A stretch of DNA of 47,981 bases, from the NCBI GenBank assembly GCA_045659325.1, contig JAZOWQ010000104.1:1-47981 (forward strand), read 5' to 3'. A program made the translations under genes and the position numbers. Under the pieces are notes generated by a model, which ran no database searches, was not told the origin of the DNA, and saw only the letters and a program-made list of their open reading frames with translations. Positions 1 through 47,981 of the stretch are shown here, in pieces (within the stretch, counting starts at the first letter, position 1; every line of letters begins with the position of its first letter). The DNA is from Faecousia sp. GTDB lineage: Bacteria > Bacillota > Clostridia > Oscillospirales > Oscillospiraceae.

Positions 1-54
1 AAGTGTCCACCGGACACTTGCATTCAAATGGGTTCGATTCCGTTCCTCCATACC
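1..54. repeat. tRNA-associated structured repeat (partial, cut by window edge) containing an inverted copy of the tRNA-Leu(TAA) T-arm/3' end
   Basis: 18-41 ttgcattcaaatgggttcgattcc matches 16471-16494 ttgcatttagatggattcgagtcc at 20/24. ggttcgattccg-N9-acca has the same length and ends as the tRNA-Leu(TAA) 3' end. Confidence 0.65.
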
Positions 55-92
55 AAAATAAGGGAGAGGCAGAAGCCTCTCCCTTATTTTGG
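52..92 (-). terminator. Intrinsic terminator-like hairpin; original trailer of tRNA-Leu(TAA), now downstream of the integrase
   Basis: ccaaaataagggagaggc-agaa-gcctctcccttattttgg is a perfect inverted repeat. Confidence 0.75.
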
Positions 93-1568
93 TGCACCTG
101 AGCAATCCAAATTCGAACCAGTATTCTTTTTTACTGCTATCTTTGCGTCGGTCAGTGTAATAGTGCGGTCGCCGTCTTTGAAGTTGAAAGTCAGCAGCAA
201 TTTATCATCGTGGACAAACACGGCGTTGACAAAGGTATCAATCAGCATTTGGCGGTGGCTTTCCTTTGTTACATCGAGCTTGCGGAAGCGGTGCAGCCAA
301 AACCGCATAAAGTCGGCGGGGATTTTCGGCTTCTCCAGTTTCTCTTCCGCAATCCGCACAAGCAATTCTTCCTTAGTGGATTCAAGCTGTGTCAGCTTGG
401 TTTGCAGAGCCTTGGAGACCATACCACCAAGAATGGCGTTGACGGCGTTTTCAATGGCGGTTTCGGTTTCCCGTAGCTGCTGCTCATACATCGGCAAATC
501 TGTGTTGTCCTCGTCCTGTATCCGCATAAGCATAGACACGATTGCTTCTATAGCATCATCGTCCATCAGCATATCCATTGTTTCCTTGACTACTAAATCT
601 TCAATCCATTCCTTTTTAACGGGTTTCTTTTTGCAGTCGTTCTTCTTCGTCTTGGCCGCATGGCATTTGTAGTATCTATGCGTTGTTCCATTGCGACCCG
701 TTCCACTTTCTCCGTTCATAGTTGCTCCGCAATGACCGCAGAATATCTTGGTGGACAAGAGATAGTTTTCCACCGCTTTGGCTCGGGCAGGAGCTTTCTT
801 GTTCTTCTCCAGTTTCTCTTGCACCCGTTCAAACAAGTCAAGCGGAACAATAGCAGGAATGCCATCGGGAACAACAATATCACGGAATGAATACTCGCCA
901 ATATAGCGGCGGTTACTCAGCATATGCTGAACTGCCGCCCAAGATACAGCTCTGCCCTTGGTATTGGTAACGCCCTTGTCCTTGAAATATCCTTGGATGT
1001 CAGCTATTGTTTTTCCATCGTCATATTGCTTAAAGGCTTCTACGACATAAGGGGCGGTCATTTTGTTAATCTGTAGGTGTTGCTCCTCGTCTACCACATA
1101 GCCGATAGGGAGAGTGCCGCCATTCCATAAAAGCTTGTTGGCGTTCACAGTTAAGCCGTCCACCACCCGTTCCTTTAGCTTTTCGGAATAGTATTCAGCC
1201 ATGCCCTCCAAAAGTGCTTCCATAATTATGCTTTCGCCGCCAGTACCAATGGCTTCCGTAGCGGATACCACCTTTACACCATTTTCCTTGAGCTTTGCCT
1301 TGTAAATTGCACTATCGTAACGATTGCGGGCAAATCGGTCAACTTTGTACACAAGGACAATATCGAATTGCTTCCGTTTGCTCTCCCTAATCATTTTTTG
1401 AAATTCGGGGCGTTTATCGGTTGTGCCAGACTTTGCCTTATCGATGTAGTTCCCGATAACCATATACCCATTTTGTGCGGCATACGCATTGCAAACATTC
1501 AGCTGAGCCTCAATAGATTCCTCCCGTTGACTACTGGAGGAATATCGGGCGTAGATTACTGCTCTCAT
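84..1568 (-). CDS. Large serine recombinase/integrase (resolvase + recombinase + zinc ribbon/coiled coil), 494 aa in the integrated state
   Basis: N-terminal YARYSS catalytic Ser motif, SG..KRPEF, DRFAR, and CGHCG...YYKC zinc ribbon followed by coiled coil. Confidence 0.95.
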   Translation of the reverse strand: MRAVIYARYSSSSQREESIEAQLNVCNAYAAQNGYMVIGNYIDKAKSGTTDKRPEFQKMIRESKRKQFDIVLVYKVDRFARNRYDSAIYKAKLKENGVKVVSATEAIGTGGESIIMEALLEGMAEYYSEKLKERVVDGLTVNANKLLWNGGTLPIGYVVDEEQHLQINKMTAPYVVEAFKQYDDGKTIADIQGYFKDKGVTNTKGRAVSWAAVQHMLSNRRYIGEYSFRDIVVPDGIPAIVPLDLFERVQEKLEKNKKAPARAKAVENYLLSTKIFCGHCGATMNGESGTGRNGTTHRYYKCHAAKTKKNDCKKKPVKKEWIEDLVVKETMDMLMDDDAIEAIVSMLMRIQDEDNTDLPMYEQQLRETETAIENAVNAILGGMVSKALQTKLTQLESTKEELLVRIAEEKLEKPKIPADFMRFWLHRFRKLDVTKESHRQMLIDTFVNAVFVHDDKLLLTFNFKDGDRTITLTDAKIAVKKNTGSNLDCSGAPK

Positions 1569-1575
1569 TGAAATA

Positions 1576-1628
1576 CCCCCATATGATATGTTGCAATAAT
1601 CATATCATATGGGGGATTCTTTAGTCAA
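1576..1628 (-). promoter_or_regulatory. Integrase promoter overlapped by a 15-bp perfect inverted repeat (probable operator)
   Basis: cccccatatgatatg-N10-catatcatatggggg (1576-1615). Minus-strand TTGACT (1623-1628) N18 TATGAT (1599-1604). Confidence 0.55.
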
Positions 1629-1660
1629 TTCTGTAGTTCAACTGTTCGACATATTGGAAT

Positions 1661-1984
1661 TTACTCTGTTGGTTTTTTGAGGTTTCTTTTCTTTTTGACA
1701 CTTCGTATTATTGACCATACTCCCCAGCCTATGCCGCAAACGATAACCATAACAGCAAGATTTATAGCACACCCGACATAAAGCAGTCCGTCCCAGCCTA
1801 AACAGAAGGAGGAAGCTACAAGAGCCGCCACAGCTAACGAAGTAAGAAGCATGATTGGTATAAGGCGAACAAGTATTGATTTTGCTTTCTGGCAAAGCAC
1901 CAGTTGAATTGGTAAAATTACCGCGAATGTAAAAACCAATAGAATTGGTCCAAGGTTTATACTACCTATCCAAATATCTAACAT
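1661..1984 (-). CDS. Small cargo membrane protein (about 3 TM helices), function unknown
   Basis: 107 aa, three hydrophobic segments, basic C-tail, GGAG RBS upstream. Confidence 0.75.
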   Translation of the reverse strand: MLDIWIGSINLGPILLVFTFAVILPIQLVLCQKAKSILVRLIPIMLLTSLAVAALVASSFCLGWDGLLYVGCAINLAVMVIVCGIGWGVWSIIRSVKKKRNLKKPTE

Positions 1985-2088
1985 AAGGCTATCTCCATAT
2001 CAATTTACAAATTCAAGTTTATCGGTGAGTTCATTGTATCACCGATAAACGCAAAAATCAACTGCCGCCCTTGCCCTTGGCCGCAGTC

Positions 2089-2190
2089 ACCCAATACTTT
2101 TGGCTTCCAAAAGTAATATTGGGTTATTGCCATTGGCAAGCTCCTTTTGTTTGGTCGTCTATGCTATAGGCAAACCCACCAAAAAGGAGC
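2089..2190 (+). other. Putative MOB_V-type oriT and hairpin over the relaxase RBS
   Basis: Nested inverted repeats acccaata/tattgggt and tacttttgg/ccaaaagta followed by gttat, directly upstream of the relaxase. Second stem gctccttt(2140)/aaaggagc(2183) covers the RBS. Confidence 0.6.
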
Positions 2191-3486
2191 ATGACAATGG
2201 AAATTGAAAACGAAGTAACCATATCAACACACAACGGCAGCCAAGTGGCAAGGCAGCACAACTTACGCAATCCCAAGGTTATCTGCAAAGAAGACCACAT
2301 CGACCCCAACGGGCATTTTGAGGTGTGGCTGGACGAAGACCCGAAAGCAGCCTATGAACGGCTGTTCGGGGAAGCGGTCAAAGCCTACAACGCCAAACAG
2401 ACCCGACCCGACCGCCAAATCACCGACTACTACAAACAGATTTGCGAGGACAGCAAGAAAAAGCCTGTCTATGAGCTTATCATTGGTATCTATGGAAAAA
2501 AGGCAGACGGCACACCCATTTGCAGCAAGAACGACGGCAGACGAATCCTGCGAGCCTTCACCGAGGACTGGGAAAGACGGAATCCCAACTTGAAGCTCTG
2601 CGGTTTGTACTATCACTGCGACGAATCTGTCGGCGTAAACGGCAGCCAAGTAGGTCATGTCCACATTGATTATATTCCCTATGGAGAGGGATTCTCCCGA
2701 GGAATGGCTATCCAAAGTTCATTGACAAAGGCACTGGAACAGCAAGGCTTCCAGTCGCAAGGCTTAAATAATACCGCCCAAATGCAATGGGAAGCAAGGG
2801 AGAATCAATTTTTGGCAACTCTCTGTGCTCACGCAGGCTTTGAGGTAGTGCGTGGCAAAGGCGGCAAGGAGCATTTAGACACAGCTACTTACAAAAAGAC
2901 CAAGGAGCTGCAGGAGTTACAGCAGCGGCAAGCCGAGCTTGCACAGAGCATTGCCAAGACGGAGCAAGAGTATGAGGAGCTTCAAGACAGCTACGAAACA
3001 CTGAAGTCGCAAAAATCCCTCTCCCAAGCGGTTATGGAAGCCTACGCCGAAGAAGATTTGAAAATCGAGGTGCAACGCACCCCAGCTAAAACCAACCCCA
3101 TCACCAAGCAGACAACGCCTGCCCAAGTGACGATGGCGGAAGCGGATTATCTCGTGCTGAAGGAGCGAGCCGCAGCAACCTCTTGGATTCGCAAGGCTAT
3201 GGAGGATTTGAAGCACCTCGGGGCAAAGCTGACCCGAGAGCTGAATCAACGCCGCCGAGTGGCGGAGCTGCAAGAGCGAGCTGCATCAGCCGAGGTAGCC
3301 GCCCGAGCTGCTGAAGTTGACCTTGCCAATGCCCGAGCTGAGATTGCCGACTTACGACAGCAAGCACAGGAGCAGCAAGACTGGATGGAGCAGCAAACCA
3401 CCCGAAGCGGCAAATCTATTTGGGAGTATTTCTTGGATTTCATAACCAAGCAACGAGAAAGAGACTATATTGAACATGAGCAATAA
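2191..3486 (+). CDS. MOB_V (Pre/Mob, plasmid recombination enzyme-like) relaxase
   Basis: N-terminal HNLR motif, H-x-DE...H-x-H motif (YHCDE...GHVHIDYIP), long C-terminal coiled coil. Confidence 0.8.
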   Translation: MTMEIENEVTISTHNGSQVARQHNLRNPKVICKEDHIDPNGHFEVWLDEDPKAAYERLFGEAVKAYNAKQTRPDRQITDYYKQICEDSKKKPVYELIIGIYGKKADGTPICSKNDGRRILRAFTEDWERRNPNLKLCGLYYHCDESVGVNGSQVGHVHIDYIPYGEGFSRGMAIQSSLTKALEQQGFQSQGLNNTAQMQWEARENQFLATLCAHAGFEVVRGKGGKEHLDTATYKKTKELQELQQRQAELAQSIAKTEQEYEELQDSYETLKSQKSLSQAVMEAYAEEDLKIEVQRTPAKTNPITKQTTPAQVTMAEADYLVLKERAAATSWIRKAMEDLKHLGAKLTRELNQRRRVAELQERAASAEVAARAAEVDLANARAEIADLRQQAQEQQDWMEQQTTRSGKSIWEYFLDFITKQRERDYIEHEQ

Positions 3487-3487
3487 C

Positions 3488-3526
3488 AAAAGCAGGTGCG
3501 TTTTTGAGCGCACCTGCTTTCTTTTT
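3488..3526 (+). terminator. Intrinsic terminator of the relaxase gene
   Basis: aaagcaggtgcg-tttttgag-cgcacctgcttt followed by a T tract. Confidence 0.8.
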
Positions 3527-4473
3527 GCGGCTTGGGACATATATGTGGGTCGTGGACGGGACACGAGTGTGGGGCGGTTGCCGCAAGCAAGAGACCATTC
3601 ATCATTTGTCCCGCCCCGTTTAGCAGAAGAAATGGACATACTGCTCCCTTGATTTCTCAAGAGAGCAGTACAAAAAACGAGGTCGCCCCATGTTCCCTTC
3701 ATCCCCCATGCGTCTATTTTAGCCGATTTCTGTGCGGCGAACAACTTACACAGGATTTTGCTTTCCCTACTGCCCATACGCCTCTCGACGCATGGCGTAA
3801 GCCTTTTTACAATCGTCCGTCTGATTGCTGCTTTCGCTTTGCTTACTCCGTCGCATTGCTTATACCTATCACAAAACGACCATCGCACCCGAGAGCGTCG
3901 GCATGGTGACCGTGGCAACTCTACTATATGACAGTCCAAATCCGCCATATAGATTTGTCAATCGGGCTTCGACCTTTGAATGGATACCGAAAACTTTAAC
4001 TTCCCCCATTGCAAGGGGATTTGCATGATTTTGTCTCCTTTTCATGCTGACACACCATGTGAACCACACTATTCAGGTCATGGGAAAGAATGACCAAGGG
4101 CATGAGGCTGCTTTCTTGCGGTGGAGCCTACCCTAGCAGTTTATAGAGATGCTGCTTGCTCTTTTAATTGGGACAAGGGTTGACTATTGGCACACTAACC
4201 GCCATCAAGTAACACAGCTATTAAGTCAATCGTCATTCATTTAAGTTCTCTGTGAAGTGTTCAACTTGAATCCTGTTAACCTACTAATACGAGTCCCTAT
4301 TCGGTTGTTACATCAGTATAGACGATAAAAAATCAGCAAATTGAGCGGGCGAAAGGCGTAGAAAATTCATCCGATTTTTACCCCGTTTTTCTCCATCCGC
4401 CATCCCTGCCAAGCATACGGCACTTTGACTATATCCCTATTAGAAAATAAATTTTGATAGGAGATATTGAACT

Positions 4474-4791
4474 ATGAGTAGAAAGAAAAAGCTGATTAAC
4501 AACACAAATATTCCTCAGTATGCGATTGAGCATGTTGCTCGTTGTGTAATGGACGATATTCGAGAAGCATATCTAAATGAGGAAATTCAAAAAGCATTTG
4601 CTGAATGGGAAAAAGAAATGCGGTCGCTGAAAATTAAACGAGGAATGCAAGAAAAGAAAGAGAGAGCTGTCAACACGGCAGCTCTCTCTGTTTATTTCAG
4701 TTTCTTCTTTCCTCTCGGTCCTCGTGGCTTGGATTCGGGGCGTATCTTCCAACCATTCGCAAAGTATGTTTGCTCATACCTCGTGAAATAA
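4474..4791 (+). CDS. Small element-encoded hypothetical protein; the real protein may be only the N-terminal ~55-60 aa
   Basis: AGGAG RBS and TTGACT-N17-TAAATT promoter (4425-4453). The ORF runs through a terminator-like hairpin at ~4657-4693. Confidence 0.55.
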   Translation: MSRKKKLINNTNIPQYAIEHVARCVMDDIREAYLNEEIQKAFAEWEKEMRSLKIKRGMQEKKERAVNTAALSVYFSFFFPLGPRGLDSGRIFQPFAKYVCSYLVK

Positions 4792-4847
4792 ACAATAAAT
4801 CCGAACCCATCCCCAACGGGGAATAACTGGTTCGGATTATATTGCTT
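4692..4847 (-). other. Cryptic 51-codon C-terminal segment of the integrase, fused in frame only after excision/circularisation
   Basis: Open frame from the att core: (AP)KQYNPNQLFPVGDGFGFIVYFTRYEQTYFANGWKIRPESKPRGPRGKKKLK*, same frame as integrase ...SGAPK*. Confidence 0.75.
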
Positions 4848-4934
4848 TGGTGCCGCTGACCGGAATCGAACCGGTACGGATTTTACTCCGAGGGATTTTA
4901 AGTCCCTTGTGTCTACCTATTCCACCACAGCGGC
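4848..4934 (-). tRNA. tRNA-Leu (anticodon TAA)
   Basis: GCCGCTG...AGGGA-CT-TAA-AA-TCCCT...GGTTCGATTCC...CAGCGGCACCA, 87 nt with long variable arm. Confidence 0.97.
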
Positions 4935-4980
4935 ATATATATTTGTTTTTGCATATGGAATTGCTTGGGGTATATAGGTG

Positions 4981-5122
4981 TTGTGTCTACCTATTCCCCC
5001 GTTTGCGGTACCCGATATCTTCCTTGCCGTCGGGGCGGCTGCGTCAGCTATCGACCGCGGCACACGCTGCGCCTTCGCTTATTCCGCCACTGGCGGCGCT
5101 CAGGCTCGCGGCCACAGCGGCA
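4981..5122 (-). repeat. Duplicated 5' part of tRNA-Leu(TAA) interrupted by a ~114-bp GC-rich REP-like insert
   Basis: 4981-4997 equals 4907-4923 (17 bp). 5112-5122 equals 4925-4935 (11 bp). A hairpin-rich GC insert lies between them. Confidence 0.7.
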
Positions 5123-5133
5123 AGCGCTTAGTT

Positions 5134-5162
5134 ATAGTAGCACATTTTTATCTGGCCGTCAA
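5134..5162 (-). promoter_or_regulatory. SigA-type promoter of the tRNA-Leu(TAA) locus
   Basis: TTGACG-N17-TACTAT on the minus strand. Confidence 0.7.
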
Positions 5163-5292
5163 GAACGGGTTTGCAACCTTTTTCCGCAAGGGATGGGGAG
5201 CGTTTGTGGGAAGCTGTATAATCTTGTTGCAAAACCAAAAAACTGTGTTATGATTTACATACATAAAAAGAATTTGAAATGAGGCGTATCTT

Positions 5293-6069
5293 ATGGACTT
5301 TTTCGGATATCCCATATGGGTGGTGGGGCTCATTTGCCTGGGTGTATTTTGTGCGTCCTTTATGGATGCCATTGGCGGTGGCGGCGGTATTATTTCGCTG
5401 CCTAGCTATCTGTTGGCAGGTGTGCCTGTGCATTTTGCGCTGGGAACCAATAAACTGTCCTCCTGCATCGGCACGGTGGCTTCCACGGTACGTTATGTAA
5501 AAAACGGATGTGTAGATTGGATATTGGGGATTCCCTCCATTGTGCTTGCGTTGGTGGGCGCCCATTTCGGTACCCGGCTGCAGCTGATTGTGAACGAGCA
5601 GTACCTGAAAACGGTCTTGCTGATTGTTCTGCCCGTTATTGCGGTAATTTTGCTGAAGAAAAAGGATTTGCCGGAGACCCGTCAGAGTATGTATGAATGG
5701 CGTCGCAGAGGAATCGTTTGGGGCTTTTCTCTGGTGGTAGGCGCTTATGACGGCTTTTACGGCCCCGGCACCGGTACATTTTTGCTTCTTGCATTCTGCT
5801 ATTTGGGGAAAATCGATGTGCGCACTGCCTCCGGAAATGTGAAGCTAGTAAATCTTGCCTCCAATGTAGGCGCATTGGCAACCTCATTGGCAGCGGGAAA
5901 GGTGCTGATTCCCCTGGGTTTGGTTTCCGCGGTATTCGCTACTGCCGGACAGTATCTGGGCGCGGGTCTTGCGTTGAAAAACGGTTCTAAAATTGTGCGT
6001 CCGGTGATTCTGGTCGTGCTTGTGCTTTTGGCAAGAAAAATTCTGCTGGAGCTTTTCGGAATTGCATAA
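5293..6069 (+). CDS. TSUP/TauE-SafE family sulfite exporter-like membrane protein
   Basis: DAIGGGGG..ISLP, ALGTNKL and YDGFYGPGTG motifs; multi-TM. Confidence 0.9.
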   Translation: MDFFGYPIWVVGLICLGVFCASFMDAIGGGGGIISLPSYLLAGVPVHFALGTNKLSSCIGTVASTVRYVKNGCVDWILGIPSIVLALVGAHFGTRLQLIVNEQYLKTVLLIVLPVIAVILLKKKDLPETRQSMYEWRRRGIVWGFSLVVGAYDGFYGPGTGTFLLLAFCYLGKIDVRTASGNVKLVNLASNVGALATSLAAGKVLIPLGLVSAVFATAGQYLGAGLALKNGSKIVRPVILVVLVLLARKILLELFGIA

Positions 6070-6107
6070 GAAAAAGCACCTGCGAAAAAAGCAGGTGCTT
6101 TCTTTTT
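6069..6107. terminator. Bidirectional intrinsic terminator
   Basis: aaagcacctgc-gaaaaaa-gcaggtgcttt between convergent genes. Confidence 0.8.
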
Positions 6108-6702
6108 ATTCCAGAATCAGTCTGCCGAAATGCTCCGGTGCGTGGAAGGAGATGCCTTCCGGAATGGGATTCCACATCAGATAATGGGGAATGACGGTCT
6201 TGTCGCCGCATTTATAGCAGTTACCGTAGAATTGCAGACCGGATTTGGGCTGAAAATCGTGGAAGAAATTCTGAATAAACTGGAAAGGAATGGTGTAGGT
6301 GATCTCCCAGCCACCCTCTGTAAAATTCACAACCGGTTTGAATGTGTTCATATGGTTGGGAAGAATCAAGCGGATGATGTTGGGCTTGCCCTTGCAGTAA
6401 CCCAAAAACAACGCGCAATTGGCATTGAATTCGAAGTTAAAGTAGTGCAAATCCTCCGTGGGCCGAATGAAGAATTCCAGACAGCTATCCTCCCAAATGG
6501 GATCAAATTTTTGTGTCAGCTCCTTGCGGATGTTTTGCTCCTTGCAGGACAGATGCACATGGATGCCGGTATCATCCCAGCAAAGCTGTGCTTGTGCCGT
6601 TATGTTATGCTTAATATCCTTCTTCTGATAATCAATGTGCATAACAGGAATTTGACTCCAGTCAGGTTGTCCTTCCACACGCTTGATCACATATTCTTTC
6701 AT
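6106..6702 (-). CDS. Carbohydrate-binding family 9-like (CBM9/DOMON-like) protein
   Basis: WEDSCLEFF, YFNFEFN, GNCYKCGD..PHYLMW and FHAPEHFG motifs. Start MKEYVIK at 6702 follows the upstream stop. Confidence 0.8.
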   Translation of the reverse strand: MKEYVIKRVEGQPDWSQIPVMHIDYQKKDIKHNITAQAQLCWDDTGIHVHLSCKEQNIRKELTQKFDPIWEDSCLEFFIRPTEDLHYFNFEFNANCALFLGYCKGKPNIIRLILPNHMNTFKPVVNFTEGGWEITYTIPFQFIQNFFHDFQPKSGLQFYGNCYKCGDKTVIPHYLMWNPIPEGISFHAPEHFGRLILE

Positions 6703-6703
6703 A

Positions 6704-7873
6704 TCAGATTTCCTTTTCTTGTACCAGTTCGCCCCGGAAATACACATCCTGTACGGTAAACTTGTCGTCAACAATCAGCAGGTTTGCATCCCGGCCGGGG
6801 AGAATAGAGCCGATCTTATGGTCCAGCTTCAGCAGCTTGGCAGGATTGGTGGAAGCGCACTTAAATGTCACACGCACATCTGCATTTGTGAAGCGCATAA
6901 AGTTTGCGCAGGCGCCGCTCAGACGCAGACGGCTGCCGGAGAGCTGGCCCAAGTTGTTGTAGTTCAGGTCTTCTGCGCTCTTGGGATCGTCGGGCGCATA
7001 TTGGGAGGGATCGTGGTAAACTGTTGCAGCGGTGGAGTCGGAAACCAGAATAATATAGTCCTCACCGGCACACCGCAGAGCCAAGCGGGCAGCGTGGGGC
7101 TTCACATGGATACCCCGGGAGTCGCAAATCAGCTCGTAGTACAATCCGGGCGTAGCCAGCGCAGCCAGGGAAGAGGTTTCCTGAATGGCCAAGGGACCGG
7201 TGGGTACCTTGTAGCAGCCCATAGCGTCAAACAGATGGGTGATGTTTTTTGCGCCCTTGGAAACAGCGCGTTCTACATGCTCAGTGGTCATGGCGGTGTG
7301 GCCTAAATCCATCACAATGCCGCGTTCGCTGAGGAAGTCCTCCAGCTCCTCTGCACCTTCCATTTCCGGAGCATAGGTGCAGTGCAGCACAATGTCGCCG
7401 CCGATATCAAATACTTGCTTGCACAGTTCCTTGCTGTAAACCCACGCTGCGGTGGAATTGGAACCGTATTTGGGGTTGGTGAAGGGCCCCTCGTAATGCA
7501 TACCAATAATGGTGGTATTGCCCTCTTCCATAGCCTTCCGGCAGCCGTCGGCACAGACCTGGAAAGCGTCCATGGTACAGCCGTAGGAAACGGAGGGGGT
7601 AATGGAGGTAGTGCCGCTGCGCAGGTGACACTTAGCCATAGAAACAGGGTCTGCCATAGCGGTATAGGCTTCACCGGTCTTTACATTCAGATAGCCGTGA
7701 TTGTGAATATCCACAAGGCCGGGGCCTATGTAAGCGCCTTTTACATCGATAACCTCTGCATCCTGGGGAACAAGCACATCGCCGCTTGCTAAAATTTTTC
7801 CGTTTTCAACCAGAATGGTACCTTCCCGGATTTCGTCAGGGAATACCAGTTTTGCGTTTACAAACGCCTTCAT
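6704..7873 (-). CDS. N-acetylglucosamine-6-phosphate deacetylase-like amidohydrolase (divergent NagA family)
   Basis: PGLVDIHNHG, HYEGPF, GHT, THLFDAM, GIHV, VSD, LSGS and NPAK motifs. Start MKAFVN after AAGGAG. Confidence 0.85.
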   Translation of the reverse strand: MKAFVNAKLVFPDEIREGTILVENGKILASGDVLVPQDAEVIDVKGAYIGPGLVDIHNHGYLNVKTGEAYTAMADPVSMAKCHLRSGTTSITPSVSYGCTMDAFQVCADGCRKAMEEGNTTIIGMHYEGPFTNPKYGSNSTAAWVYSKELCKQVFDIGGDIVLHCTYAPEMEGAEELEDFLSERGIVMDLGHTAMTTEHVERAVSKGAKNITHLFDAMGCYKVPTGPLAIQETSSLAALATPGLYYELICDSRGIHVKPHAARLALRCAGEDYIILVSDSTAATVYHDPSQYAPDDPKSAEDLNYNNLGQLSGSRLRLSGACANFMRFTNADVRVTFKCASTNPAKLLKLDHKIGSILPGRDANLLIVDDKFTVQDVYFRGELVQEKEI

Positions 7874-7889
7874 AGCAATTTCTCCTTTT

Positions 7890-9248
7890 TTATCGCATTT
7901 CGTCCAGCAGTTTTTTTGCGCTGTCAATAATGATCTCGGCAACGCCGGCCTTAAACCGGGAGGTCTTAGCCTCATAGCCACCCTCATTGTAAGCGGACAT
8001 CATGGGGAAGTAACCCATAGCGCCGTTGGTCAGGCAGCAGGGCAGGATCAGATCCCAGCCTTCGGCCTTTTTAATTTCCACACCGATTTCGGTGAAGGGC
8101 TCGCCGGGAATACCCACCAGAGCCACAGGGCCGATTTTCAGACCCGTCAGGTTCAGGCTGAAGCTTTCCGGGCCATTCTCCAGCAGACACATACGGGTAG
8201 CCTCAGCAACCGCGGTGGTCAGCTGCATAGCCTTGTAGGGGATTTCGTCATCACGACCCTCTTTGTGCAGCTGCACATAATGCTTGGCCAAGGGCATATC
8301 CTCGGGCTTGGGCATATTGGAGGGGATCTCGATCAGCTTCTCGGTGATGTCGATATCCTCTACATCCACATAGCAGACCTTGTCGAACACCTGTAGAACA
8401 GTACCTGCCAATGCGTGGCCTACAAAACGGGCCATACCGGGGCTCTTCATTTCGTTGTCGAAGGAAATTTCGGTGTCGTTCATATCGCCGCCGGTGGGGT
8501 GGACGTTGGTGCTGCCCACGTCGCCTTCTGCGCCGTTGAAGAAGATGGTCTTCACACCGTCCAGAGCCTTGTCCAAGGTCTTAGCCATCCAGTAGGGGAA
8601 GTCGCCGGAAATCAGTTCGCCGTTGATGGTGTCAGCATGGAGACCGTAGTTCACCAGCACGATGGTATTGCCGTTCTCCTGGTCGAAGCGCAGCACATTC
8701 ACTCTCTGATCCAGTTCGCCAATTGCGTGGTCGATGTTGGGGTCATCAATGGGAGGACAGGTAAAGGTAGAGCCGTCCTTCATCTTGTAACGACGGATGT
8801 AAGCCACACGCTCGGGAGCATAACCAACGATATAACCCATCCTGGCGCTCTTCAGATCGTCCAACGCCAGCTGTACGGAATTGACAATCCGCTCACTCAG
8901 GAAGGCCCGATAGGCAATAACTCTTTCAGTCATGGCCTCGTCGTTTTCTTTGTTGCGAATCAGGGGTCCGGTGTGGGTGTGGGTACAGGACAGGAAAATA
9001 TTGCTCTTAGGAATGCCGGTAACGGCCTCAATTTTTTCTGCCCAAATGTCGGAAATATCCTTGGGAACGCTGCAGTTGGGAACACTGATCATGGCGATTT
9101 TCTTCTCACCGCATTCCAGTACCAAAGTGTTCACAACCAGCTCATCCAAAATACCCTTGGCATACCGGGGGATGTAATAGCCTGAGATGTAATGACCTAG
9201 AGGAGGTGTTACATTTACGGTAGAGAAACCGACCTCCAAATTGTTCAT
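7890..9248 (-). CDS. Neutral/alkaline ceramidase-like metal-dependent amidase
   Basis: VGFSTVNVTPP, THTHTGP, NYGLH, ISGDFP, GAEGDV, PGEPF and GYFP..AY..GGYE motifs. Confidence 0.75.
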   Translation of the reverse strand: MNNLEVGFSTVNVTPPLGHYISGYYIPRYAKGILDELVVNTLVLECGEKKIAMISVPNCSVPKDISDIWAEKIEAVTGIPKSNIFLSCTHTHTGPLIRNKENDEAMTERVIAYRAFLSERIVNSVQLALDDLKSARMGYIVGYAPERVAYIRRYKMKDGSTFTCPPIDDPNIDHAIGELDQRVNVLRFDQENGNTIVLVNYGLHADTINGELISGDFPYWMAKTLDKALDGVKTIFFNGAEGDVGSTNVHPTGGDMNDTEISFDNEMKSPGMARFVGHALAGTVLQVFDKVCYVDVEDIDITEKLIEIPSNMPKPEDMPLAKHYVQLHKEGRDDEIPYKAMQLTTAVAEATRMCLLENGPESFSLNLTGLKIGPVALVGIPGEPFTEIGVEIKKAEGWDLILPCCLTNGAMGYFPMMSAYNEGGYEAKTSRFKAGVAEIIIDSAKKLLDEMR

Positions 9249-9335
9249 GTTTTTTCTCCTTTTTATCGAATTTCACTTAGAAGTTCCAGGGCGCCGTGGA
9301 TAATTCTCTCGGCAATGCGCACGCCCTCAGATTGA

Positions 9336-11456
9336 TTACACACTGCCTCCCCAGAGAGCGGAACGCTTTTGGTTGGCGATTTCGGTGTTAATTAAGTACT
9401 TGGTATGGCGGATCTTCCACTCGATACGGGCCTTGTCGCCCATATATTCCATAGAGGGCTCCCAACCCAGACGGGAATCCACTTCCACCAGAGGAATGGT
9501 AGCCTCTGCGTTCTCGATTTCAGCCAGCAGCAGCTGTTCCATACGCTCCAGCACATCCAAAACCTCTTCCTTGGTCTCGGAACAGGTGAACTGACCTACC
9601 AGCTTGTACCACTTCTTGGAAGCAATACCGGTCTTGATGCAGTTTGCCATATACTGACCCAGATTGATCAGCTGCAGCAGCTTGTCGCTCTTGTTTTCGA
9701 TGGTGTTCATCTTGGCAAGACCCTCTTCCATCTTGGAAAGCATCTTCTCCAGAGAACGGATTTCTGCGCCTACACGGATAGGTACGGGAGCACCACGGTA
9801 GCCTGCAACCTCGTGGGGGTACATCTGCAGATAGTTCTGATGGTAAATGCGGTTGCCGAAGTGGGCGTAGGGCATACCGGGGTTCTTAAAGCCGGCAATA
9901 AAGCAGAAGGGGTAGGAAGGACCGATCCGGAATGCGCCGTACTGGTCGTTGTCGGTGGGGGTGTAGTGGGTGATGGCATCGCTCCAGTCGTTCAGAGCAT
10001 CCTTCAGCTGATCCTTGCATTCCTCGCCAAACTCGCTGATGAGCACATCATCCAGAATCTCTTCCATATCCCGCTCCGGGTCGTTGAAGCACCATTTGGA
10101 CAGCTTGGAAATGAAGGAAGGATACATACCGTAGTGATGGCTTTCCATAATACCGGACAGACCCCACTCCCGGTTTGCCATCTTCATACCCTCGTAACGC
10201 CGCATCCACTGGAAGGGAGCGGGCACATAGGGGATGGTACCGAAGTCCCAGGTCAGACCGCCGGTGTTGGTCATGGTGTACAGGCGCATATCACGCTTCT
10301 TGGCAGCAATACACTCAGAGGCCACAATGGGGGTGGGGCCGGGATAGTGGATGGAGTAGTCGGCAGTGATGATCTCACGGCCCTCCAGATGGACCTTGTT
10401 GCCACACTCGAATCTGTTTACCTGCAGGGTGATACCCTCGGGAATGTTCTCGATCAGCTTGACTCTTGCCTCTTCCGGCTGCTTGTTCCAGTTGTAGGTC
10501 CAGAACACAATGTCAGCATCGGGATTGTACTTGGTGATGATCTTCTGGATCAGCGCCAGCCATTCGGGGAAGTCCTCGCAGGGGTACCAGCCGGAACGGG
10601 GCTTGCCCAGAGGCAGGCCGTCTTTGTCCACAACACTCTTGGGGTCGGGGGCAACGTGGGGGTCGTGGCTGGGGAAGCCTACGGACTCACCCACCAAAAT
10701 GATACCCTTCAGTTCGGGGCAGGTTGCAAACAGTCTGCCGTAGTTGTTTTCGTAATAGGCTTCAGCACCGGGGTCGGTAGGATTCTTGCCGCTTTGCAGA
10801 TAGCTGTAAGCGTACACATCAATACCGTACTTTCTTGCCCGGTGAATCAGCTCGTTAAAGTCTAAGTAACCGTAAGGTGTGATGTTCACATCCTTTACGA
10901 AGACCAGAATGGCATCTCTGCCCTCGTGGGCAATGGCCTGCAGATGCTCATCGGGATATTCGTCCAGACCGTAGCCGGAATGAATCATCTGGGGGGAGAA
11001 CATAGGCTTTCTGAAAACAGTCTCCTTGGTAATGAAGGGAGCTTTCTTCAAAGTCATCATTTCTTCCAGGTGGTAAAGACCCTGGGCAGCGCCCCGGGCA
11101 TCAAAGCCGGTGACCAGAATGTTATCACAAACATCAATGCGGAAACCCTTGTAGCCGTTTGCCTTGCCCAGATCCACGCCGTTGTCGGCGGCGAGCTCCA
11201 CGGTGACGGTTTGACCGTCAACCTCAGCGCCCTTCTTGGCGATGGAAGCGCTCAGGCCCATAGAGGTGAACAGGTAATCTGTAAAATCCCGGGCAGCGGT
11301 GAGAATCACTTCGTCATCGTTGGGAACAATCACAGTAACATTGTTCTTGATCTCCAACTGCTTGTCGGTGGGTTTCAGTGCATAGTTACGAATATTCTTT
11401 TCGTGAATGGCCAGCATTTTCTTTCGAAAATCATAATTCTTTTCTTTTTGAAGCAT
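9336..11456 (-). CDS. Uncharacterised glycoside hydrolase-like protein (hexosaminidase domain-2-like N-terminus + probable TIM barrel)
   Basis: GFRIDV..ILVTGFDARGAAQGLYHLE resembles the GH20/GH67 N-terminal domain. 706 aa, no signal peptide, first gene of a sugar operon. Confidence 0.55.
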   Translation of the reverse strand: MLQKEKNYDFRKKMLAIHEKNIRNYALKPTDKQLEIKNNVTVIVPNDDEVILTAARDFTDYLFTSMGLSASIAKKGAEVDGQTVTVELAADNGVDLGKANGYKGFRIDVCDNILVTGFDARGAAQGLYHLEEMMTLKKAPFITKETVFRKPMFSPQMIHSGYGLDEYPDEHLQAIAHEGRDAILVFVKDVNITPYGYLDFNELIHRARKYGIDVYAYSYLQSGKNPTDPGAEAYYENNYGRLFATCPELKGIILVGESVGFPSHDPHVAPDPKSVVDKDGLPLGKPRSGWYPCEDFPEWLALIQKIITKYNPDADIVFWTYNWNKQPEEARVKLIENIPEGITLQVNRFECGNKVHLEGREIITADYSIHYPGPTPIVASECIAAKKRDMRLYTMTNTGGLTWDFGTIPYVPAPFQWMRRYEGMKMANREWGLSGIMESHHYGMYPSFISKLSKWCFNDPERDMEEILDDVLISEFGEECKDQLKDALNDWSDAITHYTPTDNDQYGAFRIGPSYPFCFIAGFKNPGMPYAHFGNRIYHQNYLQMYPHEVAGYRGAPVPIRVGAEIRSLEKMLSKMEEGLAKMNTIENKSDKLLQLINLGQYMANCIKTGIASKKWYKLVGQFTCSETKEEVLDVLERMEQLLLAEIENAEATIPLVEVDSRLGWEPSMEYMGDKARIEWKIRHTKYLINTEIANQKRSALWGGSV

Positions 11457-11658
11457 AGCTTTTCATCCTCCCTATAACTGCACAATTTATCTGCGCATAC
11501 AATATCATTATACAAACTCTGTTCTGATTTAGCAATACTGCGCAGGCTGTTTCTGTAAAATATTTCATATAAAAATCGTTATATTCCCTATGGGATGGAA
11601 TTGCAAAAGGGAGGTTTTTCTGTTAAAATATAAAAAACGAGGAAAGGGAAGAAACTTT

Positions 11659-12132
11659 ATGAGACCGAAAAAGAGAATTTGTGACTCCCTCACCGAGCAG
11701 CAATATCTGATCCGCCCCGCCTATATCAACCACTACGGCAGACTCTTCGGCGGTCAGCTGATGAAATGGATCGATGAGCTGGCAGGCATTGTGGCTACCC
11801 GCCATAGCGGCGCCACTGTCACCACCGCAGCTATCGACAATCTTCAGTTCCAGGCCCCCGCATACGAAGGGGAGCTGGTGGTGCTGCAGGGTATGGTGAC
11901 CTATGTGGGCCGCACCTCTATGGAGATCCGGGTGGACACCTATGTGGAGGCTCTGGACGGCAGCCGGCAGATGATCAACAGAGCCTATATCGATATGGTT
12001 GCCATTAACAGCAGAGGACAGGCTATTGAAGTGCCGGAGCTGGAGCTGGAAACCGAGGAACAGAAAAAAGAATACGAAGCTGCCGCCAAGCGTAAGCAGC
12101 TGCGGAAACAGCGTCGTCAGGACGGTTTTTAA
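11659..12132 (+). CDS. Acyl-CoA thioesterase (HotDog fold)
   Basis: INHYGRLFGGQLMKWIDE and VGRTSMEI motifs. Confidence 0.92.
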   Translation: MRPKKRICDSLTEQQYLIRPAYINHYGRLFGGQLMKWIDELAGIVATRHSGATVTTAAIDNLQFQAPAYEGELVVLQGMVTYVGRTSMEIRVDTYVEALDGSRQMINRAYIDMVAINSRGQAIEVPELELETEEQKKEYEAAAKRKQLRKQRRQDGF

Positions 12133-12170
12133 AAAAGAAGAAGGGCCGCTTTTTTGCGACCCTTGTTTTT

Positions 12171-12200
12171 GTATAATTTTTAACCCCTTGGCAAACAATA
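12171..12200 (+). promoter_or_regulatory. Possible forespore (SigF/SigG-like) promoter of the SLH protein gene
   Basis: GTATA-N15-GCAAACAATA resembles GYWTA-N15-GGNRANANTW. Confidence 0.3.
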
Positions 12201-12230
12201 CCTCCGGACACAAATAAAGGAGGTTACTAT

Positions 12231-13448
12231 ATGCATAAAATTCGATTTATCAGCCTTGCTCTGGCGGTCTGCTGCCTGTTAGGGTTCGGCGTCAATGCTG
12301 TGGCTCCCCAGGTGGACAGTGACGCGATTTATTGCTTCACTGGCGAGGAATTTTCTCAGGAAGAGGAGAAGGTAGCGGGTGTCTGTATCACCGGGCTGCC
12401 CGAGCCGTCTGCCGGTACTGTTTTGCTGGGCAACCGGGTATTGCGAGCCGGTGACATTCTCACTGCCGACCAGATGACGCAGCTGACCTTCCACCCTTTG
12501 CGGACGGAAGAGGATACCCAGGCAGCCATCAGCTACCTGCCCATCTTTGAAAACCGGGTGGAAAAGGAAGCGGTGATGACCATCGGTATCCGCGGCAAGG
12601 AGGACAAAGCCCCTGTTGCCGAGGACTTCTCTGTGGAAACCTATAAGAATCTGCCCAACGAGGGCAAGCTGAAGGTCAGCGACCCGGAGGGTCAGACCTT
12701 GACATTTACCGTTGTCCGTGGCCCGAAACGGGGCACGGTGGAGGTAAATGCCGACGGCACATTTGCCTACACCCCCAAGAAGAATAAAGTGGGTGTGGAT
12801 TCCTTCACCTATACCGCCACCGACCCCGCCGGGAATGTATCCCGTGTGGCCACGGTGACTGTGCAGATTCTCAAACCCACCGATGCCCGCCAGTACACCG
12901 ACACCGTAGGCCATTCCTGTCGCTTTGAGGCAGAGTGGATGCGCAACACCGGCCTGTTTGTTGGCGAGCAGATCGGCGGTAATGCCTGTTTTTATCCTGA
13001 TAAAACCGTCAGCCGCCAGGAATTTTTGACAATGGTAGTGAAGGTGCTGGATATTCCCATGGACAACACGGAAGCAGTCCAGTTGCCGGAGAATACGCCC
13101 CAGTGGCTGAAACCCTATCTGGCAGCAGCTCAGCGCAGCGGCCTGACCGCCAACTGGCAGACCAGCGGCGAGATGGATGCGCCCATCACCGGCGCAGAGG
13201 CTGCGGTTATCCTGCAGAACGCCTTGGATTTGGCTGTTGACAGCAAGCTGTTGGAAGCCGAAGAGACCATGGCCCAAGAGGATGTCCCCACCTGGGCAGC
13301 TGCCAGCCTGACAGTATTGGCAGAAAATGGTCTTGCCTTAGATGCCAATACCCCCATGACCCGTGCCGATGTGGCAGAGACCCTGTATCAGGTGAGTCTG
13401 CTGGCCTTGGAAGCCCCCGGTATGGCAGTTTTCAGAATTCAGCAATAA
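12231..13448 (+). CDS. Secreted protein with cadherin/Ig-like (Big_9-like) and S-layer homology-like domains
   Basis: Signal peptide, DPEG..LTF...DGTFAYTP...DSFTYTATD, and FYPDKTVSRQEF / MTRADVA SLH-like motifs. Confidence 0.8.
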   Translation: MHKIRFISLALAVCCLLGFGVNAVAPQVDSDAIYCFTGEEFSQEEEKVAGVCITGLPEPSAGTVLLGNRVLRAGDILTADQMTQLTFHPLRTEEDTQAAISYLPIFENRVEKEAVMTIGIRGKEDKAPVAEDFSVETYKNLPNEGKLKVSDPEGQTLTFTVVRGPKRGTVEVNADGTFAYTPKKNKVGVDSFTYTATDPAGNVSRVATVTVQILKPTDARQYTDTVGHSCRFEAEWMRNTGLFVGEQIGGNACFYPDKTVSRQEFLTMVVKVLDIPMDNTEAVQLPENTPQWLKPYLAAAQRSGLTANWQTSGEMDAPITGAEAAVILQNALDLAVDSKLLEAEETMAQEDVPTWAAASLTVLAENGLALDANTPMTRADVAETLYQVSLLALEAPGMAVFRIQQ

Positions 13449-13482
13449 AGAAAAGGAGGGTCACAGACCCTCCTTTTTGGTT

Positions 13483-14769
13483 TTACACAGCCACTCTTGC
13501 TTTGTTCAGCTTGTCTGCATAGCAGAACAGAATAAAGCCAATGACGAACAGCACAGCGATCGAGCCGACGGCAATGCCGGTGTTGGCGATGGGCAGACCG
13601 AACAGGGAGAAACGCATACCCTCGGTCAGCTGGCTCACAGTACCAACCAGGGTAGTACCCAAAACGGAAGCGCCCTTACCGCATATATCCATCAAGCCGT
13701 AATACTCACCGCTTTGCTCAGCGGGAATAATCTTACCCAGATAGGAACGGCTCAGGGCCTGAATACCGCCCTGGAACATGCCTACCATAACAGCCAGTGT
13801 CCAGAACTGCCAAAGCTCGGCAAGGAACACGGCAAATAGGGCGATACCTGTGTAGCAGATGATGCAGATTTTAATCAACAGACCGGTATCGTACTTAGCG
13901 GAGAAGCGGCCGAAGATAATGGAGCAGGGGAAAGCCACAATCTGGGTCACCAGCAATGCCAGCAGCAGGCCGGTGGAGTCCAGTCCAAGGGCCTCACCGT
14001 AGGCAGTTGCCATTTCAATGATGGTGTACACGCCGTCAATGAAGAAGAAAAATGCCACCAGATACATAAAAATATGCTTATGCTTCTTTGCCTCCTTGAA
14101 GGAGTTTGTCAGCTGCTTGAAGGTAGCCGCAACCGGGTTGCCCACAGACTCCTGATAGGCGCTCTGCTTGTACTGCTTAGTTAGCGGCAGGCTGCAAACC
14201 AACCACCACACGGCAGTAATCACAAAGGAGATAATCAGCGCGGTGACCTGGCTAATGCCAAACATCTTGTGGCCCAGCACTACGACAAGGCACAGGACAA
14301 AGGGAATAACAGAGCCGATGTAGCCTAATGCATAACCCAGTGTGGATACCCGGTCCATTCTGTTATGGTCAGAGATTTCCGGAAGCATGGAATCGTAAAA
14401 TACGATACTGGAGGAACAGCCCACCTTTGCAATCACGAAGATGACAAGGAAGGACAACCAGCTCCAGGCCACACCCAGCATAACACAGCCTGCAATACCC
14501 ACTGCCATGCTCAGAATAAACAGCGGTTTTTTGAATCCCCGCTGGTCCGCCAGTGTGCCGCAAATGGGTCCAATAATGGCAACCAAAAGGGTGGCGATGG
14601 AACCGGCGTAGGCCCAGTAGGCCAGATAGTCGGACTCGCTGATACCTGCGCCCTTGGCGAGGGCGTTGAAGTAGATGGGGAGCAGGGTGGATATCAGCAG
14701 AATGAAGGCAGAGTTTGCCACATCATACAGAATCCAACTCTTCTCCAGCTTGGTCAGCTGCAATTTCAT
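13483..14769 (-). CDS. MFS transporter, UMF1/Atg22-like family
   Basis: SWILYDVANSAF, FYDSMLP, LGYIG, FFFIDGVYT and GGIQALSRSY motifs; ~12 TM. Confidence 0.9.
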   Translation of the reverse strand: MKLQLTKLEKSWILYDVANSAFILLISTLLPIYFNALAKGAGISESDYLAYWAYAGSIATLLVAIIGPICGTLADQRGFKKPLFILSMAVGIAGCVMLGVAWSWLSFLVIFVIAKVGCSSSIVFYDSMLPEISDHNRMDRVSTLGYALGYIGSVIPFVLCLVVVLGHKMFGISQVTALIISFVITAVWWLVCSLPLTKQYKQSAYQESVGNPVAATFKQLTNSFKEAKKHKHIFMYLVAFFFFIDGVYTIIEMATAYGEALGLDSTGLLLALLVTQIVAFPCSIIFGRFSAKYDTGLLIKICIICYTGIALFAVFLAELWQFWTLAVMVGMFQGGIQALSRSYLGKIIPAEQSGEYYGLMDICGKGASVLGTTLVGTVSQLTEGMRFSLFGLPIANTGIAVGSIAVLFVIGFILFCYADKLNKARVAV

Positions 14770-14827
14770 ATATTTCTCTCTCTTTCTTTTTTAAAAATTC
14801 CCCGGCGGGGTACGCCGGGGAAAGGAC

Positions 14828-15910
14828 TTACTGATAAGCGATGGGGTGCTTGATGCCCACCAATGCAATATAGGTGGTGCCTACATCCAAATCCAGAGGA
14901 GTGCCGTCGGCCAGGGTGTAGACATAGGAAGTGCGCAGACTATCTCTGGACCAGGTGATGGGAACAATTTTGCCGTTAATAGCGGCATAGCCTTCGCCGG
15001 AGCCAATGGTTTCGTAGATCTTATGCATACCGTCGGAGTAATACCATTGCTTGGTGTACAGAACAATTACATTCTTAAAGGTCAGAGCTTCGCCGGTGTT
15101 GCCGTCGATGTGCTCAGTACCGTGAATGTTGATCTTATACTGACCCAGAGAGGCATCGTAATTAAGTACCGTCTTCTTCTTGGATTTGAAGGTGACGGTG
15201 ACTTCTTCGGCCTTTTCGCCGTTCAGCTCCACACCGTCCTTAAACTGCAGACCGAAGGAGTTGGAAGTGGGGGTGTTGTAGCCGTAAGCGTTAATAGCGG
15301 CTTGCAGTTTTTCACCGGTGGTGAACAGGGTGTGCTCCCATGCATAGCCACTGTTGTAGCGGTCCAGATCACGGTAGAAATGCTTGCTGTCAGAATCGAT
15401 ATGCTCCCAGTTGTCGATCTTGTCGTAGGAGTCATCGTAACGACCGGACAGGGCCAATCCGGGGCTGCCGCCGCAGTGAATCAAAGGTGCGTCATAGGAA
15501 ACAGCGATACTGTTGAAGGCGGTACGGGCGCTGCGGATAGGGCCGATGTCAGCCACCTTGGACAGGTCGGTAAATACGGCGAGGCAACGGGTAATGTCGC
15601 CTTCTACTTCAATCTCGTAGAAGAGGTCTGCCTGACTGATGCCCTTCTGGGGCATAGCCTTCTTCAGGTTATTAATCATAACGGCAACTGCCTGACCGGA
15701 CCAGGGCTCTTCCAGGGGCGCACCGGTGAGGGGATGGCGGTATAGGACCTCTTTGGGTTTGGTGGGCTCAGTGGTAGGTGCAGTGGTAGGTTCGGTGGTG
15801 GGTGCAGTGGTAGGCTCGGTGGTAGGTGCGGTTGTGGGTTCGGCTTTCTTCTTACCGCAAGCGCACAGCATCAGACACAGAACCAGAAGCAGAGCAATTT
15901 TCCGTTTCAT
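14828..15910 (-). CDS. DUF3048 (YerB-like) lipoprotein with Pro/Thr-rich linker
   Basis: Lipobox LCAC, HPLTG, AVMINN, VEGDITR, GPIRSAR and HCGGS motifs. Confidence 0.85.
   Translation of the reverse strand: MKRKIALLLVLCLMLCACGKKKAEPTTAPTTEPTTAPTTEPTTAPTTEPTKPKEVLYRHPLTGAPLEEPWSGQAVAVMINNLKKAMPQKGISQADLFYEIEVEGDITRCLAVFTDLSKVADIGPIRSARTAFNSIAVSYDAPLIHCGGSPGLALSGRYDDSYDKIDNWEHIDSDSKHFYRDLDRYNSGYAWEHTLFTTGEKLQAAINAYGYNTPTSNSFGLQFKDGVELNGEKAEEVTVTFKSKKKTVLNYDASLGQYKINIHGTEHIDGNTGEALTFKNVIVLYTKQWYYSDGMHKIYETIGSGEGYAAINGKIVPITWSRDSLRTSYVYTLADGTPLDLDVGTTYIALVGIKHPIAYQ
15761..15843 (-). repeat. Intragenic 12/24-bp tandem repeat encoding (EPTTAPTT)n
   Basis: Protein reads EPTTAPTTEPTTAPTTEPTTAPTTEPT, with synonymous variation between units. 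Confidence 0.9.
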
Positions 15911-16077
15911 TTCGTTATCCTTCCTTCTCTGATATGGATACAAGCATTATAACAAAGATTTCCCTCGAATGCAACCCAAGACGGGCGGAATGTTTTTGGA
16001 AATTTCAGCAAAGAGTACTTGCAGAAAGCATGCCAATAAAAAACGGTCCTGCTGGAAGCAGGACCGCAAATTTTCTA

Positions 16078-16167
16078 TTAGCAGCCGAAGCCACAAATCC
16101 GGCTGAGAATCTGCCAGATGGAACCGCATTCATTGCAGCAGTTGGAATTGCAAGAGAAGAAGAACAT
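16078..16167 (-). CDS. 29-aa Cys-rich peptide MFFFSCNSNCCNECGSIWQILSRICGFGC
   Basis: AAAAGGAGGT RBS 7 nt upstream, and its own terminator (cggtcctgc..gcaggaccg, ~16043-16070) right after the stop. Confidence 0.7.
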   Translation of the reverse strand: MFFFSCNSNCCNECGSIWQILSRICGFGC

Positions 16168-16214
16168 CTTGCCGACCTCCTTTTCAGAATTTGTCTCGCG
16201 AGGACATAATAAAT

Positions 16215-16231
16215 TGTAACCGTTTTGTAAC
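16215..16231. promoter_or_regulatory. WalR/OmpR-type direct-repeat box upstream of the Cys-rich peptide
   Basis: TGTAAC-cgttt-TGTAAC fits TGTWAH-N5-TGTWAH. A third degenerate half-site is at 16237. Confidence 0.5.
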
Positions 16232-16299
16232 CATTTTGCAAGCTGTAAATTTTTCCAGTGGGGGGTTCGACACTCTGCTCTGTGGTGTGGTTCGATTTT

Positions 16300-16323
16300 G
16301 TAGGGGCGGCGTTTCGCCGCCCG
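16300..16323 (+). repeat. GTAG-type REP-like palindrome
   Basis: GTAG-gggcggcg-ttt-cgccgccc. Confidence 0.55.
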
Positions 16324-16379
16324 AAAAGTCATCACATCAAGGAGAATGTGGCAAAGCATTTGATTTTGCTTTGCAAAAT

Positions 16380-16504
16380 GTGCCGGTGGCCGGACTCGAT
16401 TTGCATTTTCGTCGATGGCGAAAATTAAGGTTCGCCTCGGTCAAGCCCTCGGCGGCAACGCTCGTCCACGTTGCATTTAGATGGATTCGAGTCCAGCCAC
16501 GGCA
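16380..16504. repeat. tRNA-associated structured repeat bounded by inverted copies of the tRNA-Leu(CAA) 3' end
   Basis: 16380-16399 equals 16547-16566 (20-bp direct repeat). 16487-16504 is an imperfect inverted copy. Confidence 0.75.
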
Positions 16505-16544
16505 TAAAAAATATGGGATACCCCGTTTGGGGTATCCCGTATTT

Positions 16545-16631
16545 TGGTGCCGGTGGCCGGACTCGAACCGGCACGATGTCGCCATCGGTGGATTTTGAGT
16601 CCACTACGTCTACCAATTCCATCACACCGGC
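16545..16631 (-). tRNA. tRNA-Leu (anticodon CAA)
   Basis: GCCGGTG...GTGGA-CT-CAA-AA-TCCAC...GGTTCGAGTCC...CACCGGCACCA, 87 nt. Promoter TTGCTT-N17-TATACT at 16644-16672; terminator hairpin ~16508-16545. Confidence 0.97.
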
Positions 16632-16720
16632 AGTTACTCGGTTAGTATACACTATGTTTTCCAAAAAAGCAAGGGGAAATTTGCAGAAAAGAGGCTCTCC
16701 GAAGAGAACCTCTTTTTGGT

Positions 16721-18475
16721 TTATACTTGCCGGGAAGCATTCTGGGTGTTGTAAAGCTTGGCATAGATGCCGTCTGTTCCGATTAGTTCCTCGTGGGAGC
16801 CACATTCGGTGATGACACCGTCGGCAATGGAGATAATCCGGCCTGCTGCCCGAATGGTGGATAGACGGTGGGCAATAATCAAGGTGGTACGGCCCTGGGA
16901 AAGCGCATCAAATGCCCGCTGAATTTTGGATTCCGTCACGGAGTCCAATGCGGAAGTGGCTTCGTCCAAAATCAAAATCGGCGGATTCTTCAGGAAAATC
17001 CGGGCAATGGCCACCCGCTGCTTCTGTCCGCCGGACAGGAGCGTACCCCGCTCGCCTACATAGGTCTCAAAGCCTTGAGGCATCGCCATAATATCCTCAT
17101 AAATTTCTGCTTTCTTTGCGGCCTCTACCACCTCTTCCATAGTAGCGTCGGGCTTGCCGTAGCGGATATTCTCAAAAATGGTGTCCGCAAACAGGAACAC
17201 CTCTTGCTGAACGATACCGATACTCTGATGGATAGACCGTTGGGTCACATCCCGAATATCCTGCCCGTCAATGGCGATAGAGCCGGAGGACACATCATAA
17301 AACCGGGGAATCAGTTGACATAATGTTGTCTTGCCGCCGCCGGAAGGGCCGACAATGGCGATGGTCTCACCGGGAGCCACTTCCAAAGACACATTCCGCA
17401 GCACATCCAAATCTCCCTTGTAGGCAAAGGAAACATCCTTCACGGAGATTGCGCCCTTTACATTCTGCAAATCCTTGGCATCAGGCTTGTCCTGCACTGT
17501 GGGGTCCATTTTCATAATATCCACAAACCGCCGAAGGCCTGCAAAGCCGTTGGCAAACATCTCGGAGAAGTTGGACAGCTTCCGCATAGGCCCTACAAAA
17601 GAGGTGATATACAGACAGAAGGTGACCAAATCCCGATAGTCCATACTGCCCTTCATCACATAGTAGCCGCCCACACCGATGACCACCACATTCAGGCTGC
17701 ACAGGAAAAATTCCATAGAGCTGTGGAACATACCCATAGCCTTGAAAAATTCTGCCCGGGCAACTTTGTACAGATTGTTGGCATTGTCAAACCGGCAGGC
17801 TTCCGCATGTTCATTGGCAAAGGCCTTGGCGGTACGGACACCGGACAGGCTGGCTTCAATCTCCTGATTGATGTAGCCGGTTTTCTCCTTGGAAGCGGCA
17901 GAGACCCGACCCATCCGCCGGCGCATACTCATGACCAGCGTGAGGAACACTGGAATCATCAGCAGCACAATCAGCGCCAGCTGCCACTGGACAGAGCCCA
18001 TCACAATCAACGCGCCCACAATGGTGAGGAAGGATGTAAGCAAATCCTCCGGGCCGTGGTGAGCCAGCTCTACCAGTTCGTGGAGGTCAGAGGTGAGCCG
18101 GGCCATCAGCATACCGGTGCGGTTGCGGTCGTAGAAATCAAAGCTCAGAGTCTGCATATGCCGGAACAGATCCCGACGGATATCCGCCTCCACCCGAATG
18201 CCGAAAATGTGGCCGAAATAGGTGACAATAAAATTTAGCAGCGACCGGATCACATAGCATACCACCACCGCCCCCATCACGATAAAGAAGGTGCGATACA
18301 TTTTCCCCGGCAGCATATCATACAGTGCGCTGCGGGTAATCAGCGGAAAGGCCAAATCTACGCCGGCAATCAGACAGGCGCAGAGAATGTCTATGGCAAA
18401 AAGGCCTTTGTGATTTTTGAAGTACCCCAAAAAGATCAAAAGCGGACTTTTTTTCTGAAAATCTTTCGTATTCAT
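16721..18475 (-). CDS. ABC transporter, fused permease/ATPase (MsbA/multidrug-like exporter)
   Basis: N-terminal TM domain, Walker A GPSGGGKT, LSGGQKQR, ILILDEATS, IAHRLST. Confidence 0.95.
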   Translation of the reverse strand: MNTKDFQKKSPLLIFLGYFKNHKGLFAIDILCACLIAGVDLAFPLITRSALYDMLPGKMYRTFFIVMGAVVVCYVIRSLLNFIVTYFGHIFGIRVEADIRRDLFRHMQTLSFDFYDRNRTGMLMARLTSDLHELVELAHHGPEDLLTSFLTIVGALIVMGSVQWQLALIVLLMIPVFLTLVMSMRRRMGRVSAASKEKTGYINQEIEASLSGVRTAKAFANEHAEACRFDNANNLYKVARAEFFKAMGMFHSSMEFFLCSLNVVVIGVGGYYVMKGSMDYRDLVTFCLYITSFVGPMRKLSNFSEMFANGFAGLRRFVDIMKMDPTVQDKPDAKDLQNVKGAISVKDVSFAYKGDLDVLRNVSLEVAPGETIAIVGPSGGGKTTLCQLIPRFYDVSSGSIAIDGQDIRDVTQRSIHQSIGIVQQEVFLFADTIFENIRYGKPDATMEEVVEAAKKAEIYEDIMAMPQGFETYVGERGTLLSGGQKQRVAIARIFLKNPPILILDEATSALDSVTESKIQRAFDALSQGRTTLIIAHRLSTIRAAGRIISIADGVITECGSHEELIGTDGIYAKLYNTQNASRQV

Positions 18476-18580
18476 AGGAATCCTCCTTAATTTCCATTAT
18501 TATACACGAATTGTTTCTAAAAAACAATATCTTTTGACAATGGGCAAATGTTTGCTATACTATACAAAAGAGGTGATACC

Positions 18581-19174
18581 GTGGAAATTCTGTATTCTGA
18601 CTTAGATTTTGTGATCTGCATTAAGCCTGTGGGCGTGGACGCAGAACACGAATTGCCGGATCTGTTGAAAGAAAGGCTGGGCGGCGAAATCTTCACTCTC
18701 CACCGACTGGATCAAAATGTGGGCGGTGTAATGGTCTATGCCCGGAGCAAACAGGCGGCAGCGGCTTTGTCGAAAGCCATTGCCCAAGGGGAAATGGTGA
18801 AGGAATATGTAGCTCTGGTCCACGGTGCGCCCCCACCCGAGGGGGATTGGGAGGACTTGCTGTTCAAAGACAGCCGGAAGAATAAGGTATTCGTGGTGAA
18901 ACGGCAGCGGGGTGGTGTCAAAGCCGCCCGATTGATCTATCGGTGTTTAAAAACAGGGGAGAGAAGCCTGGTGCGGATTCGGCTCTATACCGGCAGAAGC
19001 CATCAAATCCGTGTCCAGTTCTCCAGCCGGGGATATCCCTTGGTGGGCGACCATAAGTACGGCAGCCGGGATGCGGCAAAAGCGCCGATGCTCTATTCCT
19101 GCTGCATTACCTTCCCCTTTAAGGGAAAGACACACAAATTTGAATCTTTGCCTGAATGGGGGAGAGAGAATTGA
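18581..19174 (+). CDS. RluA-family pseudouridine synthase
   Basis: KPVG, HRLD, TGRSHQIRV and PLVGDHKYG motifs. GTG start after GAGGTG. Confidence 0.93.
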   Translation: MEILYSDLDFVICIKPVGVDAEHELPDLLKERLGGEIFTLHRLDQNVGGVMVYARSKQAAAALSKAIAQGEMVKEYVALVHGAPPPEGDWEDLLFKDSRKNKVFVVKRQRGGVKAARLIYRCLKTGERSLVRIRLYTGRSHQIRVQFSSRGYPLVGDHKYGSRDAAKAPMLYSCCITFPFKGKTHKFESLPEWGREN

Positions 19175-20040
19175 CCAAAGCGAAGGGCAGCTTACTGGCT
19201 GCTATGACCATATTCGGCACCGTGGGCATTTTTGTGCGGTATATCCCCCTGCCTGCGGCAACGGTAGCCTTTTTTCGAGGTGTGCTGGGCTTCCTGTTCA
19301 TCCTGATACTGATGCTCCTTACAGGCAAAAAACCGGACTTTTCCGCAATGAAGAGCAATTTCTGGATTCTGCTGGTGTCCGGTGGTGCTATGGGCCTGAA
19401 TTGGGTATTCTTGTTTGAAAGTTATCGGCATACCACTGTGGCGGTGGCCACCATCTGCTATTACTTAGCGCCGGTATTTCTGGTACTGGTGTCCCCCTTG
19501 CTGGGAGAACGGCTCACCGGCAAGAAACTGAGCCTGTCCGGTGTGGCACTGGTGGGTATGGTGTTCGTATCCGGGGTACTGGAGGGTGGTATCTCCGGCG
19601 GAAAGGGTATCGCCTTTGCCGTGGGCGCAGCGGCGCTGTATACCACGGTGATGTTCCTGAACAAGAAACTGGGCTCGATCAGCGCCTATGATAAAACCGT
19701 TGTCCAGCTGGCGGCGGCGGTGGCGGTGATTCTGCCCTACTGCCTGTTCACCGGTGGTTTCGGTATGAGCCAGATGGTGGGCAGAGATTACGCCCTTTTG
19801 GCAGTGGTTGGCATCGTCCATACAGGACTAGCCTATTGGCTGTATTTCGGCGCGTTGGGACAGCTGCCGTCACAAAGTGTGGCGCTCTTTAGTTACTTAG
19901 ATCCGGTGATCGCCATTGTGCTTTCTGCTTTGTGGCTGGGTGAGTCTATGCACTGGCGGGAAATTTTGGGCGCAGTGCTGATTTTGGGCAGTGCGCTGTG
20001 CAGTGAATTGCCTGGCAAAAAAGTTGCGAAAAAGGGTTGA
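19156..20040 (+). CDS. DMT/EamA family transporter
   Basis: Two EamA-like repeats, ~10 TM. True start may be the TTG at 19171. Confidence 0.9.
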   Translation: MGERELTKAKGSLLAAMTIFGTVGIFVRYIPLPAATVAFFRGVLGFLFILILMLLTGKKPDFSAMKSNFWILLVSGGAMGLNWVFLFESYRHTTVAVATICYYLAPVFLVLVSPLLGERLTGKKLSLSGVALVGMVFVSGVLEGGISGGKGIAFAVGAAALYTTVMFLNKKLGSISAYDKTVVQLAAAVAVILPYCLFTGGFGMSQMVGRDYALLAVVGIVHTGLAYWLYFGALGQLPSQSVALFSYLDPVIAIVLSALWLGESMHWREILGAVLILGSALCSELPGKKVAKKG

Positions 20041-20065
20041 CAATTGCATATCGGTGGGTTATAAT
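20037..20065 (+). promoter_or_regulatory. Perfect SigA promoter of tRNA-Thr, overlapping the DMT stop codon
   Basis: TTGACA-N17-TATAAT. Confidence 0.9.
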
Positions 20066-20085
20066 AGCAAAGCTGTCAAGAAGAT

Positions 20086-20161
<76 letters not shown>

Positions 20162-20164
20162 CGA

Positions 20165-20200
20165 AAAAGCCTGAAACTCCAACGAGTTTCAGGCTTTCTT
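20165..20200. terminator. Terminator after tRNA-Thr
   Basis: aaagcctgaaactc-caac-gagtttcaggcttt. Confidence 0.8.
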
Positions 20201-20261
20201 CTTTTTTGTGCTATGTGGTGCCCGCCCCAGAAACCGACACCAAAACCGACACGGCCATATT

Positions 20262-22505
20262 TTACCCTTCAAAATCCGTCATTTCGCATATTTTTTGAAT
20301 TAACTCGTCACGTGACAGAACACCATCAATGTAATCTTTATGAACACTATGTCCATGAGTTAAGTAATCATACCAACCTTCAAGCGACTGCACATACATA
20401 TCATCTAGTGTTCTCAGGTTAGAGTACTTTCCTACATAACAGTTGCCCGCGTCCCAGGTTTCGTGACGTACCGGATACGAAGATGCACGATAAATATTTG
20501 AAATAACATGTGCATATCCATCTTCGTCAATTACCAATACATTATGTACCCTATCATCCGCTTGACGCATAGCTTCGCCGATTTCATCATGTGTGAACAA
20601 ATGCTTTGGCGTTCCAGTTTTAAGAATTCCTATTGAAAAATGCGCACCGAATATCACCGGATCTCCTTCGCTAATTCCACATTGCTTTCGCATATATTCA
20701 TGACAGGCATTCATCAAGCTATAGATTTCATCTCTGCTGGAAGTTAAGTACGCATTTTGCATAAGATTATTAGGAATAATAGACTTTATTCGTCCATCTG
20801 TGCACAACACGTACTTTTCTCGTGATAACAGATCAAATATATCGTTCTTTTCTAGAACAAACTCGATATAGAAAACAGCACTTCCGCATTGTTCTGTACT
20901 ATTGAGTAAGCAAGAAAAATCCCAGGAAAGGTAATTCTCTGTGATATATTCTTTTAACTTTTGAGCGTCCTCTTCAAAGTATGTTTTCTCTTCTCTATGT
21001 ATTGGTGCAAATGGGTTTCGACCAAATTTCGGTGAATTAATGATTGATTCAGGTTCATAACCTTGCTTCACCAACTCGCTGTATGCGTTTGTTAGGCTTT
21101 CCATATACCTAGCAAACATTTGATAGGGCACCATGCTTTGACGCCCATCATATGTTGATGATATTCCATTGTAGGGTCCTTGCTTAAAAACAATAAGGAT
21201 ATTACCCTTATAATAACGTCTAACAACCTTGTACCCTTCTGGGAGCGCCTCACCAGTGTCATAATCATACACACCATACTGAGCATAATTTGCTGACACA
21301 TAATGACCAGGATGGTCCTCTACAAGATACTCTGATAGCAAATCATTCTCTCCAAATATCGGATCTGCTTCACTCAGCTCCAAAAAGAAATAATTCCATG
21401 AAATATCTTTCTCGTAGGAGGTAAAATACAGGCGATACGGTTTTACCAGCATTGTTGTCTTTAAATTGTCGTGAAGATAAATACAGCCTTCCTCTGGGGC
21501 TAGTTCTGCTGAAACCAAATCCGTACCGCCTCCATCCGGAAGAAGCAAATGATTATATGCCGGCACGGATGCAATTAGATTTAGTGCGGTTACTATTCCA
21601 TCTAAACTACTCCAACATGCTGTTTCAGGAGCATTTGGTCCAAGAAGATATTTTTTCAAGAAAGCCCAATCACTTTCTTGAGATTTCATTTGATCCTTGA
21701 ATATATCCAACCATAGTTTTAATCCGTTTATATACTCTAGCATTGTAGGACGGGTTAAAGGATCATTTTGTGTTGATGCAGTCAGCAGTTCCTCCAGCTC
21801 AAGCAAATGCGTTTCTTTGTATTTCTCAATAAAACGCAAACCGTGACTTTTATCAAGAAGTTCGTATACACCATCAAAGCCTAGCTCGTCCCCACTTAAC
21901 AGCATCCATGTGGTCTTTGCTAATGAAAAAACATCAGCTTTTTTACCATCTGCATGTTTAGGGTCTCGCTTCATTTCTGGCGCAATAGTAAAGATTGCAC
22001 CCAAGCCTTTATCCGAACGTGTAAAATCATCAGGATTCTCTGGGAAATCCACTAAACCAAAATCTGCCAGGCAATATTTCCCATCATGATAATAAATGTT
22101 TGACGGCTTAATATCTCTATGGGAAATGCCTTCCTCGTGTAACTTTGCCAATGTATCAGCCATCTGAATTACGGCGTTTATGATTCCATCCACCGTTAGT
22201 TTTGAGTGGCTAATATGATTCATCACAGGCGTTGCTATTGGCATCACATACCAAAACTCATCCTCTGAATATTCATAGATCGGCAAGATTCCATCTATCT
22301 TGTCAACATATTTTTTGACAATTTGAATTTCGCTAATAAAACGAGCTTTTTTCTCTGTGCTTTTTTGAACAAGCTGCTTCAAAGCAAACTCTTTTCCAGT
22401 ACTTTTTTCTCGAACGCGGAAAACGCTGGCATTGCCGCCTTCTCCCAAGTCTTCACACAAATCATAGAGGTTTTCCCAGGGCTGTGCTTTTTTTCCTGTT
22501 GCCAT
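20262..22505 (-). CDS. Hanks-type Ser/Thr protein kinase with long uncharacterised cytoplasmic C-terminal region
   Basis: LGEGGNASV, FALK, HRDIKPSN, ADFG, APE and DVFSL motifs. No TM or PASTA domain. Confidence 0.9.
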   Translation of the reverse strand: MATGKKAQPWENLYDLCEDLGEGGNASVFRVREKSTGKEFALKQLVQKSTEKKARFISEIQIVKKYVDKIDGILPIYEYSEDEFWYVMPIATPVMNHISHSKLTVDGIINAVIQMADTLAKLHEEGISHRDIKPSNIYYHDGKYCLADFGLVDFPENPDDFTRSDKGLGAIFTIAPEMKRDPKHADGKKADVFSLAKTTWMLLSGDELGFDGVYELLDKSHGLRFIEKYKETHLLELEELLTASTQNDPLTRPTMLEYINGLKLWLDIFKDQMKSQESDWAFLKKYLLGPNAPETACWSSLDGIVTALNLIASVPAYNHLLLPDGGGTDLVSAELAPEEGCIYLHDNLKTTMLVKPYRLYFTSYEKDISWNYFFLELSEADPIFGENDLLSEYLVEDHPGHYVSANYAQYGVYDYDTGEALPEGYKVVRRYYKGNILIVFKQGPYNGISSTYDGRQSMVPYQMFARYMESLTNAYSELVKQGYEPESIINSPKFGRNPFAPIHREEKTYFEEDAQKLKEYITENYLSWDFSCLLNSTEQCGSAVFYIEFVLEKNDIFDLLSREKYVLCTDGRIKSIIPNNLMQNAYLTSSRDEIYSLMNACHEYMRKQCGISEGDPVIFGAHFSIGILKTGTPKHLFTHDEIGEAMRQADDRVHNVLVIDEDGYAHVISNIYRASSYPVRHETWDAGNCYVGKYSNLRTLDDMYVQSLEGWYDYLTHGHSVHKDYIDGVLSRDELIQKICEMTDFEG

Positions 22506-22745
22506 AATATCACTCTCTTTATATCTCTCTACTAGTTTTTTATTTCTTGGTACATTCCGATCTTCAAATATCTTTCTAACTGGCTGGATATTAACATCAT
22601 TTCGCCATGATTTATATTTTTAACTCTGTAATATCTACATCAAAAGGTCTTCTGTATAATGCCAAACATAGGATGACTGGGTAATTTTTACGCGTTGTTT
22701 CAAAGACACTAACTTTATAATGTGCCATTGTATTTCTAAATTGGT

Positions 22746-23789
22746 TTATATCTCATCGTGATGTGCTCGTGCGATCATCTCAACAAACTGCATGATGGTG
22801 TATTCTTGCTCGTTTTCCCAGTCGCAAATATATCCATCCAACAAGAAACTCTTTCCTTCAGGGAGATTCCCTAGGGTGAAACGCCTAATATAGCGATTAT
22901 AAAGACACACGATAGCATCCAATTTTCCATCCCTACAGACAAAAATGCACCAATGGGCTTTGGGCGGAATCATTTTCATAATATCATCTGGCGGTTCTAC
23001 CTGAATTTGAGGTAAGAAGAAAAATTCCTGTGAAGATTTACCTGTCAATATCCATTCGCGGATTTCTGAAAAATTGGGGTGGCTTGCATACTCAGAACCT
23101 TTACGAAGAGCAAGCACATTTAGTGCAATTTTTGCATACATCCGTGCGACTTCCGAATTTTCACCCAGCCTATGTGATTGCTTGGCATGATGCTCACCGT
23201 ATTTAATTTCTTGCATTTCGAAATTAGCTAAGAAGCTCTTTACTTCTCTTTCTATGCTGGAATTTGATGGCTTTACAGAATTCGTGGCAACATAATAAAT
23301 TCCGTCAGAAAATCCAACAAGAATATCACCGTCAGGAATATGTTCACTTGATAAAAAAGTATATTTATCCGGAAGATGTTCCAAGGAAGCTAAAAAAGAT
23401 CGGATTTGTTTTTCACCGTCTGCATATTCGTTTGGGACAGCGATTGTAGCCTCATTTCTATGCCGATGAAATTGAGGAATATTATACGGTTTTCCAGCTG
23501 CCGTATAGCAAAGAATAGGCTGACCATCATCTTGTAGTCCCACATTTACCGCCGACTTAGCGGCTTTAGATGGATTGTGAGAGCCTCTTTTCCCTGGACC
23601 ATACATCATTCGTTCAAAAGCGATTAACGAATGTCGCATAAGCTTCAACTCCATGGGCGAAAACCTTTCGTTGGCTTGATCTGAGACAATACCATGATCC
23701 AACATTTGTTTTCCTCCTAAACCAGCAGGAAAAACATGCTCTTGTTTTTGATATGTAAGGTTTTCACCATTTCCTAAGTAGATACACAT
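22746..23789 (-). CDS. HNH endonuclease-like protein (HNH_5-type N-terminus, degenerate Zn cysteines)
   Basis: CIYL...EHVFPAGLGG...VSDQANERF corresponds to CxxC...EHxxPxxLGG...VCxxCN. Confidence 0.65.
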   Translation of the reverse strand: MCIYLGNGENLTYQKQEHVFPAGLGGKQMLDHGIVSDQANERFSPMELKLMRHSLIAFERMMYGPGKRGSHNPSKAAKSAVNVGLQDDGQPILCYTAAGKPYNIPQFHRHRNEATIAVPNEYADGEKQIRSFLASLEHLPDKYTFLSSEHIPDGDILVGFSDGIYYVATNSVKPSNSSIEREVKSFLANFEMQEIKYGEHHAKQSHRLGENSEVARMYAKIALNVLALRKGSEYASHPNFSEIREWILTGKSSQEFFFLPQIQVEPPDDIMKMIPPKAHWCIFVCRDGKLDAIVCLYNRYIRRFTLGNLPEGKSFLLDGYICDWENEQEYTIMQFVEMIARAHHDEI

Positions 23790-24067
23790 TTTTATTTCTC
23801 CTAAATGCTCAGAAAACAGTGCGAATATCCATTTTCTAAACCAATAAACTAATTGTAAAAATACGGATTACCTGCTCCAGGCATCGGCATAATACCACCG
23901 GTCAATTGTTCTTAATATCCTTGTATCAGCGGATCCTTACAACCATAAAGCGTAACGTTGCGAAGTACAATGCGCAGACATATTACAAAAAGATTATACT
24001 CGAAAACATTGACAAAAACAAGCCTACACAAAGGTCCGGGAACGTAGTTGTTCCCGGACCTAAATTA

Positions 24068-24514
24068 TTAACACACGTGGATAACGCCACAGGCGATTTT
24101 TTGCCCTGCATTGCCAGCGGGCTGGGTACGGAAATCATCCGGGTCACTGTGAATGACCACAGTACGCCCAATAATCTCTTTCACAGAAAACCGGTCCGTC
24201 CTTACAGATAAATAAGCGTTTCCGTTGTACCGCAACAACGGTGGCAGGTCACCTGCGTGTTCCGGATGTGCCTGCTCAGCAGGATTATAATGACCTCCTG
24301 TTCCGGGAAAGTCAGTACCAGAGCAACTTTCTCCTCGATGAATATGGAATCCGAAGAATCCTGATTTGCTCACGCTAGGCAGGCCAGAAACTCTTGCCAC
24401 TATCAGAATGCAACTGTTCTCCTGATAAAATCGAACACTTCCTGATAACTGCGGTGCTTCCAACCCTCCTGTGATATGTGCCACCGCATCCGGACATTTT
24501 GTGCAATATTGCAT
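24068..24514 (-). CDS. sodC: Cu/Zn superoxide dismutase family protein
   Basis: GFHIH, GGHYNP, HPEHAGDL, VVIH..PDD and GNAG..IACGVI motifs. No signal peptide. Terminator at ~24031-24061. Confidence 0.9.
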   Translation of the reverse strand: MQYCTKCPDAVAHITGGLEAPQLSGSVRFYQENSCILIVARVSGLPSVSKSGFFGFHIHRGESCSGTDFPGTGGHYNPAEQAHPEHAGDLPPLLRYNGNAYLSVRTDRFSVKEIIGRTVVIHSDPDDFRTQPAGNAGQKIACGVIHVC

Positions 24515-24710
24515 AAGCTCACCTCATATCAGCCTATGCCAACACACTTCTTTTGTCTCAGGATTATTTGATCTCTGCGCCACCCCATTCAATCACGGTC
24601 AAGTCGGCGCAGAACGAATAGACCATACCTACTAGGAAAGCCCTACGCAACCGTCTAAGCCATAAGCAAGTAGAACATGGAATCCTGTGTGGAATAGCTT
24701 TATAATCAAA

Positions 24711-26786
24711 TCAGCTATATTTCCTGAATTTCAAGATTGCCTTGAACATATCTCCGTCCAATACAATCTCAAAAGCGCCATTGCAGATCTCAGTATAGCT
24801 CTTTGCAATGGCAAGGCCAAGGCCGTTACCTTCAGCAGTTCTGGATTCATCACCGCGAACAAATCTCTGGGTAATTTCCTCTACATTGAAGTTCAAGGGA
24901 TATGCAGAGATGTTTTTGAACTCCATTACGATCATACCGTCTTTTTCGGACGCGGTAATAAACACTCTGGTGTTCTTCATAGTGTACTTGAGAATGTTGT
25001 TAATGAGATTACTCACAACACGAGACATCTTTCGTCCATCTGCAGAAATGAACAGTTCTTTCGGTGTGTCTACGCAGAGCGGGAGCCCGGAATTCTGGAT
25101 CTCACTGTCGTGCTCGCCCAAGGCCTGATTGATGAGGAGCGACACATCCAACTTTTCCAGGACAACATCATCGTTACCACTCTGTACTTTAGAAATGTCA
25201 AACAAATCCTGTGTTAGTTTGTTGAGCCGATCACTTTTCTTAGCAATGACCGCTACATAGTCCCTTGCTTCATCAGGCAGTCCTTCCACCTTGGAAAGCA
25301 GCTCGGTATAGCTGATGATAGAGGTGATGGGCGTCTTCAGGTCGTGGGAAACATTGGTAATAAGCTCAGTCTTTAATCTCTCTGCTTTTACTTTGGCAGA
25401 AACAGATTCATCAAGGCCTTGCGCAATATCGTTGATATTCGCTGCCAACGCCTTCATGTCCTGGCACCTTACTTCGGGAATCTTATACGCCACATTTCCG
25501 TTGCGAACCTCACTAACACCTTTCTTGATCGCATCCAGGTCCTTTGCTCTGCAAGCCACCACAAAACAAGCACAACCGAACAGGAGAATACCCAGCAGCA
25601 ACCCCATCGGTGATACGATCATAAGAACGCCAAACAAACCGATAAAAGCCGTGTAGACGAAGAGCATCGTTATAAGGATCGCACCAGTCTTCTTCGATAC
25701 CATCCCGAAGATCGCTCGCCAAAATGTCTTTGTTACTCTCCAAACCCACTTTGCAATCCGAATAACCAAGCGGATAATCCACCTCAAAACACGAAGGATA
25801 ATGCTTGTTTCAATCAATCTGCGGGTTTTAATATTACGAATAATGGAAAGTAGCGAAGTAATAAGGATCAAGCTGACAAGTCCGGAGACAGAGCCCAAGA
25901 TCGGATAGATCAAGCTAATAGGAAAGTCACCATAAGCATATTGGTCAATCACAAGGAAACAGAGCGCAACACCACCGATACCAAATGCAGCAATCGCTGC
26001 CAAATGGCACTCAAGCCACACATTGTCAAGCCACATATTTTTGTGTTCGCCATCAGCAGTCTTGCCACATACGCAGATAAGATAGATGAGCAAAATCAAC
26101 GCAGCGATAGCACATATGATTGTCTTAGTGAAGGTATTAATAACAATTCCTTCCTGAAGCTCCCAAATAGCCTTGTATTCTGCAACCGCATCCTCTTCCA
26201 CACTACAACTGAGGATAATTGTGCTTATCTCATCATGGATTTTAAATTCTTCGAGCAAGTAACCACGGTACATATGACGATCATTAGGCATTCTGCGTTC
26301 AACATGTCCATTGGAATCACGTTTCACATACGAATAGTATTCTCCCTGCATTAGATCTTCTGCACTTTCCGCACCGCAGTTTGTAAGCACGAGGTCATTC
26401 CACCGCACATAATAATTGATCATTTCAGAATAGTAATAATTCGAAAACCGTTCTTTAAGGTTTTTCTCTAATGCTAGTCTGATTTCTTCCGAATCAATTT
26501 TATCATTTTTGGGCCGTAGAAACCCCGAAGCATCATCTACGTAGAAAACGCTTCGATAAGCATTATATACCAAATTCTCCGGTTCACCGAGAAGAGAAGA
26601 AATATACCACGACTCTGAAAAATCACTTTCAAAGTTATAAATTTCTTCTTCCTGATTAAAATACTCCAAGAATCCGTCAGCGGCGATCAATACACCAGAC
26701 ACAATACCTGCAATAAATAAAACAACAGCAATGACTTTGGTGATGCTGGAATATACTACTTTTCTCATTGATAAAGCCTCCTTCAA
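24711..26786 (-). CDS. Membrane sensor histidine kinase
   Basis: Multiple TMs, H-box NVSHDLKTP, N-box NLINNILKY, G-box GNGLGLAI. Confidence 0.95.
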   Translation of the reverse strand: MKEALSMRKVVYSSITKVIAVVLFIAGIVSGVLIAADGFLEYFNQEEEIYNFESDFSESWYISSLLGEPENLVYNAYRSVFYVDDASGFLRPKNDKIDSEEIRLALEKNLKERFSNYYYSEMINYYVRWNDLVLTNCGAESAEDLMQGEYYSYVKRDSNGHVERRMPNDRHMYRGYLLEEFKIHDEISTIILSCSVEEDAVAEYKAIWELQEGIVINTFTKTIICAIAALILLIYLICVCGKTADGEHKNMWLDNVWLECHLAAIAAFGIGGVALCFLVIDQYAYGDFPISLIYPILGSVSGLVSLILITSLLSIIRNIKTRRLIETSIILRVLRWIIRLVIRIAKWVWRVTKTFWRAIFGMVSKKTGAILITMLFVYTAFIGLFGVLMIVSPMGLLLGILLFGCACFVVACRAKDLDAIKKGVSEVRNGNVAYKIPEVRCQDMKALAANINDIAQGLDESVSAKVKAERLKTELITNVSHDLKTPITSIISYTELLSKVEGLPDEARDYVAVIAKKSDRLNKLTQDLFDISKVQSGNDDVVLEKLDVSLLINQALGEHDSEIQNSGLPLCVDTPKELFISADGRKMSRVVSNLINNILKYTMKNTRVFITASEKDGMIVMEFKNISAYPLNFNVEEITQRFVRGDESRTAEGNGLGLAIAKSYTEICNGAFEIVLDGDMFKAILKFRKYS

Positions 26787-27463
26787 TCGATCTTATAACC
26801 GATTCCCCAAACCACCTTCAGATACTTGGGCTCTTTGGGATTGATTTCTATCTTTTCTCTGATATGACGGACGTGAACCGCAATTGTATTATCGCTTACC
26901 GCACTTTGTTCGTTCCACACATTGGAGTAGATGTCCTCGGCAGAGAACACCCGGCCCCGGTTTCTGACAAGCAACTCCAGAATTTTGTACTCCACAGGTG
27001 TAAGTCTTACAGGCTCACCATCAACCTTTACCGTCTTGCTTTCGGTATTCACACTGAGGCCATCGATCACTATTTCTCCATTCTGCTTTCCAATAGAGCC
27101 GAGGGTAGTATAGCGTCGCAGCTGGGACTTCACTCTTGCCATCAGTTCAGACGGGTTAAACGGCTTTGTGACATAGTCATCTGCACCGGCAGTCAGACCG
27201 AATATTTTATCCGTGTCCTCCGACTTTGCCGACAACAAGATCACAGGGATATTCCTTGACTCACGCAGTTTCATCAAGGTTTTAATCCCGTCCAGCTTCG
27301 GCATCATAATATCAAGGATCATAAGATGCACTTCGTTTTCAGAAAGGGCGTCCAGCGCTTCAATACCATCGTAGGCCTTTATCGCTTTGTATCCTTCTCC
27401 CGAAAGAAATATACTGATACTGTCAACGATCTCTCTGTCGTCGTCTACAACCAATACATTCAT
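26783..27463 (-). CDS. OmpR/PhoB-family response regulator
   Basis: VLVVDDD, LDIMMP, ADDYVTKPF and winged-helix VWGIGYK. Likely start MNVLVV. Confidence 0.95.
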   Translation of the reverse strand: MNVLVVDDDREIVDSISIFLSGEGYKAIKAYDGIEALDALSENEVHLMILDIMMPKLDGIKTLMKLRESRNIPVILLSAKSEDTDKIFGLTAGADDYVTKPFNPSELMARVKSQLRRYTTLGSIGKQNGEIVIDGLSVNTESKTVKVDGEPVRLTPVEYKILELLVRNRGRVFSAEDIYSNVWNEQSAVSDNTIAVHVRHIREKIEINPKEPKYLKVVWGIGYKID

Positions 27464-27632
27464 TTCCTTTTCACCTCCGCCCATATCGTACAATAGATTT
27501 CTTAACATTTATCAACGAGAAAAATTAAGTTTACTTAAGAATTATAGCATATAGTTGTAGTTTTTTCTACCAACAAACAAAAGGCGCCGCCGAAGCGACG
27601 CCTTTTCATAAAGGGTAATCAGTTAAAATTGA

Positions 27633-28886
27633 TTATGCCACATCCATCATTGTTCCGATGAAGAACGGGATGTTGTTCTCACAATCAATGAGCATATACA
27701 CAAACGGTCTGTCGAGATAAACTTCCTTAGGCTGCTCCGGTTCCATTGCTGCGCCATCACCGGGTTCTACAATTGTGACTGCAGCAGCCTTTGTACCCTT
27801 TTCTTCAACGGAGATAAAGGTTTTATGAATTACTCTGGAGATACTGATATTGCCACCGGTAGAAGATCCGAGGCCGGCGAAGTCCGCGTTATTCGGATCA
27901 AAGGCTTCGGTCATACCCATACTCTTAAGGATCTCCGTCATCTCCACGCTATAACTGGTTTCAAACTTCGGAATTGACGTGTAAACCGTTGTGTGCTCCG
28001 GGTTGGAGAGCATCTCATTCAGGAACTCACCGGTCAGCGAAGCAATGTATTCCGAAACGCTCACGCCCTCTTTAGGGAGCATTGCAACAAAGGCATACTT
28101 TCCGCTCTTATAGTACTTCAAGAAACCGGTTGCCTTTTCATCCTCGAAATAATTGCTCTCGGTGCTATACATGAGTTCACACTTTTGCTTCGTTCCGTCT
28201 TCCTTTGTAAACTCACCGTCTTTCACCTGATACTTTTCATAGATATCTGCCCATTCCGCGTCAAATGCCAAGGCGTTGATCAGATACATCAGTGCATCTG
28301 CAGGAATCTTATCCAGGGCACTCGGAATCATGCCATCGGTCTTTTCCTTTACCCAGTTGTTGATGTCCTTACAGGTCTGCTCGTTAAAGGGTGCCTTGTA
28401 GATGTCAGCCCCATAGTAGTCGGCAGTGGTCTGCAGGAAATCCTGATTGACGGTAAATCTCTCATGGTCAGTAAACCAAATGGAGTTGGCAAGGCTCAGC
28501 TTATATTTCTCATCCTGCGGCAGGTTCTGTATATAGCTATAGATGTACAGATTCATTTCCTCGGTGGTCATGCCGAGAACATCTTCCATTTGCTGAAGGG
28601 TTTCTTCCTCAGCTCCGTTTGCAGTCATAGCCAGAGCGCAAAGCACGGACAAAGGAGAAACCAGGGTGTTCTTACCGTTCTCTTCACTTGCCTGGAATAG
28701 ACGGATCGCAAAATCGGTAATTGCAGCATTCTGATCACTGAGATCGTTTAAAGCTGTTACTTTATTGGGGCTAACACCTTCCATAAGGTTGGTGGCCTGT
28801 ACGGTGGTAGCGCAGCCGGAAAGATTTACAGCCATTGCGCAAACCAACAGCAGGCTCAAGAATGCGAGCATTGTTTTCTTATACAT
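27633..28886 (-). CDS. Serpin (serine protease inhibitor), lipoprotein
   Basis: Lipobox LSGC, SPLSV..AL, INNWV..KT.G.I, NALAF..W, hinge EKGTKAAAVT, DRPFVYMLID. Terminator at ~27579-27606. Confidence 0.93.
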   Translation of the reverse strand: MYKKTMLAFLSLLLVCAMAVNLSGCATTVQATNLMEGVSPNKVTALNDLSDQNAAITDFAIRLFQASEENGKNTLVSPLSVLCALAMTANGAEEETLQQMEDVLGMTTEEMNLYIYSYIQNLPQDEKYKLSLANSIWFTDHERFTVNQDFLQTTADYYGADIYKAPFNEQTCKDINNWVKEKTDGMIPSALDKIPADALMYLINALAFDAEWADIYEKYQVKDGEFTKEDGTKQKCELMYSTESNYFEDEKATGFLKYYKSGKYAFVAMLPKEGVSVSEYIASLTGEFLNEMLSNPEHTTVYTSIPKFETSYSVEMTEILKSMGMTEAFDPNNADFAGLGSSTGGNISISRVIHKTFISVEEKGTKAAAVTIVEPGDGAAMEPEQPKEVYLDRPFVYMLIDCENNIPFFIGTMMDVA

Positions 28887-28915
28887 ATAAGCACCTCCTC
28901 TATCGTGAGTGACGG

Positions 28916-30775
28916 TCAATCATCAATTGGGTATTTGCAGTTGGTTGTTTCAGCCCACTCAATGATTTCGGCAATCGTGTCAATCTGCTCTTGGGTTAGA
29001 GCTGCCTGACCCTTATCGCAGCGGACAAAGCCGTACTCCAAATGGATGTGGTAGTTTTTGCCGAATTCGGTATCTGCTTTGTACTGAGGCATACATCTGC
29101 ATACTTTATCCGGATTGTAGTCTAGGTTAACAAGCAGATCTGTCAGTGTAACGGAGTGACCATACATAAAGGTGTACTCTTTTCCGCCTATATACAAGGT
29201 TGTTTGAGTATTGCCGCAGTAACCTGTGATCGGTTCTGCAACAGTCTGCGGACGCAGCGCAGTCATGTGTGCGTGGGTATCATCGGCATCGGTAATATAC
29301 ACATAGTAATTGGCCGAGCCATGATAACCTACACCGGTATCCTTCCAAGTTGCAACGATCTCATAGACATAGCCGCCCTGCTTTGCATAGAAGGCACCAT
29401 CCTGGGATATAACGGATTCTTCTTTTTCATTTTCCTTTTCCCATACCGATTCCGGCCAGCAAGCATAGGTTACGGAGGTGGGCTCCACTTCCCACGCCAA
29501 TTTCACCAAATAGCCAAGGGAGTTGGTGGGCTCATAGGTATTGCTGCCCGGTGCCGGTGCATAAATCGTTTCAGCATACTGGCTGCTGATATATATCGGA
29601 GTTAAAGCATCCTTGGGAATAGGTCTGCCTGCTTGGTCCGCGATCGTTGTGTTCTCCAGGTCATTGCCTAACGCACAAGTCCAGTCATAACCACCGATAT
29701 GCAGAACAGCCTCTCCATCAGGAGTAATTAGCTTACCTTCCGGGGGCTTCTTGTATGCTCCTTCCGTCTGGGGAACGACAACCTTATCTTCCATATAGGA
29801 AGGCAAGCCATCCACATACAAATAGGTATCGATAGAGCCCTCTACCAAAACGTCTCTGCTGAGTTCCAGAATAATGTGCCACTGGGCCATATCATCAGTA
29901 CCTACTTCAGGCACTTTTCGGTCAATTGAAATGCTGATCTTCTTGTCAGCAGTTTGCTGTACACTGCGAACTTCATGGCGGATCGAGCCACTGCCTTCTT
30001 CCAGAAGTACAAAGATCAAGTAATTCTTCTCGAAGAATGTTTCGTCATACTGATCGCATGCATCCAGGAAGCCGATGGTTGTATCGGAGTACACCTTTTC
30101 TTTTCGTTCCAAGTCAAAGACTTCATGCCAAGTGTTGTAGTAGTCCTTCAGCTCCTGCAGGCTGTCAATGATCCGCACACTGGGATACAAAACGCCTTCG
30201 GAATATCCATTGGTACGGATATACTGGGCCGCCCACTGAACATCAGTACCTGTTACTTTACTGTCATCCGGGCACTTAACATTGCCAACAGTAAATTCAG
30301 CCACCAGTTCGCATTTTGTGCTTTTCTCAGCATTGTCCGGCACATAGCAATCGGTTTTGAATCGGTAGGTACCGGGAGACGATACATCAAAGAGATCCGT
30401 TAAATTGTAGGTCTCGTTCTTCAGTTTCCCAGCCGGCAACAGGTAGCCAATCGCAATAAAGGTCGGATCGTCAGGAATAGCACAATTTACCCATTCATCG
30501 CCATCCAATCGCTCAATGGCAAAGGAAGCGCCGTAAGTAACTTCGTATTTGGTTTGGTTATTCCAGGCTACAACGAGAGTCGTTTTCTTTTCGTCCTTAT
30601 GCCAGTTCAGACTATCGATCTGAATTTCAATGCCATCGTAACTGGAAGTAGATTCTCCTGCTGTCATTGTAAGCGGAGCAAAACTGGGATCATTCAGTTT
30701 CGGATTGGACTCTTGGCAGCCAACCAAGCCCAGCAGCAGTACTCCTGCCAATAAAATTGCAAGTATCTTTTTCAT
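28916..30775 (-). CDS. Multidomain lipoprotein (Ig-like domain + PrcB C-terminal-like domain + unknown)
   Basis: Lipobox LVGC, YGASFAIE...W...PGTYRF Ig-like segment, EEGSGSIRHEV...TDDMAQWHIILEL PrcB_C-like segment. Confidence 0.65.
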   Translation of the reverse strand: MKKILAILLAGVLLLGLVGCQESNPKLNDPSFAPLTMTAGESTSSYDGIEIQIDSLNWHKDEKKTTLVVAWNNQTKYEVTYGASFAIERLDGDEWVNCAIPDDPTFIAIGYLLPAGKLKNETYNLTDLFDVSSPGTYRFKTDCYVPDNAEKSTKCELVAEFTVGNVKCPDDSKVTGTDVQWAAQYIRTNGYSEGVLYPSVRIIDSLQELKDYYNTWHEVFDLERKEKVYSDTTIGFLDACDQYDETFFEKNYLIFVLLEEGSGSIRHEVRSVQQTADKKISISIDRKVPEVGTDDMAQWHIILELSRDVLVEGSIDTYLYVDGLPSYMEDKVVVPQTEGAYKKPPEGKLITPDGEAVLHIGGYDWTCALGNDLENTTIADQAGRPIPKDALTPIYISSQYAETIYAPAPGSNTYEPTNSLGYLVKLAWEVEPTSVTYACWPESVWEKENEKEESVISQDGAFYAKQGGYVYEIVATWKDTGVGYHGSANYYVYITDADDTHAHMTALRPQTVAEPITGYCGNTQTTLYIGGKEYTFMYGHSVTLTDLLVNLDYNPDKVCRCMPQYKADTEFGKNYHIHLEYGFVRCDKGQAALTQEQIDTIAEIIEWAETTNCKYPIDD

Positions 30776-30814
30776 TGCTTCACGCCCTTTCTATAGAGCT
30801 GTGGCCGGGAATTG

Positions 30815-31414
30815 TTAGTTGGGAATTCCCAGCAGTGTGCGTAATTCGTTTGCTTGTGTCTGGGTTAATTTGTATGTCTGATTTGTGGTCAGATTTGTGA
30901 GGGTTTTGCCAACAAGCTGGTACTCTGTCTTAACGCCTTCATGGGTGATCATTGTAATCGTGTAAGCAGCATTCGCTGAATCCATGATACTTCCGGAAAT
31001 ATCCTCTCCATTATCCTTAGGGACATCGTCTTCATCTACAACATTGTCGGTTGTCCCATTTGATGAAGGGGCCCGTGTACCATAAGAGTACAACTGATCT
31101 GAAATCAGCAGTAGATCCGCCACTTCAGTATGAGATATGGAGAAATTATTGCCAGATACGGTGATCTTGGCAATCGGACAGGACAGGCTTGCAAAGCCGT
31201 CACTTCCCATTCCATCAACGACAGGTCTTGTGTCTCCGGGATCTGCTGCTCCATCAGGCGTAACATTCGGGCGCAAGAATGCACCCAATATAGTGATGCA
31301 CAGTACCAAAGGAATGCAAGCCATTAGGATATGATTTCTGCGTGCCTTTCGCTCTTTGATTCTCTTTTCGCTTCGGCGGAACACTTCCGCTTTTCGTTCT
31401 TCAAAATTTCTCAT
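30815..31414 (-). CDS. Putative single-TM anti-sigma factor
   Basis: Short basic N-terminus, one TM, overlaps the ECF sigma stop. Confidence 0.65.
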   Translation of the reverse strand: MRNFEERKAEVFRRSEKRIKERKARRNHILMACIPLVLCITILGAFLRPNVTPDGAADPGDTRPVVDGMGSDGFASLSCPIAKITVSGNNFSISHTEVADLLLISDQLYSYGTRAPSSNGTTDNVVDEDDVPKDNGEDISGSIMDSANAAYTITMITHEGVKTEYQLVGKTLTNLTTNQTYKLTQTQANELRTLLGIPN

Positions 31415-31962
31415 AATAACAGCTCACCATCCTTTCCAAGAATGATGCGAAGTTCCTTTTTTGCTCGATATAGAAGGTTATCGACTTGCTTCCGGTTCTT
31501 CTTCATAACCTTGGCTGCCTCGTCGTAAGTAAGGTCTTCAAAATAAACTAAGTGAATGACAACACGCATATCATCCGGCAAAGAGTTCAGAGCGTTGTTT
31601 ACAACACGTTTTCGTTCATCTGCCAGGACGATTTCTTCTAGTGTTTCCTGTTCGGACGGGGTATTATCTGCCTCAGAAAGCTCCACAAAGTCAATGACCT
31701 TGCAGTGCTTTAAGTAGTTTAAGGCACGGCTCCGGCCGAGCATAAACAGATAGGTTTTCAGTGTTACCTTGAAATTGTACCGATGCTTATTGACCACCAG
31801 ATCCGAAAAGGCATCAATGGCAATATCCTCGGCTGCGTGTATGTCATGCACAAAGCGATCAATGAAGAATACGAGGTTTTCGAAATACTCCTTCATAATT
31901 TCGTCAAAGGCACTTTCATCACCATCAAGGAAACGGCGGTAGCTACTTGCGCCGTTATCCAT
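31411..31962 (-). CDS. ECF RNA polymerase sigma factor
   Basis: AEDIAIDAF, LKTYLF..R..ALNYL, region 4 LP...YFEDLTYDEAA...LYRAKKELR. Confidence 0.92.
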   Translation of the reverse strand: MDNGASSYRRFLDGDESAFDEIMKEYFENLVFFIDRFVHDIHAAEDIAIDAFSDLVVNKHRYNFKVTLKTYLFMLGRSRALNYLKHCKVIDFVELSEADNTPSEQETLEEIVLADERKRVVNNALNSLPDDMRVVIHLVYFEDLTYDEAAKVMKKNRKQVDNLLYRAKKELRIILGKDGELLL

Positions 31963-32125
31963 GTGTTTCCCTCCTTAGGGTGAAAGGCTCACGTCTGACC
32001 CTTTCACTTATTATACAACTGAGCAAGGGGTAGTTCCTTATGTTATTTTTATTATAGCATAGATTTCCCAAAAATAAAGAAACCCTGCTATCGGTGTAAA
32101 TAGCAGGGTTTCAAATATTATTTCG

Positions 32126-34576
32126 TTAGGAAATACGCTTTGCCTTCTCCAGGCAATCAGATTCCAGCTTTTCCATATCAATCGCATCGCTTTTAGGATC
32201 CAAAAGAATGTCGGCAACATCCTGAGAGAACATACTGCGAACTTCGCTTTCATAGACATTACCGCCGTTCGGCTGCTGGAATTCCTGCAATTCGTATCCG
32301 ATGGCAGGACCTCCACGGAAAGTAAGGACGGCAGGAGTAGCCGTAGCGGCTATTCTGTGCAGTTCGCCGTCAAGATGCTCGTATTTATGATAAACGTACT
32401 GAAGATAGACAATAACCTTTGTTACATATTCGCTCTCTCCAACCAGCGGTGTGCCGCTTTGAATTCCAAGAACCTGGTGGGCCTCTACGGAAACCAAGCC
32501 GCTGTCTTTCTCCTGAAAGCGGTTAGGGGCATTTTGGCTCAAAATGGCATTTGTAATTGCATTTTCTAGCAGGTTGCTTTCTATGACAAATAAATCCTCA
32601 CCGACTATGAGTCCGTTTGCATAACCATCCTCGCCATCTACCGGTGTGGTACTGGCATAGTGCTCGTAGATAAACTCCGCTACACCACCATCCCGAATAT
32701 CTATTTTTTGATCCATATCATTGATTAGGCTCGGTCTCAAATAGATATACATGGGGGTATCATCTTGATCAGGCATTGCTGAACCACCAATCCAAACTTC
32801 AAACTTATCGTTGATTGGGTATACCCGAATATACAGACCCGAGCCGGTTTCGTAGTATTTATATTTCTCGAAGTCGGACCACCCTAATTCATAACCTTTT
32901 TCAGAAAGTTTGACAACATCGTTGAGTGTGAGCTTTTGATCTCCACCATGGTACAAAAGAGTATCAACCACATCGACGGGTTTAAATGCTTCCCCGGTAC
33001 AGTGGAACTTCTCACCGGTTTTGACTTTGACATATATAAAGTTGGAAGAATTCTTCTCTATATACACCAGATCAGTACCATCAAGTTTGAAGTGGTTGAC
33101 CAAACCACATCCTGCCTCGTCATCGTCGGTCATTGTAATGAGGTCTCCGTCTTGTTTCCATGTTCCTACGCCGAAGTAACTGCTGGCACTTCCCTCGTTG
33201 TAGGTATAGCTTCCATCATCATAGAGTGTAATGGTGAAACGGGAGAGACTACCAACGAATCCCTCGTTTTCGTAAACATAGGTCTTTCCGCGCACCCTGG
33301 ATAAATTGGTTTCAAAATCTGCCGGGGTTAAAAGCCAACCGCCGCCACTGACTGTATTTATCACTTCATCATTGGATGCTCCTTCCGGAATGGAGAGGGC
33401 ATATATGATCTTGCCATTCTTTCCATAGGCCGTAATCGAATAGCCACGCAAATCAGTTACACCTTGAAGATGCTCAAGCCATACCTTCTCCCCCTTCTTA
33501 AGCGAGGACTCATCAGCATTGACTACGCCTCCACTGGTGTTGGGTCCTGATACTTCGATGGATTCAACACCCTCTGCACCAATCAACAAATAGTATCCAT
33601 CCTCAGTAAGATTAGGATCATCCTCATCTTTCGGATTTGTAAGGAAACATACCGCAACAGCTACACAAGCAACGACAGCTGCAATGATAATCCAGAAAGC
33701 GGGTTTCTTATAATTCATCACGGACTTCACACGCTCCTTTACGCCAACCTCTCCGAATGCGAGAGGGCAAGCCGCAATCCTGCGGCGATTGACACTGCAG
33801 GCAACCAGTGCCTGGGTGTAGTCGGCTCGGTTCTCATTGTCCATTTCCTTGATGACTTTTTCATCACAGGCCAACTCGATGTCCCGGCACAGCAGAATGT
33901 AACCAACCCACATTAACGGATTGAACCAATGGAGTGCCAGGAGGACAAAGCCAAAGGGCTTCCACCAGTGGTCTTTGCGGCGGATATGAGACTCCTCATG
34001 GGCAATGACATGCTCCAAATTCTTACCATCCATCTGGAAAGGCAGATAGATCTTCGGTTTGATAATTCCCAACACAAAGGGAGAATCAACATTCTCGCTC
34101 TGATAGATATTATTTCTGAGAAGAACTGCGGTAGTAACTCTTCTGCACAACAGGAAATAGCTGACCGCTGTATAGAGCAGCATAACCGCAACACCTGCAA
34201 GCCACAAAATGCCTGCCACTGGAATCAGAATCTGCAATGGATTCGCGCTGGCTAACGGCTGTGGGGCAAAAGTCTGGGTTATGATTGGGTTGATTACAGA
34301 ATCCACAGAGCCAATGCCGGTGGAGATCTCCGGTGTCCAATCCATCATAATTTCGGGACTGACGGTTTCCGCACTGGGAATTAGACTGAGCACACTCTCG
34401 ATAGTGAACGGGCAAATCAATCGGACAGCCACAAATCCCCAAAGGAGCACGCTGACCCACTTAGGCGCCTTTTTCAAAACCAGTCTGAGAAGCAACACTG
34501 CAAGCACAAGCCAGCTGGCTGATATACTCATGTTGACTATTTTCAAAAAGACTTCACTTAAAAGGACCTCGTTCAT
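32126..34576 (-). CDS. BlaR1/MecR1-like M56 metallopeptidase sensor, 816 aa, non-PBP extracellular region
   Basis: SPFVLG..KPKIYLP, HEESH, HWFNPL, ELACDE, VKERV. No recognisable penicillin-binding domain. Confidence 0.92.
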   Translation of the reverse strand: MNEVLLSEVFLKIVNMSISASWLVLAVLLLRLVLKKAPKWVSVLLWGFVAVRLICPFTIESVLSLIPSAETVSPEIMMDWTPEISTGIGSVDSVINPIITQTFAPQPLASANPLQILIPVAGILWLAGVAVMLLYTAVSYFLLCRRVTTAVLLRNNIYQSENVDSPFVLGIIKPKIYLPFQMDGKNLEHVIAHEESHIRRKDHWWKPFGFVLLALHWFNPLMWVGYILLCRDIELACDEKVIKEMDNENRADYTQALVACSVNRRRIAACPLAFGEVGVKERVKSVMNYKKPAFWIIIAAVVACVAVAVCFLTNPKDEDDPNLTEDGYYLLIGAEGVESIEVSGPNTSGGVVNADESSLKKGEKVWLEHLQGVTDLRGYSITAYGKNGKIIYALSIPEGASNDEVINTVSGGGWLLTPADFETNLSRVRGKTYVYENEGFVGSLSRFTITLYDDGSYTYNEGSASSYFGVGTWKQDGDLITMTDDDEAGCGLVNHFKLDGTDLVYIEKNSSNFIYVKVKTGEKFHCTGEAFKPVDVVDTLLYHGGDQKLTLNDVVKLSEKGYELGWSDFEKYKYYETGSGLYIRVYPINDKFEVWIGGSAMPDQDDTPMYIYLRPSLINDMDQKIDIRDGGVAEFIYEHYASTTPVDGEDGYANGLIVGEDLFVIESNLLENAITNAILSQNAPNRFQEKDSGLVSVEAHQVLGIQSGTPLVGESEYVTKVIVYLQYVYHKYEHLDGELHRIAATATPAVLTFRGGPAIGYELQEFQQPNGGNVYESEVRSMFSQDVADILLDPKSDAIDMEKLESDCLEKAKRIS

Positions 34577-34578
34577 AG

Positions 34579-34944
34579 TCAGCCTCCTTTCCGGATGCGG
34601 TCGATCATACGCTGCACCTCATCCAGTTCCTCGTCGGAAATGTCCTGGCGTTTGGTGAAGGCTGCAACGAAGGCCGGCAGAGATCCTTGGAACTTTTCTT
34701 CTACCAGCTCGTTAATCTCTCTGGCCTGGGCAGCTTCCTTGGAGACAAGGGAAGTAATCCTACCGTCCTCATTCTTCAGAACGCCGCGCTCTCCTAGTCT
34801 CTTAATAACAGTGTAAGTAGTGGTACGCTTCCAGCCCAGCTGATCCTGGCACAGTTTTACCAGTTCCGATGTAGTAACCGGTTCGTGCTCCCACATAATC
34901 AAACAAAAACGATATTCACTTTCAAAAATCTTGGGTGTTTCCAT
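34579..34944 (-). CDS. BlaI/MecI/CopY family repressor
   Basis: SEYRFCLIMW, WKRTTTYTVIKRL, F.GSLPAFVAAF; adjacent to the M56 gene. Confidence 0.93.
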   Translation of the reverse strand: METPKIFESEYRFCLIMWEHEPVTTSELVKLCQDQLGWKRTTTYTVIKRLGERGVLKNEDGRITSLVSKEAAQAREINELVEEKFQGSLPAFVAAFTKRQDISDEELDEVQRMIDRIRKGG

Positions 34945-34958
34945 AAGTTCAACTCCTT

Positions 34959-35012
34959 GTCTAATCTGTTAGACGATGTGTATAGTCTAACTCATTAGAC
35001 AGCCGTTGTCAA
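34959..35012 (-). promoter_or_regulatory. Promoter with twin palindromic operators GTCTAA-N4-TTAGAC
   Basis: Operators at 34959-34974 and 34985-35000. TTGACA (35007-35012) N17 TAGACT. Confidence 0.8.
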
Positions 35013-35167
35013 TAGGGTTCACGAAAATGTTACAGATTGCTTGTCAGAATGCTCAAGTTGAAATATTTGATTAGATTTGATAAATTTATTATATGAACTG
35101 CAATTTTTCTTCCTAATCTTCGAGTAGATAGATGAAAGGCCTTTGCTGAAAATTTGGAGGTGAGGAA

Positions 35168-35725
35168 ATGGAAGACAAACAGATCGTTGGACTATACTGG
35201 GCAAGAGAGGAATCTGCGATTCACGAAACTGCCGTGAAATACGGAAACTATTGCCATAGTATCGCTTACAATATCCTGCAGGATCAGCAGGATGCAGAGG
35301 AAAGTGTCAATGATACATATATGGATGCATGGAATACGATACCCCCAAACCGACCTTCCGTTCTCTCTACCTTCCTGGGAAAAATAACACGCAGAATTTC
35401 CGTTGACCGTTGGCGCATTAGAAACGCAAAGAAACGGGGCGGTGACGAAGTTGTCCTCGCGTTGGACGAACTGGAGGAATGTGTCAGTGGAAGTGATGAT
35501 GTGGAGTTGCGGGCACAACGCAATGAATTGATTACCGAAATTCACCGTTTTCTTGACAGTTTACCTGAAACGGAACGCAGAATTTTTTTGCTTCGATATT
35601 GGTATCTGGAGCCGACACAACTCATTGCTGAGAAATATAGATTTAGCCAAAGCAAGGTCTTATCTATGCTACATCGTATTCGCGGAAAGCTACGAAAACA
35701 TCTTGAAAAGGGGGATTATATATGA
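35168..35725 (+). CDS. ECF RNA polymerase sigma factor
   Basis: MEDKQIV.LYW.R.E.AI, DAEESVNDTY..AWNTIPP.RP, region 4 IFLLRYW. Confidence 0.92.
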   Translation: MEDKQIVGLYWAREESAIHETAVKYGNYCHSIAYNILQDQQDAEESVNDTYMDAWNTIPPNRPSVLSTFLGKITRRISVDRWRIRNAKKRGGDEVVLALDELEECVSGSDDVELRAQRNELITEIHRFLDSLPETERRIFLLRYWYLEPTQLIAEKYRFSQSKVLSMLHRIRGKLRKHLEKGDYI

Positions 35726-36579
35726 AATCTAAAGAACTTCTCGACTTAATTGGGGAAGCTCAAGATGAGTATATTTTGGATGCAAAAGCGCCGGTGAAAA
35801 AAGGCCGCCCTTCGTGGGTGAAGTGGGTCGCTCTTGCTGCTTGTCTTTGCGTTGCTGTGATGGGATTTTTCCCCTTGTTAGGTAATCACGAATCTACATT
35901 TGTGCTGACCGCGTATGCGCTCAGCGAAGATAATAGTCTGTTGTCTCTTAAAATGGAAGAAGGCCAAAGCGTTCCTATCACCACTTTCACTGCGGGCAAC
36001 GGCATGGAAGGATTTGTTTTCTCTCACAAAAATCAGGAATCAGACCCAGCGCTGCTTGGTTCAATTATAATTACAGATACAGATTTTTCTCCCTACATTA
36101 TGGCTGATAGCTTAAAAGGGGCATCAGCAGAGATTGGGGAAATCGACCACATTGATATGGAGAAAACGCAGCAATATATTTTCTTTGTTCCCTCGAAGGG
36201 AGAACCGACACCTTATAGCTTGACGATCTCTATTTATGACGAAGAAACAAGCACAGCTGCAAATCTGACGATTGTGATTGAATATGATGAGAATGGCTAT
36301 TCAGCGAAAATTGATAAAATCAACAGTTACGAGATTATCGGCGATATTGACGAACTGTTGAAGCCGTATCAGGAGGTTCTGGATCGCCTCAATGCGGAGT
36401 ATGACTACAAGCTCTATATCCCGGAGGACAGGAAGTACAGTGTGTATGATGCATATAAAGATCTATCTCCGGAAGAATTTGAGAAACAGATACTCGAAGA
36501 ACTGGATGGCTCTACTGAAGAGTTTGAAAGTAACGGGGAAATGAATTTTGAAATTATTGATATTACACCCCAGAATTAA
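35722..36579 (+). CDS. Putative single-TM anti-sigma factor
   Basis: LLDLIGEAQDEYILDA...W..WVALAACL N-terminus; overlaps the sigma stop. Confidence 0.7.
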   Translation: MKSKELLDLIGEAQDEYILDAKAPVKKGRPSWVKWVALAACLCVAVMGFFPLLGNHESTFVLTAYALSEDNSLLSLKMEEGQSVPITTFTAGNGMEGFVFSHKNQESDPALLGSIIITDTDFSPYIMADSLKGASAEIGEIDHIDMEKTQQYIFFVPSKGEPTPYSLTISIYDEETSTAANLTIVIEYDENGYSAKIDKINSYEIIGDIDELLKPYQEVLDRLNAEYDYKLYIPEDRKYSVYDAYKDLSPEEFEKQILEELDGSTEEFESNGEMNFEIIDITPQN

Positions 36580-36633
36580 GTTTGTCTGGAGTTGGCTACA
36601 AAATATGAATCAGATATTAAAGGAGGTAATAAA

Positions 36634-37029
36634 ATGAAGAAATTAGTATGCTTTGCTATTGCTATGTTGTTATTTGTGCTGTCAGGGTGTTCATCTCAGC
36701 AACCAAACAATCAAACGGATGATTACTACAAATTCAATCGAGCAGGAATATCAGAAATTGAGGGAACATCCCAAATGTCCGATCCCGTAAAAAATGTAGT
36801 TATTACGAAAGAGAATGCAGAGAGGTTTCTAAATCAGATTGATGAATTATGTTTACAGCCTACGGGTGCCGATGATGATAAAAAAGGATGGGAATATTTT
36901 TTTGCTGTTAAATACGATGATGGAAGTACGACATCGATAACTCTTTCTGAAGGAAAGATAAATATTGATGGCAAAGTCTATAAAACCGACCTATATCAAT
37001 CGAATGATTTCTCGGTATATTTTGAGTAA
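36634..37029 (+). CDS. Small lipoprotein
   Basis: AAGGAGG RBS, MKK + hydrophobic stretch + LSGC lipobox. Confidence 0.8.
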   Translation: MKKLVCFAIAMLLFVLSGCSSQQPNNQTDDYYKFNRAGISEIEGTSQMSDPVKNVVITKENAERFLNQIDELCLQPTGADDDKKGWEYFFAVKYDDGSTTSITLSEGKINIDGKVYKTDLYQSNDFSVYFE

Positions 37030-37036
37030 CGACTAC

Positions 37037-37072
37037 AAGGACCTGCATCCCAATCTGGGGTGCAGGTCCTTT
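37037..37072. terminator. Bidirectional terminator
   Basis: aaggacctgcatcc..ggggtgcaggtcctt between convergent genes. Confidence 0.75.
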
Positions 37073-37080
37073 CTATTTAG

Positions 37081-39975
37081 TTAGTTTTGCTTCGCAAGAA
37101 TATAAAGGGTGCCAATAATTGCATTATCGTTTTTTGATACGATAGAGAAATAATCTTTGGTGGTATCAGGCTGGGCGATAGTGCTCAGTGTACCATTGGT
37201 CAATTCAACATAGACCTTGCCTGCATCCTGGGCTGTAGGCAATTCTTCAGGTGTGCCCGTACCATAAGTTAGTCTAAACGGCTTTGTACCAGCAGGCAGA
37301 TTTTCCGGGACCACAGAAGTATCTTCTATGCCTTTAAGCTGGGTAAGGAAATCATCCAGTGTCATCAGACCCTCAGTACTGCCATAACCCTCGTCAACCT
37401 TGTTGAACCACGGATTCATATCCCATGTATCGTAGGCTGGAAGTTGATTATACCATTTGAGCAACAAGTTACCACTGATAGTCTCGGAATCAGTAACAGC
37501 GCTTACTCTAAGGAACATTTCATATGCCATTCCGTTGGCATCGAATAAAACATTTGCACCATGTACATAGATCTTGCTTATATCAGCTTGGCATAGTTCA
37601 GCAAAATCCTTCCCCACTTTCTCGTAATCAAATTGGCGGAACTGCTTAGGGAAGGCGTTGATCTGTTTGCACTCCGTCAGATCCCAATCAGCTTGGAAGA
37701 TATAGTTTGCATTGGAGGTCGCATTACCAGCCGCACCATAGATATGCTTATCATCGCTATAGAGAATATACCCGCTATAAAAATGATCATTCAGTACGCA
37801 TTCTTTTTGAACCTTGCCTGAAAAATCTACTGCAAAAATTTTTGTGCTACCATTTATTCCAACAAAGTAAATAAGATTATCATGGATCATAAACTGTTGC
37901 TCATAGTCAGCCATCTGCACTACAGGTGTAATACATCCATCCGGCTCTTCGTAACAGATGCTATAATCCGTTATTTCTCCCCGTTCTTCTGCATGGAGAA
38001 TAAAGGAATCAGCTTGACGCTGCTCAACCGGAATATGATTGTGCGTTGTTTCCTCTATATTGTTAATTTCATTGCCATTTTTGTCGAAAAGAGTCTGGGT
38101 CATCTTATCTGCATCATCTCCCAAAGTCCAACAGAAAAGGCTCATTGATTTATCTCCAGTTTGCATAGAAGCAGTGTTGTTAACAAGTTTGCCGTCCTTG
38201 AAATATTCACGCTGAATTTTGTGAAGATCCTCATTGCAACTGAGAATTACATCAAACGTAACATCATCCCTCATTTCTCCGTCTAAAGATAACACTGCAG
38301 GATGATCACAGAATACTATGCCGTTGTTCTTGTTGACTGCATCCTCATAAACATGATAATTCAACAAGCGGAACCCTGTCCCATTCGTCTCAAACACTGC
38401 AAAACCCATATCCTGATATTGGTTCATGTCAGAGCTATATCGAGCCATAAAACCAACTACTATAAAATCTGGATTATTGGGAGGTGTACAGAATTCAAAG
38501 CACTCAACCTTTCCAATTTCTTTTAAGGAGAGTTCCAGAAAATCATAAGAGATCATACCAGGGGAACTGCACTCAGACCCAAGTTTATATATCCACAGCA
38601 AAGAAACATCGGAAGAATATTCATCAGCATTCTCCGGCAATGTGCCACTTCCAAATGCCAGTAAAGTCTCACCTTTTTTTGTTTGCATTGCAATGAAGAA
38701 ATGGTTGATCTCTTTGCGTAGTACATATGCGTCTGTTATCTCTTGGATTTTAAAATCCGTCTTCCAACTTTCTTTTTGGCTTGCATACTTTTTCAGCATC
38801 TCAGCCGTAATTGGGTATGGTTCCATCTTTTCACCGAAAGACCAAGACTCTTCTCGATTTATCTGTGCATAAAGATGAAGGTCTCCCGTGATACAAAAAC
38901 GCGAATAGGTATCTGTATACTTTGGGCCAGTGGCATCATACAGCACCCTGTCAATGCCATAAGAGGCGCCCATCAGCCTTTCCTGGTTATTGCCTGCCGG
39001 ATTCGTTAGTAAGACCGCAGACACAACAACAGATGCTATTACAGTAAGTAGAATAATCCAAAACGCTGGTTTCTTATAGTTCATGACATGCTTGATCCTT
39101 TCCTTCACGCCTATCTCACCAAAGGCAAGAGGACAAGCGGCGATCCGGCGGCGATGAACACTGCAATGGAGAAGCGCGGTGGAGTAAGTACGCATTTCGT
39201 CCTTATCCATATGTTTAATGACCTTTTCATCGCAGGCAGCTTCAATATCTCTGCACAGCAGAATATAAGAAAGCCAAAGCACAGGGTTGAACCAGTGAAT
39301 GCTCAGCAGAAGGAATCCAATAGGCTTCCACCAATGATCTTTACGCTGGATATGCGCCTGCTCATGGGCGATCACATTCGCCATATCGGAGTCGTTAATT
39401 GCATAAGGTAGATAGATTCTCGGTTTGATGAATCCCAGGACAAAGGGCGAATCTACCTGTTCGCACTGCCAGACATTCTCCCGTAACTGGGTTGCTTCCT
39501 CCATCTTCTTCCGGAGAACAAGATAGCTGACAGCGGTATAGGTAATCATCAAAACCATACCGCCCACCCAGACCCAGCTCAGGACCGGATATACCGTCTC
39601 AGCTACTGTTTTGGGTGCCTCTAAGGAATCTTTCTCCGTGACAACATAATTGCCATCATTGGAGCGGATAGGCTGCCTTCCGGCTTCAATAGCATTGCTA
39701 TAATCAGCATTACTTTCGTAGATGATATCCACATCACCGATGTACTCGTTACCTACATTCGTGATGATTTGCCCAGTAGCAAGCTTGTCTGGCACGAGAG
39801 ATATATCGCTCTTAATGGAGACTGGACAAATTAGCCTCAACGCTACAATACCCCAAAGCACACAGAACAGCCATTTGGGTGCTTTGCGGAAGATAAGCCG
39901 CACCAGCATAACTGCAGCGGCGAATAAGGAACCAATCAAACTGAGTTTGACCAATTCAAGAAATACGGTTTGCAT
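37081..39975 (-). CDS. BlaR1/MecR1-like M56 metallopeptidase sensor, 964 aa, non-PBP extracellular region
   Basis: SPFVLG..KPRIYLP, HEQAH, HWFNPV, EAACDE, VKERI. Confidence 0.92.
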   Translation of the reverse strand: MQTVFLELVKLSLIGSLFAAAVMLVRLIFRKAPKWLFCVLWGIVALRLICPVSIKSDISLVPDKLATGQIITNVGNEYIGDVDIIYESNADYSNAIEAGRQPIRSNDGNYVVTEKDSLEAPKTVAETVYPVLSWVWVGGMVLMITYTAVSYLVLRKKMEEATQLRENVWQCEQVDSPFVLGFIKPRIYLPYAINDSDMANVIAHEQAHIQRKDHWWKPIGFLLLSIHWFNPVLWLSYILLCRDIEAACDEKVIKHMDKDEMRTYSTALLHCSVHRRRIAACPLAFGEIGVKERIKHVMNYKKPAFWIILLTVIASVVVSAVLLTNPAGNNQERLMGASYGIDRVLYDATGPKYTDTYSRFCITGDLHLYAQINREESWSFGEKMEPYPITAEMLKKYASQKESWKTDFKIQEITDAYVLRKEINHFFIAMQTKKGETLLAFGSGTLPENADEYSSDVSLLWIYKLGSECSSPGMISYDFLELSLKEIGKVECFEFCTPPNNPDFIVVGFMARYSSDMNQYQDMGFAVFETNGTGFRLLNYHVYEDAVNKNNGIVFCDHPAVLSLDGEMRDDVTFDVILSCNEDLHKIQREYFKDGKLVNNTASMQTGDKSMSLFCWTLGDDADKMTQTLFDKNGNEINNIEETTHNHIPVEQRQADSFILHAEERGEITDYSICYEEPDGCITPVVQMADYEQQFMIHDNLIYFVGINGSTKIFAVDFSGKVQKECVLNDHFYSGYILYSDDKHIYGAAGNATSNANYIFQADWDLTECKQINAFPKQFRQFDYEKVGKDFAELCQADISKIYVHGANVLFDANGMAYEMFLRVSAVTDSETISGNLLLKWYNQLPAYDTWDMNPWFNKVDEGYGSTEGLMTLDDFLTQLKGIEDTSVVPENLPAGTKPFRLTYGTGTPEELPTAQDAGKVYVELTNGTLSTIAQPDTTKDYFSIVSKNDNAIIGTLYILAKQN

Positions 39976-39987
39976 ATCAGCACCTCC

Positions 39988-40338
39988 TTATCCCTGGATG
40001 ATGCGCTGGATCTCCTCAATGTCTTTTTCGGACAAGGCCTGCCGTTTACCGAACGCAGCAATAAAGGCAGGCAGAGATCCCTCAAAGGTTTTATTCATAA
40101 ACTCGTTCAGCTCTGCCAATTGGATCTGATCCTTGGAGAATAGAGAGGTAACTATCTTGTTTTCCACTTTCAGAACGCCACGCTCCTCCAGCCGTTTCAT
40201 AACAGTGTAGGCAGTGGTTTCCTTCCAACCCAACCTCTCCTTGCACAGGCGCACAAGCTCCGGGCTGCGGATTGGCTCCTTCTCCCACATGATCAGACAA
40301 AGTCTATATTCGCTTTCGTGGATCTTCGGTGTATCCAT
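39988..40338 (-). CDS. BlaI/MecI/CopY family repressor
   Basis: SEYRLCLIMW, WKETTAYTVMKRL, FEGSLPAFIAAF. Confidence 0.93.
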   Translation of the reverse strand: MDTPKIHESEYRLCLIMWEKEPIRSPELVRLCKERLGWKETTAYTVMKRLEERGVLKVENKIVTSLFSKDQIQLAELNEFMNKTFEGSLPAFIAAFGKRQALSEKDIEEIQRIIQG

Positions 40339-40353
40339 AACAGCGCCTCCTTT

Positions 40354-40409
40354 CCTCTACTGCGGTAGAGGTTTGATATAATTCTACTCCAGTAGAGAAA
40401 GAAAGTCAA
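40354..40409 (-). promoter_or_regulatory. Promoter with twin palindromic operators TCTAC-N4-GTAGA
   Basis: Operators at 40356-40369 and 40383-40396. TTGACT (40404-40409) N17 TAGAAT. Confidence 0.8.
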
Positions 40410-40479
40410 TAGGGTTTATGAAATTCTTGCGTAACATAAGGCCGCCCCCAATAAAGGAGGCGGCCCTTATAGATAGAAA

Positions 40480-40809
40480 CTATAGTCCGAAGTGAATAAC
40501 CCATTTATTCTCGTTAAGTGCTTTCTGCAAAAGCTGCTTGAGATCAGAAGGTTCATCGACAGTCTTAATAACCTCGATCATACGCTCTATAGATGCCGGA
40601 GGGATTAGTGTTATTCCGCAATAAGCAAGACCTTTCGCAGGCATATCGAGACTATGCCAATAAAACTCCACATCATTCAGTCTGGGAGCAATCTGTTCGA
40701 TGTAGTCGTCATCTACCGATATGCAGTTATACTTTTGGGGTTCATAAGCATCATATCGCACAGACGGCTTAGGATTATTCTTCATTATTCCGAATTCATG
40801 CTTTGCCAT
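40480..40809 (-). CDS. Hypothetical protein
   Basis: 109 aa, GGAG RBS, last gene of the ECF operon, terminator at ~40438-40468. Confidence 0.75.
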   Translation of the reverse strand: MAKHEFGIMKNNPKPSVRYDAYEPQKYNCISVDDDYIEQIAPRLNDVEFYWHSLDMPAKGLAYCGITLIPPASIERMIEVIKTVDEPSDLKQLLQKALNENKWVIHFGL

Positions 40810-40825
40810 GGGTATTATCTCCGTT

Positions 40826-41665
40826 TCACTTTCCCAGTTCTTCTTCCTTCTTTATGGCATCCATCTCGTCATAGTAGTCTTCTGCTGCATCGTTGGATGC
40901 CTGGACACGCTCGGCAAGACCTTCCTCATAGATATCAGAACACAGGAAGTCCATCACTTCCACGCGGCCTTGCTTCCATTCTCCGCTTTCCGGCTTAGGA
41001 TACTCCAAGACACAGTCCATCACATAGAACCGCACACCGGCATCATCCAGCATGCCCTTAATATCCAAAATGATTTCCGCGAGTCGCTCTACCGTAACGG
41101 TATCATCATAGACATAGAGTGTAAGCTTGCCGGCCTTTGCTCCAAGCTCATTAACATCGTAGATGCCGTCCAGTTCCAGTTCGTTAGTAATTAGCGCATA
41201 GGGTGGCACCCCCTCTGCGTTTCGATACTCCTCTTGGATAAACTGCAGCTCGCCATAGTCAATATGGCTGTTATATGGGAATGACGGATTATCCAGAACC
41301 TTACCTACCGCAGTTCTATACTCTTCTTCAAGCCTGCGTGCAGTATTTCCTCTTTCGATGACATGAGCCTCATAGTAGTTTTGGATAATCTTACCGTCCA
41401 TACCGAGCATAAGGGTGAAGCTGCTGTCAGGACTGGACGGAGATGTAAAGTATGCGTTGTAACACACAAACTTAAAATTAAATGTTACACCATCCAACTG
41501 ATAGTCCATATCCGGATGGTTCTCTTTGATATATTGCTTGGCTGTATTGGTTGCCAGCATCTTGGAGATTGGGTTTCCTACAAGGCTGTTAGCAAAGATG
41601 CAAACACCAACGATCAGTGCCAGGGCAACAACAAATGCGGCGATTTTCAAAATCTTCTTTTTCAT
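40826..41665 (-). CDS. Membrane-anchored hypothetical protein (YfjL-like N-terminus)
   Basis: N-terminal TM followed by GNPIS...AKQYI; overlaps the upstream stop. Confidence 0.7.
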   Translation of the reverse strand: MKKKILKIAAFVVALALIVGVCIFANSLVGNPISKMLATNTAKQYIKENHPDMDYQLDGVTFNFKFVCYNAYFTSPSSPDSSFTLMLGMDGKIIQNYYEAHVIERGNTARRLEEEYRTAVGKVLDNPSFPYNSHIDYGELQFIQEEYRNAEGVPPYALITNELELDGIYDVNELGAKAGKLTLYVYDDTVTVERLAEIILDIKGMLDDAGVRFYVMDCVLEYPKPESGEWKQGRVEVMDFLCSDIYEEGLAERVQASNDAAEDYYDEMDAIKKEEELGK

Positions 41666-42216
41666 TCCTTACGCTCCTTTCTGAAAGCAAAGTGCAGCAG
41701 GAAAGCGATCAGCACACCAACTACTACAAATATACTATAAATTGCGGTCCAAGGGAATACCGAAATGAAATCGATCTCAGCAAAATGCAGGTGGTATGCC
41801 AGGAAATTAATGATCAGCAACAGGATCGGCATCTTGTAAAGAGCCTTCCACTTGAACACATAATAGCCAAACAAGCCAACGATCGGCATGATCACGCTGT
41901 TGTACATCAAGTCCTCTCCACCGGTCAGCGAGAAGCCCCAAAGGATAAAGAAGATGATGAGGCCATAGGAAAGACCATACATTTGCCGATTCAGTTTGCG
42001 CATAGCTTTCTTAAAGGGTTTCGCATCTGCTTGGTGTGTTTCTACAGGTGTATCCAGGACATCCAGCCGGCCAGTGTCGTTGAAGCTGGCATACTCATTC
42101 TGACAATCAGGACATTCTGCAAGGTGCTGCTTGATCCGTTCTGCAGTCTGATCACTTACCATGTTCTCTACATACAGCGGCAACAAATCACGAACGACAC
42201 AGCAATCCAGTTTCAT
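41662..42216 (-). CDS. Zinc-binding (zf-HC2/ZAS) membrane anti-sigma factor
   Basis: CCVVRDLLPLY...HLAECPDC motif followed by about 4 TMs. Confidence 0.88.
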   Translation of the reverse strand: MKLDCCVVRDLLPLYVENMVSDQTAERIKQHLAECPDCQNEYASFNDTGRLDVLDTPVETHQADAKPFKKAMRKLNRQMYGLSYGLIIFFILWGFSLTGGEDLMYNSVIMPIVGLFGYYVFKWKALYKMPILLLIINFLAYHLHFAEIDFISVFPWTAIYSIFVVVGVLIAFLLHFAFRKERKE

Positions 42217-42710
42217 CGTTCCATCTCCTCCAATCTTCCTATAATCATTTTTCTTGCCCGGTGATAGGTGACGCAGGCCCAGTTCTCGTTCTTTCCAAAG
42301 ATACTTCCAATCTGCTTGAAGCTCAGCTGAGCAAACACACGCCACATAAATACTTCTTTGTATGGCTCAGAAATATCATGCAAGACCTTTTGAATTCTCT
42401 GAACTTCCTCTTTGCGGATCAGCTGCTCCGCAAGTCCGGGCGCTGGATCAGGAAGGTTCTGCAGAGCATCAAGGTCCGTCTCCTGGACCTTTCCGGCCTT
42501 TTTGATATAGGTATAGTAGCAGTTCTTGGCAATCTGACAAAGCCAGACACGCACGTCACAGTCGCCCCGGAAGCTATCTATGGAATGCATTGCCTTGAAG
42601 AATGTTTCGCTGGTGATCTCTTCGGCTATATGTTCATCACCGGAGAGACGCCGGATGTACAGATACACATCGTTGAAGTATGTATTGTACAGCTTCTCAA
42701 AATCCGTCAC
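42213..42710 (-). CDS. ECF RNA polymerase sigma factor
   Basis: AEEITSETFFKA, WLCQIAKN, LSFKQIG..WACVTYHRAR. GTG start after GGGG RBS. Confidence 0.92.
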   Translation of the reverse strand: MTDFEKLYNTYFNDVYLYIRRLSGDEHIAEEITSETFFKAMHSIDSFRGDCDVRVWLCQIAKNCYYTYIKKAGKVQETDLDALQNLPDPAPGLAEQLIRKEEVQRIQKVLHDISEPYKEVFMWRVFAQLSFKQIGSIFGKNENWACVTYHRARKMIIGRLEEMER

Positions 42711-42839
42711 GCTATCACCCCCTTCACTCATAAGACTTCTAAAGATGAAAAACCTTACAAACTTTTTTCTATTATATCTTAAATTCTATATTTCTCCAAA
42801 CAAAAAGTGCAGCCCTAATTCCAGGGCTGCACCCAAGGT

Positions 42840-43697
42840 TTATTGTTTTTTCCTCTTTGCCAACAAATCTGCAATTAACCGTATGGTGAACACCAAGGCT
42901 ACAACCATTACGATACCTCTGACCCAGCCGGAAACAGCAGACACATATCTATAAGACTGCGGATATACGACAGCGTTCTGAGCTTCATAGGCAGGCAGAG
43001 CGAAAATGAACCAGGTAATTACATACACAACCCATCCGGAAATCGTGCCAATGAGGTTGCTGCGTATAGATCCCGGGAATACTTTTCGACTCCGAAGAGC
43101 AGTTACAATCGTAAGAACAGCAAACACTGCCAGAAGGCACCATGCTACGATCAAATGGATTGTCCATTCGCCTGCATAGATGTGCGGATAGAAAACATAT
43201 TGCCAATTAACTCCGGAAGCAAATCTCAGGTAGATCTCAATGAATAAGTAAACCACCCAGGCACACCAAAGCCCAGCATTTTTCCTTACCATGAGGCAAA
43301 TCAATCCGCAAACTACGAAGGGAGCAGCCAGTACCAGGCCAGCAACAATATCGCCGAAGAGTGCAATCATAAGCCACAGCAAAGCCGAGAAGCAAAGAAG
43401 AACAACACCAGCGACTTTCTGTGCAGAACTGGGAGCGGAACGCTCAACATAAACAACCTTAGTCTCCTGTGGCTCAGGCTCAGCGACTTGTTCTGCCTGT
43501 GTCTTATCCAATACAAGTTCATCTAAAGATACTCCAAAAATCTTACTAAGCTTAATCAGCTTATCCAGTTCCGGAACAGATCCGTTCGTCTCCCATTTGG
43601 AAATAGACTGCCGGGATACCTCCAAGGCATCTGCCAGATCGCCTTGTGACATTTCTTTCTCGGTACGGAGTTTATATATTCTTTCGCCTAGATTCAT
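42840..43697 (-). CDS. XRE-family HTH regulator fused to a multi-TM domain
   Basis: SQGDLADALEVSRQSISKWE..PELDKL plus about 6 TMs. AGGAGG RBS. Confidence 0.9.
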   Translation of the reverse strand: MNLGERIYKLRTEKEMSQGDLADALEVSRQSISKWETNGSVPELDKLIKLSKIFGVSLDELVLDKTQAEQVAEPEPQETKVVYVERSAPSSAQKVAGVVLLCFSALLWLMIALFGDIVAGLVLAAPFVVCGLICLMVRKNAGLWCAWVVYLFIEIYLRFASGVNWQYVFYPHIYAGEWTIHLIVAWCLLAVFAVLTIVTALRSRKVFPGSIRSNLIGTISGWVVYVITWFIFALPAYEAQNAVVYPQSYRYVSAVSGWVRGIVMVVALVFTIRLIADLLAKRKKQ

Positions 43698-43960
43698 AGC
43701 CATTCCTCCTTGCTTATTTGCTCTAAGTATAGCAGTGGAATAGCCAAAAGTCCACCAAGCAGACTTGGAAATGTTAGCAACTGACAGTTGCACACACGCA
43801 AAACCACATGTTTGCTGAAAAAGGCACTGCATTTCTGCGTTGCCTTTACCGTTATTGAATTTCTCTCCTCCTGCTTTGACTGGACATTCTCTAACAAAAC
43901 TAATATAATTAAACTAGCGCGCATACATAATTCACCATTAAATTTTTTGGAGTTGATGAA

Positions 43961-45148
43961 ATGTCAGACTATTGGCCTCAATCTGGACAATCTTTATTTG
44001 ATATTAGAAACCCCACATATACAGTTCATATCAAATGGCAGCGGAAATACTATGAAGATTATCGCAGCTTAACGTTTGATTATGCAAAATGCGGGATTGC
44101 TGTTTTGGCAGAAGTGATCAATAGCGGACACGACAACATAAAATCTGATGCTTGGTTCCTTTCTGGTATATATCTATTGCGTCAGGCCTTGGAGTTAGGC
44201 CTAAAATCTCTTATATGCCGCATTGCGTCTAACACACCGTTTATCCAGTCTATCTTTGAGTCTTGTCAGCACGACCTCGAGCAATTATTTCAAGTATATT
44301 CCACTGGCAAGGAGACATATTTATCTCCGGATGAACAGGCGTGGCTATCTGCATATCTTGCATCATTGGAGCTTGTTGACAAAAAATCGGATATGTTCCG
44401 TTTTCCTTTTGATGATGCCTTTCTCTCTCAATACCGCGACAAATTCTTAGACAATGTCGCTGTCGCAAATAATCTTGTGCAGGCCATGGATCTTATTGAG
44501 AAATGCTTAAATTGTGGACAAACTTCTCAGGATGATGACTTCGATGCAAAGCTCCCCCCTACATTCTTCGTTTTCGCGTCTCACGGATTTGGTAATTGCT
44601 ACTTATGGCAGCCCATATCCGACGAAGGCTTTTTCATCAAGATTCAGGGATATAATGACGTTGCACAGTTTTTGTTTGAGCAATGCCCTACCATTACGCT
44701 GAAAGAGAAAACATTTCCCTTGCTATTTCTTTTGCGGAACTCTATCGAGCTTGGCTTAAAGCAGTTGTTTTACTCTCGCACTGAGCACGGTCTGGATCGC
44801 AAGGTGTTCTTTTCAAAGAGAAATAGTCACAAAATTGGAAAGGATCTTTGGCCGAGTGTCCGACCTGTCATTGAGCATTATGCCACAGCATCCGGAGAGG
44901 ACACCACCATTCTCACTATTGTTGAATCATACATCTTAGAGATTGAAACGCTCGATAAAAATGGAGATATTTTTCGATATCCCACATCCTATAGTCTTGA
45001 ATATCGGTTAGATGGCAAGACACTTGACATCTTAAATGTCTATCACTTTATGCTTGGAATTATTAGCTTTCTCAACGGGTGCAATGCTATGCTCGATAAC
45101 ATTGCTGATTTCGAATCGGATATGCGTAGCGATTACGGCTACGATTAG
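43961..45148 (+). CDS. Hypothetical protein with two tandem HEPN-like repeats
   Basis: LLRQALELGLK..HDL..DKKSDMFRFP and LLRNSIELGLK..SHKI..DKNGDIFRYP. Confidence 0.6.
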   Translation: MSDYWPQSGQSLFDIRNPTYTVHIKWQRKYYEDYRSLTFDYAKCGIAVLAEVINSGHDNIKSDAWFLSGIYLLRQALELGLKSLICRIASNTPFIQSIFESCQHDLEQLFQVYSTGKETYLSPDEQAWLSAYLASLELVDKKSDMFRFPFDDAFLSQYRDKFLDNVAVANNLVQAMDLIEKCLNCGQTSQDDDFDAKLPPTFFVFASHGFGNCYLWQPISDEGFFIKIQGYNDVAQFLFEQCPTITLKEKTFPLLFLLRNSIELGLKQLFYSRTEHGLDRKVFFSKRNSHKIGKDLWPSVRPVIEHYATASGEDTTILTIVESYILEIETLDKNGDIFRYPTSYSLEYRLDGKTLDILNVYHFMLGIISFLNGCNAMLDNIADFESDMRSDYGYD

Positions 45149-45163
45149 TCAAGAGAATATACG

Positions 45164-45197
45164 AAAGAGTGCGTCGAGTCGTCTCGACGCACTCTTC
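45164..45197. terminator. Bidirectional terminator
   Basis: aagagtgcgtcgag-tcgt-ctcgacgcactctt. Confidence 0.8.
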
Positions 45198-46133
45198 TTA
45201 TGAATGGATTACTAGTTCTTCAATCTTCGTCTTCAGCGCAGCAATCTGCTTGTTGGCTGCCTGGTCCATACTGGTGAGCTTATTCATTGCCTGTTCAATC
45301 TTGTAACGGACGGACATAACAGAAGACTGAGATTCACTGATACGGTCACCAACCGCCCAGTCGGCAAACAGTCCATCGAAGAAGTAATCTGCGAATCTGA
45401 GGAAGCCGTCCACGTTGACCTGCATATTAGCCTGGATGTTGATATCTGCCAGCTCCGTTTTGAACTTACGGAGCATTCCCTGCAGGGCCATGATATTCGC
45501 CTGAGCATCATCCAGGTGTCCGTGCTTTGCCATGTGGGTGATGATACCACCGCCGCCGAACATATCCCAAGTATTCCAGTCTTGTGCACTCTTTAGCTCA
45601 GAGAGCACTTCATCTGCGGCACGCAGGGCATTCCGACCGGCAGACTGTGCTTCCCGGATCTCCCGTTTCTGGCTTTCCAAAAATACGATCTTCTCTTCCA
45701 ACTCCAGGATATCTGCTCCTGCGGGAGTGCCGGATTCCTTTACCTCTGCGCGTTTCTTTGCCAATGCGGAGTCATAGGCATTCTCACAACCGTACAGTTC
45801 GCTGAGCTGGGACTGGATTTCCTGGATCTCACAGTCCACTGCAGCCAGTTCACGCTCGGCCGCATCCAGCTTCACTCTGGCAGCGGCAGCCTGACTGCGC
45901 TCCTCTGTAAGCTTGTCATCCAGCTTGCCGATGACCTGATAGAAGTAGTTGGCCAGGCTCTTTCCTTCCAGCTTTTCCACATCTTCCTGCTCGCTTTTAT
46001 AGACAACACGAAGTTCGATCACTCTTTTATCGTAGACTTTCCGCTGATCCCGGAGGTCATTCAGTTTTGCCTCAAGCTGCTTTTTAAGGGCAACCTTTTG
46101 CTGTAATTGCTGCAAGTTGTTGTCGTAAGACAT
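45198..46133 (-). CDS. Coiled-coil hypothetical protein
   Basis: Heptad-rich, with motifs W.TWDMFGGG and FADYFFDGLFADW. GGAGG RBS. Confidence 0.8.
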   Translation of the reverse strand: MSYDNNLQQLQQKVALKKQLEAKLNDLRDQRKVYDKRVIELRVVYKSEQEDVEKLEGKSLANYFYQVIGKLDDKLTEERSQAAAARVKLDAAERELAAVDCEIQEIQSQLSELYGCENAYDSALAKKRAEVKESGTPAGADILELEEKIVFLESQKREIREAQSAGRNALRAADEVLSELKSAQDWNTWDMFGGGGIITHMAKHGHLDDAQANIMALQGMLRKFKTELADINIQANMQVNVDGFLRFADYFFDGLFADWAVGDRISESQSSVMSVRYKIEQAMNKLTSMDQAANKQIAALKTKIEELVIHS

Positions 46134-46170
46134 GATTACACCTCCACATTAAGCTCCTGTGATCACAGCT

Positions 46171-46395
46171 TTATTTTTGCTCTTCCGTATCCGGTTCCTT
46201 GGGCACAGTACGGTTGGATACAATGGTATAAAAACCACCGAAGATGCCGATTGTCAATCCCGCCAACCCCGCATATACCATGATAACAGCAAAAGGACTA
46301 TACTGATTCCCGGAAAGGACATAAGCCAAAAGGATCAGGGCCGTAGAAGCTACGATCCAAAAGATATATACTGCAAGTTTCCAGATTCGTTCCAT
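46171..46395 (-). CDS. Small two-TM membrane protein
   Basis: 74 aa, AGGAGGG RBS, in operon order. Confidence 0.65.
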   Translation of the reverse strand: MERIWKLAVYIFWIVASTALILLAYVLSGNQYSPFAVIMVYAGLAGLTIGIFGGFYTIVSNRTVPKEPDTEEQK

Positions 46396-46407
46396 AGTAG
46401 TCCCTCC

Positions 46408-47163
46408 TTAAACCTGAGGCTGCTCAGGCTGTGCGTACTTGTATTCCGTACCGGAGATTTCCCGATAAAAAGCTGCGGTTGCAGCCTGCTTGTAGGGTGT
46501 GATCCAAAGGCTGCCAATGCCAAAGGTCAGCAGTGCACTGAGAATATCCCAGCCGATGAAGCTGATCTGCACGCAGAATAGACGCCAGCGGTTGCCGGAC
46601 ATCATCTGCTTGGAGCGTTCGATTGCTTCGCCGGCAGTCAGTTCCGGATTTTCTGCCAGTATGTAGCTTGTCATGGCATAGCTATAGCCTGCGATAATAC
46701 CTGGAATGATGAACAGCAGCGACCACAGCAGTACATACACACTCTGCAGAAGTCTGGCGCAGGCAGTCGTCTTCCAAAACTGGAAATAGCCAAACATGGT
46801 GCCTATCTCCGCTTCCTTCTGCCGATCCACCAGATCCAAATTGAACTTCATGTAGCCTACCTCTACGATGCTGCCAAGAATAAACAACGCAATGCCCGTG
46901 ACGACAGCGAAGATGGCAATATAGGTAGCGATACCTGCAAAGACAGTCCAGAATTCCGCACCACCACTGGAGGAAATCACATCCTGCCCAAAGATCTGCA
47001 GACTTGCGTTAAAATTACCGTCGTTTAGCTCCACATTGAGTTACGGTCCGCTGGAGCCGATGGCACCCAATAGCGATGCGATCAGACCGGCAACGACCGC
47101 GATACCCCATTTGCCCTTCAGGGCATTGCGGGCAATGCTTCTAAAATCAGCTGCGTATTTCAT
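46408..47163 (-). pseudogene. DUF975-family membrane protein interrupted by an in-frame TAA at codon 41
   Basis: MKYAADFRSIARNALKGKWG...GSSGP*LNVELNDG continues in frame into LWSLLFIIPGIIAGYSYAM..YILAENP..S..MM.G.RW. Stop at 47041-47043. Confidence 0.8.
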
Positions 47164-47339
47164 TCTTTCACTCCCATCTTCTCCCGGAGATCTCCGAGGC
47201 TCTTATTATACTGCGCTTGGCTGATAGCTCCTCTTTCAAGGAACAGATCTAGCGTTTTCTTCTGATTGAGGAAAAGCTGGGTTTTCTTTTCTTCCGGTGT
47301 CAGTGATTCCCAATCCACAACTACTGTGTTTTCGTTCAT
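47160..47339 (-). CDS. Small hypothetical protein (59 aa)
   Basis: Compact ORF whose TGA overlaps the DUF975 ATG (ATGA coupling). Confidence 0.65.
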   Translation of the reverse strand: MNENTVVVDWESLTPEEKKTQLFLNQKKTLDLFLERGAISQAQYNKSLGDLREKMGVKE

Positions 47340-47358
47340 TGTCTTTTTGCCTGCCTTC

Positions 47359-47979
47359 TTACTTTGCCTGCAGTTCAATTAGGATCACTTCCGGGCGGTT
47401 ATTGATCCGGAACGGAAGGATGCTGTTTCCGATGCCTCGGCTTACAAGCATGTTGGTATTGTCATCCGTGTACAAACCTGCGTCATATTCAGGGAACAAC
47501 CCCTGATTGGGTGCCACCAAGCCACCGATAAACGGTAGGCGGAATTGACCACCATGAGCATGACCACTGAGAATCAAGTCAACATCGTGATCTGCGTAGG
47601 TCTCAAACAGTTCCGGTCTATGGGACAGTAGAATGGTAAACCCATCATTCTCATCTTGGAGATCTTCCAACTTAGTGTTCATAACCGTTTCGGAGTCTCC
47701 AAACAGATAATCGGTCTGGAAACTGGGGTCGTTGACGCCGATCAGCGTGATAGTCTCGCCCTCCAGACTGATTTCAGTTTTTACATCTTCCAGCACGGTG
47801 ACGCCTGCGGCCTCCATCCCGGCCTTCAGTTCACCATACTCGTTTACACGTGCTTCATGATTACCGGTAACATAGTAGCACGGTGCGATCTTTACTGCTT
47901 CACGAACGAACTGACGAGCAATCTCAATATCAGTATTACGGGAATCGATCAGATCGCCTGTGATGGCGATGATATCCGG
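47359..47979 (-). CDS. Calcineurin-like metallophosphoesterase (YkuE-like), 5'-truncated by the window edge
   Basis: PDIIAITGDLID, VTGNHE, LLSHRP, LSGHAHGGQ and VSRGIG motifs. Confidence 0.92.
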   Translation of the reverse strand, partial: PDIIAITGDLIDSRNTDIEIARQFVREAVKIAPCYYVTGNHEARVNEYGELKAGMEAAGVTVLEDVKTEISLEGETITLIGVNDPSFQTDYLFGDSETVMNTKLEDLQDENDGFTILLSHRPELFETYADHDVDLILSGHAHGGQFRLPFIGGLVAPNQGLFPEYDAGLYTDDNTNMLVSRGIGNSILPFRINNRPEVILIELQAK

Positions 47980-47981
47980 AT

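What the first reader, a model, noticed from the sequence alone, without database searches (positions are those of the whole stretch)
84..4853. Split integrase: excision of the element adds a ~50-aa C-terminal domain to its own serine recombinase
Seen: the 8-bp att core (tttggtgc; 88-95 and 4846-4853) encodes the last integrase codons (A-P-K). When integrated, a TAA in host flank (84-86) ends the protein at 494 aa. Joining the ends puts the integrase in frame with a stop-free 51-codon segment at the other end (4847-4695: KQYNPNQLFPVGDGFGFIVYFTRYEQTYFANGWKIRPESKPRGPRGKKKLK*), giving 544 aa and ending at a terminator-like hairpin (~4657-4693). Known: large serine integrases normally need a separate directionality factor. 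Some mycobacteriophages place attP inside the repressor gene so that integration changes its C-terminus. Inference: recombination state sets which integrase isoform is made (long from the circle, short from the chromosome), a possible built-in switch for directionality, stability or DNA binding.
Basis: partly seen in the sequence, partly recalled or inferred. Interest (0 to 1): 0.9.

Follow-up and report, generated by a model that had tools for sequence, protein, structure and literature searches.

The report
Excision completes its own integrase gene
A 4.8-kb mobile element sits at the end of a tRNA gene with its integrase gene cut across its own insertion site, so only the excised circle would encode the last 50 amino acids; that tail is conserved like real protein in dozens of relatives and likely sets the enzyme to insertion while the short chromosomal form would do excision.

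Summary
Observation confirmed. Its large serine integrase runs into the 8-bp core and stops in host DNA (494 aa); joining the ends adds 50 residues (544 aa). An empty-site contig matches the ends; no circle junction was seen.

The tail is family-wide and coding. 51 of 52 distinct reconstructed elements give an in-frame NPN..FG tail. Its distal part has dN/dS 0.14-0.19 (integrase body 0.105) and 112 synonymous against 37 nonsynonymous changes; integrated-state tails are random. The NPN and FG codons alone are held by DNA.

The short form already spans the whole canonical integrase; the tail is an extra predicted beta-hairpin plus a basic end. A small gene at the far end (45 of 52 elements) is a candidate directionality factor. 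Likeliest: the tail covers the factor's docking edge, giving an integration form and an excision form; untested.

The split itself is published for this family (Roseburia phage Shimadzu) and others, and this scan noted it before on other DNA. New: selection on the tail and a testable mechanism.

The parts
84..1568 (-). Large serine integrase, integrated (short) form, 494 aa; stop supplied by host flank
   Evidence: Resolvase, Recombinase, Zn_ribbon_recom above Pfam cut-offs
88..95 (-). 8-bp core at the integrase end (attR in the sense used here)
   Evidence: empty-site joint with 8 shared letters
96..119 (-). P arm of attP, inside the integrase coding sequence; carries a GTTCG motif like the tRNA T-loop, 5 bp further from the CCA than in the tRNA
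   Evidence: motif 26 bases before CCA against 21 in the tRNA arm, 51 of 52 elements each
52..93 (.). Host terminator-like hairpin, displaced from the tRNA by the insertion; its outer arm includes most of the core
   Evidence: 19-bp perfect inverted repeat; z -6.7
1576..1628 (-). Sigma-70-like promoter match for the integrase and a 15-bp perfect inverted repeat over it (possible operator)
   Evidence: (I25); consensus match only
1661..1984 (-). 107-aa hydrophobic ORF, variable cargo
   Evidence: no Pfam; replaced in a relative (joint 1662-2008)
2191..3486 (+). Mob_Pre (MobV-type) relaxase
   Evidence: PF01076 E 4.8e-10, above cut-off
4474..4665 (+). Conserved small gene, about 60 aa, candidate recombination directionality factor; in this window the frame runs on to 4791
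   Evidence: profile hit inside 45 of 52 elements, always opposite to the integrase; no Pfam family; binding not tested
4657..4693 (.). Terminator-like hairpin between the tail and the convergent small gene
4692..4847 (-). Circle-only C-terminal extension, 51 codons plus stop: att-encoded linker, predicted beta-hairpin, basic end
4790..4847 (-). Hairpin directly behind the tRNA, made of the P' motif (4829-4838) and an inverted copy (4798-4807), followed by T-rich DNA; likely replacement terminator, or a further integrase site; overlaps the first third of the extension
   Evidence: z -5.8; 9-pair consensus stem over 31 sequences, 3 of 11 pairs with two-sided change, mostly one clade
4829..4853 (-). 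P' arm and 8-bp core at the tRNA end (attL in the sense used here)
4848..4934 (-). tRNA-Leu(TAA), the target; left intact
   Evidence: ARAGORN

Best explanation
This is a tRNA-targeting integrative mobilizable element whose serine integrase gene spans its own attachment site, so the circle would encode a 544-aa enzyme with a conserved tail and the chromosome a 494-aa enzyme without it, and the tail likely biases the long form to integration. Shown: the geometry, the in-frame join, selection on the tail as protein, the random host-derived ends of integrated forms, and a conserved small gene at the far end. Follows from the layout: an incoming circle can only make the long form, so that form must integrate; a lone integrated copy can only make the short form, so that form must start excision. 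Inferred: the tail's beta-hairpin packs on the free edge of the zinc-ribbon (DBD2) sheet where directionality factors dock, making the long form insensitive to the factor; its basic end adds DNA affinity, useful because the host-side arm of the target has no recognition motif; the short form leaves the edge open for the small protein and excises.
For: Frame and motif in 51 of 52 distinct elements at 7 tRNA types. Spacer between the two DNA motifs 21, 24 or 33 bases in 51 of 51. Distal tail dN/dS 0.19 (0.14 for residues 23-48) against 0.105 for the integrase, 16 disjoint pairs; 112:37 synonymous to nonsynonymous, 16:115 and 13:120 in the other two frames. Found without the integrase, 22 of 27 strict-motif tails start right at a called tRNA end. 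Natural proteins with the tail in cis: P0153 (544 aa), P0129, 14 distinct viral loci, 27 of 150 profile hits; one phage integrase body identical over 485 residues occurs with two different ends. Solved integrases align only to model residues 1-466, so the tail is additional. Both models give it a beta-hairpin. Shin et al. 2025 (PMC12286644, sections 20 and 26 read): most factors add a strand to the DBD2 sheet, and extra C-terminal strands could block that site. SPbeta has integrase and factor genes at opposite margins flanking attP (PMC8270828 passages). Host-side arm lacks the motif in 49 of 52.
Against: Where the hairpin packs is not known: pLDDT about 57 in the full model and 61-70 in the domain model, and no coordinates were available. 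The small gene has no known family or structure hit and is absent from 7 of 52 elements, including all 5 Val and the 1 Met element, which still have a tail. No circle junction of this element was listed in 4 runs (15 joints shown, 2 not shown). Natural long proteins can also come from tandem insertions. Four of 37 Leu elements have only 20-31 residues and one more has a changed end. The basic end is confined to the Leu clade. The published Shimadzu and Mx8 readings favour stability or activity.
Confidence: 0.45

Rival explanations
1. Activity or stability rheostat, as in Mx8: the tail makes a fully active or stable enzyme; the integrated form is weak or short-lived, which keeps excision rare. 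Directionality rests wholly on a separate factor that binds both forms.
For: Mx8's integrated form is less active (PMC4701971 passage); stability proposed for Shimadzu (bioRxiv 10.1101/575076 passage). Loss of a hairpin could expose a hydrophobic edge. Compatible with all selection data.
Against: Integrated tails are arbitrary, 0-130 aa, median 23.5, with no shared end, so no dedicated degradation tag; the short form holds the complete canonical fold.
Confidence: 0.3
2. The tail works in cis like a directionality factor or otherwise locks attP, so the long form prevents re-integration after excision.
For: Most factors add a strand to the DBD2 sheet and factor fusions to the C-terminus are functional (PMC12286644).
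Against: An incoming circle or phage has only the long form and must integrate; free-phage forms carry the tail.
Confidence: 0.07
3. Suicidal integrase, as for archaeal SSV-type enzymes: the short form is dead and excision needs a long form from another copy or a tandem array.
For: Known design (PMC8371274 passages); McMurdie et al. raise it for DsiB; tails without a nearby family integrase occur (4 of 20 regions fetched had one, many cut by contig ends).
Against: The split removes nothing that solved integrases have; integrated genes are under purifying selection (0.105); the Shimadzu prophage produces virions.
Confidence: 0.08
4. By-product: conservation is at DNA or RNA level (att arm, terminator) or comes from the antisense small gene; the translated tail does nothing.
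For: Codons for N-P-N and F-G are invariant in 33 of 33 and form an inverted repeat. In this window the antisense frame shares third positions with the tail.
Against: Distal 34 codons lie outside the hairpin and show 112:37; antisense frame open in only 4 of 33; in two distant phages the inverted DNA copy is gone but the hydrophobic hairpin pattern stays.
Confidence: 0.07
5. The segment is its own small protein, translated from the integrated element.
For: It would be co-transcribed with the tRNA.
Against: No conserved start codon in the codon table; the frame begins at the tRNA's CCA; gene callers that report it prepend translated tRNA.
Confidence: 0.03

Closest known systems
Roseburia phage Shimadzu integrase (Cornuault et al., bioRxiv 10.1101/575076; passages and figure legend read)
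   Same: Large serine recombinase with the site inside int; two forms; a second copy inserted in a tRNA. Best phage hit of a family member, 50.6% over 510 of 514 aa, 45% to P0153; its free-form end shows the same PNP, hydrophobic, turn, hydrophobic pattern.
   Different: About 22 residues against 50 here; phage rather than relaxase-bearing element; in the passages read, no test of conservation or function, stability suggested.
DsiB of Dehalococcoides ssrA islands (McMurdie et al. 2011, PMC3146451; passages read)
   Same: Serine integrase overlapping att at its 3' end; authors suggest it may be complete only on the circle or in tandem.
   Different: Targets tmRNA; alignments reported as divergent at the end; partner is a second recombinase. 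Homology to this family not tested here.
Streptococcal ICE serine integrases at rumA (PMC4701971; passages read)
   Same: att inside the serine integrase gene; different C-terminus when excised.
   Different: Protein-coding target with reciprocal 3' exchange.
Myxococcus phage Mx8 IntP and archaeal SSV-type integrases (reviews PMC6070905, PMC4701971, PMC8371274; passages read; original papers not seen)
   Same: Integration rewrites the integrase gene; tested change of activity in Mx8.
   Different: Tyrosine recombinases; SSV type is cut into inactive halves.
SPbeta SprA with SprB; SCCmec recombinases with extra C-terminal strands (PMC11722253, PMC8270828 passages; PMC12286644 two sections)
   Same: Best fold match (Z 18.9, rmsd 18.3, 454 aligned); small helical factor gene at the other margin; extra strands proposed to block the factor site.
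   Different: Their genes are not split by att; extensions are permanent, here switched by recombination.

Membership tests
Large serine recombinase | Catalytic, recombinase and zinc-ribbon domains with coiled coil | tested here: met
   Pfam; fold matches
Large serine recombinase | About 50-bp att sites with a short core and the outer motif about 5 bp further out in attP than attB | tested here: met
   26 against 21 bases in 51 of 52; host-side arm lacks the motif in 49 of 52
Large serine recombinase | Unidirectional unless a directionality factor is present | not testable with these tools
   needs recombination assays
Integrative mobilizable element | Integrase plus relaxase, no conjugation pore, direct repeats at ends | tested here: met
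Integrative mobilizable element | Excision to a circle and transfer by a helper | tested here: inconclusive
   empty site in 1 of 4 runs, no circle joint listed; same module at many tRNAs and taxa
Shimadzu-type split serine integrases | Homologous integrase, att inside the 3' end, conserved free-form tail | tested here: met
SSV-type suicidal integrases | Tyrosine recombinase | tested here: not met
SSV-type suicidal integrases | Integration separates essential catalytic parts | tested here: not met
   short form spans all residues aligned to solved integrases
Recombination directionality factor (small gene 4474+) | Encoded within the element, small, co-occurring with the integrase | tested here: met
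   45 of 52; best genome hits lie at these elements
Recombination directionality factor (small gene 4474+) | Binds the DBD2 and coiled-coil junction and switches direction | not tested

The most novel reading that the evidence does not exclude
A large family of gut Clostridia elements and phages uses its own recombination to attach or remove a built-in shield over the directionality-factor site: the circle makes a factor-proof, integration-only enzyme, the chromosome a factor-responsive excision enzyme, and the small gene defines a new factor family. The same enzyme reads the universal tRNA T-loop as its target motif.
Probability: 0.35. Interest if true: 0.85.

Novelty: new variant of a known kind. 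Interest (0 to 1): 0.62.

Why it matters
Serine integrases are core genome-engineering tools and their direction control is an active question. Shin et al. 2025 leave open whether extra C-terminal strands block the factor site and what such enzymes do instead. This family offers the natural paired experiment: one enzyme with and without the strands, plus a candidate factor. It also has a practical side: integrases of this family mined from chromosomes carry the wrong, host-derived end (by my reading none of the 120 closest database hits has the tail directly after the conserved end), so tests of them may miss the integration-competent form. The family is common: 42 of 201 genomes sampled from the host's family have a relative at E <= 1e-60.

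Tried and rejected
First reconstruction by longest shared repeat picked wrong cores in several loci; replaced by a fixed rule, which left out L058, L159 and L182 of 59. Antisense-gene explanation rejected. DNA-only explanation holds for five codons only. No RNA holder listed. No circle joint among the joints listed; a second read-laying gave no result. Eight small 'Bacteriophage sp.' records and one plasmid record were checked as possible circles: the eight whose integrase end was printed were not tail-bearing (seven phage-collection records minus one without a printed end, plus the plasmid: all host-like tails). Complex prediction of integrase with the small protein was not available, so there is no verdict on binding. 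The tail matched no Pfam or PHROG family and lay outside every structural alignment, which does not show a new fold. The small protein gave no significant PDB sequence hit and only sub-0.9 unnamed Atlas clusters. 'KPRGPRKKK' recalls an AT-hook (from memory) but lacks the G-R-P order; not claimed. Abe et al. 2021 on the SprA C-terminus is not held; its key residue F532 maps near model residue 463, inside the short form, going by aligned range ends. Literature searches that found no paper testing selection or function of such a tail; subscription journals and bioRxiv supplements (Shimadzu Fig. S1B seen as legend only) were not visible and may hold more.
Full report
1. Observation. All coordinates check. 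The integrase reads outward on the minus strand from 1568 into the core at 95-88 and stops at 86-84. At the other end the same core is followed in register by 51 codons and a stop at 4694-4692, then a hairpin. The right core is the CCA end of tRNA-Leu(TAA), and 52-93 is the hairpin that would follow the tRNA in the empty site. One contig in 1 of 4 runs laid shows exactly that empty site, skipping 4,758 bases (depth 3.8, so weak alone). The element also encodes a Mob_Pre relaxase.

2. Attachment sites. In 51 of 52 distinct elements a GTTCG-type motif lies 26 bases before the CCA in the integrase-side arm and 21 bases before it in the tRNA, where it is the T-loop; an inverted copy ends 21 bases after the CCA in the other element arm; the host-side arm lacks it in 49 of 52. 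A shift of about 5 bp between attP and attB is the known signature of this enzyme class (PMC11722253 passages). The T-loop reading came from an earlier scan note and was tested here. It explains why one family reaches Leu, Ala, Arg, Pro, Tyr, Lys, Val and Met tRNAs and why integrated forms end in arbitrary host sequence.

3. The family. In the 120 best protein hits the conserved sequence ends at the att-encoded proline and is followed by unrelated tails of 0-175 aa. Of 291 sequences examined (290 loci, some overlapping, plus the window), 274 had the integrase end, 59 also had an upstream same-strand tRNA, 56 were resolved by a fixed rule and 52 were distinct. Modelled circles gave tails of 20-66 aa, 51 of 52 with the NPN..FG motif (exception L150); integrated tails were 0-130 aa, median 23.5. 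33 of 37 Leu elements have 47-66 residues like the window's; the other four have 20-31, and other tRNA clades have 24-40.

4. Protein or DNA constraint. Both. In the 33 long tails (chosen for length, so their openness is not evidence) the codons for N-P-N and F-G never vary; they are the att motif and its inverted copy, which fold into a hairpin behind the tRNA. Elsewhere synonymous change dominates. Over 16 disjoint nearest pairs dN/dS is 0.115 in the loop, 0.19 over residues 18-51 and 0.14 over 23-48, against 0.105 for the integrase. Single-base codon changes in residues 18-48 are 112 synonymous to 37 nonsynonymous, against 16:115 and 13:120 in the shifted frames. The spacer between the motifs is 21, 24 or 33 bases in 51 of 51. 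The antisense frame that shares third positions is open in 4 of 33. Pairs share ancestry, so these are not fully independent. There is no conserved start codon, and tails found by their own search start at a called tRNA end in 22 of 27 strict-motif cases among 30 loci, with a T-loop motif in three more. So the tail is coding and can be read only when fused.

5. Natural long forms. P0153 is a 544-aa database protein with the tail; its body and tail both match one clade (86-88%), and its cluster also holds members of other lengths. 14 distinct viral loci end in the motif, as do 27 of the 150 best profile hits. L283 and L278 have identical bodies over 485 residues and different ends. Tandem insertion can also create such fusions (P0129 looks like one), so these records do not prove circles of the window's element.

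6. Structure. The model of P0153 matches SPbeta, Bxb1, LI and phiC31 integrases over residues 1-466, reaching the last or nearly last residues of those chains. The short form is thus a complete canonical enzyme. After a disordered, att-encoded linker the tail forms a two-strand hairpin in both models (pLDDT about 57; 61-70 in the domain model of a phage long form, pTM 0.70); the distal 30 residues are low-confidence. Docking position could not be read.

7. A candidate directionality factor. A gene of about 60 codons, opposite to the integrase, lies inside 45 of 52 elements, 37 of 37 at Leu, none at Val or Met; 54 of 201 genomes have it. Size and position recall SPbeta SprB. It has no family or structure hit, and binding was not tested.

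8. Mechanism. By layout, the long form must integrate and the short form must begin excision. Shin et al. 2025 report that most factors add a strand to the DBD2 sheet and that extra C-terminal strands could block the site. I therefore commit to occlusion: tail on, factor shut out, integration; tail off, factor bound, excision (0.45). An Mx8-like activity or stability rheostat is the main rival (0.30). That the tail is a functional protein part of some kind I put at about 0.9.

9. What is known. The split is in print for Shimadzu, a homolog with the same tail pattern, and for DsiB, rumA-targeting ICEs, Mx8 and SSV-type enzymes. Earlier notes of this scan describe the arrangement on other DNA; one judged the tail unimportant, which the selection data here contradict for this clade. 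My searches found no paper testing selection on or function of the tail.

10. Verdict.

Noticed in passing
window 1-56: tRNA-like 3' fragment on the + strand, convergent with tRNA-Leu across the shared hairpin; identical copy on contig C106 and weaker copies on three more contigs.
   Followed up: partly
window 4961-5135: Palindrome-rich repeat upstream of tRNA-Leu with four diverged copies in the genome; absent in some strains.
   Followed up: partly
window 1576-1615: Perfect 15-bp inverted repeat over the integrase promoter match and ribosome-binding region; possible operator, no regulator gene in the element.
   Followed up: no
window 4474-4791: In the window's clade the small gene reads through the terminator and overlaps the tail antisense for about 100 bases; possible mutual interference on the circle.
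   Followed up: partly
window 4790-4847: Terminator-like hairpin lies inside the long-form coding sequence; it could cut the long mRNA short and act as a second control.
   Followed up: partly
window 20086-45500: Lower-GC block starting right after tRNA-Thr(GGT): protein kinase, two-component pair, serpin, Ig-like protein, two long BlaR1/M56 proteins; island-like.
   Followed up: no
L278 and L244, just after the integrase core: Two different phage integrases are followed by the same att-like hairpin one base out of frame, probably a scar of another element behind a tRNA.
   Followed up: no
L336 and L357: Tails behind tRNA-Ser and tRNA-Thr, including a Leu-type long tail at Ser: target switching.
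   Followed up: no
L346, L349, L351, L352, L355, L360: Tails with decayed distal halves, several without a family integrase in the DNA held; likely element remnants.
   Followed up: partly
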